DNA of 64,000 nucleotides from Methanocaldococcus indicus (GTDB taxonomy: Archaea; AGJL01; Methanococci; Methanococcales; Methanocaldococcaceae): positions 320,001 through 384,000 of the forward strand of contig NZ_CP186926.1 in NCBI RefSeq assembly GCF_049554935.1. The letters are read 5' to 3'. Below, piece by piece: positions 1 through 64,000 of the stretch. Made by a program: the position numbers and the translations under genes. Within the stretch, counting starts at the first letter, position 1. Every line of letters starts with the position of its first letter. The notes under the pieces are model-generated. The model made no database searches. It worked only from the letters and a program-made list of their open reading frames with translations, and was not told where the DNA came from.

Positions 1-2368
1 TTCTTTTTTTCTCAGTTTTCTTAATAGCATTTTCAAATTTTTCCTCCAATATATCTTCATTGTATTTTTTAATTAGGTTAGTGTCATTGTATTTTACAAA
101 ATCTAAGATATCTTTATAGTATTTGTCTAAGATGTTATTATTTACTTCTTTAATTTTATTGAACTTTTCCCAAAAGTTCTCATCATAATAAACTTCTAAA
201 TCCCAATTCATTGGACATCCAAATATTGTTAAAGAATTCTTCTCCAATTTTATATTTTTGTCTTTATTTTCATAAATAATATTTTCTTTACTTTTTTCTA
301 ACTCTTCTTCTGCTAAATTAACAGTTTTTTTATACTCAAATTTAGGATTTGTTAAAATAATTCCAGCACTTAGTGTTATAAATGGGTTGTAGCACACAAA
401 TTCTTTAAATTTTTTTCTTATCTCCTTTGCTAATTCCCAAACTTTGTCCCAAGCTCCACTTATTAGTGTATCATCCCCACCTGCATAAACTAAATAGACA
501 TCATCTTTATATTTTGTTTTGATTAGATATGGAATATATCCTGTAAAGAATAAAGTTAAGAAAAAACTAAGTGTGCTTATTCTTGATAAACTTGCATATC
601 TTGTATTTATTCCAAATCCTTGTGTAAAAATAACTCCTAAGTTATCAACATCCATTTTTAAAGTTGCTATTTTATTTGTTCCTGTTCTTTCTTTTGCCTG
701 CTCACCTAAAATGCTAAAATCTTTAATTTTTATTTTTTCATTTTCACCATTTTCAGTTGGGAATGCAATACACCATATTTTGTATGGAATTACAAGCTCT
801 CCATTGTTATCTGGAAGATAATATTTATCTAAGAAATACTCTTTATTATCTAATAATTTAAATGTTTTATCTAATTCACTTATTATTGGTAGTTCTTTAA
901 AGCTAAATTCTTCAAATTTATTAGTATCTTTATTTTTAGCTTTTTTAACTGTTGTTTTAAATTTCTTTGTGAAATCTATTTCATTATTAGATTGTTTAAG
1001 TATATCTGTTAATGCTATAAAAGACGCACAATATTCACAAATTTCTCTATGACCTTCTAAATAGTAGCTATTTTCTTTATCTTTAAGTTCTTTTTTACAA
1101 ATACTACATCTATCTTCATAACCTTTATCTATTGGTTCAAATATTTCTTTTAATTTATAACTAAATCTTTTTAGTTTCTTTTTGATAGTTTCATCAGATA
1201 CCTCTTTCCATTTATTTGAAAAGTTTTTAAAATCATTTAAAGATACATCTACCTTAGCTAAATTTAAATAAAGTTTATTTTTAAACATCTCAAATAAAAT
1301 GTCATTTATCTCTTGTTCAAATTCATTTATTCCTTCATCATCTATTTTATAGCTTAAAATATAGAAATGTCCTCCTCCACAAAAGATAATATTAGATATA
1401 GACAAATTCAACTCTTTACAAATATATTTAGCAAAATATTCAGTTAGAAAATCTAAGAAAAAGCTTCTACCTTTTAATGACTTAGTGGCTCCTTTTGACA
1501 CTATACTAAAAATAAAATCTTGAATTCCTGATATATCTCCATGAATTAATGAAAAAATTTTATCTTCCCATTTATCTTCCCAATTTTTACCATTTAAATA
1601 TTTTTTAATATCTTCATCAGTTATTCTTTTATTTTTATATAATCTATATAAACAGCAAGCTATTGCACATGTTATTTTAGAATGGTCATATAAAGAGACA
1701 TCTGGGATAGAACCTTTTAGCTCATCTTTTGATATCCAAAGAGTTGCTGATGGAATACACCAAAAATATTGTTGAATTAATTGTAACAACTCTTCAAAAG
1801 TAACATCTTCTTTAAAAAATTGACTTAGTTCTTTTTCAAAGTTAGTTAAATATTCACTATAATCAATATTTGGATATGGTTTGTTTGTAAATATAGCATC
1901 TTTTATATTCAAAGGTTTTAAATCATATTTAAATCCATTTTTATAGATTTCATAATAGTAAGATGATAAATCATTTGTTTTTAAATCTTCTTCAAGTTCT
2001 TTAAGTATCATAACACTCTCAAATATGGACAATAATGCCTGATATTCTTTATTTTCAATACTTTCAAGATTTTCATCACTTTCATTTGGTGGTTTCTCTC
2101 TTTCCCCACTACTTAACCAATCTGCTAATCTAACTATACCAATTAATCCTGTTTTTTTGGAGTCATTATGATGATTTTTTACAATATCTAAAATTAAATT
2201 TTTTTCTTCATCAGTTAAATCTTTCAAAAATCCTTCTTCAAATTTATCTTTTAAAAATTCATATCCTATTTCCCAATGATGCTTTTTTCTTATATTTTTA
2301 GCTCTTTGAACAAATTTACCAATATCATGTAAAAGAGCTCCAATTTGTAAAGCTTTATATTCATCCAT
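1..2368 (-). CDS. cas10: Type III (III-A, Csm1-like) CRISPR protein Cas10; 3' end runs off the window
   Basis: Manual translation from ATG at 2368 (RBS AGGTGGAG): MDEYKALQIGALLHDIGKFVQRA (HD nuclease), PDVSLYDH, GDISGIQDFIF, LKGRSFFLDFL, CVVC...CEYC Zn ribbon, KMDVDNLG, YLVYAGGDD (Palm2). Absent from the ORF track because no stop lies in the window. Confidence 0.95.
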   Translation of the reverse strand, partial: MDEYKALQIGALLHDIGKFVQRAKNIRKKHHWEIGYEFLKDKFEEGFLKDLTDEEKNLILDIVKNHHNDSKKTGLIGIVRLADWLSSGEREKPPNESDENLESIENKEYQALLSIFESVMILKELEEDLKTNDLSSYYYEIYKNGFKYDLKPLNIKDAIFTNKPYPNIDYSEYLTNFEKELSQFFKEDVTFEELLQLIQQYFWCIPSATLWISKDELKGSIPDVSLYDHSKITCAIACCLYRLYKNKRITDEDIKKYLNGKNWEDKWEDKIFSLIHGDISGIQDFIFSIVSKGATKSLKGRSFFLDFLTEYFAKYICKELNLSISNIIFCGGGHFYILSYKIDDEGINEFEQEINDILFEMFKNKLYLNLAKVDVSLNDFKNFSNKWKEVSDETIKKKLKRFSYKLKEIFEPIDKGYEDRCSICKKELKDKENSYYLEGHREICEYCASFIALTDILKQSNNEIDFTKKFKTTVKKAKNKDTNKFEEFSFKELPIISELDKTFKLLDNKEYFLDKYYLPDNNGELVIPYKIWCIAFPTENGENEKIKIKDFSILGEQAKERTGTNKIATLKMDVDNLGVIFTQGFGINTRYASLSRISTLSFFLTLFFTGYIPYLIKTKYKDDVYLVYAGGDDTLISGAWDKVWELAKEIRKKFKEFVCYNPFITLSAGIILTNPKFEYKKTVNLAEEELEKSKENIIYENKDKNIKLEKNSLTIFGCPMNWDLEVYYDENFWEKFNKIKEVNNNILDKYYKDILDFVKYNDTNLIKKYNEDILEEKFENAIKKTEKKR

Positions 2369-2432
2369 ATATCTCCACCTATACAACAAATAATATTATA
2401 ATGAAAATATAAATATTTTACTATTAAATAAA

Positions 2433-3164
2433 TTAATAAATATCAAATAGCTCTCCAAAGGTTATTTTTTTATCAACCTTTACTAACTCTGGAATTTTTC
2501 CTTTTATTCCCACTAAATCATCTATAACAATAAAAACTCCATCTATTCCTTCAATATCATCTGCTCTCTCCAAAGCTTTATTTATCATTTCTTCCTTATT
2601 TTTACCAATTGTATAATTACAGATTGCAGTTGCTGCTGCATCTGCTAATGCTGCACTTTTTGCAAAAACTGTTACTGAATCAGCATATCCAAAGCTTATA
2701 GAATGTCCTATTTTAGCTGAGGATGTTGCTACACCATAAATTTTTTTATTTTTTATTCTAAATGCAATCTCCCCACTAATTTTAGAATTTCCAGAATAGA
2801 GAGCAACAATGACATCTTTACCTCTTAAAGCTATATCTCCACCATTTTCAGCAATAATAAAATTAGTATCTATTTTTTTAACAACCATTTCAGAAATTGC
2901 TCCTGCAACAGATGCCATAGGTCCAGTATTTGCTTTAAAAGCAGAGGAGAGCATTAAATTAATAATTTCATCATCACTCTCTATATCAATTGGCTCTAAA
3001 GATGATAAAAAATAAGGATGTTCTAAAATAAATCTCTCAATCTTAGCTCTACAATCTAAAATTATCTCTTTTGCTAATTTAAAATATTTAGGATTGTCTA
3101 AAATTATATTAATGTTGGTTTCTTTAATTGAAAATCTTTTTTTATATTTCTTCATAGTTATCAA
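2433..3164 (-). CDS. UPF0280 / ApbE-superfamily protein
   Basis: GPMASVAGAI, ENGGDI, TSSAKIGHSISFG, DAAATA motifs; start may be ATG at 3155. Confidence 0.85.
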   Translation of the reverse strand: MITMKKYKKRFSIKETNINIILDNPKYFKLAKEIILDCRAKIERFILEHPYFLSSLEPIDIESDDEIINLMLSSAFKANTGPMASVAGAISEMVVKKIDTNFIIAENGGDIALRGKDVIVALYSGNSKISGEIAFRIKNKKIYGVATSSAKIGHSISFGYADSVTVFAKSAALADAAATAICNYTIGKNKEEMINKALERADDIEGIDGVFIVIDDLVGIKGKIPELVKVDKKITFGELFDIY

Positions 3165-3175
3165 AAAAAGAAATT

Positions 3176-3829
3176 TTATAGATCTAAAGGAACTCCTATC
3201 TCTGGAATTACAACATCTACTCCTAAAGGCTCAACTTTTTTAATAAATTCATTAACATCTACTTCAATTGCTGGGAATGTGTTATAATGCATTGGAATAA
3301 CAACCTCAGGATATATTAGTTCAGTTGCTATAACTGCCTCATCAATTCCCATTGTATATCTTCCACCTATTGGTAGAAGAGCTACCTTAGGAGCATATAA
3401 ATCTCCTATTAATTCCATATCCCCAAATAAAGCAGTATCTCCTGCATGATATACTCTATCATTAACTATATATCCAACAGCTACTCCTCCACTTATTGTT
3501 GGTGAAATATCAGCTGAATGCTCTGCCTTAACCATAGTTAATTTTGCATTATTGACTATTATAGAGCCTCCTATATTCATATCAATTGCATTAACTCCTC
3601 TCTCTGTTAGATATTGATAAATCTCATAGATACATACAACTGGAACATTAAACTCTTTTGCCAATTGTTCAGCATTACCTAAATGGTCTCCATGTCCATG
3701 TGTAACAGCTATTACATCTACTCCTTCCATAATCTCTTCAATTGGCAAATTACACAAAGGATTTGGAACAAATGGGTCAATCAAGACATTATCTATTTTA
3801 AAGCATGCATGTCCATACCATGTAATCAT
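3176..3829 (-). CDS. UPF0173 metallo-beta-lactamase-fold hydrolase
   Basis: ITWYGHA, THGHGDH, YHAGDT, LLPIGG, PMHY motifs. Confidence 0.9.
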   Translation of the reverse strand: MITWYGHACFKIDNVLIDPFVPNPLCNLPIEEIMEGVDVIAVTHGHGDHLGNAEQLAKEFNVPVVCIYEIYQYLTERGVNAIDMNIGGSIIVNNAKLTMVKAEHSADISPTISGGVAVGYIVNDRVYHAGDTALFGDMELIGDLYAPKVALLPIGGRYTMGIDEAVIATELIYPEVVIPMHYNTFPAIEVDVNEFIKKVEPLGVDVVIPEIGVPLDL

Positions 3830-4003
3830 TTTTTCACCTCCCTTCTAAATAATAATATTAACAAAATTATTATTTATTTTTATTTATCTCTTAATATCGT
3901 TTGAACAAATTTTTATTTTTATTTTTTTATATATACGGATGAAATATTTAAATACCATAACATTACAAACAATAATATTAGTATTGTTCTTTTTGTGATT
4001 TTT

Positions 4004-6409
4004 ATGATTAATATTAAAGAGCTTGAAAAAGAGTATAATACTAATATAGAGACTGGTTTAAGTTTAAAGGAAGTTGAAGAAAGATTAAAAAAATATGGCT
4101 ATAATGAGATTCCAGAAAAGAAAGTAAATCCAATTATTAAATTTTTATCTTATTTTTGGAATCCAATTGCTTGGATGATTGAATTAGCAGCTATTTTATC
4201 AATTATTATCAAACATTGGATAGATTTTATTATAATTATGACTTTACTTTTAATGAATGGATTAGTAGGATTTTGGGAAGAACATAAAGCTGAAAATGTT
4301 ATTGAATTTTTAAAGCAAAAAATGGCTTTAAATGCAAAAGTATTAAGAGAAGGTAAATGGAAAGAGATACCTGCAAGAGAGTTAGTTGTTGGAGATATTG
4401 TGAAGGTTAAAATAGGAGATATAGTCCCAGCAGATATTATATTAATAAAAGGGGAGTATTTAGTAGTTGATGAATCTGCCCTAACAGGAGAAAGCTTACC
4501 AGTTGAAAAAAAGGTTGGAGATATTGCATATTCTGGTTCAATTGTCAAAAAAGGAGAAATGATTGGAATTGTTAAAGCTACTGGATTAAATACATATTTT
4601 GGTAAAACTGTCCAACTTGTAGAAAAAACCAAAGATGTTAGTTCTTATCAAAAAATGGTCATTAAAATTGGAAATTTTTTAATTATTTTAGCTATTGCAC
4701 TAATTGCTATTATGGTAATTGTTGAAATACTAAGAGGTAAAGATTTAATAGAAACTACACAGTTTGCTTTAATATTGGCTGTATCAGCAATTCCTGCTGC
4801 ATTACCAGCAGTTTTGTCAGTAACTATGGCTATTGGAGCCTTAAACTTAGCTAAAAAAAATGCTATTGTTAAAAAGCTTGTAGCAATTGAAGAACTTGCA
4901 GGAGTAGATATTCTTTGCTCAGACAAAACAGGAACATTAACTAAAAATCAGTTAGTTTGTGGAGATATTGTAGCTTTAAATAACTTTACAAAAGAAGATG
5001 TTATATTATATGCAGCTCTTGCATCAAAAGAAGAAGATAATGATGCAATAGATTTAGCTATAATAAATGAAGCAAAAAAACTCAATTTAATTGATAAAAT
5101 TAAAAAATACAAAATTAAAAAATTTATTCCTTTTGACCCAGTTATTAAAAGAACTGAAGCAGAAGTTAGTAATGATGAAGAGTTTAAAGTTTCAAAAGGA
5201 GCACCACAAGTTATCTTAGAGTTATGCAATGCTGACAATGAACTAAAAAAGAAAGTTGAAGAGATTGTTGAAAAATTAGCTGAAAATGGTTATAGAGCTT
5301 TAGGTGTTGCAGTATATAAAAACAATAAATGGCATTTTGTTGGAATAATTCCATTGTATGACCCTCCAAGAGAAGATGCACCATTAGCTGTTAAAAAAAT
5401 TAAAGAGCTTGGAGTTAATATAAAGATGGTAACAGGAGACCATATTGCCATAGCCAAGAATATAGCAAGGATGTTAAATATTGGAGATAAAATAATATCT
5501 ATTAGAGAATTGATAGAAAAACTTAAAAATAACAAAATTAAAAAAGAAGAATTCATTGATATGATTGAAAAATCTGATGGATTTGCAGAAGTATTTCCTG
5601 AACATAAATATGAAATTGTAAAGTCTCTCCAAGAAAAAGGACATTTTGTTGCCATGACTGGGGATGGAGTTAATGATGCTCCTGCTTTAAAAAAAGCTGA
5701 TTGTGGGATAGCGGTATCTAATGCAACAGATGCAGCAAGAGCAGCAGCTGATATAGTTTTATTATCTCCTGGACTTTCTGTTATAGTTGATGCAATTAGA
5801 GAAGCAAGAAGAATATTTAGAAGGATGGAAAGTTATATTTTATATAGAATTGCAGAAACTATAAGAGTGTTGTTTTTTGTTGAATTGTGTATATTATTAT
5901 TAGGAATATATCCAATAACTGCATTAATGATTGTCTTATTAGCTATATTAAATGATATTCCTATATTAGCTATTGCTTATGATAATGTTGTAGAACCTAA
6001 ACTTCCAGTATCTTGGAATATGAAAGAACTTTTAACACTATCTACTGTATTAGGATTTAGTGGAGTTGTTAGCTCATTTATTATATTTTATATGGCATTT
6101 AGATTTCTCCATTTAACAATTCCAGAACTCCAAAGCTTTGTATTTCTAAAATTAATTATAGAAGGACACTCAACAATATTTGTAACAAGAATAAAAGATA
6201 GATTATGGAAAAAACCATATCCTAATAGCTTATTATTTTGGGGAATAATGGGAACTAATATCATTGGAACAATAGTCTCAGCAGAAGGTATATTTATGGC
6301 CTCTATTGGTTGGGGATTAGCTTTATTTATGTGGATTTATGCACATATATGGATGTTAATAAATGATGAAATAAAAATTTGGCTACTAAAAAGATTAAAA
6401 AGCTTATAA
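4004..6409 (+). CDS. P-type (IIIA, plasma-membrane H+-type) ATPase
   Basis: TGES, CSDKTGTLT phosphorylation site, KGAP, DPPR, TGD, GDGVNDAPALK; multiple TM segments. Start moved to ATG 4004 behind GTGA RBS. Confidence 0.95.
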   Translation: MINIKELEKEYNTNIETGLSLKEVEERLKKYGYNEIPEKKVNPIIKFLSYFWNPIAWMIELAAILSIIIKHWIDFIIIMTLLLMNGLVGFWEEHKAENVIEFLKQKMALNAKVLREGKWKEIPARELVVGDIVKVKIGDIVPADIILIKGEYLVVDESALTGESLPVEKKVGDIAYSGSIVKKGEMIGIVKATGLNTYFGKTVQLVEKTKDVSSYQKMVIKIGNFLIILAIALIAIMVIVEILRGKDLIETTQFALILAVSAIPAALPAVLSVTMAIGALNLAKKNAIVKKLVAIEELAGVDILCSDKTGTLTKNQLVCGDIVALNNFTKEDVILYAALASKEEDNDAIDLAIINEAKKLNLIDKIKKYKIKKFIPFDPVIKRTEAEVSNDEEFKVSKGAPQVILELCNADNELKKKVEEIVEKLAENGYRALGVAVYKNNKWHFVGIIPLYDPPREDAPLAVKKIKELGVNIKMVTGDHIAIAKNIARMLNIGDKIISIRELIEKLKNNKIKKEEFIDMIEKSDGFAEVFPEHKYEIVKSLQEKGHFVAMTGDGVNDAPALKKADCGIAVSNATDAARAAADIVLLSPGLSVIVDAIREARRIFRRMESYILYRIAETIRVLFFVELCILLLGIYPITALMIVLLAILNDIPILAIAYDNVVEPKLPVSWNMKELLTLSTVLGFSGVVSSFIIFYMAFRFLHLTIPELQSFVFLKLIIEGHSTIFVTRIKDRLWKKPYPNSLLFWGIMGTNIIGTIVSAEGIFMASIGWGLALFMWIYAHIWMLINDEIKIWLLKRLKSL

Positions 6410-6423
6410 AATGAGGATTAAAT

Positions 6424-7587
6424 ATGATTAAGTTGGAGATAGATAAAAAAGCTTATGATTCAATAAAAAATTTTTCAAGGTTGATTTATACAAAAGCTAT
6501 AAAAAATAAAGAAGATTTGCCAAAAAAAGAAGAAATAGTTGTTTTAACATATAAAAATAGATTTGTTGCTAAGGCATTATATAACCCTAACTCAGTTATT
6601 ATTAAAATATTAACTATAAAGGATGAAGATATTGACTACAACTTTTTCTATAAAAGGATATTAGAAGCTAAAAAATATAGGGAAGATATAATAAAATATA
6701 AAAATACATATAGATGGATTTATGCAGAGGCTGATTTTTTACCAAATATAATTTTTGATAAATACAATGAACTTGGAGCTATGCAATTGATGTCTAAGCT
6801 TATTGAAAGAGAGTATTTAAAGGATATTGTTGATATTCTTTTTGAGCTTTCAGACTTAGAAACAATTTATATAAAGAGTGGAAAAAAAGGAGAAAAAGTA
6901 AAAGAGAAAGTTTTTGGAGATAAAAGCAAAAAAGAGACAATAATAACAGAGGGGGAAGCAAAATTTATAGTTAATGTGAAAGGGCATAAGACAGGCTTTT
7001 TTTTAGACCAGAGGGAGAATAGGCTATTTTTAGAGAGATTTGTAAAAGAGGGGGATAGAGTTTTAGATGTCTGTTGTTATACAGGAGGATTCTCTGTCCA
7101 TGCAGCTTTAAGAGGAGGTTATGTTGTTGGAGTAGATTTATCTAAAAAAGCTTTAAAAGTTGCTGAGGAAAATATGGAACTTAACAAAATCCCAAAAGAC
7201 AGTTATGAATTTATTGAAGGTAATGCCTTTGAAGTTATGGAATCTTTCTTAAATGATAATATATCCTTTGATACCGTTATCTTAGACCCTCCTGCCTTTG
7301 CCCAATCTAAAAAATCTCTTAAAAATGCTTTAAAAGGTTATTCTTCATTAAATTACTTAGGATTAAAATTAGCAAATAGAATTTTTGTTACTTGTTCCTG
7401 TTCTCATCATGTTGATAGAGAATTATTTAAAAAAACTGTCTTTTCATCAGCTTTTAGAGCTAAAAAAGAGCTTATCTTAATAGATTACAAAGGACAAGCT
7501 TATGACCATCCAATAACATTAGCAAACAAAAATTTAGAATATCTTAAATGTATATTTAGCTATGTGAGAGGCCAAGCTGAGCGGTAG
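6424..7587 (+). CDS. RlmI-like (PUA + class I SAM) RNA m5C methyltransferase
   Basis: HKTGFFLDQRENR, LDVCCYTGGFS, LDPPAF, TCSCS, EYLK motifs. Confidence 0.88.
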   Translation: MIKLEIDKKAYDSIKNFSRLIYTKAIKNKEDLPKKEEIVVLTYKNRFVAKALYNPNSVIIKILTIKDEDIDYNFFYKRILEAKKYREDIIKYKNTYRWIYAEADFLPNIIFDKYNELGAMQLMSKLIEREYLKDIVDILFELSDLETIYIKSGKKGEKVKEKVFGDKSKKETIITEGEAKFIVNVKGHKTGFFLDQRENRLFLERFVKEGDRVLDVCCYTGGFSVHAALRGGYVVGVDLSKKALKVAEENMELNKIPKDSYEFIEGNAFEVMESFLNDNISFDTVILDPPAFAQSKKSLKNALKGYSSLNYLGLKLANRIFVTCSCSHHVDRELFKKTVFSSAFRAKKELILIDYKGQAYDHPITLANKNLEYLKCIFSYVRGQAER

Positions 7588-7712
7588 TCATATTCATTGA
7601 GCTTAGCTCTCATCTTACCGCCCGCCCAATTGGCCTCTCTGTATCCCCAACATCGAACCCCGTATCCTCGCAACTAAATAGATAAGCTCAACGGGGCTCG
7701 GCAGTTGGGGAC
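7560..7712 (-). ncRNA. Two-hairpin box H/ACA pseudouridylation guide RNA
   Basis: GC-rich island. Minus strand folds into two hairpins (GUCCCCAAC/GUUGGGGAU and GAGAGGCCAA/UUGGCCUCUC), each with an internal pocket, tandem GA K-turn motif and a 3' ACA box (7640-7642, 7563-7565). TATA-like TTATATATA about 25 nt upstream. Confidence 0.88.
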
Positions 7713-7765
7713 TATATAAATATTTTTATTTAGAATATATATAATTTTCATTTACTGGTGGAAAT

Positions 7766-8515
7766 ATGAAAATATTAAAAAAATTGAATTTAGTGGAGAT
7801 TATTGTTATTTTATGTATTGTTGTTGCTACACTATCGTTAGGTTACAACTTTTTAATAAAAAATGAAAATAAATATACTTTTGATGGCACTGAGATGTAT
7901 AAATGTGCCTGGGTAGCTAATAACATTCTAAATAAGGGATTTCCATTAAAAGCTTATATTGAAGGACATTTTAGAGGAGGAAAACCATTTAATGGGACTG
8001 TTGAGATAGTTAAAGCTCATGGAGGAACATTACATGCAATATACAACAACTCAATAATAACAATAGGGGGAGAATTAGCTTATAAGGAAGATATTGCAGC
8101 AAAAAAAATAAAACTTATTCCTATTGGGAAAGCAATAATTATTGAGAAAGTTAAACCAATAGAGGCAAATAATTTTAAAGATATATATATAAAAATTTTA
8201 AATATCTCTAACAAGTATAAAAAATACAATATTAGAACAATTTATTTAATAGGTAGTTTTGGAGTAGATAGTAAAACATATACACCAAGTGAAAGACAAC
8301 AAATAAACAACAAATTATATGTTGATATAAATAGAGGATTAAATATATTCTATGTTGAAAATGGGACAATTCTAAGCAATAAATTATATTTAGGAACTAT
8401 GGAAAAGTTAGATAGTATATTAAAACCAAAGAAAATAGTTACCTCTGAATTAAAAGTATATATTGTTGTAGATAAAATACCAAAACATTTGGATAATGAG
8501 GTAATAACATTATGA
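7766..8515 (+). CDS. Membrane-anchored protein of a methanogen-conserved family (TrmB sugar-binding-like annotation)
   Basis: Single N-terminal TM, FDGTEMYKCAW motif; overlaps the next gene by ATGA. Confidence 0.5.
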   Translation: MKILKKLNLVEIIVILCIVVATLSLGYNFLIKNENKYTFDGTEMYKCAWVANNILNKGFPLKAYIEGHFRGGKPFNGTVEIVKAHGGTLHAIYNNSIITIGGELAYKEDIAAKKIKLIPIGKAIIIEKVKPIEANNFKDIYIKILNISNKYKKYNIRTIYLIGSFGVDSKTYTPSERQQINNKLYVDINRGLNIFYVENGTILSNKLYLGTMEKLDSILKPKKIVTSELKVYIVVDKIPKHLDNEVITL

Positions 8516-9543
8516 AGACAGATAAGGTAGAGATACATCATCTATTTTTAATTTTATGCTGTATCTATATAATTTTCTCAAAAATATCATTTTTTGCTGG
8601 AATTGTGTTTTTACTATCAGGAATTATCTTTTACATCTCTTACAATATAGGAAAGAAAATAAACAATATTAATTTATTTTATAGAGATTGTAAAAAACAT
8701 TACTATATTGGAATTATTTTAATGGTTATTGGGTTTTTAGCAACTGTTGGAGATTTAATTTGGGTTAGAGATATTCCTCTATTTTATCCAGAAGTTAGAA
8801 GATTTCTAAGTGTTCCTTTAACAATGTTGTCAAGATTTTTTATAGTTGGTTGGGCTATTGTTTTATCTTCCTTAGATATAGATAAAAAAAGAGCAATAAT
8901 ATATACATTAGTTTTTTCTATTTTTGTAATGCTTTTAGGATATAGAACTTCTGTTTTTGTGTTATTGATTTCTTCAACTTTAATTTTATACTACAAAAAT
9001 AAAATAAACAATAGAGAGATTATTTTACTGTTTGGAATTATATTTTTCATTATTTTAGGATTATCAATATTGAGATTCTTAGTTTTAGGAGTTTGGGGCA
9101 ATCCAATAACATCAAGAATTTCTTTAACTATGTCAGTTTATGATATTATTTATAATTACTACAATGGTGCTTTTAGTGGATATCTTTTGTATTCTGCTAT
9201 CTATTCCTATTTAATGCCAATGATTAGTCCAAGAGCTGCAATAGCAATGTATTTGGGAATAAAAGGAGTTACTATAACTCCCACAATTGTAGGAGCTGTT
9301 ATAGGAGATTATGGAACTTTGGCTATTTTTCCATATTTTGGAATATTAGGAATATATTTAGGATACTTCTATAAAATTGCTAAAAATTTAAAATGCATTT
9401 ATTTAGGAATATTTGCAATTGTTTCATCATACCTATTGGTTGGTGTAGAAAGTGGAATTTTGGATTTTGATGTTATTCTATACTTTTTAGTTGGTGGGTT
9501 TTTATGTCTATATGTAACCTTAAAGAGCAAATTAAAAAGATAG
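8512..9543 (+). CDS. Oligosaccharide repeat-unit polymerase (Wzy-like) membrane protein
   Basis: About 10 TMs, LLGYRT, SPR, TITPTIVG..DYG motifs. Confidence 0.65.
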   Translation: MKTDKVEIHHLFLILCCIYIIFSKISFFAGIVFLLSGIIFYISYNIGKKINNINLFYRDCKKHYYIGIILMVIGFLATVGDLIWVRDIPLFYPEVRRFLSVPLTMLSRFFIVGWAIVLSSLDIDKKRAIIYTLVFSIFVMLLGYRTSVFVLLISSTLILYYKNKINNREIILLFGIIFFIILGLSILRFLVLGVWGNPITSRISLTMSVYDIIYNYYNGAFSGYLLYSAIYSYLMPMISPRAAIAMYLGIKGVTITPTIVGAVIGDYGTLAIFPYFGILGIYLGYFYKIAKNLKCIYLGIFAIVSSYLLVGVESGILDFDVILYFLVGGFLCLYVTLKSKLKR

Positions 9544-10631
9544 AGTTCTTTAAGCCATATAATATAGTTATTTTTGGGCATTTGGCTATTTTTTTATTGG
9601 CTATCCCTTATTATCATAAATTAGGATTTATTAATATAGTAAAGATGTTAATTATTATCTCTATTTTTATTTTCTTTTTTTATCTACCTCATAAGTATAA
9701 CTTTAAAATAGAAAAAAACAAAATATTTATTTATATAATATCTACAATTTTATTTGTTCTCTCATTTTATGGAGCTTTTTATTCAACAAACTCCTTAATT
9801 TTATCATTTGTATATTCAGTCTTTTTATTTGTTGTTATCTATCTATACAAAAATCTCAAGGATTCTGAGATATTTACAAATTTTATGTTCTTTTTGGGAT
9901 TTACTTCATTTATAATTTTAATTAATAAATATGGAGGAATTCCTCTTTTTGATTATTCTATAAGAATGGCTATAAACACAGAACCTTTAAGATTAATTGC
10001 TATGGGAGGATTAATTTATGGCTCATTAAACAATAAATTTAGAGCTGTTGTTAGCTTTATGTTATTAGTCCTCTTAGGTTATAAAATAGGTGTTTTATTG
10101 TTAGTTTTTTCATATATCTATTACAACTACAAAAACAACCTAAGAGTTATTTTTATCTCATTAATTCTATTATTTATAGTTATGAATATTATGGGATATA
10201 TTATTATAAAAGTTTCTCCTCAGATGTGGAAAATATCTCCAATAGAATTTTTAAGTTATAGAGCATATTTTGACTTATATGTATTTTCTAAAATAATTAA
10301 TTCTAACATTATTACCTTAGGAAAAATTTTATTTACACCTAATGGAGAGAGATTTGTTGGTGAGCTATTATATAACTATAAAGCAAATTTAACTACTACA
10401 ATGTTTGGAACTGTATATTTGGATTTTAATATCTTTGGAGTTGTATTAGCTTTTATTATTGGTTACTTATCAAAGATTTTATACTATGGAGACAAAAAGA
10501 TATATGCAATATATGCCTCTTTATTGTTGGCTTATTGTGACATTGGTATAAATTTTGGTTTTTTAGTAACCTTATTCTTAATGGTTTTAGCATCAACAAT
10601 AGTAAAAGAGGATAAAATATGGAAGGACTAA
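9504..10631 (+). CDS. Second Wzy-like polymerase-family membrane protein
   Basis: Many TMs; GGIPLF, LLGYK, LTTTMFG..YLDF motifs parallel the upstream paralog. Confidence 0.6.
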   Translation: MSICNLKEQIKKIEFFKPYNIVIFGHLAIFLLAIPYYHKLGFINIVKMLIIISIFIFFFYLPHKYNFKIEKNKIFIYIISTILFVLSFYGAFYSTNSLILSFVYSVFLFVVIYLYKNLKDSEIFTNFMFFLGFTSFIILINKYGGIPLFDYSIRMAINTEPLRLIAMGGLIYGSLNNKFRAVVSFMLLVLLGYKIGVLLLVFSYIYYNYKNNLRVIFISLILLFIVMNIMGYIIIKVSPQMWKISPIEFLSYRAYFDLYVFSKIINSNIITLGKILFTPNGERFVGELLYNYKANLTTTMFGTVYLDFNIFGVVLAFIIGYLSKILYYGDKKIYAIYASLLLAYCDIGINFGFLVTLFLMVLASTIVKEDKIWKD

Positions 10632-11539
10632 CTATTGGACTGTTTGGACATTTAGATGGTGTAGGAAGAGAGTTAGGTAAAAAAGGGACAGAATCAGATA
10701 TAGCAATTTATCATTATAAGGTTGGAGATAAGTTGGTGAGTTATGTTGAACCAAAAAGATATCCAGATAAGATAGCTCCTCTAATTTATACAATAAATAT
10801 GATGGACTATGCATTAGTGTTTGTTGATGATGTAAGTAAAGATTTAGGAGAGACTTTCTTAACTTTGGATATGTTCAACATAGATAGAGGGGCTTTTGTA
10901 GTTCATGAGTATGTAGATGTTGATTTTTTAAAAGAGATTATTAAAAACACATCATTAAAAAATTTTGAAATATTAGAGAAAGATTTTATTAAAATTAGAG
11001 AATATATAAAAGATTTAAAGATTGAGAGAGATTTGTCATACAAAAAAATAACAATAGACCACTACTTTACTGTTAAGAGTGTTGGAACTGTTATTTTAGG
11101 GAAGGTAGATAAAGGTATTGTTAATGTTTATGATAAGTTAAATGTTTATCCTATAAAAAAAGAGGCTTTAATAAAAAGTATCCAAATAAATGATGTTAAT
11201 TATAAAGAAGCAAAAGCGGGAGATAGAGTAGGAATAGCCTTAAAAGGGGTTGATACTGAGGAGTTGGATAGAGGTTATATATTATCTGACAAAGAATTAA
11301 AAACATATAGTGAGATAACTGCTAAGTTTGAGCTAAATCCATTCTTAGATAAAAAAATTAAAGAAAATGAAACTTACAATTTAATTGTTGGCTTACAAAA
11401 TGTTGCTTGTAAGGTAGAGAAAGTTAATAACAATGAGATAACTCTAAAACTAAATAATCCAATAGTTTATGATGATGAAAAACTTTGTTTAGTTGATGGT
11501 AGTGCAAAAATTAGAATTGTTGGAGTTGGAAATTTATAA
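10619..11539 (+). CDS. aSelBL / SelB-like EF-Tu-fold protein with degenerate G-domain
   Basis: LGKKGTESDI, IDHYFTVKSVGTVILG, KSIQ, GDRVGIALKG..LDRG domain II motifs; no GKS/T P-loop. Confidence 0.8.
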   Translation: MEGLTIGLFGHLDGVGRELGKKGTESDIAIYHYKVGDKLVSYVEPKRYPDKIAPLIYTINMMDYALVFVDDVSKDLGETFLTLDMFNIDRGAFVVHEYVDVDFLKEIIKNTSLKNFEILEKDFIKIREYIKDLKIERDLSYKKITIDHYFTVKSVGTVILGKVDKGIVNVYDKLNVYPIKKEALIKSIQINDVNYKEAKAGDRVGIALKGVDTEELDRGYILSDKELKTYSEITAKFELNPFLDKKIKENETYNLIVGLQNVACKVEKVNNNEITLKLNNPIVYDDEKLCLVDGSAKIRIVGVGNL

Positions 11540-11563
11540 AAATTTGTAAAAAGGGGAGAGAAT

Positions 11564-12544
11564 TTGCTAAAACCAATAGAATGGGATGATGAAAAAAAAG
11601 AACTTATATTAATTGACCAGAGAAAACTACCTCATAAGTTAGAGTATTTTATATGTAGGAGTTATAAGGATGTTGCCTATGCTATTAAGGAGATGGTTGT
11701 AAGAGGAGCTCCAGCTATTGGAATCTCAGCAGGATATGGTTTAGCTTTGGCAGAGATTTATGGAGATAATATTTATAAAGCTTATGAAACTTTAAAAAAT
11801 ACAAGACCAACAGCAGTTAATCTATTTTGGGCTTTGGATAGATGTTTAAAAGCTTATAAAGAAGGCAAAAATATTTTAGATGAAGCTAAAAAAATACACA
11901 AAGAAGATATAGAAACAAATAAAAAGATTGGAAAAATTGGAGAGAAAATTATTGATGATGGAGATAATATTTTAACTCATTGTAATGCAGGGGCATTGGC
12001 AACATCAATGTATGGAACAGCTTTGAGTGTTATAAGGTTTGCACACTACAATGGAAAAAATATATTTGTTATTGTTGATGAGACAAGACCAAGATTACAA
12101 GGGGCTAAATTAACAGCTTTTGAACTAAAATATGAAAATATTCCTTTTAGAGTTATAACAGATAATACAGCAGGATTTTTAATGAGTTTAGGGAAAGTAG
12201 ATAAGATAGTTGTTGGAACAGATAGAATATTAAAAGATGGAACTGTCTATAATAAGATAGGAACATATTCTTTAGCTATTTTAGCTAAGTATCATAATAT
12301 CCCCTTTTATGTTGCAGCTCCATTATCAACCTTTGACTTAAAAAGTAAAGAAGATGATATAGTTATAGAGGAGAGGGATGAGAAAGAGGTAGCTTATATT
12401 GATGGAGTTAGAATAGTTCCAGAAGGAGTTAGATGCTACAATTATGCTTTTGATAAGACACCACCAAATTTAATAACAGGAATAATAACTGAAAAAGGAA
12501 TTATAAAACCTAATGAGAAGGAAATAATGTCTTTGTTTGATTAA
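11564..12544 (+). CDS. mtnA: Methylthioribose-1-phosphate isomerase
   Basis: DQRKLP, VRGAPAIG, TRPTAVNL, THCNAGALAT, ETRPRLQG, NKIGTY. Confidence 0.93.
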   Translation: MLKPIEWDDEKKELILIDQRKLPHKLEYFICRSYKDVAYAIKEMVVRGAPAIGISAGYGLALAEIYGDNIYKAYETLKNTRPTAVNLFWALDRCLKAYKEGKNILDEAKKIHKEDIETNKKIGKIGEKIIDDGDNILTHCNAGALATSMYGTALSVIRFAHYNGKNIFVIVDETRPRLQGAKLTAFELKYENIPFRVITDNTAGFLMSLGKVDKIVVGTDRILKDGTVYNKIGTYSLAILAKYHNIPFYVAAPLSTFDLKSKEDDIVIEERDEKEVAYIDGVRIVPEGVRCYNYAFDKTPPNLITGIITEKGIIKPNEKEIMSLFD

Positions 12545-12546
12545 GT

Positions 12547-13323
12547 ATGTTGGCTGTAAAAGTTGAAAATCTAACAAAGTATTTTGGAGATAAAAAGGTT
12601 TTAGATAATTTATCTTTTGAAGTTTATAGGGGAGAAATATTTGCACTTATTGGACATAATGGAGCTGGAAAAACAACAACATTAAGAATATTATCAGGAA
12701 TAATAAAGGATTTTGAAGGGAGAGTTATAAAAAATGGAACCTCTGGGTATCTTCCAGAGGAAAGAGGATTATATAAAAATGAAACTGTCTATTCATTGTT
12801 AAAATTTTTTGGTGAATTGGCAGAAGTATCTAATTTAGATAAAAAAATAGATTATTGGTTAAATAGATTTAACATATCCAAATATAAAAATTATAAGATA
12901 AAAGAGTTATCAAAAGGAAATCAGCAGAAAGTTCAGTTAATTATCTCTTTAATACATAATCCAGATATTTTAATTTTAGATGAACCATTTTCAGGTTTAG
13001 ATGTAGTTAATGTTAAGTTGTTTATTGATGTATTAACTGAGCTAAAAAAGGATAATAAAGCTATAATAATCTCTTCACATAGGTTGGAATATTTGGATAA
13101 AATATGTGATAGAGCTCTTATCCTAAAAAATGGTAAAGCAATATATTATGGTGCTCTTAAATTTAGAGATAAGGTATATATTGAGATATTAGAAAATAAT
13201 AAAATAGTTAAAAAGGAGATGCCAATTGAAGAGGCAATAAATATATTAAAAAATTATCCTGAAAAGGTTATTAAATATGAAATAAAAAAATCATTAGAGG
13301 ATATTTTTTTAGAAACTTATTAA
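12547..13323 (+). CDS. ABC transporter ATP-binding subunit (NatA-like)
   Basis: GHNGAGKTT Walker A, GYLPEERGLY, LSKGNQQK, ILDEPFSGLD. Confidence 0.92.
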   Translation: MLAVKVENLTKYFGDKKVLDNLSFEVYRGEIFALIGHNGAGKTTTLRILSGIIKDFEGRVIKNGTSGYLPEERGLYKNETVYSLLKFFGELAEVSNLDKKIDYWLNRFNISKYKNYKIKELSKGNQQKVQLIISLIHNPDILILDEPFSGLDVVNVKLFIDVLTELKKDNKAIIISSHRLEYLDKICDRALILKNGKAIYYGALKFRDKVYIEILENNKIVKKEMPIEEAINILKNYPEKVIKYEIKKSLEDIFLETY

Positions 13324-13333
13324 AAGTGGGCTT

Positions 13334-14493
13334 ATGAAAGCTATAAAGATAGCTAAAAGAGAAATTTTGAGTAATTTAAAGAGAAAGCAGTTTTTAATAT
13401 CTATATTTTTAGTCCCTTTGTTTATTATAGGTATGAGTATATTTGCAAGTTATTTAGCTATTCCTAAAGAGATAAAAATTGGCTATTATTCAAACTTAGA
13501 ATTTCCTAATACATATAAATATGGGAATACAACAGTAATAAAATTTATAAAAGTTGATAATTTAGAAGAGGGCAAAAAACTATTGTTAGAAAATAAAATA
13601 AATTACTTAGTTTATATTCCTAATAATTTGTTAGATAGCTATAAAATTTATATATATTCTACATCAAAAACAATCTCTCCAATAGTTTCAGATACAGTTA
13701 AAAACATAGTTTTAAAGGATATTTTATCCAACAAAATAGATGAGAAGTATTTTAAGTTAATAACAGATTTAGAATTTGAGTTATATACTGTTTCAAAACA
13801 AAAAACTATTAAAGAGAGTTTTTTATCATTTCTTTTACCAATGGGATTTATGTTTTTAATGTACTTCTCTTTAATAACTATCTCAGGATTAATAATTTCA
13901 ACCATTATAGATGATAAAAGAGAAAGAGTTTTAGAGTTGTTGTTATCTTTTGTCTCTTCAAGAGATATTATGATTGGAAAAATTTTAGGAGTAGCTGGAT
14001 TAGGATTTATACAAATTCTTATATGGGGATTATTTGGAGCAATATTTATAATTCCTATGTTAAGCTTAGTAAAAATTTCTGTATATTATTTAATTATATT
14101 CCTTATCTACTTCTTTTTAGGCTATCTGTTCTATACATCATTCTTATCTGGATTAGCTTCTTTATTCTCAAATCCAAAAGATGCAAATCAAATAATATCC
14201 CCAATAATATTTATTCAAGTTATTCCAATTATATTTATGCAATATATAATACTAAATCCAAATAGCTTAATAACTAAAATTTTGTCATATATTCCTTTTA
14301 CAGCTCCACAAGTAATGGTGTGTAGAGTAGGATTAACTAATGTATCTTATTTTGAGATAATTTTATCAATTGTTGTTATGATAATCTCAATAATATTATC
14401 TTTCAAATTATCAATAAAACTCTTTGATATAGGAATTTTACTTTATGAGGAAAATCTGTCTATCAAAAAAATTATTAAAATTATTGTGAAAAG

Positions 14494-14497
<4 letters not shown>
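13334..14497 (+). CDS. ABC-2 type permease (NatB-like)
   Basis: TM + extracellular loop + multiple TMs; DKRERVLELLLS, GKILG; follows the ATPase gene. Confidence 0.85.
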
Positions 14498-20305
<5,808 letters not shown>

Positions 20306-20320
20306 AAATTTCACCCATTA

Positions 20321-21433
20321 CTAAATATTATACAAATCCTTTATTTTATCATAAGCTCTCTTAGATAATCTGTCTTTATCAACAGAATAAATTTCCATCT
20401 TTGGAATAATTACTCTAACAGCAGGAACTCCAAATTTTGTAAGATTTGCATAGATAATTTTATCAAATCCTTTACTATAAAGATGTTCTTTTATAAATTC
20501 TAAATCTTTTTTTATATTTTTAGAGGAATAATCTGGAATATCATCTAAATCAACAATTTTCTCAGATTCAAACCATTTTCTGTAAATTTTTTTAGCTCTT
20601 TCATAAGAAACATTTTTAAAAAATTTATATCTAAATTTAGCATCATTTCTTAAATTTTGTATTTGAGAAGCCCTACTTTGGGCTAATTCAGATAAAGCTC
20701 TTATTATTGCTATTTCTTTATTTAAGTGACATCCTGCTCCCATACACATTAATAAAGGATTTTTATCATCAGATATTGCTATAAATGTAGGAATGTCTAA
20801 TGTTGCTATATATTTTATAGTTATTTTTACATTTGCTTTTTTAAATCTTTCTAATAAATCTAAAATTATCTCATTTTCAATTGAATCTAAATTTATCTCA
20901 ATTGGAACTTTTTTAGATAAATCTGCTATGCTCCATGAATCTCTTTCAACAACTTCTAAGATTCCATGTAGTAAAGCTTCTTCCAATGAATTCCCTGCTG
21001 CTAATCCATTTGTATTTCCTCTAAAAAGCTTTTTGGAATTTGGATGAAAAACAGCATCTGCTGGAACATCAACATACTCATTATTTATAATATCATAAGT
21101 CCTAACCCACTCTTTGACATTTTTATCAGCATAAGGAGGAAGAATCAAATCATCCAAATTAATTGGATTATCAACATCCTTAACAACTAATTTTTTATCA
21201 TACTCTGCAGATGCTCTTTCAATAGCTTCCATACAAGCAGAAACTTTAGCATCTATATCTCTATATCCCTTACCATAACTTAATAAAATTTCATTACCTT
21301 TTTTTCTTTTTGTGAAATATACAGGAATATTTACCTTATCTAAATCTACTTTTTCAATACTTATTAGATTAATCTTTTTTAAAGCTTCTTGAATGTCTCT
21401 AAAAGTTTCTTCTGATGATTTTTCTCTATACAT
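20321..21433 (-). CDS. ycaO: YcaO-family enzyme (likely McrA thioglycine-forming)
   Basis: [42 protein letters not shown]. Confidence 0.88.
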
Positions 21434-21448
21434 AATAAATTCCTTATT

Positions 21449-22006
21449 TTATTTATTTAAAACAACTACTTTACCATCAACTACATCTATCTTAACTAAT
21501 GTTTTTATTTTATAACCTGTTCTTTTCTCTACTATCACTTTACCATTCCCTCTTTCTATAACAACAACTATATCAACTATTTCAGCTCCAGCTCTCTCTA
21601 ATGCTTGAATTAAAGCTATTAATGTTCCTCCTGTTGAGATTACATCATCAACAATAAAAACCTTATCTCCTTTATTTATCCCATTTAAATAGAGCTGTCC
21701 CTTACTATATCCTGTTTTTTGATAAACTGGAATTTCTCCAGGGAGTTTATACTCTCTTTTTCTAACAATAACATAAGGTTTATCAGTATAGAGAGATAGA
21801 GAAGTAGCTAATGGAATACCCATAGCCTCTGCTGTAACTATCTTATCTGCCTCTAAAATTTTACCTATTTTTATTATTCTTGTTGTTATTTCTCTCAATA
21901 AATCAGGCTCTACTATAGGAACTCCATCACTTATTGGATGTATGAAATAGTGATATTCCCCTCTTTTAACAATTGGACAGTTTTTTAAACTTTCTTCTAA
22001 CTTCAT
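21449..22006 (-). CDS. hpt: Hypoxanthine/guanine phosphoribosyltransferase
   Basis: [31 protein letters not shown] motif. Confidence 0.9.
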
Positions 22007-22011
22007 TACTA

Positions 22012-24414
<2,403 letters not shown>

Positions 24415-24418
<4 letters not shown>

Positions 24419-24882
24419 ATCTCAACACCCACTCTTCTTAAAGCATCTAAAATCTCATCTTTTATTTTCTCTTCAATTGGTTTTTTATGGATATGTGAAG
24501 GAGGTGAAATACTTGCAGTTAATATCCTTCCTTTACTATCTGCTATTATAAACAAAGCTCCTGAGCCAGGAGCTCCTAACCTTCCTCTTCCAATAAAAAT
24601 ATCTCCATCCTCAGTATCAATAGCTAAATAAATTTTTGTGAGAGCTGGAATCCTTGTTAAATCAGCTACATCAGTGGGAATATCTATCATTTTTATTTCA
24701 GCATTACAAACCTTCTCTAATATACTTTTTATTATATTAAATTTTTTTGTGTTGTTGGTTGCAACAACAATTTTTTTAGCTGACAATATTTTATTTTTTA
24801 TATATTCTGTCTCTTCAATTTTATCTCCTTTTCTCTCCTTATTTATAGATTCTAAATAAGCTTTTTTTACTATCTCTTCCAT
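24415..24882 (-). CDS. hcgB: FeGP cofactor guanylyltransferase HcgB
   Basis: RKGDKIEE, ADLTRIPALTK, RGRLGAPGSG, SPPSHIH. Confidence 0.88.
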
Positions 24883-24891
24883 AAATAACCC

Positions 24892-26466
24892 TTAATTATT
24901 TTCAATTATTGGCTTGAAACCAACATCTCCCCAACTATCTGATTTGTTAGTGTATAAACCAATTATTGAATAAGAGCCATTATTTACTTCAACATATAAG
25001 TTAGGGTCTCCATAATATATAGTTCCATTAAATGTTTTTGGTTTTAATTCTTTATAAGTTGGATTTGTATATTCATTTTCAACTTCTGTAGTAATGTTAT
25101 TTACATCTTTTACAAATATCCAGTCAATTGATACTTTTGCCGTATAATTTGATAGAGTATTAATTGATATTGGATAACTGTCTGTTACATTAGTAGTTGT
25201 TCTAAATTCATGTAGGATATTATTGTCATTATTTTTAATTAGAAATTGAATTATATTATTATATCTTACAACATCATAAATATAAAATTCATTTAAATAT
25301 AAATATCCATTATTTACCCAATTATCTCCCCAATAAGAAGTATCATTTCTCATATATAGCCATCTATTACTAGCATCCCATTTATAGCAATCCCACCCTA
25401 CTCCTATATAATCACTAAGAGGTTTAAAAAATCCAACAGATTGAGCATGAATTGGGGTAAAATTCCCCCTAAATACTAATTCATATCCAGTAGAAAAATT
25501 ATTTTTTGAATATACACTTGAACCAAGACCTTCGACAGTTAATATAGAATTGTTTATTTTATAATTACCGACAACATACCATTTGTTTAAATCTAAATCA
25601 TTAAAATCATCAAATAAAATAAATGTTTCATAAGGATTTTGTTTATCTATAGTAGTTGTTGAATTATATAAAAGATATATCTCATTTCCATTGAACAATT
25701 GGTTTTTATTTGCCTTTACCCATATTAGTGAGACTTCATTATTTCCATATCTCCAAACTTGGACCCAGTAAGGTAGTAGGACATTATTAGCCCCTATAAT
25801 CCTTATCTCTCTTGGAGATGAAGAGTTATACATATGGCTATAATTGAAATTTGAACTATTAAGAATTATACAAAAAGTATGATTTTTATTGTTATTTGGG
25901 AAGTTGTTAATGGTTATTACTCTATAATATTCCCAAGTATAGTAGAAGTTATTTAAGTATAAGTATGGGTCTGGAACTCTTGATAATTTTATATTTTTAT
26001 TAATACTTACAGTAAAATCTTTGGAGATTATAACATTATTGAGGTTTTCTATAGGATACTCAAAGTTAGCTGTTAGTTTAACATTAACATATAAAGGATT
26101 ATCAGTAGGTAAAATAGTGACATTTATATAATTAATTTTTATATTGTAATCTTTTGATAACTGGGTTAAAGATTTGTTTGTTTCATTTTTTATTAAACTT
26201 TCAATATAATTAACAGCTTCATCAGAATTATTAAAAAATTTTCTTTCATCCATTATCTTATAACTTGTATTGATAAATGCATCTAAAACTATCTTATCTA
26301 TATCTCTCTTTAAGCTACTCTCTATATTGTCCATAACTAAAAAGTATTTTTTTAGCTTAATTTCATCTTGAACATTTTCAGTTTTATACTCTATCCCTTT
26401 AAAAAGAATAATGGTCGTTACAAATAATAGAAGGATTAGAATAACTGCATTCTGAGAGAAGTACAT
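24892..26466 (-). CDS. Surface/secreted DUF2341-domain protein (pilus/adhesin-associated type)
   Basis: N-terminal hydrophobic helix, LPYWVQ..IWVK..YLLYN..FILFDDF DUF2341 pattern, many N-x-S/T sequons. Confidence 0.7.
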   Translation of the reverse strand: MYFSQNAVILILLLFVTTIILFKGIEYKTENVQDEIKLKKYFLVMDNIESSLKRDIDKIVLDAFINTSYKIMDERKFFNNSDEAVNYIESLIKNETNKSLTQLSKDYNIKINYINVTILPTDNPLYVNVKLTANFEYPIENLNNVIISKDFTVSINKNIKLSRVPDPYLYLNNFYYTWEYYRVITINNFPNNNKNHTFCIILNSSNFNYSHMYNSSSPREIRIIGANNVLLPYWVQVWRYGNNEVSLIWVKANKNQLFNGNEIYLLYNSTTTIDKQNPYETFILFDDFNDLDLNKWYVVGNYKINNSILTVEGLGSSVYSKNNFSTGYELVFRGNFTPIHAQSVGFFKPLSDYIGVGWDCYKWDASNRWLYMRNDTSYWGDNWVNNGYLYLNEFYIYDVVRYNNIIQFLIKNNDNNILHEFRTTTNVTDSYPISINTLSNYTAKVSIDWIFVKDVNNITTEVENEYTNPTYKELKPKTFNGTIYYGDPNLYVEVNNGSYSIIGLYTNKSDSWGDVGFKPIIENN

Positions 26467-26475
26467 AAAACAATA

Positions 26476-27819
26476 TCACCTATTCTTTATATATTTAACA
26501 ATATAATCCTTCTTTTTTATAGCTTCATCTGCTGCTTTTTTTACCTTTTCTTTCATTTCTTCAAAATTGTCTGGTTTATTTTCTCCAACAACTTTTTTAA
26601 CAGGTGTATATGCAGATTCTCTAAATTTAGGTGTTAAAGGAATTTTTTTATTTCCATCTATTAGATAACTCTTATCTCCTTTCTCAACATATCCTACTTC
26701 CTCAACCTTTATAACCTTTTTTATCTCATCTGCTGTCTTTTCATCACATATAATCATTAATGAACCTGTTGAAATACCAAGGGGGTCGATATTAAGCTCT
26801 TCCAACATTTTAAGAACTTTTTTGTTAATAGTATTATATACTTTCTCTTTATCAAAAACTAATGAGACCTTAGCAGTTTTAGAAATCTCAAAGGCATCTC
26901 CTCTTAATCCTCCATTAGTTATATCTGTTAATGTATTAATTTTATTTATTAGATTATTTTCTATTAACCTTTGGCAATCTAAAATAAAATCAACATTTAA
27001 TGTTTCTTTTATAACATCAAAATAGCCATAATATATAGCTGTTGTTGTTATTGTTCCTCCTCCACTCCCTTCTGTCATTAAAATTATATCTCCTTCTTTT
27101 GCATTTCTTCTTGCTGTTGGTTTTCCTTCTTTTATTATACCTATTGCTCCAACAGCTGAAACCATTCTATCTCCAATAACCATATCTCCTCCAATCCTTA
27201 AAGTGCTTCCCCCTATTAGTGGAATTTTAGTTAATTCTGAAACAGCACAAATTCCAGCAGTAAAGTCAAATATTTTACCAACATCTCCATCATCAGCTAA
27301 ATGTATATCACTTATTAAAGCTACTCCCTCAGCTCCCATGACATAAATATCTCTTAGAGCTGCTTTACTAACATGAAAACCTGCTAAAAAAGGAAAATCA
27401 CTTAACCTTGAATGTGTTCCATCTATTGCAGAAACTATATATTTAGGATTATCTACTTTAACCACTCCTGCATCATCCTGCTCATCAGCTGAAACCTCAG
27501 CTTTCAACTTTGTACTTTTAATTATTCTTGCGATTTCCTTATGGACAAAAAAATCTCCTTCTCCTCTACTTCCAACTCCAAACATTCCCATTGTCACTCC
27601 AGAAGATGGATACTCCAAAAGATATTTTATTTCTTTATCATCTATCTCTCTAAATTTTTCAGAAATCTTAACCTCCTCTAAAATAGCTTTTATAAACTTT
27701 TTAGCAAATTCTTCATCAACTTCTTTGAACTCTAAGACTCTTTTAAAACCATCTTCTATAATCTTACTCTCTGGAATATTTTTTCTTAAGCATCTCCTAA
27801 CATAGCCCTCTAAATCCAT
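26476..27819 (-). CDS. AIR synthase-related (PurM/HypE/SelD fold) protein
   Basis: GVGSRGEGDF, DDAG, DGTHSRLS, LRDIYVMGA, TDITNGGLRGD. Confidence 0.85.
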   Translation of the reverse strand: MDLEGYVRRCLRKNIPESKIIEDGFKRVLEFKEVDEEFAKKFIKAILEEVKISEKFREIDDKEIKYLLEYPSSGVTMGMFGVGSRGEGDFFVHKEIARIIKSTKLKAEVSADEQDDAGVVKVDNPKYIVSAIDGTHSRLSDFPFLAGFHVSKAALRDIYVMGAEGVALISDIHLADDGDVGKIFDFTAGICAVSELTKIPLIGGSTLRIGGDMVIGDRMVSAVGAIGIIKEGKPTARRNAKEGDIILMTEGSGGGTITTTAIYYGYFDVIKETLNVDFILDCQRLIENNLINKINTLTDITNGGLRGDAFEISKTAKVSLVFDKEKVYNTINKKVLKMLEELNIDPLGISTGSLMIICDEKTADEIKKVIKVEEVGYVEKGDKSYLIDGNKKIPLTPKFRESAYTPVKKVVGENKPDNFEEMKEKVKKAADEAIKKKDYIVKYIKNR

Positions 27820-27831
27820 AAAAATCAACCT

Positions 27832-28491
27832 TTAAATATGTTTATACATTCTAATCCATTCTTTAATTTTTATATCTTTCTTAAATCCTAATGATTCATA
27901 AAATTTTATAGCATTAAAGTTTTCTTCACCAACCCATAACTCAACTATATCCCTTCCTCTCTTTTTAGCATATTCAATAGCTTTATCTATTAAAATTTTA
28001 CCAAAACCTTTTTTTCTAAAATCTGGATGAATAAATATCTCATGAATTTCTGCTACTTTTTTATTCTCTACCTTGCTAACCCAATTACAATCAACAGCTA
28101 AAAAACCCACAATTCTATTTTTATATTCTAAAACAAAAAATCCTTCTTTATCTCTCTTTAATAACCAATTAAAGTACCACTTTGCCCACTTTTTAGTTTT
28201 ATAGTAGTATTTGTCAAAACCTTCATAAGCTTTAAAGTATAACTCTAAAAAATATTTTAAATCATTCTCATCAACATTTCTAATTTTAATATCCTTTGTT
28301 ATTTCAAAAATTTTTTTAGCTACTTCATAACATCTAAAAAAGTCATCTAATGTATTTTTTAATGAAGAAAGTTTTTTAACTTTAACATAAAAAGAACTAT
28401 CTTTAATATATGCAAAATCAGTATTATCTACTTCTAAACATTTTAAAATTTTTTTATCTTCTTTTAAATTTAAAATAAATTCAATATTCAT
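27832..28491 (-). CDS. GNAT acetyltransferase with N-terminal Pcc1/Pcc2-like domain
   Basis: C-terminal EIHEIFIHPDFRKKGFG, NFNAIKFYESLGF; N-terminal ~65 aa with LEVDN...SLKNTLDDFFR. Confidence 0.85.
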   Translation of the reverse strand: MNIEFILNLKEDKKILKCLEVDNTDFAYIKDSSFYVKVKKLSSLKNTLDDFFRCYEVAKKIFEITKDIKIRNVDENDLKYFLELYFKAYEGFDKYYYKTKKWAKWYFNWLLKRDKEGFFVLEYKNRIVGFLAVDCNWVSKVENKKVAEIHEIFIHPDFRKKGFGKILIDKAIEYAKKRGRDIVELWVGEENFNAIKFYESLGFKKDIKIKEWIRMYKHI

Positions 28492-28543
28492 AAAAATCAA
28501 TTTATCTAATTTTATAAATATAATCTTCTAAAATAAAAAATGA

Positions 28544-28616
28544 TGCGCCGGCCGGGATTTGAACCCGGGTCGCTGGCTTGGAAGGCCAGAGTGATACCAG
28601 GCTACACCACCGGCGC
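28544..28616 (-). tRNA. tRNA-Gly(UCC)
   Basis: GCGCCGG acceptor stem, CTGGC-CT-TCC-AA-GCCAG anticodon arm, GTTCAAATC T loop; followed by TCA rather than CCA. Confidence 0.97.
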
Positions 28617-28626
28617 TCTTTCAAAA

Positions 28627-28702
28627 TGGTGCGGCCTCCGGGATTTGAACCCGGGGTCCGGGCGTGGCAGGCCCGTGTGTTACCAGGCTACACCAAGGCC
28701 GC
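28627..28702 (-). tRNA. tRNA-Gly(GCC)
   Basis: GCGGCCT acceptor stem, CGGGC-CT-GCC-AC-GCCCG anticodon arm, GTTCAAATC, encoded CCA; 10-nt spacer to the next tRNA. Confidence 0.97.
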
Positions 28703-28730
28703 ACCGAACACTCAATATAATTAGAGAAAG

Positions 28731-28750
28731 AGGTATATAAACTTTTCTGT
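28731..28750 (-). promoter_or_regulatory. BRE/TATA promoter of the tRNA-Gly pair
   Basis: Minus strand AGAAAAGTTTATATA about 30 nt upstream of the mature tRNA 5' end. Confidence 0.7.
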
Positions 28751-28781
28751 TGTGAATTATTATGACACAAAATTACACAAA

Positions 28782-28802
28782 ACCGAAAAATTTATATAGA
28801 AC
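28782..28802 (+). promoter_or_regulatory. BRE/TATA promoter of thermosome gene
   Basis: CCGAAAAATTTATATAGAAC about 60 nt upstream of ATG; RBS AGGTGAT. Confidence 0.7.
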
Positions 28803-28858
28803 TACTACAACATATATATACCGAAGTAAGAGACAAAAAGTAAGAAAGGTGATAGGGA

Positions 28859-30490
28859 ATGGCAATGGCAGGAGCACCAATTGTAGTATTACCACAAAAC
28901 GTTAAAAGATACGTTGGAAGAGATGCTCAAAGAATGAACATATTAGCAGGAAGAATAATTGCTGAAACAGTTAGAACAACCTTAGGTCCAAAAGGAATGG
29001 ACAAAATGTTAGTTGATGAATTAGGAGACATTATAGTTACAAATGATGGGGTTACAATATTAAAAGAAATGAGTGTTGAACACCCAGCTGCTAAAATGTT
29101 AATAGAAGTTGCTAAAACCCAAGAAAAAGAAGTTGGAGATGGAACTACAACAGCAGTTGTTATTGCAGGAGAATTATTGAAAAAAGCTGAAGAATTATTA
29201 GACCAAAACATACACCCAACAGTTATAATAAATGGATATGAATTAGCAAGAGCTAAAGCAATTGAAGAAGTCAAAAATATAGCAAAAGATGTCAAGCCAG
29301 ATGACAAAGAAATGTTAAAGAAAATTGCAATGACCTCAATAACAGGAAAAGGAGCTGAAAAAGCAAGAGGACACTTAGCTGATATTGTTGTTGAAGCTGT
29401 TACCTCTGTTGTTGATGAAGAAACTGGAAAAGTTGATAAAGACTTAATAAAAGTTGAAAAAAAAGAAGGAGCTCCAATTGAAGAAACAACCTTAATCAGA
29501 GGAGTTGTTATAGACAAAGAAAGAGTCCATCCAGAAATGCCTAAAAAAGTTGAAAATGCAAAAATTGCATTATTAAACTGCCCAATTGAAGTTAAAGAAA
29601 CAGAAACAGATGCAGAAATAAGAATTACAGACCCAGCTAAATTAATGGAGTTCATTGAACAAGAAGAAAAAATGATTAAAGACATGGTTGAAAAAATAGC
29701 AGCTACAGGAGCTAATGTTGTCTTCTGTCAAAAAGGAATTGATGACTTAGCACAATACTACTTAGCTAAAAAAGGAATCTTAGCTGTTAGAAGAGTCAAA
29801 AAATCAGATATGGAAAAATTAGCTAAAGCAACAGGTGCAAGAATTGTTACAAAAGTTGATGACTTAACAGCTGAAGATTTAGGAGAAGCTGGATTAGTTG
29901 AAGAGAGAAAAGTTGCTGGAGATGCAATGATATTTGTTGAAGAATGCAAACATCCAAAAGCAGTAACAATATTAGTAAGAGGTTCAACTGAACATGTTGT
30001 TGAAGAAGTTGCAAGAGCTATAGATGATGCAATTGGAGTAGTTAAATGTGCATTAGAAGAAGGAAAAGTAGTTGCTGGTGGAGGAGCTACTGAAGTAGAA
30101 TTAGCTAAAAGATTAAGAAAATATGCTGAAACAGTTGCTGGAAAAGAACAATTAGCAGTTAAAGCATTTGCAGATGCATTAGAAGTAATTCCAAGAACAT
30201 TAGCTGAAAACTCAGGATTAGACCCAATTGACATGTTAGTTAAATTAAGAGCTAAACATGAAGAAGAAAATGGAGAAAACTATGGATTAGATGTCTTTGA
30301 AGGAGAAGTTGTAGATATGTTAGAGAGAGGAGTAGTTGAACCATTAAAAGTCAAAACACATGCAATTGACTCTGCAACAGAAGCATCTGTAATGTTGTTA
30401 AGAATTGATGATGTTATAGCAGCTGAGAAATCAAGTAAAGGAGAAGACAAAGGAGGAGACATGGGAGATATGGGAGGAGATGAATTCTAA
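28859..30490 (+). CDS. ths: Thermosome (group II chaperonin) subunit
   Basis: [25 protein letters not shown], acidic GGDM tail. Confidence 0.98.
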
Positions 30491-30510
30491 CTCCTCCCAA
30501 TAACTTTTTT
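30471..30510 (+). terminator. Hairpin plus T-tract terminator after thermosome
   Basis: TGGGAGGAG (30471-79) / CTCCTCCCA (30491-99) 9-bp stem spanning the stop codon, then TTTTTT (30505-10). Confidence 0.65.
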
Positions 30511-30573
30511 ATTAAAGCATATATCCACTTAATTAAATATTTGGATAATCATTATATAATAAATTTTTATTAT

Positions 30574-30789
30574 TTATTGATTTGACTTTATAGATAATAA
30601 CTTATCCAAAACTATTTTTAAATCTGTTTTCTTTGTTATATCATTCTCTTTTTCTAACAACTCTCTAATTTTTTTTTCTAAATCATCAAAGTCATTAGCT
30701 GATAAAATTAACTCTTTAATATATTCAATATTAGATACATAAGGTAACACTTCATATAAAAATAATTCAAGTTCTCTTTTTTGGTTCAT
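30574..30789 (-). CDS. Small hypothetical protein
   Basis: 71-aa helical ORF overlapping the upstream gene in an operon; typical codon usage. Confidence 0.6.
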   Translation of the reverse strand: MNQKRELELFLYEVLPYVSNIEYIKELILSANDFDDLEKKIRELLEKENDITKKTDLKIVLDKLLSIKSNQ

Positions 30790-31114
30790 ATCTATCCCTT
30801 ATAGCAAGTTCTCTAACAATTTTTGTTATATCTCTCTCCAACTTATCAATTCTTGCATACAACTTATAAACTAAATAAAACAATAGTGCTAATGATAAAT
30901 ATGTTATTGCATCAACTCCTCTACCAACTCCTAAAAACTCTGCTATATATCCTGTAAGTTGAGGATATATTAAAAATACAACTGCCAAAATCCAAATAAA
31001 TCCCCACAATATTCCTTCAAATAAAGATATTTGTCTATTTTTTGTTTTTAGATAAATACTATAAAGGACTATAATTGAAATCAGTATTCCTAAAATTTGA
31101 ATAACTGTCATCAT
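30767..31114 (-). CDS. DUF2304 membrane protein
   Basis: LGVGRGVDA, LERDITKIVRELAI. Confidence 0.85.
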   Translation of the reverse strand: MMTVIQILGILISIIVLYSIYLKTKNRQISLFEGILWGFIWILAVVFLIYPQLTGYIAEFLGVGRGVDAITYLSLALLFYLVYKLYARIDKLERDITKIVRELAIRDRYEPKKRT

Positions 31115-31653
31115 TTTTTCACAGCTTTAATTATTGTAATAGGATTTTTAGCTAAGAACATATGTCCAGAGCTTATTTTTTTTGAATAAGATATAGAAGC
31201 ATTAACAGCAGAGACATTGTAGTTATTCTCCTCTAAAAAATTTAGAATTTTTAAAGCACTCTCTAACAATATTGTATTAGCAACAATAATCTCAATTTTT
31301 TTGTTAGTTAAAATTTTTAAAATTTTATCAATATTTTTTGTTCCACCTATAAATGCCTTATTGAAGTTTAAAGTATTTAAAACATCTTCTGCATTTCCAT
31401 AAATAACTTCACAGTTGTTAATATTAAATTTTTCTAAATTTTTTTTAGTTAGATTTATAGCTTTTAAGTTGTTATCTATTGCATATACATATTTACATCT
31501 TTTTGCAATATCAACAGTCATTCCTCCACTACCACATCCAATATCTACAACAACATCATTTTTATCTAACTCTAATTTATATACACTTATTGCTCTAATT
31601 TCTTCTTTTGTTATAGGAATGTCTTTTTCTCTAAAAAATTGTGAATCATCCAT
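31111..31653 (-). CDS. cbiT: Cobalt-precorrin-6B C15-methyltransferase (decarboxylating)
   Basis: PITKEEIRA, DIGCGSG, FIGG, NTILLES, AKNPI. Confidence 0.9.
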   Translation of the reverse strand: MDDSQFFREKDIPITKEEIRAISVYKLELDKNDVVVDIGCGSGGMTVDIAKRCKYVYAIDNNLKAINLTKKNLEKFNINNCEVIYGNAEDVLNTLNFNKAFIGGTKNIDKILKILTNKKIEIIVANTILLESALKILNFLEENNYNVSAVNASISYSKKISSGHMFLAKNPITIIKAVKK

Positions 31654-31748
31654 TTTACCATCTTTAAATAGTTAAGTATATATAATTAATTATTTAATAT
31701 TATATTATAATTAAAAATTATTATGTACTACATTAAAGGTGGTTTTAT

Positions 31749-32126
31749 ATGGTTTCGTTTGATAAAGACAAGATGTTAAATCCATCCATTATTGGTGGAA
31801 TTGTTGGTGGTGTTTTAGGTGTTTTTTGTTGTTTAAGTTTGGTTATTGGTGGAGTAGTAGCAGCTTATCAGTATATAAAAAATGGAGGAATATTAGATTA
31901 TGAAAATTGTGGGTTAGTTGGAGCTATAGCTGGAGTAATTGGTGGAGTTATTGGAAGTATATTAAACTATATCTTTATTGTTATACTAAATCTTGGCAGT
32001 TTGGGAATATTCCATGGAGCTGTTTTAGGAGGAATGTTTATATTCTCATTAATATTCTCTATAATCTTTGGAGCTATCTTAGGGGCTATTGGTGGAGTAT
32101 TGTATGCCTTTATTAAGTCAAGATAA
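31749..32126 (+). CDS. Gly-rich small membrane protein (DUF5518-like)
   Basis: Repeated GxxxG TM helices. Confidence 0.6.
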   Translation: MVSFDKDKMLNPSIIGGIVGGVLGVFCCLSLVIGGVVAAYQYIKNGGILDYENCGLVGAIAGVIGGVIGSILNYIFIVILNLGSLGIFHGAVLGGMFIFSLIFSIIFGAILGAIGGVLYAFIKSR

Positions 32127-32586
32127 TCTACATAAGTCATATATTATTTTTTTAGTATTCTATCTTTTATTTTATATTGGAATATTTTTAGCTCCTTTTA
32201 TGATGAATATTAACCCAGATATTGGATTGTTGATATATGCAATATACAAACCAATATGCCATCAACTCCCTGAAAGAAGTTTTTTTATATTTGGACATAA
32301 AATGGCTGTATGTGCAAGATGTTTTGGTATATATACAGGAGTACTATTTTCTTCAATAGTTTATCCTATTGTTAAGAGGTTAGATGATTTCAATATTCCT
32401 GATAAAAAGTATCTTATTCTCTCTTTACTACCTATGGCAATAGATGGAGGAACTCAACTAATTGGTCTAAGAGAAAGCTTTAATATTTTAAGATTTATAA
32501 CTGGGTTTTTAGCAGGCTCAGTTGTAGTATTTTATATATATCCAATTTTTTTAAAGATATTAAATAAAAAAATAATGAGGAAATAG
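32104..32586 (+). CDS. DUF2085 membrane protein
   Basis: CHQLPERSF, VCARCFGIY, PMAIDGGTQ, RFITG. Confidence 0.85.
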   Translation: MPLLSQDNLHKSYIIFLVFYLLFYIGIFLAPFMMNINPDIGLLIYAIYKPICHQLPERSFFIFGHKMAVCARCFGIYTGVLFSSIVYPIVKRLDDFNIPDKKYLILSLLPMAIDGGTQLIGLRESFNILRFITGFLAGSVVVFYIYPIFLKILNKKIMRK

Positions 32587-32587
32587 C

Positions 32588-33502
32588 ATGATTTTAGTTA
32601 CTGGTGGTGCTGGATTTATTGGGAGTCATATAGTTGATTTATTAGTTGAAGAAGGTTATGATGTTGTTATTATAGATAATCTAAAAACAGGAAATAAAAA
32701 TAACATAAACCCAAAGGCAGAATTTGTAAATGTAGATATAAGAGATAAAAATTTAGACAAAAAAATTAATTTTAAAGATATTGATACAATTATTCATCAA
32801 GCTGCTCAAATAAATGTAAGGAACTCAGTTGAAAATCCTATTTATGATGGGGATGTAAATATTTTGGGTACTTTAAATTTGTTAGAGAATATGAGAAAGT
32901 ATGATATAGATAAAATAATTTATTCTTCTTCAGTTGCAATTTATGGAGACATTAAATATCTTCCAGTTGATGAAAATCATCCTATAAATCCACTATCTCC
33001 TTATGGATTAAGCAAGTATGTTGGTGAAGAGTATATTAAATTATATAATAGATTATATGGAATTGAATATGCTATTTTAAGATACTCTAATGTATATGGG
33101 AAAAGGCAAGACCCAAAAGGAGAGGCAGGAGTTATATCTATCTTTATTGAAAAAATGTTAAAAAATGAGAGTCCTACAATCTTTGGAGATGGAAACCAAA
33201 CAAGGGATTTTGTTTATGTGAAAGATGTTGCAAGAGCAAATTTATTAGCATTAGATTGGAAAAATGAAACTGTCAATATAGGAACTGGAAAAGAGACATC
33301 AATAAATGAGTTATTTAAAATTATTGCTAATGAATTAAATTTTAAAAAAAGTCCTATCTATGATAAACCAAGAGAAGGAGAAGTTTATAGAATATATTTA
33401 AATATTGAAAAAGCTAAAAAATTGAACTGGGAGCCAGAAACTACACTAAATGAAGGGATTAAAAAAGTCATAGATTGGTTTAAATGCAAATATTTAAAAT
33501 AA
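32588..33502 (+). CDS. galE: UDP-glucose 4-epimerase (extended SDR)
   Basis: TGGAGFIG, YGLSK, RYSNVYG, RDFVYV. Confidence 0.85.
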   Translation: MILVTGGAGFIGSHIVDLLVEEGYDVVIIDNLKTGNKNNINPKAEFVNVDIRDKNLDKKINFKDIDTIIHQAAQINVRNSVENPIYDGDVNILGTLNLLENMRKYDIDKIIYSSSVAIYGDIKYLPVDENHPINPLSPYGLSKYVGEEYIKLYNRLYGIEYAILRYSNVYGKRQDPKGEAGVISIFIEKMLKNESPTIFGDGNQTRDFVYVKDVARANLLALDWKNETVNIGTGKETSINELFKIIANELNFKKSPIYDKPREGEVYRIYLNIEKAKKLNWEPETTLNEGIKKVIDWFKCKYLK

Positions 33503-33639
33503 TGGATTATAGAAAAGTTTATATACAAGTTATACATATTTTATAGGATGCATTTCCATAATAAATATTTAATGAAATAATGTTCATAATATATCTACTA
33601 TTTTTGCTCTTTTTATAACTATTTTGTTGAGGGATGATA

Positions 33640-33876
33640 TTGAAAGTTACAGAACATATCTTAGTTCCTAAACATGAAATAGTTCCAAAAGAAGAAGTAG
33701 AAGAGATTTTAAAGAAGTTTAATATTAAACTACAACAACTACCTAAGATATTTGAAGATGACCCTGTAATAAAGGAAATTGGGGCTAAGGAAGGAGATGT
33801 TATTAGAATTATAAGAAAAAGTCCAACTGCTGGAGAGTTTGTAGCTTATAGATTAGTTATAAAAAGAATTATCTAA
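33640..33876 (+). CDS. rpoH: RNA polymerase subunit H (Rpo5)
   Basis: HILVPKHE, QLPKI..DP, RKSPTAG..YRLV. Confidence 0.97.
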   Translation: MKVTEHILVPKHEIVPKEEVEEILKKFNIKLQQLPKIFEDDPVIKEIGAKEGDVIRIIRKSPTAGEFVAYRLVIKRII

Positions 33877-33894
33877 AAATTTTGGTGGATATCC

Positions 33895-35385
33895 ATGAAA
33901 AGTTTAGTTAAAAGCTATTTTGATAACCATAAATTGAATGAGCACCAAATAGAGTCATATAATGATTTTATTGAGAATAGATTACAAAAAATAATTAATG
34001 AATTTGGATATATAGATACTGATATAAAGAACTATAAGATTAAATTAGGTAAAATTAGGGTTGGACAGCCAATAATTAAAGAAGCTGATGGTTCAGTTAG
34101 AAAAATAACTCCTATGGAGGCAAGAATTAGAGATTTAACATATTCAGCTCCAATATATTTAGAATTAATTGGAATTGAAGAAGAGAACGGAGAAGAGAAA
34201 GTTATTGAGACAATTGAGGTTTATATTGGGGAGCTACCTGTTATGTTAGGTTCTAAAATTTGCATACTACATGGAAAATCTGAAGAGGAGTTAATAGAAT
34301 TAGGAGAAGACCCAAAAGACCCATTTGGCTATTTTATAATAAATGGAACTGAAAGAGTTCTAATAACTCAGGAAGATTTAATACCAAATAGAATAATTTG
34401 TGAATTTACAGAAAAGAATAATAAAGAAATTGCATTATCAAAAGTATTCTCTGTTAGACATGGATTTAGAGCTTTATGTACTGTTGAAAGACATCCAGAT
34501 GGATTGTTGTATGTAACTGGTCCAGGATTATCTGGAAATGTCCCATTGGTTGTAGTAATGAGAGCACTTGGAGCTGAAACAGATAAAGATATTATTGAAG
34601 CTGTAAATGACCCAAGATTTGCAGTTGAAATATTATTAAATATCCAAGAGATTAGAGAAGAGTTTGGAGTAAATACTCAAGAAGATGCATTAGAATATAT
34701 TGGTAAAAGAATAGCTCCAAATCAATCAAAAGAATACAGAATAAGAAAAGCTAAGAGTGTATTAATGAATAACTTCTTACCTCACTTAGGTGTTAGAGAA
34801 GAAGATTTTATTAAGAAAATTAAGTTCCTTGGAATAATGACAAGAAACACATTAGAGTTGTATTTTGGATATAGAGGGGAAGATGACAAAGACCATTATG
34901 CATTTAAGAGAGCTAAATTAGCAGGAGATTTATTAGAGGAGTTATTTAGAAGTGCATTTTCCCAATTAACTAAGGATATAAAATATCAGCTAAGTAAGCA
35001 AACACTAAGAAATAAAAAACCATCTATAAAAGCAGCTGTAAGAAGTGACATAATAACTGATAGAATTAAGCATGCAATGGCTACTGGAACATGGGTAACT
35101 GGAAAGACTGGAGTTAGTCAGTTGTTAGATAGAACAAGTTATTTGGCTACAAACTCTCAATTAAGAAGAATTGTCTCACCACTTTCAAGAAGTCAGCCAC
35201 ACTTTGAAGCAAGAGAACTACATGGAACTCACTGGGGAAAAATATGTCCATCTGAAACTCCAGAAGGACAAAATTGTGGATTAGTTAAGAACTTTGCACT
35301 GATGGCTAAAATCACAAGAGATGAAGATGATAATGTTGTTATAGAATTCTTAAAGAAATTTGGAATTAAAGAATTTAATATTTAA
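33895..35385 (+). CDS. rpoB2: RNA polymerase subunit B''
   Basis: PMEARIRDLTY, GYFIING, DDKDHY, CPSETPEG. Confidence 0.97.
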   Translation: MKSLVKSYFDNHKLNEHQIESYNDFIENRLQKIINEFGYIDTDIKNYKIKLGKIRVGQPIIKEADGSVRKITPMEARIRDLTYSAPIYLELIGIEEENGEEKVIETIEVYIGELPVMLGSKICILHGKSEEELIELGEDPKDPFGYFIINGTERVLITQEDLIPNRIICEFTEKNNKEIALSKVFSVRHGFRALCTVERHPDGLLYVTGPGLSGNVPLVVVMRALGAETDKDIIEAVNDPRFAVEILLNIQEIREEFGVNTQEDALEYIGKRIAPNQSKEYRIRKAKSVLMNNFLPHLGVREEDFIKKIKFLGIMTRNTLELYFGYRGEDDKDHYAFKRAKLAGDLLEELFRSAFSQLTKDIKYQLSKQTLRNKKPSIKAAVRSDIITDRIKHAMATGTWVTGKTGVSQLLDRTSYLATNSQLRRIVSPLSRSQPHFEARELHGTHWGKICPSETPEGQNCGLVKNFALMAKITRDEDDNVVIEFLKKFGIKEFNI

Positions 35386-35408
35386 ATTAAATATTTAAAG
35401 GGATTATT

Positions 35409-37270
<1,862 letters not shown>

Positions 37271-37274
<4 letters not shown>

Positions 37275-39958
37275 TTCTTGAAAATTTAAAAAAATATGCA
37301 GTCAATAAAGAACTAAAAGAGATTACCTTTGGACTGTTATCTCCAGAGTATATTAGAAAAATGTCAGTAGCAAAAATTGTAACAGCAGACACTTATGATG
37401 AAGATGGTTATCCTATTGAAGGAGGTTTAATGGATTTAAGGTTAGGAGTTATAGACCCTGGATTAGTTTGTAAGACATGTGGAGGAAGAGTTGGAGAATG
37501 TCCTGGACATTTTGGACATATTGAATTAGCTAAGCCAGTTATTCATGTTGGATATGCAAAAACTATTTACAAAATTTTAAAAGCTGTATGTCCATACTGT
37601 GGAAGAGTAACACTTCCAGAAACAAAGAGAAAAGAGTTCTTAGAAAAGATGGAGTTATTAGAGACAGAAGGAGGTAACAAGTGGGAAATTTGTGAAGAAA
37701 TATTTAAAGAAGCTGCAAAAATTGCAATTTGTCCATACTGTGGAGAGGTAAAGTTTGATGTAAAATTTGAGAGACCATATACATACTATAAAATTGAGGA
37801 AAATGAACAAAAGAAATTAACTCCTGAGGATGTAAGAGAAATTTTAGAAAAAATTCCTGATGAAGATTGTCCTTTAATTGGGATTAATCCAAAAACAACA
37901 CGTCCAGAGTGGATGGTTTTAACAGTTCTTCCTGTTCCTCCTGTAACTATGAGACCCTCTATTATCTTAGAAACAGGAGAAAGAAGTGAAGATGATTTAA
38001 CACACAAATTAGTAGATATTATAAGAACTAACAATAAAGTAGAGATGTGTATTGAGACAGGTTCTCCAAATGTAATTTTAGATGACCAGTGGGACCTCTT
38101 ACAGTATCATGTTGCTACATACTTTGATAATGAACTATCAGGAATGCCACCAGCTAAACATAGAAGTGGAAGACCTCTAAAAACTTTGGCACAAAGATTA
38201 AAAGGTAAAGAGGGAAGATTTAGATATAACTTAGCTGGAAAAAGAGTTAATTTCTCTGCAAGAACTGTTATATCCCCAGACCCATGTTTAAGTATAAATG
38301 AAGTTGGAGTTCCAGAGGAGATAGCCAAAGAATTAACTGTTCCAGAAAAAGTAACAAAATACAATATAGAAAAAATTAGACAACTAATATTAAATGGCCC
38401 TCATAAACATCCAGGTGCAAACTATATAATTGTTAAAAAGAGAGGTAGAGATGGCTCATACAGTGAATATAAGATTAAATTAGAAAATGAAAATATAAGA
38501 AAATACTGGGCAGAGAATATAAAAGAGGGGGATATAGTAGAGAGACATTTAATGGATGGAGATATAGTATTATACAATAGACAGCCATCATTACACAGAA
38601 TGTCTATAATGGGTCATAGAGTTAGAGTTCTGCCATATAGAACATTTAGGCATAATTTATGTGTTTGCCCACCCTACAACGCGGACTTTGACGGAGATGA
38701 AATGAATTTACACGTTCCACAAACAGAGGAAGCAAGAGCAGAAGCAGAATCTTTAATGTTAGTTGAAAAACACATTCTTTCTCCAAGATATGGAGGTCCA
38801 ATAATTGGGGCAATTCATGACCACATTTCAGGAGCATATATACTAACATCAAAATACTTCACAAAGGATGAAGCAACCTTAATTTTAAGAGCTGGAAATA
38901 TCAAAGATGAATTAGAAGAACCAGATAAAGTAGAGAATGGAGTTGAACTATATTCTGGAAAAAGATTATTTAGCAAAGCACTACCAAAAGGACTAAATAT
39001 AAGATTTAAGGCAAGAATTTGTAGAAAATGTAAAGAATGTAAGAAAGAAGAATGTGAATATGATGCCTATGTTGTCATTAAAGATGGTGAGTTAATAAAA
39101 GGAGTTATTGATAAGAGTGGTTATGGAGCAGAGTCAGGGATATTACTACATGCTATTGTTAAAGAATTTGGATATGAAGCAGGAAGAAGGTTTTTAGATT
39201 CTGTAACTAAGATGGTTATAAGAACTTTAATGTTAAGAGGATTCTCTACTGGTATAGATGATGAAGACGTACCTAAAGAGGCATTAGAGGAGATAGAGAA
39301 AGTTTTAGATGAAGCTGAGAAAAAAGTAGAAGAAATTATTGAGAAATACAAAAGAGGGGAATTAGAACTTCTCCCAGGACAGGACTTAGAGCAATCAAGA
39401 GAGACATATATTAAAAACATTTTAAGAGAAGCAAGGGATAAAGCAGGGGAGATAGCAGAGAGATATTTAGGAATGGATAACCAAGCTGTTATTATGGCAA
39501 GAACTGGGGCAAGAGGTAACATATTAAACTTAACACAAATGGCTGCATGTGTTGGACAGCAATCTGTTAGAGGAGAAAGAATATTTAGAGGTTATAGAGA
39601 TAGAGTTTTACCACACTTTGAAAAAGGTGATTTAGGAGCAAGAGCTCATGGATTTGTTAGAAGTAGTTATAAAAAAGGATTATCTCCAACAGAATTCTTC
39701 TTCCATGCTATTGGAGGTAGAGAAGGATTAGTTGACCAAGCAGTTAGAACTGCTCAATCTGGATATATGCAAAGAAGATTAATTAATGCACTTCAAGATT
39801 TAAAGACAGAGTTTGATGGAACTGTTAGAGATTCAAGAGGAGTTATGATTCAATTTAAATATGGAGAAGATGGAGTAGACCCAATGCTCACAGATAGAGG
39901 AAAAACAGTAGATATAGATAGAATCATAGACAAAATTAAAATGAAATACTCCAACTAA
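37271..39958 (+). CDS. rpoA1: RNA polymerase subunit A' (no intein)
   Basis: [43 protein letters not shown]. Confidence 0.98.
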
Positions 39959-40041
39959 ATTTCTTAATTTTTCTAAATCTTTTTTAAAATTTTAAAATTA
40001 AAAATAACTAATTAACATAAATAATATAGAAAGTGATAATC

Positions 40042-42174
40042 ATGGATTTAAAAGAAAGAATAGAACAACTACCAATCCCAAAAAAGTTAAGAGAAGAGTT
40101 ATATGAAAAATTAAGTAAAGAAAAAGATTTAACTGATGAGATGATAGAAGAGATAATAAATGAAGTAGTTAATAGATACTATAATGCTTTAATTGAACCA
40201 TATGAAGCTGTTGGAATTGTTGCTGCTCAATCTATTGGAGAGCCAGGTACTCAGATGTCTCTACCTTATGAAGAAAAGATAATTATTAAAGAAGGAGATT
40301 ATATAAAAGCTGTTGAAATTGGTAAGTTAGTTGATGAAATGATTGAAAAATATGGTTTTGAGAAAATAGGAAATAGTGAAGTTTGTGACTTGCCTATTGA
40401 TATCTATGCTTTAAGCTTAGACCAAGATGAAAAAGTACATTGGAAAAGAATTATTAGTTGTATTAGACATAAACACAATGGAAAATTAATAGAGATTAAA
40501 ACAAAATCAGGTAGAAGAATAGTAGCTACTCCATACCATTCATTTGTTGTTAGAAAAAACAATATAATAGTCCCTGTTAAAGGAGAAGAGTTAAGAGTCG
40601 GGGATAGATTACCAGTTGTAAGATATGTTCCTGCTAACTGTGTTGAATATGTGGGAGATATAAAACTTAACTATGATGTTGGTTATAACAACAAATTTGA
40701 AAATATTGAAGAATTTATTTTAGGGGCAAATAAAGAGTTTGTAAAAGGATTTTTAGATAAAATTAAGAAAGATAAAATTGTTGGAAATAAAGAATATATA
40801 AATTTAATAGCCTTACTATTTTCAAGATTTGGAATATACACAATTAAGAAAAAAATTAAAGATAAATATATTCTATTAGTTGAAGATTATGATAACACCT
40901 ATGTTCCATCTATTGGAGATAGTTTCTTAAATTTAGGAAAGTTAGTAGGATATCCAGAAGTAATATTAAATTATTACACTAAAAAACAAAAAATTAAAAG
41001 AAAAGTTTTGAGAAGACATTTAAAAAGATTTGAAGAGTTGGCTAAAATAAAAGGAGTTGATATATTTAAATTAAATGATTATTGGTTGTTAAAGAAGGCA
41101 GTTGATAGTGATGTTGTTTGGGATAAAATAGTTGAAATAAACTATATAGATTATAATAAAAAATATGTCTATGATATAAGTGTTGAAGGGTTAGAGACAT
41201 TTACAACCTTTGAGGGAATATTGACACACAACACAATGAGAACCTTCCACTATGCTGGGGTTGCTGAGTTAAACGTTACATTAGGTTTGCCGAGAATGAT
41301 TGAGATAGTAGATGCAAGAAAAGAGCCATCAACACCAATAATGAAAATCTTCTTAATGGAACCTGAGAATAAAGAATTAGCTGAAAGAATAGCTAAGGAA
41401 ATAGAAAGTTTAACATTAGAAAATGTCTCTAAAAATATTGGTATTGATTTATGGAAAGAAGCTATAAAAGTTGAATTAGATGAGAAAATCTTGGAAGATA
41501 GAGATTTAACTGTTGATGAAATTGTTGAAGCTATTAGAAAAAAAGTTAAAGTTAGAATAGATATTGAAGGTTACACATTATATTTAAGAATTAAAACACC
41601 TTCTATAAAAGCATTAAGAAAGAGAATTCCTAAAATTAAGTCAATACATTTAAAAGGAATTCCAGGAATTAAGAGAGTTCTTGTTAAAAAGGAAAATATT
41701 GATGGAAAGGAAGAGTATGTTCTATATACACAAGGTTCTAACTTAAAAGAGGTTTTAGAAATTGAAGGAGTTGATTATAGAAGAACTACAACTAACAATA
41801 TAATTGAGATTCAAGAAGTTTTAGGAATAGAAGCTGCAAGAAATGCAATAATAAATGAGATGAAATCAACATTAGAAAATCAGGGGCTTGAAGTAGATAT
41901 AAGACATTTAATGTTAGTTGCTGACATGATGACAGCTGATGGAGAAGTTAAACCTATTGGAAGACATGGAGTTGCAGGAGAAAAAGGTTCTGTATTAGCA
42001 AGAGCTGCATTTGAAGAAACTGTTAAACACCTATATTCAGCTGCTGAAAAAGGAGAAGTTGATAAATTAAAAGGAGTTATTGAGAATGTTATAGTTGGAA
42101 AACCTATATTCTTAGGAACTGGTTGTGTTGAGTTGTTAATTGATAAAGAGTATGAAGAAGGTAAAAAAGAATAA
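40042..42174 (+). CDS. rpoA2: RNA polymerase subunit A'' with one intein
   Basis: AAQSIGEPGTQM|...|TMRTFHYAG, LGLPR, ARAAFE. Confidence 0.97.
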   Translation: MDLKERIEQLPIPKKLREELYEKLSKEKDLTDEMIEEIINEVVNRYYNALIEPYEAVGIVAAQSIGEPGTQMSLPYEEKIIIKEGDYIKAVEIGKLVDEMIEKYGFEKIGNSEVCDLPIDIYALSLDQDEKVHWKRIISCIRHKHNGKLIEIKTKSGRRIVATPYHSFVVRKNNIIVPVKGEELRVGDRLPVVRYVPANCVEYVGDIKLNYDVGYNNKFENIEEFILGANKEFVKGFLDKIKKDKIVGNKEYINLIALLFSRFGIYTIKKKIKDKYILLVEDYDNTYVPSIGDSFLNLGKLVGYPEVILNYYTKKQKIKRKVLRRHLKRFEELAKIKGVDIFKLNDYWLLKKAVDSDVVWDKIVEINYIDYNKKYVYDISVEGLETFTTFEGILTHNTMRTFHYAGVAELNVTLGLPRMIEIVDARKEPSTPIMKIFLMEPENKELAERIAKEIESLTLENVSKNIGIDLWKEAIKVELDEKILEDRDLTVDEIVEAIRKKVKVRIDIEGYTLYLRIKTPSIKALRKRIPKIKSIHLKGIPGIKRVLVKKENIDGKEEYVLYTQGSNLKEVLEIEGVDYRRTTTNNIIEIQEVLGIEAARNAIINEMKSTLENQGLEVDIRHLMLVADMMTADGEVKPIGRHGVAGEKGSVLARAAFEETVKHLYSAAEKGEVDKLKGVIENVIVGKPIFLGTGCVELLIDKEYEEGKKE
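40258..41232 (+). mobile_element. Intein in RpoA'' (325 aa, endonuclease motifs eroded)
   Basis: QM|SLPYEE...ATPYHSF...VYDISV...GILTHN|TMRT. Confidence 0.93.
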
Positions 42175-42175
42175 T

Positions 42176-42238
42176 AGGGCTCAGTTGCGGGAGTAGTCAT
42201 CATTAAATATCAGATAGCGAAATTATCATCATTGCCCT
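42176..42238 (-). ncRNA. Dual-guide box C/D sRNA
   Basis: Minus strand: AGGGC-A-AUGAUGA(C)-UAAUUUCGCUAU-CUGA(D')-UAUUUA-AUGAUGA(C')-CUACUCCCGCAA-CUGA(D)-GCCCU. Four perfect boxes, two 12-nt guides, 5-bp terminal stem. Confidence 0.93.
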
Positions 42239-42262
42239 TTATTATTTTTTCTGAGGATTTTT

Positions 42263-42820
42263 ATGCTAACTATTTATATAATTGGAATTTGTATTGTTAT
42301 TTATATACTAAAATTATTTTTTCCACAGATTTTTATTTACTTAGCTTTTTGGCCACAATTATTTATTAAATATCCTTGGCAAATAATAACAAGTATTTTT
42401 GTTCATTCAACTATAACCCATCTATTATTTAATATGTTTGTCTTGTTTATTTTTGGTTTATCTCTTGAAAGATTAATTGGTAGTAAAAGATTTTTATTTT
42501 TATTTTTAGCATCTGGGATTTTTGGAAATATTGCATATCTATTTTATTCTATACTTACAAATTCTTATTTTCCTGTTGTTGGAGCATCAGGTGCAATTTA
42601 TGGAATTTTAGGAACATTAGCTATTTTAAAACCAGATATGAAAGTTGTTATCTTCCCTCTACCAGTTCCTATATGTATTAGATGGGTAATTTTAATATTG
42701 ACATTAATTGATATAATTCTGTTACCATATTCAGAGAAGGATAGAATAGCTCATGTATCTCATTTATCAGGTTTATTGTTTGGAGTAGCTTATGGATATT
42801 ATTTAAAAAATAAGTTTTGA
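42263..42820 (+). CDS. Rhomboid intramembrane protease
   Basis: WQIITSIFVH, HLLFNM, GASG, AHVSHLSG. Confidence 0.92.
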   Translation: MLTIYIIGICIVIYILKLFFPQIFIYLAFWPQLFIKYPWQIITSIFVHSTITHLLFNMFVLFIFGLSLERLIGSKRFLFLFLASGIFGNIAYLFYSILTNSYFPVVGASGAIYGILGTLAILKPDMKVVIFPLPVPICIRWVILILTLIDIILLPYSEKDRIAHVSHLSGLLFGVAYGYYLKNKF

Positions 42821-42827
42821 TAGATAT

Positions 42828-43088
42828 TTATTTATTTTTTAGTTCTTTACATATTTTTTTTAAGAGTTCTAATTTATTCCCCTGATAATCTATCTCTACA
42901 CAACCACAAACATCCCAGTGTTGTCTTGGATACCTTTTATCTCTATAAATCTTCACATTAAATCCCATTCTCTCCAAAGCTTTTGCTATTTTATCTACTC
43001 TTGGATTTTTTATGGCTAAATTTTTTGGAACTTTTCTTCCTTCTTTTCTTGATTTTTCTTTATCTATATATGCTGGCCAAATAATCAT
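42828..43088 (-). CDS. srp19: Signal recognition particle 19 kDa protein
   Basis: IIWPAYID..KSRKEGRKVP, KRYPR..W. Confidence 0.95.
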   Translation of the reverse strand: MIIWPAYIDKEKSRKEGRKVPKNLAIKNPRVDKIAKALERMGFNVKIYRDKRYPRQHWDVCGCVEIDYQGNKLELLKKICKELKNK

Positions 43089-44042
43089 TCAAATCCACCC
43101 TGCTTTTTTAAATATATATCCAATTGTTAATAAAAACAAAATCATAATTGAAAAAATTATCCAGAAACCTTCTGGTGAATTTATTAAAGGCATATATTGA
43201 AAGTTCATTCCAAATATTCCAGTTATCCACATAGGAACAGCAAAAACAGTAGTAACCATAGTTAGTATTTTCATTATTTGATTCATTTTTATATTTTCTA
43301 ATGATATTGCAGTATCCATCATTGATGTTAAAAATTCTCTAAATGTAGATGTCATATCTATTAGTTGGAGAGTGTCATAATAGAGTTCTTCAAAATTTTC
43401 TTTATCTTCTTTTGTAATTATTGGTAAATACTTTCTTTTTAATAGTAAGAGGACATCTCTATTACCAATTAAAGATTTGTGGAAATAAATCAAAGTTTTT
43501 CTTAATTCTAAAATTTCCTCTATTATAGCTTTATCAAATCCTTCCAAAATTTTGTCTTCTAATATTTCTAATCTATCTTCAAACTCTAACAAAATTCTTG
43601 AGTAGCTTCTTGTTATCTCACTTAATATAACATATAAAAAATGTCCTACATTTTTAAAAATAGATTTTGGTTTTTTTTCTAATATTATATTTACAATTCT
43701 ATCAATAGATTTAATTTTGTTTTTATGGATAGTTATAACGATATTATCTTTTAAAAAAATTCCTAATGATGTTGTTGATATTTCTTCCTCATCTTCAAAC
43801 AATGGAGTTTTATAAACAACTAAATAGAAATCTTCATTTTCCTCTACTCTTGGAACTTCTTGTTCATCTAAAACATCTATAAAATCTGAAACAGGAATAT
43901 TTATTTTTTTAGACATTTTTATTAGTTCTTCATTCTTGGGATTATAACAATCCATCCATATTAACTTATATTTTGAAAAATCATCATTTAAGTCAATTTC
44001 AATAACATTATCTATATCATCTATCCCCAAAACTTTAATCAT
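43089..44042 (-). CDS. corA: Mg2+/Co2+ transporter CorA
   Basis: MNQIMKILT, GIFGMNF, two C-terminal TMs. Confidence 0.95.
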   Translation of the reverse strand: MIKVLGIDDIDNVIEIDLNDDFSKYKLIWMDCYNPKNEELIKMSKKINIPVSDFIDVLDEQEVPRVEENEDFYLVVYKTPLFEDEEEISTTSLGIFLKDNIVITIHKNKIKSIDRIVNIILEKKPKSIFKNVGHFLYVILSEITRSYSRILLEFEDRLEILEDKILEGFDKAIIEEILELRKTLIYFHKSLIGNRDVLLLLKRKYLPIITKEDKENFEELYYDTLQLIDMTSTFREFLTSMMDTAISLENIKMNQIMKILTMVTTVFAVPMWITGIFGMNFQYMPLINSPEGFWIIFSIMILFLLTIGYIFKKAGWI

Positions 44043-44096
44043 ACTTTTACCCAATATTTATTTAGACTATTCATATATTGCCTATTATGGATATTT

Positions 44097-45152
44097 TTAC
44101 CTTTTAAATAGTAAAATTATTGACAATATAATAGTTATAGACACATATAAAACTACATAGATAACAAACCAAACAAAAGCTTCTTTTCCCAATAGGTAGT
44201 TGCATCCAACAATAATAAGCTCTCTTGTTATAAAAATACAAATAAAATAAAATAAATGTTCTTTAAATATACTAATTAAACTCTCATTAGAGTGTAGAAT
44301 TTTATCAATAAACTTACCAATAACTAATGTTATTAATCCCAAAGTTAATGGATTCACAAAATTTAATAAGAACATTGCTACATATTCATTTAGTTTTAAA
44401 CTTGTCTGAACTTGACTGTATGCATAGATAACTCCAACAATGAATATAAAAACTGATACTGATAATGATATAGGGTATATCTTACCAAGCATTAGTTGTT
44501 CATCTTTAATTTTCTCTTTTATTAGTTTTCTAACTCCAGCTCCCTCTGCTAATATATACAATCCTAACAAACCAACAACAATTCTCCAACCTATATCTGC
44601 AAATATAGCATATAATAGCAATGAAAAACCAATGAATGTTAAAATAAGAGGTATATATTCTTCCATTGTCTTTTTTAGGAACTCCTGAATTAAGTAGTAG
44701 GTTGATTCTAATGTCTCACTTTGTTTAACAACTATCCTCTTTTTCCATACTACTATATCCTTTCCTTCAATATACTTTATAACCATCTCATCCTCTTTTC
44801 CATCTGAGACTAAATATATAAAATCTGGATTATATAAGTATATTAAAAAATCAATTTGTTTTTTTATTTTTAATGCACATTCCTCAGATTCCACATTCTT
44901 ATCCCCAGAAATTAAAGCAATTTGTACATTTTCATACTTTGATTTTAGTTCATCATATAACTTTACTCCTCCTAAAATAGAATTTACATCACTATCTCCA
45001 GGGTCTGCTAATCCAAGTTTTATAGCAGCTTTTATATTATCCTCTCTCCCTAAAATAGGTGTTGATAATCCTGCTTTTCTTCCAATATCATCATCTAAAT
45101 CCACAATTAAAACTAAATAATTATCTATATTCATAGTATCATATTGTCTCAT
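44097..45152 (-). CDS. DUF373 membrane protein
   Basis: VDLDDDIG, DPGDSDVN, VSDGKEDE, VVKQSETLESTYY; start may be 45134. Confidence 0.85.
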   Translation of the reverse strand: MRQYDTMNIDNYLVLIVDLDDDIGRKAGLSTPILGREDNIKAAIKLGLADPGDSDVNSILGGVKLYDELKSKYENVQIALISGDKNVESEECALKIKKQIDFLIYLYNPDFIYLVSDGKEDEMVIKYIEGKDIVVWKKRIVVKQSETLESTYYLIQEFLKKTMEEYIPLILTFIGFSLLLYAIFADIGWRIVVGLLGLYILAEGAGVRKLIKEKIKDEQLMLGKIYPISLSVSVFIFIVGVIYAYSQVQTSLKLNEYVAMFLLNFVNPLTLGLITLVIGKFIDKILHSNESLISIFKEHLFYFICIFITRELIIVGCNYLLGKEAFVWFVIYVVLYVSITIILSIILLFKR

Positions 45153-45939
45153 AAACTTTTTTTAAAAGTTGAGCATCCCTCTCTAATAATGGGCTTTCAC
45201 ATATTATAGTCCCTTCAACATTAAAATCTTTTAAGGCTTTTAATACATCTTTATAGTTAAAATTAGATAACTCTAAAGGTAAATGTCTAATCTCCCCTTT
45301 TTTTCCATATTCTACTCCTGAAAGGTGGATATGCATATTCTTAATAGATTCTTTCCCTAAAATATTCTCTATTTTTTCCAAAATTTTATAAAACTCATCA
45401 TAGTTGTTAATCTTTCCCAAACTTCTTGCATAGATATGATGAAAATCTACACATGGGAAAAGATTTAAATCATAACATAAATTTAAAATTTCATCTAAAT
45501 CTCCAAATATATTTATTTTCCCAGTATTTTCAGGTCTTAAATTTATATCAATATTTAAAATACTTAAAGTATTTATAACCTCTTTTAAGTTTTCTTTTAT
45601 ATTATTATAAGTTTCTCTTTTACTTTTATTTAGATAATATCCACAATGGAAAACTAAATTTTTTCCTAAATGTCTTAATACTTTTGCAGATTTTATAATT
45701 CTTTTTTTACTTCTTTCCAATTTTTCTAAATCATTTGCATTTAAATTAATATAGTGTGGTGCATGAGCAGAGAAAATAATCTCATCATTAGCATATTTTT
45801 TTAGCATTTTTGCATAATCTTCACTCATATATACTCCATGTATAAACTCTAATTCTAAGGCATTCAAATCTAAACTTTTTAAATATTTTATCCTTTCAAA
45901 TTCATTCTTTTTAGAGGTCCCAGCAGAACCAAAGTTCAT
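45139..45939 (-). CDS. Endonuclease IV-like TIM-barrel protein
   Basis: SAHAPHYINL, FHCG, RPENTGK, CVDFHH, HIHLSG, ICESP. Confidence 0.87.
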   Translation of the reverse strand: MNFGSAGTSKKNEFERIKYLKSLDLNALELEFIHGVYMSEDYAKMLKKYANDEIIFSAHAPHYINLNANDLEKLERSKKRIIKSAKVLRHLGKNLVFHCGYYLNKSKRETYNNIKENLKEVINTLSILNIDINLRPENTGKINIFGDLDEILNLCYDLNLFPCVDFHHIYARSLGKINNYDEFYKILEKIENILGKESIKNMHIHLSGVEYGKKGEIRHLPLELSNFNYKDVLKALKDFNVEGTIICESPLLERDAQLLKKVYETI

Positions 45940-47258
45940 TATTTCCACTCAAAATTTAATAATGATGATGCAAAATAAGGATTAGCTACACAATGCTGAT
46001 GCATATATCCTGCTAAAACATTTCCTTTAAAGATACCATCATATTGATTAACTATCCCTCTACCTCTCAAAATTTTTAATGAAAAATTATTCTCTTTTAT
46101 ATTTATTAATTTAGAATAGTGAAATTCATGTCCTTTAATAATTTTACCTTTTTTACCTAAACAACAATCTTTTAAGATTTTTGCTTTCACATAACTCAAT
46201 CCTTGGACATTTTTTGTCATTGTAGATGAACAATTTAACAATCCTACCATCTCAGTATTATCTATTTTTTTTGTTAAATACATTAAGCCACCACATTCAG
46301 CATATATTAATCCATCAAATTCTTTCAAAAAATTTATCATATCCTTATTTTTTGACAATTCTTCTTTAAATATTTCTGGATATCCCCCTCCTATGTAGAT
46401 AATATCTGCATCTACTTCTTTATCTTCCAATGGGCTAAAAAACTTTATTTTAGCCTTATTTTCTTTTAAGGCATCAAAATTTATATGATAATAAAAATTA
46501 AATGCTTTATCATAAGCAACAGCTACTTTTTTCTTATTCTCATTTATCTCCCACAATGGAACTTCGTCTATCTCCTCATAGTCTTCATCAGCTATCTCTA
46601 CAATTTTATCTAAATCTAAATACTTCTCTATTAATTTTCCCCATCTATCTATCTCTTCTTTCCTATTTTTTTCATCAGTTGGAACTAAACCTAAATGTCT
46701 CCCTTCAACTTTAAAATTTTCATCTCTTGGAATAAATCCTATAATTTCAATATCTGGGAGATAGTAATTCATGGCTTCCTTTAACTTTTTTATATGCTTT
46801 TCTCCTCTGACAAAATTGAAGATAACTCCTTTTATATTTACATTTCCAAAACTAATAAATCCTTTAATTGTAGCTATTGCACTTCTTGTTATTGACTTTG
46901 CATTTACAATTAAAATAACTGGACAACTTAAAGCTTTGGCAATACTTTCAGAACTCCCAACACTATCAATTGGAGATATTCCTTCATATAAACCTCTAAC
47001 ACCTTCAATAATTGATATATATTTATTTTTAGAATATCTCTGAAAAACAGTTTTTATTTGCTCTTCACTCATAAAAAATGAATCTAAATTTATAGAAGGG
47101 TTGTTAGTTGCTATCTTGTGATAACTTGGGTCTATATAATCAGGTCCTACTTTGTAACCTTGAACATTGTATTTTTTAGATAAAGCTTTCATTATTCCTG
47201 TTGTAATAACAGTCTTTCCAACCTCACTTGATACACCAGATATAAGAACTCTCTTCAT
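45939..47258 (-). CDS. cfbB: Ni-sirohydrochlorin / cobyrinate a,c-diamide synthase (CfbB/CbiA)
   Basis: SEVGKT, KVGPDYIDP, EGVRGLYEG, RHLGL, GGGYPE, AECGG, GHEFH; CfbB versus CbiA not fully resolvable by eye. Confidence 0.8.
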   Translation of the reverse strand: MKRVLISGVSSEVGKTVITTGIMKALSKKYNVQGYKVGPDYIDPSYHKIATNNPSINLDSFFMSEEQIKTVFQRYSKNKYISIIEGVRGLYEGISPIDSVGSSESIAKALSCPVILIVNAKSITRSAIATIKGFISFGNVNIKGVIFNFVRGEKHIKKLKEAMNYYLPDIEIIGFIPRDENFKVEGRHLGLVPTDEKNRKEEIDRWGKLIEKYLDLDKIVEIADEDYEEIDEVPLWEINENKKKVAVAYDKAFNFYYHINFDALKENKAKIKFFSPLEDKEVDADIIYIGGGYPEIFKEELSKNKDMINFLKEFDGLIYAECGGLMYLTKKIDNTEMVGLLNCSSTMTKNVQGLSYVKAKILKDCCLGKKGKIIKGHEFHYSKLINIKENNFSLKILRGRGIVNQYDGIFKGNVLAGYMHQHCVANPYFASSLLNFEWK

Positions 47259-47262
47259 ACTT

Positions 47263-47901
47263 TCACTTAAATCCATCTTCTCCAATCAATGGAACAAAAG
47301 AGACAGGACAAACTTTTTTTATCTCTACTCTATCTCCTTTTTTCTCAGCAACTATAAGCTCTTGTAAGTATCTACCAATAGGCATAACTAACTTTCCACC
47401 ATCTTTTAACTGCTCAATTAATGCCTTTGGAATTTTTGGACCAGCAGCAGTTACATATATCCTATCATAGGGAGCATATTCTTTGCATCCTAATGTTCCA
47501 TCACCAACTAAAACAATAACATTATCATATCCTAACTTTTTTAAAACTTTCTTAGCCCTTTCAGCCAATTCTGGAATTCTTTCTATACTAACAACTAATC
47601 CATCCTTACCAACTATTTCAGCAACAACTGCTGCATGATAACCAGAGCCAGTACCTATTTCTAAAACTTTCATTCCTGGTTTTAAATCTAACAATTCAGT
47701 CATTAATCCTACCATATGAATAGCTGAGATAGTTTGTCCATAACCAATTTCTAATGGAGTATCTACATAAGCATACTTCTTTAAATGCTCTGGAACAAAC
47801 TCCTCTCTTGGAACTTTTAATAAAGCTTCAATAACTTTTTTATCTTTTATATATCCCTCTCTAATAAGTTTTTCAATAACCCTCTTCTTTTCATCTTCCA
47901 T
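47263..47901 (-). CDS. pcm: Protein-L-isoaspartate O-methyltransferase
   Basis: [28 protein letters not shown]. Confidence 0.95.
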
Positions 47902-48661
47902 AATTTAAGACCTCTAATATATTTTTGTAACCTTCCTCAGGAGTTATAACTCTCCCTCTAACTTCCCTTAAAATTCTTTGTATTGTAAATTTATAACTCT
48001 TGTTCTTTGTATGATAATCTTCTAACATCTTACAACCATATTTTTTATCTACATTTATATTAAAATTTTTTAGAATTTCTCTTTCTTCATTTTTAGTTAA
48101 AGCAAAAAAAGAGTTTATGTTAAATCTAAATAAATTATTATCTATCTTATATAAACTTTGATTACCAAATGCTAATAAATCTCCAAATATAATAAAATTA
48201 GCATTTACACTTTTGGCATAGTTAATAACTGTATTCTCTATTAGTTTATGACATCTACCACATGGATGATATCTATTTAAAAGAGCTTCTTTATATATAT
48301 CTTCTAAATCAATATCAATAAATTTAACTTTAACATTTAATTTTTTTCCAATCTCTTTTATTTCATTTTTATCATTTATTACAGGAGAGTAGCAGGAAAC
48401 CACATCTATATCAAATAGATATTTTGATATTAAAACAGATAAAGAACTATCTATTCCTCCACTAAAAGCTACAACACATTTGTACTCTTTATCATAATCT
48501 ATTTTAAAAAAATCTAAACTAAAATTTTTTCTTTTTTTAATCATTTCTTTTAAAGATTTTATAAAGTTATGTTTAAGTATATTAATGTATTTGTTTATTA
48601 CTCTTTCTGAATTCTCTAATCTTAGTTTTATTAGTTTTTTTGTTAATATCTCTTCAATCAT
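47891..48661 (-). CDS. PP-loop superfamily ATPase
   Basis: [29 protein letters not shown]. Confidence 0.8.
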
Positions 48662-48790
48662 AATTATAATAAACCCCATGGTGATATATAAATAATTTAT
48701 TACTTTTTATTACTTTAATATCATAAGTAGCCCAAAGCTATAAAATTAAGTATTATATTTATATACAACAATTTAATTGGTGAATAAACT

Positions 48791-49969
48791 ATGGATTTTT
48801 TATATACAGACAGTTGGAAAGCTCCATGTCCTTATAACCCAAAATTAGATTTAAAGGACATAATTATTTATGATACAACATTAAGAGATGGAGAACAAAC
48901 ACCTGGAGTTTGTTTCACAAAAGAACAAAAATTAGAAATTGCAAGAAAATTGGATGAATTGGGAATTCCTCAGATAGAGGCAGGATTTCCAAGAGTTTCA
49001 AAAAGAGAAGCTGAGATAGTGAAAGCTATAGCTAATGAAGGTTTAAATGCTGTTATATTAGCATTATGTAGGACTAAAAAGGAGGATATTGATATAGCTA
49101 TTGATTGTGATGTAGATGGAATTATTACATTTATAGCTACATCTCCTCTACACTTAAAGTATAAGTTTAACAAATCTTTGGATGAGATTTTAGAAATTGC
49201 TATTAAAGCTGTTGAGTATGCAAAAGACCATGGATTATTTGTTGCTTTTTCAGCAGAAGATGCTACAAGAACTCCAATAGAAGATTTAATTAAAGTTCAT
49301 AAGAAGGCTGAAGAAGCTAAGGCAGATAGAGTTCATATTGCAGATACAACAGGAGTAGCAACACCACAATCTATGGAGTTTATTGTTAAAAATTTAAAAG
49401 AAAATTTAACCTCTGCTTATATTGGAGTGCATTGTCATAATGACTTTAATTTAGCTTTAATAAATTCAATATATGGCTTAATATCTGGAGCAAAAGCTGT
49501 TTCTACAACAGTTAATGGGATTGGTGAAAGAGCTGGAAATACAGCTTTAGAAGAATTGATAATGGCTTTAACAGTTTTATATGATGTAGATTTAAAATTA
49601 AATTTAGAAGTTCTTCCAGAGTTATGTAAGATGGTTGAAGAATACTCTGGAATAAAAGTTCCAAAAAATAAACCAATAGTTGGAGAACTTGTATTCTCAC
49701 ATGAAAGTGGAATACATGTAGATGCTGTTATAAAAAATCCATTGACTTATGAACCATTTCTTCCAGAAAAAATTGGATTAAAGAGAAATATTATTTTAGG
49801 GAAACATTCAGGGAAAAATGCTATAAGATATAAATTAGAGTTAATGGGCATAAAAGTAGATGAAGATAAATTAAATAAGATAGTTGAAAAGGTTAAAGAG
49901 CTTAGAGAAAGTGGAATAATTATTGATGATAAAAAATTTTTAGAGATTGTTAATAACATTTTAAAATAA
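48791..49969 (+). CDS. aksA: Homocitrate/homoaconitate synthase AksA (coenzyme B pathway)
   Basis: DTTLRDGEQ, HCHND, GERAGN, HESGIH; no LeuA regulatory domain; WKAPCPYNP N-terminus. Confidence 0.82.
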   Translation: MDFLYTDSWKAPCPYNPKLDLKDIIIYDTTLRDGEQTPGVCFTKEQKLEIARKLDELGIPQIEAGFPRVSKREAEIVKAIANEGLNAVILALCRTKKEDIDIAIDCDVDGIITFIATSPLHLKYKFNKSLDEILEIAIKAVEYAKDHGLFVAFSAEDATRTPIEDLIKVHKKAEEAKADRVHIADTTGVATPQSMEFIVKNLKENLTSAYIGVHCHNDFNLALINSIYGLISGAKAVSTTVNGIGERAGNTALEELIMALTVLYDVDLKLNLEVLPELCKMVEEYSGIKVPKNKPIVGELVFSHESGIHVDAVIKNPLTYEPFLPEKIGLKRNIILGKHSGKNAIRYKLELMGIKVDEDKLNKIVEKVKELRESGIIIDDKKFLEIVNNILK

Positions 49970-49982
49970 TTTTGGTGAGATA

Positions 49983-50357
49983 ATAAAAGTATTAGCAATA
50001 GATATATCTGGAAGACATCACCATGAAGGAAAATTTTTTAGAGTTTATGCAGGAGTTTTAGTTGAGATATTGGCTGATAGAATTGTTCATGTTGAAAAAA
50101 TAGATATCTTAGTAAAAGAAAGTAAAAGTCAGAAGTTAAGAGATATTGTCAATGAGATGAAAGAACTTATCAGCAAATTTGAAGATTTTGATTATATTCT
50201 ATGTGAAAAAGGAGAATTTTTTAATATTGACAATGAAATGCTATATTCAATATTCAAGAAAAAAGTTATATTCCCAAAAACAAGAGGGGAAAAAGAGGCA
50301 ATAAATATAGCTCATCATGTTTCATATTCATTTAGAAAATATTTAATTGGTAGATAA
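49983..50357 (+). CDS. DUF2209-like protein, probable non-canonical ATA start
   Basis: Frame is open upstream of TTG 50070 and encodes IKVLAIDISGRH; RBS GGTGAG at 49974; C-terminal AHHVS. Confidence 0.65.
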   Translation: MKVLAIDISGRHHHEGKFFRVYAGVLVEILADRIVHVEKIDILVKESKSQKLRDIVNEMKELISKFEDFDYILCEKGEFFNIDNEMLYSIFKKKVIFPKTRGEKEAINIAHHVSYSFRKYLIGR

Positions 50358-50360
50358 ATT

Positions 50361-51386
50361 ATGAAAGTAACAGTATATGGAGCAGGAAATCAGGAGTTAT
50401 ATATAAATAAATTAAAATTACCAGAGAGATTTGGAGGGGAGCCACCTTATGGAGGGGCAAGGATTGCGATGGATTTAGCTAATGCTGGGCATGATATTGT
50501 TTTATGTGAAGTAAATAAAAATGTTATGAGTGAGGAACTGTGGAAAAAAGTTGATGATGCAGGGGTTAAAGTAGTCAATGATGACTTAGAAGGAGCTAAA
50601 CATGGAGAAGTGCATATTCTCTTTACTCCATTTGGAAAACATACAATAAAACTTGCAAAAAATATTATTGAGCATCTCCCTGAAAATGCTGTTATTTGTA
50701 ATACTTGCACTGTATCTCCAATAGTGCTATATCTTAATTTAGAGTCTTTATTAAGATTAAAAAGGAAAGATATTGGAATTTCTTCATTCCATCCTGCAGC
50801 TGTTCCTGGAACTCCACAACATAAACATTATGTTATCTCAACATCAACACTAAATAACAAACAGTTGGCAACAGATGAACAAATAAATAAATTAAAAGAA
50901 TTGGCAGAGAGTTGTGGAAAAAAACCTTATTTAGTTCCAGCAGATGTAAGCCCTATATTTGCAGATATGGGCGTTTTAGTTACAGCAGTTGCTTTAATTG
51001 GTATTTTGGATTACTACACAGTTGGTAGAAAAGTTATAAAAGCTCCTAAGAAGATGATTGAAAAGCAAATAGTAATGAGTTTGGAAACATTAGCAGCATT
51101 AATTGAGACATCAGGGATAGAAGGTCTATTAAAAGTTTTTGATAAGGAATTGGTTATTAAAAGTGCTGAATCAATGGTTTTATTAGATGAACAAACTGAC
51201 ATAAAATTAGCTATTGAACTGTTAGAGAAAATAGATGGAGATTTAGATAAACTAAAAGAAAAAGGAACAATAAACCCAACAATTCCTGTAAGCTCCCAAC
51301 TATTGATAAATGAGATTATTTCAATTTTGGGAGAAAAAGCTGCTGAAGGTGCAATAAAAAGAGCTATGAAGGGGTTATATGAGTAA
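50361..51386 (+). CDS. Hmd paralog (HmdII/III-like)
   Basis: YGAGNQELY, GGEPPYGG, LFTPFG, NTCTVSP, HPAAVPGTPQH. Confidence 0.9.
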   Translation: MKVTVYGAGNQELYINKLKLPERFGGEPPYGGARIAMDLANAGHDIVLCEVNKNVMSEELWKKVDDAGVKVVNDDLEGAKHGEVHILFTPFGKHTIKLAKNIIEHLPENAVICNTCTVSPIVLYLNLESLLRLKRKDIGISSFHPAAVPGTPQHKHYVISTSTLNNKQLATDEQINKLKELAESCGKKPYLVPADVSPIFADMGVLVTAVALIGILDYYTVGRKVIKAPKKMIEKQIVMSLETLAALIETSGIEGLLKVFDKELVIKSAESMVLLDEQTDIKLAIELLEKIDGDLDKLKEKGTINPTIPVSSQLLINEIISILGEKAAEGAIKRAMKGLYE

Positions 51387-51756
51387 AATAAAAGTTAAAG
51401 ATGTTATGAACAAAGATTTTATAGTTTTTTCTCCTAATGATATTGGAGGAGAAGTTGTAAATTATTTATATAGAGAAAGGAAATCTTATGCTCCTGTTGT
51501 TGAAGACAATAAATTAGTTGGCTGGATAACTGCATTGGATTTATTAGCTGGATGTAAGCACTCAAAGTTAGAAGATTTAATGCTATTAATTGATGAAATT
51601 AAGATTTTAAATGAAAATGATGAGCTAACTGATGAATTAATTGATGAAATGATAAAAAATGAAGTTGTAGCTTATCCTGTAGTTAATGATAATGATGAAG
51701 TTGTTGGGACTTTATCAGTCTTTGATATTATAAAGTATCTAAAAAATAAGGAATAA
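51379..51756 (+). CDS. Stand-alone CBS-pair protein
   Basis: VKDVM..APVV..LVGWIT..DLL and YPVV..VVGTLS..DII. Confidence 0.9.
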   Translation: MSKIKVKDVMNKDFIVFSPNDIGGEVVNYLYRERKSYAPVVEDNKLVGWITALDLLAGCKHSKLEDLMLLIDEIKILNENDELTDELIDEMIKNEVVAYPVVNDNDEVVGTLSVFDIIKYLKNKE

Positions 51757-51888
51757 TTTTACTATTTTTTTTAGATTTTCGTAAAGATAAATTTTTAATT
51801 TTAAATTATAGTTATAAAGACTATTACTAAGTTTTGTTTTTTATTTTAAAACACTGGTCATATATTTAAATTTATTTTGGTGATTATT

Positions 51889-52458
51889 ATGAAAGTATCT
51901 ATAAATATATCATCCAAGAAAGATTATGAAATATACAAAACACTATTTGTTGAAGATAAAAAAGAGATTCCTAATGATAAATATCTTATAGATGATGCCT
52001 TAAAATATCTAAGAAAATATTATGATAAAAACAAAATGCAATTTAGAAGAAAAAGGAAAAAGAGAGCAACAATTCCTGTTGAGTTATTTAAAATATTTGT
52101 CTTAACAACATACAACAAGCTAAAAAACTGTGGTTCTGAGATAACACTGTATGATTTAGGTTATGAATTTGGAAAATCCTTAGATATAAAAACATTTAGA
52201 GAATTAAAAAAATTTTTCTCAGTAAATAATTTAGGTAAAGTTAAAATAATAAAAAGAAAACCATTAACTATTAAAATAGAAGAATGTGCATTTTGTGAAG
52301 ATATTGAAAAAGATGAACCAATATGTTACTTTGATGCAGGTTTATTAGCAGGAATTATAGAAAATATTTTAAATAAGAAGGTAGTTGTAGATGAAGTTAA
52401 ATGTATGGCACAGGGTTATGATGGCTGTTATTTTGAAGTTGAAGAAATAAAGGAATAA
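51889..52458 (+). CDS. V4R domain protein
   Basis: ECAFC, PICYFDAGLLAG, EVKCMAQG..GCYF. Confidence 0.85.
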   Translation: MKVSINISSKKDYEIYKTLFVEDKKEIPNDKYLIDDALKYLRKYYDKNKMQFRRKRKKRATIPVELFKIFVLTTYNKLKNCGSEITLYDLGYEFGKSLDIKTFRELKKFFSVNNLGKVKIIKRKPLTIKIEECAFCEDIEKDEPICYFDAGLLAGIIENILNKKVVVDEVKCMAQGYDGCYFEVEEIKE

Positions 52459-52460
52459 TT

Positions 52461-53075
52461 ATGATTGAGGAATTGGAAAAAAAATTGAAGCCATTAGGTG
52501 AAGTTAGTTTAATAGGTTGTGGAAGGTTAGGAGTTAGAGTAGCTTTTGATTTATTGGAAGTGCATAGAGGAGGAGTAAAAAAACTTTATATTTTTGACTC
52601 AGCTAAGATAGATGAGAATGACATTATTCATAGAAAATTAGGGGGAAAAGTTGGAGAATATAAGGTAGATTTTGCTAAAAGATTTTTTAATGAGAGAGTT
52701 GAAGCATATAGAGTAGATATAAATGAAGATAATTTAAATTTAATTAAGGGAAATGTAGCTATTATTTGCATAGCTGGTGGAGACACATTAAAGATAACAA
52801 AAAAGATAGTTGAATATTGCTTTAATAACAATATAAAACCTATTGGAACTAATGGAGTTTTTGGTATTGAAGAGAATGTTAAAGTTTCTGATGCAAAATA
52901 TACAAGAGGTCCAGCTAAGTTGCTAAATTTAGATAAAGAAGGTTTTACTGTTGTGGGAACAGAGAGATTTATAAAAGATTTTTTACCAATAACTCCATAC
53001 ACATTAGATGAAATGGCAAAAAAGATAGTTTTAGAGACATTAAAAGTTATTTATGGTAAATATGGATATGTCTAA
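52461..53075 (+). CDS. hcgE: FeGP cofactor adenylyltransferase HcgE (ThiF/E1-like)
   Basis: IGCGRLG, EVHRGG, IAGGDT, GTNGVFG, PITPY. Confidence 0.82.
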   Translation: MIEELEKKLKPLGEVSLIGCGRLGVRVAFDLLEVHRGGVKKLYIFDSAKIDENDIIHRKLGGKVGEYKVDFAKRFFNERVEAYRVDINEDNLNLIKGNVAIICIAGGDTLKITKKIVEYCFNNNIKPIGTNGVFGIEENVKVSDAKYTRGPAKLLNLDKEGFTVVGTERFIKDFLPITPYTLDEMAKKIVLETLKVIYGKYGYV

Positions 53076-54051
53076 TTAAATTCTTATGTATATATATCTT
53101 AAATAAATTTTTTAGCTCTAAATCTAACTTAACAAATCTGTTGTATGCAAAAACAAAGTAGCCATCATCTTTTAGAACATCAATTAAAATGTTTAAAATC
53201 TTTTCAATCTCTCCTTTTTTAGCAGTTGATATACCATAAGGAGGGTCTGTGATAATAGCATCTACCTTGTCAATTCCCAAGTTATTTAAAAACTCTTTTA
53301 TATTTTTTGAATCTAAGCACTCTACTTTTATAACTCTATCTAATAAATTATATTCCTCTAAGTTTATCAAAGTCCCTTTTGCCATTCTCCAATCTATATC
53401 TACTCCAATTAATTTAGCTCCTAATAATCCTGCCTCTATTAAAAATCCTCCTGTCCCACAAAATGGGTCTAAAACAATATCTCCCTCTTTTACTCTTGCT
53501 AAATTTACCATAGCCCTTGCTAACTTTGGCAGAATACATCCTGGATGGAAGAATTTTCTTAAATGAGGTCTATTTTTTTTAAAATATTCTCTGTCTCTTT
53601 GAGCTATAACCTTTCCTAAAATAATTCTATTTCTTAAAAAAACTACTTTTATTAAATTATCTGGATTGCTTAAATTTACTTTTGCATTTGTTTTCTCTTT
53701 AATTATTCTTCCCACTTCTCTCTCAACATCTAAGCTATTTATGTCTTTACAGTATTCCTTATCTAATTTTAGAGTTCTAACTGCAAATGAACCATTTATT
53801 TGAAAATTTAAATTATTTATGTTGTTATAAAATTCATTCAAATTTAAGTTATTGTGGATATATAGAATTTCATGGCTTTCATCTATGTATCCAGCTCTAT
53901 CAACTATCTCTTTTCCATAACTTTCTTTTGTTATTACATATCTTCCTAACCTATGTATTGAATTTTTATAATTATACAATTCTAAAAGTGCTTTTAACTC
54001 TTCATAAGGTAAAGATTTATGCTCACCACTTAGCTTATAACCTACTCTCAT
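53047..54051 (-). CDS. THUMP + class I methyltransferase (tRNA m2G10, Trm11/TrmG10-like)
   Basis: LSGEH, SFAVR, VNLSNPD, PKLARAMVNL, LDPFCGTGG, TDPPYG. Confidence 0.88.
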   Translation of the reverse strand: MRVGYKLSGEHKSLPYEELKALLELYNYKNSIHRLGRYVITKESYGKEIVDRAGYIDESHEILYIHNNLNLNEFYNNINNLNFQINGSFAVRTLKLDKEYCKDINSLDVEREVGRIIKEKTNAKVNLSNPDNLIKVVFLRNRIILGKVIAQRDREYFKKNRPHLRKFFHPGCILPKLARAMVNLARVKEGDIVLDPFCGTGGFLIEAGLLGAKLIGVDIDWRMAKGTLINLEEYNLLDRVIKVECLDSKNIKEFLNNLGIDKVDAIITDPPYGISTAKKGEIEKILNILIDVLKDDGYFVFAYNRFVKLDLELKNLFKIYIHKNLIRHIHIYHK

Positions 54052-54055
54052 TTTA

Positions 54056-55207
54056 TCACTTAAAAAATAGAAATTTCAACAAGTTAAATCCAAATTTGTT
54101 TTTTAAATAATCAAAAACATGAGATGTAATTTTTGCCTGTTCTTCAATATCTCCATATTTATTTATATAATCAATAATTTCACTATCTTTTAACTTATTA
54201 AAAATTTTATCTAATGTTTTATTATCTAATCTATATATTATCTTCCTCAACCATAAACCTTTTTTTATATCATCTCCAAAAACTCTCTTCCATTCTCTAT
54301 CATAATTTTTTAAATTTTCTTCTCCATTTAAATAATCTGTTATTATATTTCCAGCAATTTTTCCAGCTAATGTTGAGTAGTATATACCTCCTCCACTTAG
54401 TGGTTTTACATGACATGCAGCATCTCCAACTAATAATAAATTATCTCTGACAGACCTATTTATATATCCTATTGGTAAAGCCCCAGAAGAGAACTCAATT
54501 GGTGTAGCTTTTTTAAGTATATCTTTTGCTACTGGATGATTCTCTATAAAATTAATTAAATTGTTGTGTGCATTTCCTTTGGATAATAATCCTACTCTAA
54601 CTCTATCCTTTCCCATTGGGATAATCCAAATAAAAAAATTTTCTGTATATTTCTTATCAAAGAATATATAGACAAAGTCATCATCAACAGATACATTTAC
54701 AAATTCAAATTGACAGCTTGATAGAATTTCTCTATCTTTATTTTTTATTAAATTAGCTTTTTTTCCTATTGTTGATTTAACTCCATCAGCTCCAACTACA
54801 ACCTTTGGTTTAAAGGTATATTCTTCATCAAAGTGTTTAACTTTAACAATATAATTATTTTTTTCTCTCTCAACTGTTGCATAAGCTTTTAAAAGATAAT
54901 CACATTTTTTAGCAGTTTTTATAGCAATATCTTTATCCATTACTTTCCTTTCATATACATGTGCTTTAATCTCTTTACTCTCAATTTCTAACATACTATT
55001 TTTTGAATATATATAAGCTCCTCTAACCTTATTAACCAATCCTTTTGGAAAATCTAATTCCTTAGCTGCTCTAACACTAATAATTCCTGCACATTGTAGA
55101 GGAGTTCCAATAGATTTATGCTCCTCAACAATTAACACATTTCCCTTAATAAATCTCCCAGTTATTGAGCCAGCAATTCCCCCACCAATAATAACAACAT
55201 CATACAA
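54056..55207 (-). CDS. Geranylgeranyl reductase family flavoprotein
   Basis: IGGGIAG, PLQCAG, GADG, WIIP, VGDAA..KPLSGGGI. Confidence 0.88.
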   Translation of the reverse strand: MYDVVIIGGGIAGSITGRFIKGNVLIVEEHKSIGTPLQCAGIISVRAAKELDFPKGLVNKVRGAYIYSKNSMLEIESKEIKAHVYERKVMDKDIAIKTAKKCDYLLKAYATVEREKNNYIVKVKHFDEEYTFKPKVVVGADGVKSTIGKKANLIKNKDREILSSCQFEFVNVSVDDDFVYIFFDKKYTENFFIWIIPMGKDRVRVGLLSKGNAHNNLINFIENHPVAKDILKKATPIEFSSGALPIGYINRSVRDNLLLVGDAACHVKPLSGGGIYYSTLAGKIAGNIITDYLNGEENLKNYDREWKRVFGDDIKKGLWLRKIIYRLDNKTLDKIFNKLKDSEIIDYINKYGDIEEQAKITSHVFDYLKNKFGFNLLKFLFFK

Positions 55208-55305
55208 ATCTTCTCACCAAAAATTTAATATTACAAAGCTAATATATTATAGAACAGAATATAAATATTCTGAAAAATCTATTTCTGATAATTTAAATGG
55301 TGAGA

Positions 55306-56340
55306 ATGATGTCAAAAGTAATAACTAAATTCAGTGGTAAAGGTATATTACTAAATCAATATACTTTAAAAAATCCTGCTTTAAAATGGGAAAAATTAGA
55401 GATTATTTTATATGATGATAGTATTGAATTTATATTTCCAAATAAAAAGATGAGAATTAAATTAGAGTATATTGAAGATATTGGTGTAGAACTACCAAGA
55501 AAAGCTATAGAAATTGCAAAATCTGCATTAGAAGATATTACATACCATTCATCCATAATTTTCAATCCACCAGAAATGGAAAAAACAATGGTTGGTTTTG
55601 CTCCTGAAACTTCTATGTATGGTAGAAAACCACTTGATGCATTCTTAAGTAAGTTGTTTTATGTCCTTTTACACAAAAAACCTGTAAAAATACAGTATGC
55701 TGCAATGAAAGGAGGTTCTTTAGACCCAAATGCAAAATGGGAAGATGGGCAACTATACTTTATACAAAAGAAATCATCTGTTGGAGGTAGTAAAGAAATT
55801 TTAGTGGTTGTAGTATTTGAAGAAGAAAAACCTAAGGTATATAATGTATTTACAAATATAGAAGCAATGAGATTAAAAGAGAAAGTTATTGATGGAGAAA
55901 CAGTTGAGGCATTAGAAATTAAACAAGTAAAAAACAATGAAAGTATAACATCATACTTATATACTGATAATAAAACAAGATTATTTATTTTAAGATATTT
56001 AGCAAATCTTACAAAATATAAACATGCTGTAAAAGATTTATTACCAAAATCTGAAGATGAAATAATATCTGAATTTGCTGCTGAGGCATTCTCAGGAGAA
56101 AAAATTAAAAGTGAAATTGAAAAATTAAAACCTGAGGAACAAGAGATTTTAGTAGCTCTATACACTGGAATATCTTCATTAGAACTACCCACTATGTTGG
56201 GAATGGATGTAGATGAAGTAGAGAGAATATTAGATGACTTAATTGATAAAGGTTTATTAAGATTAGTTAGAGTTAGAAAAGAAGTTGAATTAAGTGAGAA
56301 AGGTAGAGCTATAACTAACTACTTAGTTTCCAACTTCTAA
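55306..56340 (+). CDS. CheF-family (DUF439) archaeal chemotaxis adaptor
   Basis: YAAMKGGS...WEDG; C-terminal ILVALYTG...LIDKGLLRLVRVRKEVELSEKGR HTH tail. Confidence 0.75.
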   Translation: MMSKVITKFSGKGILLNQYTLKNPALKWEKLEIILYDDSIEFIFPNKKMRIKLEYIEDIGVELPRKAIEIAKSALEDITYHSSIIFNPPEMEKTMVGFAPETSMYGRKPLDAFLSKLFYVLLHKKPVKIQYAAMKGGSLDPNAKWEDGQLYFIQKKSSVGGSKEILVVVVFEEEKPKVYNVFTNIEAMRLKEKVIDGETVEALEIKQVKNNESITSYLYTDNKTRLFILRYLANLTKYKHAVKDLLPKSEDEIISEFAAEAFSGEKIKSEIEKLKPEEQEILVALYTGISSLELPTMLGMDVDEVERILDDLIDKGLLRLVRVRKEVELSEKGRAITNYLVSNF

Positions 56341-56922
56341 ATTATTATTTAATTTTTCTACAAACTTTCCAAATATAATTATAGAATAAAAAGATAACAA
56401 ACCAGAGATATATAAAGAAAATAAATAGATAATTATATTCTTAATAAAGATAGGGATAATTAAAACAAAAAAACTTAGAAGGACTAAGATACTAATTATA
56501 AAATAAGTTATAATCAATTCTTTAAAATATCCTTTTAAATACTCTAAAAATTCTTTTTTAAATAGCACAATCTTATTGTATGTTTTTAGATACTTCAAAG
56601 AAAAAGGTAAAAGTAATAATGTTATTTTAAGTATTATCAATGAGATTATTATTAAAAATACATCAATATAGATATTTAAGAAGTTTTTATTTGCCAATAT
56701 ATATAGTTCAATATCTAAAATTCCAATAAACATCAATATTAATGGAATTAGTATATATAAGAACATAACTACAAATACTTTAATCCCTAAGATAAATCTT
56801 CTAAAAAAATCTATTCTTGGAGTGACATCTATAAGAAAGCTTAAACACCAAAAGTTTAATATTGGAACATTTATGAGAATTCCACCCAATAGCAAGATTT
56901 TTAATAATTTCAAAAAACTCAC
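56323..56922 (-). CDS. DUF4013-like membrane protein
   Basis: Hydrophobic ORF, NVPILNF, FILGIK; start may be TTG 56913 behind AGGTGAG. Confidence 0.55.
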   Translation of the reverse strand: MSFLKLLKILLLGGILINVPILNFWCLSFLIDVTPRIDFFRRFILGIKVFVVMFLYILIPLILMFIGILDIELYILANKNFLNIYIDVFLIIISLIILKITLLLLPFSLKYLKTYNKIVLFKKEFLEYLKGYFKELIITYFIISILVLLSFFVLIIPIFIKNIIIYLFSLYISGLLSFYSIIIFGKFVEKLNNNLEVGN

Positions 56923-56933
56923 CTAAGAAAATT

Positions 56934-57107
56934 ATGATTAAAGATATAGCATTTGAATTAGTAAGTAGTATTGTTATTGGATTGATTGTTGGTTATATAT
57001 TAGCCAAACATTTTAACAACAATATATTTATTCCTATATTTTTTATACTTGGAGTTATTTCTGGATTTTATAGAATTTACAAGTTTGTTAAAAATATTGA
57101 GCAATAA
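56934..57107 (+). CDS. 57-aa two-TM AtpZ/AtpI (ATPase gene-1)-like protein
   Basis: MIKDIAFELVSSIVIGLIVGYILAKHFNNNIFIPIFFILGVISGFYRIYKFVKNIEQ; below the ORF-track size cutoff. Confidence 0.65.
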   Translation: MIKDIAFELVSSIVIGLIVGYILAKHFNNNIFIPIFFILGVISGFYRIYKFVKNIEQ

Positions 57108-57163
57108 AAATTTTATAATAAAATTTTATATATAATATATAAGACAAAATTTTGGTGATTATT

Positions 57164-57844
57164 ATGAATTTTATAAAATCAAAGAAAGGGGCAATAGGGA
57201 TAGGAACATTGATAATTTTTATAGCGTTGGTATTAGTTGCGTCAATAGCGGCTGCGGTAATTATAACCACAGCAGCAAACTTACAACACAAAGCAGCAAG
57301 AGTAGGTCAGGAATCTACCAAACAAGTCGCAAGTGGGCTCCAAGTTTTAAATGTTTATGGATATACATTTGATAAGCAGAAAATAGATAGAATGCTCATC
57401 ATTGTAACTCCAAATGTTGGAGGAGAAATTGACTTAAGTACTACAATAGTAACAATCTCTAATGGTGTAAAAAAAGTATCCTTAGTTTATTACAACGGTT
57501 CATACTACTATGACTCAGCAATAGAAGGAATTGATGGATTATTTACTTCAACTGTAGCAAATGATAGTGTTTGGACTCCATTAGCTAATGCCATAACAGA
57601 TGATAATGCATACTTCGGAGTTATAGTTATCCAAGATGCAGATGGTTCAACTAATAATACAGCTCATCCAACTATAAACTTTGGAGATAAAGTAGCTTTA
57701 GCTATAGATTTAGATAAAATAGGATTACCAATATATCCAAGACAACATATTTATGGAGAGGTTATTCCAGAATATGGTGCTTCAGGAATTATTGACTTCT
57801 ATGCTCCATCATCATTTAATACAAATGTAGTTGTTTTACAATAA
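57164..57844 (+). CDS. flaB: Archaellin (stand-alone)
   Basis: Class III signal peptide KSKKG|AIGIGTLIIFIALVLVASIAAAV, QDADGS, GDKV, GEVIPEYGA, VVVLQ. Confidence 0.93.
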   Translation: MNFIKSKKGAIGIGTLIIFIALVLVASIAAAVIITTAANLQHKAARVGQESTKQVASGLQVLNVYGYTFDKQKIDRMLIIVTPNVGGEIDLSTTIVTISNGVKKVSLVYYNGSYYYDSAIEGIDGLFTSTVANDSVWTPLANAITDDNAYFGVIVIQDADGSTNNTAHPTINFGDKVALAIDLDKIGLPIYPRQHIYGEVIPEYGASGIIDFYAPSSFNTNVVVLQ

Positions 57845-57915
57845 AAATCTTAATTTTTTAATCATTTATTTATTTGATTTTCAATTTAATAAAAATTCTT
57901 TTTTTGGTGTTGTTT

Positions 57916-58782
57916 ATGAAAATTGTTCCATTAGCTTGTGAGAGTTTAGGAGTCAGAAGTATGGCTACTTATGTTGAAACAGATAATTTAAAAATAGTAA
58001 TTGACCCAGGAGTTGCTATAGCTCCAGATAGATACAGATTAGAGCCAAATGAAGAAGAATTTAGAAGATTGAAAGAATTAAGAGAAATAATAAATAAATG
58101 TTGCTTAGATTCTGATATAATAATCATTTCTCACTACCATTATGACCACTACACTCCATTTTTTGATGATATTTATTTGGAATCAAAAGATTATGCCTCT
58201 AAGATATATAAAGATAAAATTTTATTAATTAAGCATCCTGAAGAATTTATAAATGAAAGCCAAAGAAAAAGGGCCAAAGAATTTTTAGAAAATGTTAAAA
58301 ACTTAGCTAAAAAAATAGAGTATGCAGATGGAAAAGAATTTAAATTTGGAAATACAAGGATAAAATTCTCTAAACCAATACCTCATGGAAAAGATGATAA
58401 ATTAGGATATGTTATTATGACCTTAATAGATGATAATAAGACAAAATTTTTACACACATCAGATATTCAAGGAATTCTGTATGAAGATGTTATGGACTTT
58501 ATTTTAAAAGAGAAACCAAATATTATATATTTAGGAGGGCCACCAACATATCTAATGTTTAGGTATGGAAAGAAAAACTTAGAGAAAACAAATAAGTTTT
58601 TAAAGGAAATTGTAGAAAAATTGAATCCTATAATTATTATAGACCATCATCTCCTTAGAGACAAAAAATTTAGAGAGAAGATTGATATTGAGTTTAAAAC
58701 TTCTGCTGAATTCTTAGGAAAGGATAATATTTTATTAGAGGCTTATAGAAAAGATATAAGAAATGGAAAAATAAAGTTTTAG
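57916..58782 (+). CDS. UPF0282 metallo-beta-lactamase-fold protein
   Basis: ESLGVRSMAT, IDPG, SHYHYDH, PHG, SDIQG, DHHLLRD. Confidence 0.87.
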   Translation: MKIVPLACESLGVRSMATYVETDNLKIVIDPGVAIAPDRYRLEPNEEEFRRLKELREIINKCCLDSDIIIISHYHYDHYTPFFDDIYLESKDYASKIYKDKILLIKHPEEFINESQRKRAKEFLENVKNLAKKIEYADGKEFKFGNTRIKFSKPIPHGKDDKLGYVIMTLIDDNKTKFLHTSDIQGILYEDVMDFILKEKPNIIYLGGPPTYLMFRYGKKNLEKTNKFLKEIVEKLNPIIIIDHHLLRDKKFREKIDIEFKTSAEFLGKDNILLEAYRKDIRNGKIKF

Positions 58783-58792
58783 GAGGGATTAG

Positions 58793-60169
58793 ATGTTTAA
58801 ACCAGAGGAGATAATTGAAACTATTAAAATGATTAAATTGGAGAACTTAGATTTAAGAACTGTAACTTTGGGAATATCTTTGTTAGATTGCTCAACTGAT
58901 GATATTGATAAGTTAAAAGAAAACATATACAATAAAATTGTTTCTTCAGCTGAAAATTTAGTTCCAGTATGTATAAAAGTAGAAGAAAAATATGGTGTCC
59001 CAATAGTTAATAAGAGGATATCTGTAACACCAATATCATTAATTGTTGGGAGAGCTATAAAAGATTTTGAATATGAAGAAAGAATAAAATGCTTAGTTGA
59101 GATAGGAAAAACATTAGATAAAGCAGCTAAGGAGGTAGGTGTTGATTTTTTAGGGGGATATTCTGCATTAGTTCATAAAGATTCTACTTTTGCTGATAAG
59201 GCATTAATTGATTCTATTCCATACATGATGGAAAAAACTGAAAGAGTGTGCTCTTCTATAAATGTTGCTTCTACAAAAACTGGAATAAATATGGATGCTG
59301 TAAAGAGGATGGGAGAAATAATAAAAGAGACTGCATATAGGACAGAGAAAGCTATTGGTTGTGCTAAACTTGTTGTATTTGCAAATGTTCCTGAAGATAA
59401 TCCATTTATGGCTGGAGCATTTCATGGAGTTGGAGAAGGAGACAAGGCTATAAATATTGGAATATCTGGACCAGGAGTTGTTAGGGCAGTTGTAGAAAGA
59501 TTAAAAGATGCTGATTTAGGAACATTGGCAAATGAAATTAAAAAGACAGCATTTAAGATTACAAGAGTTGGAGAACTAATTGGTAGGGAAGTTTCTAAAG
59601 AACTAAATGTTAAATTTGGAATAATTGATTTATCATTAGCTCCTACACCAGCAAAAGGAGATAGTGTAGCTAATATCTTAGAAGCTATGGGATTAGAGAA
59701 ATGTGGAACACATGGAACAACAGCAGCATTAGCTTTATTAAATGATGCTGTTAAAAAAGGAGGAGCTATGGCAACAAGTTATGTAGGAGGTTTAAGTGGA
59801 GCTTTCATCCCTGTAAGTGAAGATAGTGGGATGGTAGAGGCAGTTAAAGCTGGGGCTTTAAGTTTAGATAAGTTGGAAGCAATGACTTGTGTATGTTCTG
59901 TTGGTATAGATATGGTAGCAATTCCAGGGGATACTCCAGCAACAACAATATCAGCAATTATAGCAGATGAGATGGCTATTGGAGTTATAAACAACAAGAC
60001 AACTGCTGTGAGAATTATTCCTATTCCAAATGCTAAGGAAGGAGATGAAGTAGATTATGGAGGATTGTTAGGGAAAGCTATTGTTATGAAAGTAAATAAA
60101 TATTCTTCTGAGAAGTTTATAAAAAGAGGAGGAAGAATTCCAGCACCAATACAAGCATTAACTAATTAA
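58793..60169 (+). CDS. UPF0210 / PFL-like (DUF711) protein
   Basis: [49 protein letters not shown]. Confidence 0.9.
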
Positions 60170-60192
60170 TAACTAATTAATAGAGTGAGAAT

Positions 60193-61614
60193 ATGGAACT
60201 ATTTTTTAAACTTAAAGAAAAAATAAAAGAAAAGGATGTTATAACTCCAAAAGAGATGGCTATAATTGATGACAATGCAGAATACTTAGGAGTTAGCAAA
60301 CTACAACTTATGGAAAATGCTGGAAAGGCAGTTTATGATGAAATTAAAAATATTAATAAATATCCTATTATCTTCTGTGGGACTGGAAACAATGGAGGAG
60401 ATGGTTTTGTTGTTGCAAGATTTTTGAATAGAGGAGAAGTTATTTTATTGGGTAAGGAAGAGGATATAAAAACTTATGAAGCAAGAGAAAACTTCAAAAT
60501 ATTAAAAAATCTTTCTATCTTTGGAAATATAAAAGTTAGGGAAGTTAAACAACTTAATGAGTTAGAAGATATATTCAAAAGGTTAGAAAAAGATGATATT
60601 TTAGTTGTTGATGCTATGCTTGGTACTGGTGTTAGAGGAGAATTAAGAGAGCCATATAAAACTGTTGTTGAAAAAATAAACTTATGTAAAGAAAAAAACA
60701 AAAATTTATATGTTGTAAGTGTTGATATTGAGACAGGAGATTTAAAATCTGATTTAGTTGTAACTTTCCATAAGAAAAAAACAATTAACAAAAAAGAGCC
60801 TGTTGTTAAAGAGATAGGCATTCCAAAAGAAGCTGAGTATATTGTTGGTTTTGGAGATTTAAGAGCTTTAAATAAAGAAAGAGGCAAACATAAAGGAAAG
60901 AATGGAAAGGTATTAATTGTTGGAGGAAGTAAGGATTATTTTGGAGCTCCTATTTTATCTGGATTAGTAAGTTTAAAATTTGTTGATTTAGTTGGGATTT
61001 TCTCAGTTAAGAAGGTTATAGAAAAAATAGAGAATCCACAATTTATTTGTTACTCAGTTGATGATGAGTATCTCTCAGTTGATTGTTTAGATTATCTCTT
61101 AGATATTTCTAAAAAGTATGATGTTATTGTATTGGGAAATGGTTTAGGAATTAATGAAAAAACTAAGGAATTTGTAAATAAATTCTTAGAGGAAACCAAT
61201 AAAAAGGTTGTTATTGATGCAGATGCTATAAAAATGATTGATTATGAAAAATTTGAATTTGAAGATAGATTTATATTTACACCACATAAAAAAGAATTTG
61301 AATATATAAAATTTAATATTGAAGAGCTTTATTCAACAATACTTTTAAAAGGTGAAAAAGATATAATATTTAACTGTGAAAATATAAAAATAAATATAAC
61401 TGGAAATTCTGGACTTACAAAAGGAGGAACTGGAGATGTTTTAGCTGGATTAACTGGCTCATTATTTGTTAAAAATGATGCCTTCCTTTCTGCATGTTGT
61501 TCAGCATTTATATTGGGATATGCTGGTGATTTATTATTAAAAGAAAAAGGATACAACTATACAACTTTGGAAGTTATTGAAAAGATTCCTAATGTTATAA
61601 AGTTGTTTATGTGA
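60193..61614 (+). CDS. nnr: Bifunctional NAD(P)HX epimerase/dehydratase
   Basis: LMENAG, GNNGGDG, DAMLGTG, HKGKNG, DADA, TPH..EF, GGTGDVLAG. Confidence 0.9.
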   Translation: MELFFKLKEKIKEKDVITPKEMAIIDDNAEYLGVSKLQLMENAGKAVYDEIKNINKYPIIFCGTGNNGGDGFVVARFLNRGEVILLGKEEDIKTYEARENFKILKNLSIFGNIKVREVKQLNELEDIFKRLEKDDILVVDAMLGTGVRGELREPYKTVVEKINLCKEKNKNLYVVSVDIETGDLKSDLVVTFHKKKTINKKEPVVKEIGIPKEAEYIVGFGDLRALNKERGKHKGKNGKVLIVGGSKDYFGAPILSGLVSLKFVDLVGIFSVKKVIEKIENPQFICYSVDDEYLSVDCLDYLLDISKKYDVIVLGNGLGINEKTKEFVNKFLEETNKKVVIDADAIKMIDYEKFEFEDRFIFTPHKKEFEYIKFNIEELYSTILLKGEKDIIFNCENIKINITGNSGLTKGGTGDVLAGLTGSLFVKNDAFLSACCSAFILGYAGDLLLKEKGYNYTTLEVIEKIPNVIKLFM

Positions 61615-61618
61615 AAGT

Positions 61619-62476
61619 ATGAAAGCTGATTTACATATTCATTCTAAGTATTCTGGTGTTGGAGGATATTGGAAATTAAAATATTTGGATTCAGTTGAAG
61701 AACCAAGAACAATATTAAAATATGCTAAAAAGAAAGGTTTAGATGTTATTGCTGTAACTGACCACAACACTATAAAAGGAGGAATAGAGACAAAAAAATT
61801 ATCTAAGGAGTTTGGAATAGATGTTATTGTTGGTTCAGAAATAATGTCAAAAGATGGAGAGATAATTGGGCTGTTTTTAAATGAAGAAATACCAAAAGGA
61901 TTATCTGCTGAGGAAACTATTGAATTAATTAAAGAGCAAGGAGGTTTAGCTATAGCACCCCATCCATATAGCCCAATATGCAAAGCGTTGGGAGACAAGA
62001 TTTTTGAGTTAGATTTGGATGGAGTTGAAGTGTTTAATGCATATCATAGAGATGGAATAATAAATAACATTGCATTAAGTAAAGTTATAAAAAACTATCA
62101 TAAAAAGCCATTTGCATTTATTGGAAGTAGTGATGCACATATATCTAAAATGATAGGTAATGCATATACACTATTTGAGGGAAATTCAGTAGATGATTTA
62201 TATAAAGCTATAAAGAATAGAAGAACATCATTTTATGGAAAACCAACACCTCTTCATCAAATAATATTATGGAGCTATAAGGTTGTATATGAAGGAGAGA
62301 AAAAGCTTTTAAAATCTTTTATATTGGAGGAAAATATAAAGTTCTATAAAAAAGTTTTAGGAGTTGTTAGTGGAGCTATATATTTAACAACACCACTCCC
62401 TATAATATCAGGAATTTTAGGGAATTACTACTTAAAATGGAAAGCTAAAAGAGTATTTTCAAACCTTACTCTTTAA
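61619..62476 (+). CDS. PHP-domain metal-dependent phosphoesterase
   Basis: DLHIHS, TDHN, PHPY, GSSDAH. Confidence 0.9.
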   Translation: MKADLHIHSKYSGVGGYWKLKYLDSVEEPRTILKYAKKKGLDVIAVTDHNTIKGGIETKKLSKEFGIDVIVGSEIMSKDGEIIGLFLNEEIPKGLSAEETIELIKEQGGLAIAPHPYSPICKALGDKIFELDLDGVEVFNAYHRDGIINNIALSKVIKNYHKKPFAFIGSSDAHISKMIGNAYTLFEGNSVDDLYKAIKNRRTSFYGKPTPLHQIILWSYKVVYEGEKKLLKSFILEENIKFYKKVLGVVSGAIYLTTPLPIISGILGNYYLKWKAKRVFSNLTL

Positions 62477-63149
62477 TAATTTCTACACCATATCTAACAA
62501 CATTGTCATTCATTAAGTATTCTCTATACTCACAAATCTTTCTTAATGTAGTTAATATTTTCCAGGAATATTCTCTATCAACTAATGTATTTAAAAATGC
62601 TCTAATATCATAAGAATTTTTTATAGTATATTTATCATAACAATCAGTTGAGACAACAACAGGAGTATCATATTTTTTAGCTAATTTTAGATTTCTTCTA
62701 AAAAATATGAGTTGTCTTGCTCTTTCATATGCATCTTTTTTTAATAGATATCCAAAATTTATCTCAATAGCTACTCTATGCTCACTGGCAAATCTTGCTA
62801 AAACATGGTCTATTCCACTATCTAATCTATTTAATTCAGGAGTTGAAAGAATATCAACATCATGCATCTCTACTGCATATCTGTTTATATCTAAGTTTCC
62901 TCCTTCAACCATTACAATATGACACTTATCTCTAAACTTTTTTACTTTCTTTCTAAGTTCTTTCTTTTTTTCAGCTCTTATCTTTACTCCACAATACACT
63001 TTTAAGTTTAATCTCTTAGCTATTTCACTAACTTCATAATATTTGTCTTTGGAAAAATCTTCACAATACTGATAATAAACAAAACCATTCCAATTAAATT
63101 TTTTAAATAGTTTTAAATCTTCCTCATTATTTAAAGTATTTATGTCCAT
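62466..63149 (-). CDS. rnp3: RNase P protein Rpp30
   Basis: VEGGNLDINR, VDIL, GIDHVLA, VAIEINF, KKYDTPVVVS; exact start uncertain (63149-63164). Confidence 0.9.
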   Translation of the reverse strand: MDINTLNNEEDLKLFKKFNWNGFVYYQYCEDFSKDKYYEVSEIAKRLNLKVYCGVKIRAEKKKELRKKVKKFRDKCHIVMVEGGNLDINRYAVEMHDVDILSTPELNRLDSGIDHVLARFASEHRVAIEINFGYLLKKDAYERARQLIFFRRNLKLAKKYDTPVVVSTDCYDKYTIKNSYDIRAFLNTLVDREYSWKILTTLRKICEYREYLMNDNVVRYGVEIIKE

Positions 63150-63402
63150 TACCATTATTACCATTGTTAATGCTCTCTACTAAATTTAATAAATATTTAA
63201 GATGTCCATTTTGGTCAATATAGAACATAATTTTATCTACAATATCATTATCATAATTTTTTAACAATCTATATATAATTAATGCTTTTAGACAATTGGA
63301 TTCTAAATTTTTGTCTATATATGCTATTTGTTTTATTAGTTTATCTATAACTATTATTTCTTCTAATTCATTTTTACCATTAGGGTCATTATCACATAAC
63401 AT
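63127..63402 (-). CDS. Hypothetical protein
   Basis: 91-aa ORF with GTGA RBS, overlapping the rnp3 start. Confidence 0.5.
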   Translation of the reverse strand: MLCDNDPNGKNELEEIIVIDKLIKQIAYIDKNLESNCLKALIIYRLLKNYDNDIVDKIMFYIDQNGHLKYLLNLVESINNGNNGNGHKYFK

Positions 63403-63561
63403 TGTATCACAATAAATAATTATGGTAAGTCATCATTAATATAATTTATTTGCAATTTTCTATATAGATGCTTATGTAGGTTTTTGTAGAAACTCTATTG
63501 CACAATATATATTAAAATATTTATTAAAATTGTAAATATGTGTATATTAGATTTACTAATA

Positions 63562-64000
63562 TTATGTGTGGATATTAAATTTTATATTATGTCCATACAA
63601 AAACAATAAAGCTGAGGCAGTAAGTTTTTTACTTTTGTTTGTATATTTTTTACCATTAATTTCTATTGAAAATTTTTTGTTATCAACAATATCAACATCA
63701 AAGAATATATTTTCAAACTCTTCAAATATTGCATCTTTTAATGGATTAAAAGTTTTTAACTCTTTATATGTGAGCTCTTTAACAATAAATCCAGTATATC
63801 CATGGAGTGAGTTAATAACTCTCAGTAATCTAATATCATCTTCCATAACTTTCTTATCTAACTCAATACTCTTCAATTCTTCAATAGTTTTATATATTTT
63901 ATTTTGTGTAGTTTCCTTATATTTCTTTATAATGCTTTCTAAATTTTTATTATTAAGAAATTTTTTTTCATTCTTTATTATTCCTTTTTCCTTTAATTTT
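63562..64000 (-). CDS. Hypothetical protein; 5' end outside the window
   Basis: Frame stays open from the track's TTG (63876) to the window edge (KLKEKGIIKNEKKF...KTIEELKSIEL). Confidence 0.7.
   Translation of the reverse strand, partial: KLKEKGIIKNEKKFLNNKNLESIIKKYKETTQNKIYKTIEELKSIELDKKVMEDDIRLLRVINSLHGYTGFIVKELTYKELKTFNPLKDAIFEEFENIFFDVDIVDNKKFSIEINGKKYTNKSKKLTASALLFLYGHNIKFNIHT

Follow-up and report, generated by a model that had tools for sequence, protein, structure and literature searches.

A two-hairpin box H/ACA sRNA of Methanocaldococcus indicus predicted to guide pseudouridylation at the 23S rRNA U2504 equivalent

Introduction

Residue U2504 of 23S rRNA (E. coli numbering) belongs to the innermost shell of the peptidyl-transferase centre (PTC). 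In E. coli it is a pseudouridine made by RluC, as an earlier note on the DNA described here had stated and as the literature confirms; the same enzyme also makes Psi955 and Psi2580 (PMC12710931, PMC13469067). Together with ho5C2501 and m2A2503, Psi2504 takes part in a mesh of tertiary contacts in E. coli, with loss letting the PTC ring misfold (PMC13469067), and in archaea as well as bacteria, mutating 2504 alters the response to PTC inhibitors (bioRxiv 10.1101/2024.11.12.623245).

Closest to the RNA described here is Pab40, also known as Pf7, Pho40 or Afu4 (Rfam RF00064, HgcG), a three-motif box H/ACA sRNA of Thermococcales and Archaeoglobus. Its first motif guides modification of P. abyssi U2588 (Table 1 of PMC2377435). 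Another P. abyssi sRNA, Pab35 (HgcF), has targets at 2549, 2672 and 2697 and thereby covers the sites of RluE, RluC (its 2580 site) and RluB, respectively (PMC2377435). Because that study equates these Pab35 targets with the Rlu sites, the offset between P. abyssi and E. coli numbering is 92, not 84, and P. abyssi 2588 therefore corresponds to E. coli 2496, the 2504 equivalent being P. abyssi 2596. In H. volcanii, the sRNA sR-h45 has been assayed in vitro with M. jannaschii proteins (PMC7075261).

Position 2504 does not figure in the archaeal modification maps that we could consult. Domain V of P. abyssi 23S rRNA has been largely probed, yielding eight sites of which none is the 2504 equivalent, and 2596 is neither a predicted nor a detected site in that study (PMC2377435). 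For S. islandicus, only the 2457 and 1917 equivalents are given as pseudouridines common to E. coli (PMC11077068), and the haloarchaeal pseudouridine table gives other sites, not the 2504 equivalent (PMC2584109). In the open-access literature we found described neither an archaeal guide for the 2504 equivalent nor a pseudouridine there, and no 23S modification data for Methanococcales.

Here we analyse a locus of Methanocaldococcus indicus in a stretch of 64,000 nucleotides (contig NZ_CP186926.1, positions 320,001 to 384,000; hereafter the window), for which the earlier note had proposed, from the letters of the window, an H/ACA hairpin aimed at the U2504 equivalent. Coordinates refer to the window, and rRNA positions called own are those of the M. 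indicus 23S rRNA.

Results

Anatomy of the locus

The hairpin proposed earlier was found exactly where it had been placed, with the pocket strands, the 14-nt ACA spacing and the K-turn that had been claimed for it, all in the sequence of the minus strand (Table 1). Read from 7712 to 7640, this element, hairpin 1, has the order GUCCCCAAC-UGCCGA-GCCCCGUUGA-GC(loop)GC-GAG-GA-UACGGGGU-UCGAU-GUUGGGGAU-ACA. A lower stem of 9 bp leads into a pocket with strands of 6 nt (5') and 5 nt (3'), above which the upper stem has ten layers, namely a closing G.U, four C-G pairs, G-C, U-A, U.U, G.A and A.G. From the sequence we infer a K-turn composed of a GC/GC C-stem, the GAG bulge and tandem G.A/A.G, followed by U.U.

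Table 1. Features of the candidate sRNA gene in the window.
Feature	Position	Strand	Remarks
Two-hairpin box H/ACA guide sRNA	7563-7712	minus	hairpin 1 and hairpin 2, in tandem
TATA-like box UUAUAUAUA	7736-7744	minus	23 nt 5' to the first paired position of hairpin 1
Hairpin 1, first module of the sRNA	7640-7712	minus	
Hairpin 1 lower stem, 5' strand GUCCCCAAC	7704-7712	minus	9 bp with GUUGGGGAU
Hairpin 1 5' guide strand UGCCGA	7698-7703	minus	GCCGA pairs with 23S UCGGC (E. coli 2506-2510)
Hairpin 1 GA stem, K-turn and apical loop	7657-7697	minus	
Hairpin 1 apical loop	7672-7685	minus	
Hairpin 1 K-turn bulge GAG	7667-7669	minus	3 nt
Hairpin 1 3' guide strand UCGAU	7652-7656	minus	pairs with 23S AUCGA (E. 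coli 2499-2503)
Hairpin 1 lower stem, 3' strand GUUGGGGAU	7643-7651	minus	
Hairpin 1 ACA box (ANA)	7640-7642	minus	14 nt past the closing pair of the upper stem
Hairpin 2	7566-7639	minus	lower stem GAGAGGCCAA/UUGGCCUCUC, G.U-closed upper stem, K-turn region
Hairpin 2 5' guide strand UUGGGCG	7623-7629	minus	
Hairpin 2 3' guide strand CAGC	7576-7579	minus	
Hairpin 2 ACA box	7563-7565	minus	14 nt past the closing pair

Toffano-Nioche et al. describe folds by GA stem / 3' guide / lower stem, which makes hairpin 1 a 10/5/9 hairpin. This type belongs to the two fold families that have been crystallised, and a ten-layer GA stem is given for 14 of 15 productive P. abyssi folds (PMC4652768). The archaeal H/ACA rule places the ANA box 14-15 nt 3' of the pocket-closing pair (PMC4652768, PMC2377435). 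The features of an archaeal H/ACA module are all found in hairpin 1: a lower stem within the 7-9 bp range, a pocket, an upper stem, an ACA at 14 nt, a K-turn at ten layers and bipartite complementarity around an unpaired U-N. We conclude that 7640-7712 is very likely an H/ACA guide hairpin. The minimum-energy fold closes its pocket by four base pairs, CGAG/UUCG, in line with the self-pairing that had been foreseen for the two strands. The arms are partly complementary to each other because UCGA is palindromic and the other arm carries UCGG, a by-product imposed by the target.

Hairpin 2 has a lower stem of 10 bp; since it directly follows hairpin 1 and has the same build, we take the gene to be that of a two-hairpin sRNA of about 150 nt, and the ACA box of hairpin 2 probably marks the 3' end region of the transcript. 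Upstream of hairpin 1, the TATA-like box is a putative archaeal promoter of the sRNA, and an A/T-rich TATA-like element lies at a similar distance in most of 26 orthologous loci, as judged by eye. Hairpin 2 lies antisense to the final 22 nt of ORF 6424-7587, a plus-strand frame encoding a PUA-domain SAM methyltransferase.

Conservation and covariation of the fold

Hairpin 1 folds with an energy of -34.5 kcal/mol, compared to -19.7 +/- 3.3 kcal/mol in shuffled sequences (z -4.5), and none of 200 shuffles was as stable. The same held for the 161-nt two-hairpin RNA, which reached a z of -6.15, again with 0 of 200 shuffles as stable. A BLAST search with the 161-nt RNA across 17 genomes of the genus returned one partial match only; as BLAST is too insensitive for this RNA, covariance models were used in its place. 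A single-sequence model of the 161-nt region (R1) matched in 15 of the 16 other genomes of the genus. A second model (R2), rebuilt from the R1 orthologues, matched in all 40 of 40 genomes of the class, spread over five genera and including the genome that R1 had missed; the phylum-level search contained the same genomes as the class, and the distribution figure is thus one for Methanococci only.

The structure is supported by covariation. In a 39-row alignment, which like the genus alignment was fitted to the model's own structure and so favours it, 91.2% of cells pair and 26 of the 37 modelled pairs have changed on both sides, compared to 16.3 +/- 1.5 in column shuffles (0 of 500 reaching the observed value) and, far lower all the same, 4-13 in slid controls. 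Cells with double changes numbered 239 in this alignment, against 71.5 in shuffles. In the genus alignment (17 rows), both sides had changed in 22 of 39 pairs, where 7.1 were expected from shuffles (0/500). Changes on both sides affect seven of the nine pairs in the lower stem of hairpin 1 (39 sequences) and all eight modelled pairs in that of hairpin 2.

The functional bases of guide, K-turn and ANA box are strongly conserved in the same alignment. The 3' guide UCGA of hairpin 1 is invariant (39/39), its 5' guide reads CCGA in 39/39 rows, and the 5' guide of hairpin 2 retains GGG in 39/39. Among the K-turn bases, G27 is kept in 38/39 rows and A28, G50 and A51 in 39/39 each. The first A of the hairpin 1 ANA box is present in 39/39; its middle base, a C in 23/39 and a U in one genus, varies, as an ANA box permits.

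These data bear on whether the locus encodes a functional RNA at all. It might instead be a chance GC-rich hairpin, a terminator or some other structure at the end of the methyltransferase gene, a reading invited by the overlap of hairpin 2 with the final 22 nt of ORF 6424-7587 on the plus strand. Against this, the element is kept in 40/40 genomes with compensatory changes, its K-turn and ANA bases are invariant, the flanking sequence in relatives is different, and a search for a terminator-like site found none, so we assign this explanation a negligible probability.

Hairpin 1 matches 23S rRNA at the U2504 equivalent

We then compared the pocket of hairpin 1 with the rRNAs of the same genome. 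Both 23S copies contain CAUCGAUGUCGGC, in the context ...GCUUGCUACAUCGAUGUCGGCUCUUCC..., and the pocket matches CAUCGA-U-G-UCGGC at own U2588 with 6+5 = 11 bp, all of them Watson-Crick; the sixth pair of the pocket:target duplex competes with the top pair of the hairpin 1 lower stem. In a bipartite scan around an unpaired U-N, this was the sole match of at least 8 bp in the 2977-nt 23S rRNA, and the same rule gave no match of at least 8 bp in 16S rRNA. Alignment to the annotated 2904-nt E. coli 23S rRNA equates own U2588 with U2504, own C2594 with C2510 and own U2580 with C2496. The target that the earlier note had read from the pocket, AUCGA-U-N-UCGGC at the U2504 equivalent, is thus borne out, since both flanks are present in the cognate 23S rRNA and the comparison with the genome's own 23S that it had called for returned a unique 11-bp match at own U2588.

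By itself, an 11-bp match would be only moderately surprising: among 2000 shuffled pockets, 55 (~2.75%) reached 11 bp somewhere in 16S+23S rRNA.

The guide co-varies with its target across relatives

A stronger line of evidence comes from comparing each guide with the 23S rRNA of its own genome, a comparison that the known sequences allow in 19 genomes, including 23S segments taken from five genomes. Position 2510 is pairable with the guide in 19/19, as G-C in three, G.U in one and A-U in 15. The residue is C2510 in M. indicus (G000) and in G003 and G008 of the same genus, all with GCCGA guides, and U2510 in fifteen other genomes, all with ACCGA guides; in G015, U2510 stands opposite a guide G, forming the G.U pair. 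A partial 23S tree groups G000, G003, G008 and G015 in one nested clade, (G015,(G003,(G000,G008))), with supports of 0.975, 0.979 and 0.923. The pattern at 2510 reads as a classic compensatory path, in which the guide would have changed from A to G first, the G.U pair being tolerated, and the rRNA from U to C afterwards.

Position 2512 pairs in 11/19 genomes (C with a guide G in seven, U with a guide A in four) and is mismatched in 8/19. In all 19 genomes the whole guide:target duplex spans 10-12 bp and the unpaired target residues start with a U. The U2504 site is the only or the best match for a relative's guide on its own 23S rRNA, as it is in the partial 23S locus of a sister genus. The co-variation appears to amount to about two evolutionary events, a small sample, and on this sequence evidence it makes a stronger argument for the target than the pocket match alone.

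The two sides of the pocket differ in how much pairing they offer. In 13/19 genomes the 3' guide duplex has only 4 bp (UCGA), and those among them whose 23S sequence is known at 2499 have an A.A or A.C mismatch there (UCGAA guides). According to Muller et al., the 3' guide duplex reportedly counts for more than the 5' duplex. In most relatives the pocket can also be drawn in two ways, one leaving U-N and a guide U unpaired, the other closing with an A-U pair and leaving U-N-N open. Muller et al. reportedly found the U-N-N geometry capable of function too.

Could the pocket serve another RNA? One H/ACA hairpin can have several targets (PMC11077068), and the P. abyssi H/ACA study reportedly came to the same view. 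With 55/2000 shuffled pockets reaching 11 bp in 16S+23S by chance, the real substrate might be a tRNA, another rRNA site or an sRNA, the match at U2504 being fortuitous. However, the guide base opposite 2510 follows the rRNA (19/19 pairable) and 2512 pairs in 11/19, and as the guide changes with the rRNA at 2510 and 2512, a fortuitous match is not expected. Nor does any other 23S or 16S site offer at least 8 bp. We consider another substrate quite unlikely, and think it likely that the target of hairpin 1 is the 23S U2504 equivalent.

Hairpin 2 matches the A-loop

The pocket of hairpin 2 finds its match in the 23S A-loop, at GGGGCUG-U-U-CGCCCA, where it forms 6+6 bp, two of them G.U; in the target scan this match was good only once the G.U closing pair was taken into account. 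The predicted target uridine, own U2638, corresponds to E. coli U2554 by alignment to the annotated E. coli 23S rRNA, in a region that is also the yeast snR10 site. The A-loop is also the proposed site of Afu4 motif 2 (PMC2377435, PMC4652768).

Relation to the Pab40/HgcG family

At gathering thresholds, Rfam returned no match at the locus. In a permissive scan, HgcG (RF00064) was the sole family matched, with 45.3 bits (E 1.8e-11) against a gathering threshold of 77 bits, and three sister-genus loci scored 47.5, 44.4 and 25.1 bits, also below 77. The Infernal/Rfam search that the earlier note had suggested thus had a single, sub-threshold outcome. The note had further surmised that the RNA might correspond to a known high-GC ncRNA, which holds in so far as HgcG (Pab40) matches at 45.3 bits, and fails in so far as this lies below 77 bits and the first hairpin of that family reads the U2496 equivalent. 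Matches to the HgcG model over the genus were also considered as orthologues of the locus and were rejected, being mostly a different single-hairpin H/ACA RNA.

In three sister-genus loci (g2, g3 and g5), the RNA runs on into a third hairpin, and its alignment to HgcG motif 3 is good. In the genus of M. indicus, the motif-3-like hairpin is a separate gene (G000:C1:1379438-1379572 in M. indicus). Its pocket there matches own U2007, within GGGGUAAC-U-A-UAACCC, by 4+6 bp, and in alignment this site falls on UAAC-U1915-A-U of E. coli. Both this detached hairpin and Pab40 motif 3 are thus placed on the helix-69 U1915 equivalent (PMC2377435, PMC2584109). In 16S rRNA, too, the detached hairpin finds 11 bp of pairing, G.U pairs included. 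Taken together, the HgcG match, the third hairpin and the helix-69 and A-loop targets lead us to read the sRNA best as the Methanococci counterpart of the Pab40/Pf7/Afu4 (HgcG) family, one that scores below the Rfam threshold.

The first hairpins of the two RNAs are set on different residues. Own U2588 and P. abyssi U2588 bear the same number by coincidence and are different sites. The U2496 equivalent in M. indicus is own U2580, in GGCUUGC-U-A-CAUCGA, to which the hairpin 1 pocket has no complementarity, and a simple regex search of the genome found no guide for own U2580. The residue read by hairpin 1 is U2504, which lies 8 nt 3' of that U2496 equivalent. An orthologue of Pab40/Pf7 motif 1 retaining the same site (P. 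abyssi U2588, E. coli 2496, the yeast snR46 site) is nevertheless suggested by the Rfam HgcG model, which aligns hairpin 1 to motif 1, and by the equal numbers, which invite a same-site reading. The offset of 92 makes P. abyssi 2588 equal to E. coli 2496 and own U2580 (PMC2377435), where the hairpin 1 pocket has no complementarity and for which the regex search found no guide. Conservation of the same target is therefore refuted at sequence level by the offset and the missing U2580 complementarity, and we give it only a very slight residual probability.

The two RNAs would nonetheless share a segment of rRNA. Hairpin 1 is predicted to bind C(C/A)UCGA with its 3' pocket strand; judged from the Rfam consensus, Pab40 would bind the same segment with its 5' strand. 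One possible history, which we put forward tentatively and at somewhat less than even odds, is that Methanococci re-aimed the first hairpin of an ancient Pab40/Afu4-type guide by 8 nt, from U2496 in helix 89 to U2504 in the peptidyl-transferase ring, with the opposite strand coming to read C(A/C)UCGA, and that guide and rRNA co-evolved later.

Modification enzymes encoded in the genome

The genome, which is 99% complete, contains genes for Cbf5 (TruB_N/Cbf5, 94.1 bits) and Nop10 (77.5 bits), as well as a weak match to Gar1 (25.4 bits, below the Pfam cut-off of 29.3). PF00849, the family of RluA, RluC and RsuA, is absent from this 99%-complete genome; the same search was positive in 10 bacterial control genomes.

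Discussion

Our analysis argues for a two-hairpin H/ACA sRNA, the first hairpin of which would guide pseudouridylation at the U2504 equivalent of 23S rRNA, and we give this reading as a whole a probability of roughly 0.7. In the mechanism that we propose, L7Ae would bind the K-turn of hairpin 1, and Cbf5-Nop10-Gar1 the lower stem and ACA box. The self-closed pocket would open, its 3' strand UCGA(U) pairing with 23S (A)UCGA (E. coli 2499/2500-2503) and its 5' strand GCCGA with 23S UCGGC (E. coli 2506-2510). The two residues left over, U2504-G2505, would then lie unpaired where the upper stem begins, at a distance of 14 nt from the ACA, and Cbf5 could isomerise the U there. Own 23S U2588 would thereby become a pseudouridine corresponding to Psi2504 of E. 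coli. For hairpin 2 we propose the same action at the A-loop U2554 equivalent. Transcription, RNP assembly and modification are deduced in this scheme from the sequence. Within these bounds, the RNA-guided route to the U2504 modification that the earlier note proposed finds support.

Whether the pairing ends in catalysis is a separate question. A genuine H/ACA RNP could pair with this 23S segment and make no pseudouridine at U2504, acting as a chaperone, in which case the hairpin would hold the PTC strand during 50S folding, or, in the U-N-N geometry of most relatives, placing a neighbouring base in the active site. Conserved complementarity and co-variation prove selection for pairing, not for catalysis, and in most relatives U2504-G2505-U2506 would be unpaired if the A-U closing pair forms. 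The archaeal maps consulted (P. abyssi, S. islandicus) report no pseudouridine at the 2504 equivalent (PMC2377435, PMC11077068). On the other side, the first unpaired base is U in 19/19 genomes. We know of no archaeal H/ACA guide with a perfect pocket that is catalytically silent. The M. indicus hairpin itself has the canonical U-N and the 10/5/9 geometry, in keeping with the ten-layer rule followed by 14 of 15 productive P. abyssi folds (PMC4652768). We therefore regard pairing without modification as unlikely, if somewhat less so than a different substrate, and consider it probable, with less confidence than we place in the target, that a pseudouridine is really made at the U2504 equivalent.

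A guide for U2504 is an ordinary kind of prediction inside a well-understood system, and the sRNA gene itself may well be listed already in earlier M. jannaschii H/ACA or GC-content screens. Within the open-access literature, the target of hairpin 1 was found described for no archaeon and is in that sense new, the guide class itself being known. If the prediction is true, this would be the first RNA-guided route to Psi2504. Because the guide is found class-wide in a lineage without RluC, and the position is absent from the archaeal maps consulted, RNA-guided Psi2504 in Methanococci would be a modification convergent with that of bacterial RluC, reached through two unrelated recognition mechanisms. 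It would also offer a rare case in which the retargeting of a guide and its co-evolution with the catalytic core of the ribosome can be traced step by step, with the G.U intermediate alive in one species. Methanococcus has genetic tools, and the prediction is tractable. Recombinant M. jannaschii H/ACA proteins exist (PMC7075261).

Set beside known systems, the predicted activity of hairpin 1 resembles that of E. coli RluC in ribosomal position and product and differs in its agent, RluC being a stand-alone RluA-family protein and the archaeal activity being assigned to RNA-guided Cbf5. P. abyssi Pab35 (HgcF) provides a precedent for an H/ACA guide replacing bacterial Rlu enzymes at the PTC; 2504 lies outside its targets, however, and Table 1 of PMC2377435 has no P. 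abyssi motif aimed at 2596. H. volcanii sR-h45, an archaeal H/ACA sRNA too, shares with the M. indicus RNA the two hairpins and the aim at functional centres of 23S rRNA; sR-h45 differs in its targets, 1940/1942 and 2605 (H. volcanii numbering), and in a long spacer between its hairpins (PMC7075261). The closest likeness is to Pab40/HgcG, where, as here, hairpins with K-turns stand in tandem and each ends in an ANA box; the M. indicus locus differs in having two hairpins in place of three consecutive motifs.

Hairpin 2 of the sRNA and its predicted A-loop target

The pocket of hairpin 2 can form 6+6 base pairs, two G.U pairs included, with the 23S rRNA A-loop GGGGCUG-U-U-CGCCCA, which gives U2638 in the organism's own numbering, corresponding to E. 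coli U2554, as its predicted target. The pocket cores are kept throughout the class, and covariation was found in 8/8 modelled pairs of the lower stem; beside the upper stem, most relatives have an opposed A.A or C.A, in contrast to the G.U seen here.

On the opposite strand, the final 22 nt of a protein-coding ORF overlap hairpin 2. Since the sequence upstream of the sRNA is not the same from one relative to another, this overlap may be specific to the present genome. Other RNA genes in the window are listed with these features below.

Features associated with the sRNA, and further RNA genes of the window
Feature	Position	Strand	Details
387-aa ORF	window 6424-7587	(+)	N-terminal PUA domain and SAM-dependent methyltransferase domain (Pfam: Methyltrans_SAM, RlmI-like)
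H/ACA hairpin 2 of the sRNA	window 7563-7639	(-)	pocket UUGGGCG / CAGC
Two neighbouring tRNA genes	window 28544-28702	(-)	Rfam tRNA, 66.7 and 62.7 bits
Box C/D sRNA	window 42179-42236	(-)	Rfam sR39, 68.6 bits (threshold 50)
Single-hairpin H/ACA RNA, separate gene (locus L021)	G000:C1:1379438-1379572, outside the window	(-)	pocket UGGGUUA / GUUAAA

Variation among relatives

In three genomes of sister genus g3 (loci L094, L095 and L104), the hairpin 2 pocket reads GGGUG / UAGU instead of the usual GGGCG / CAGC, two C-to-U changes that retain pairing with the invariant A-loop through G.U pairs; in the same loci the apical stem of hairpin 1 is longer and GC-rich. The sRNA of the only g4 genome (L103, 45.9 bits as a whole) has an intact hairpin 1 with the usual pocket and aligns only partially in hairpin 2, which may have diverged or been replaced. 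Within the genus, a draft genome (L051, G012:C30:26373-26644) carries an insertion of about 50 nt between the two hairpins, and the model matches them there as two pieces.

A separate hairpin with a predicted helix-69 target

The pocket of the separate single-hairpin RNA can pair over 4+6 bp with helix 69 at the organism's own U2007 (E. coli U1915 equivalent), and also has an 11-bp match, with G.U pairs, in 16S rRNA. Its counterpart in the loci examined from sister genera g2, g3 and g5 is a fused third hairpin placed directly after hairpin 2, an arrangement from which it appears that this genus has split a three-hairpin sRNA gene.
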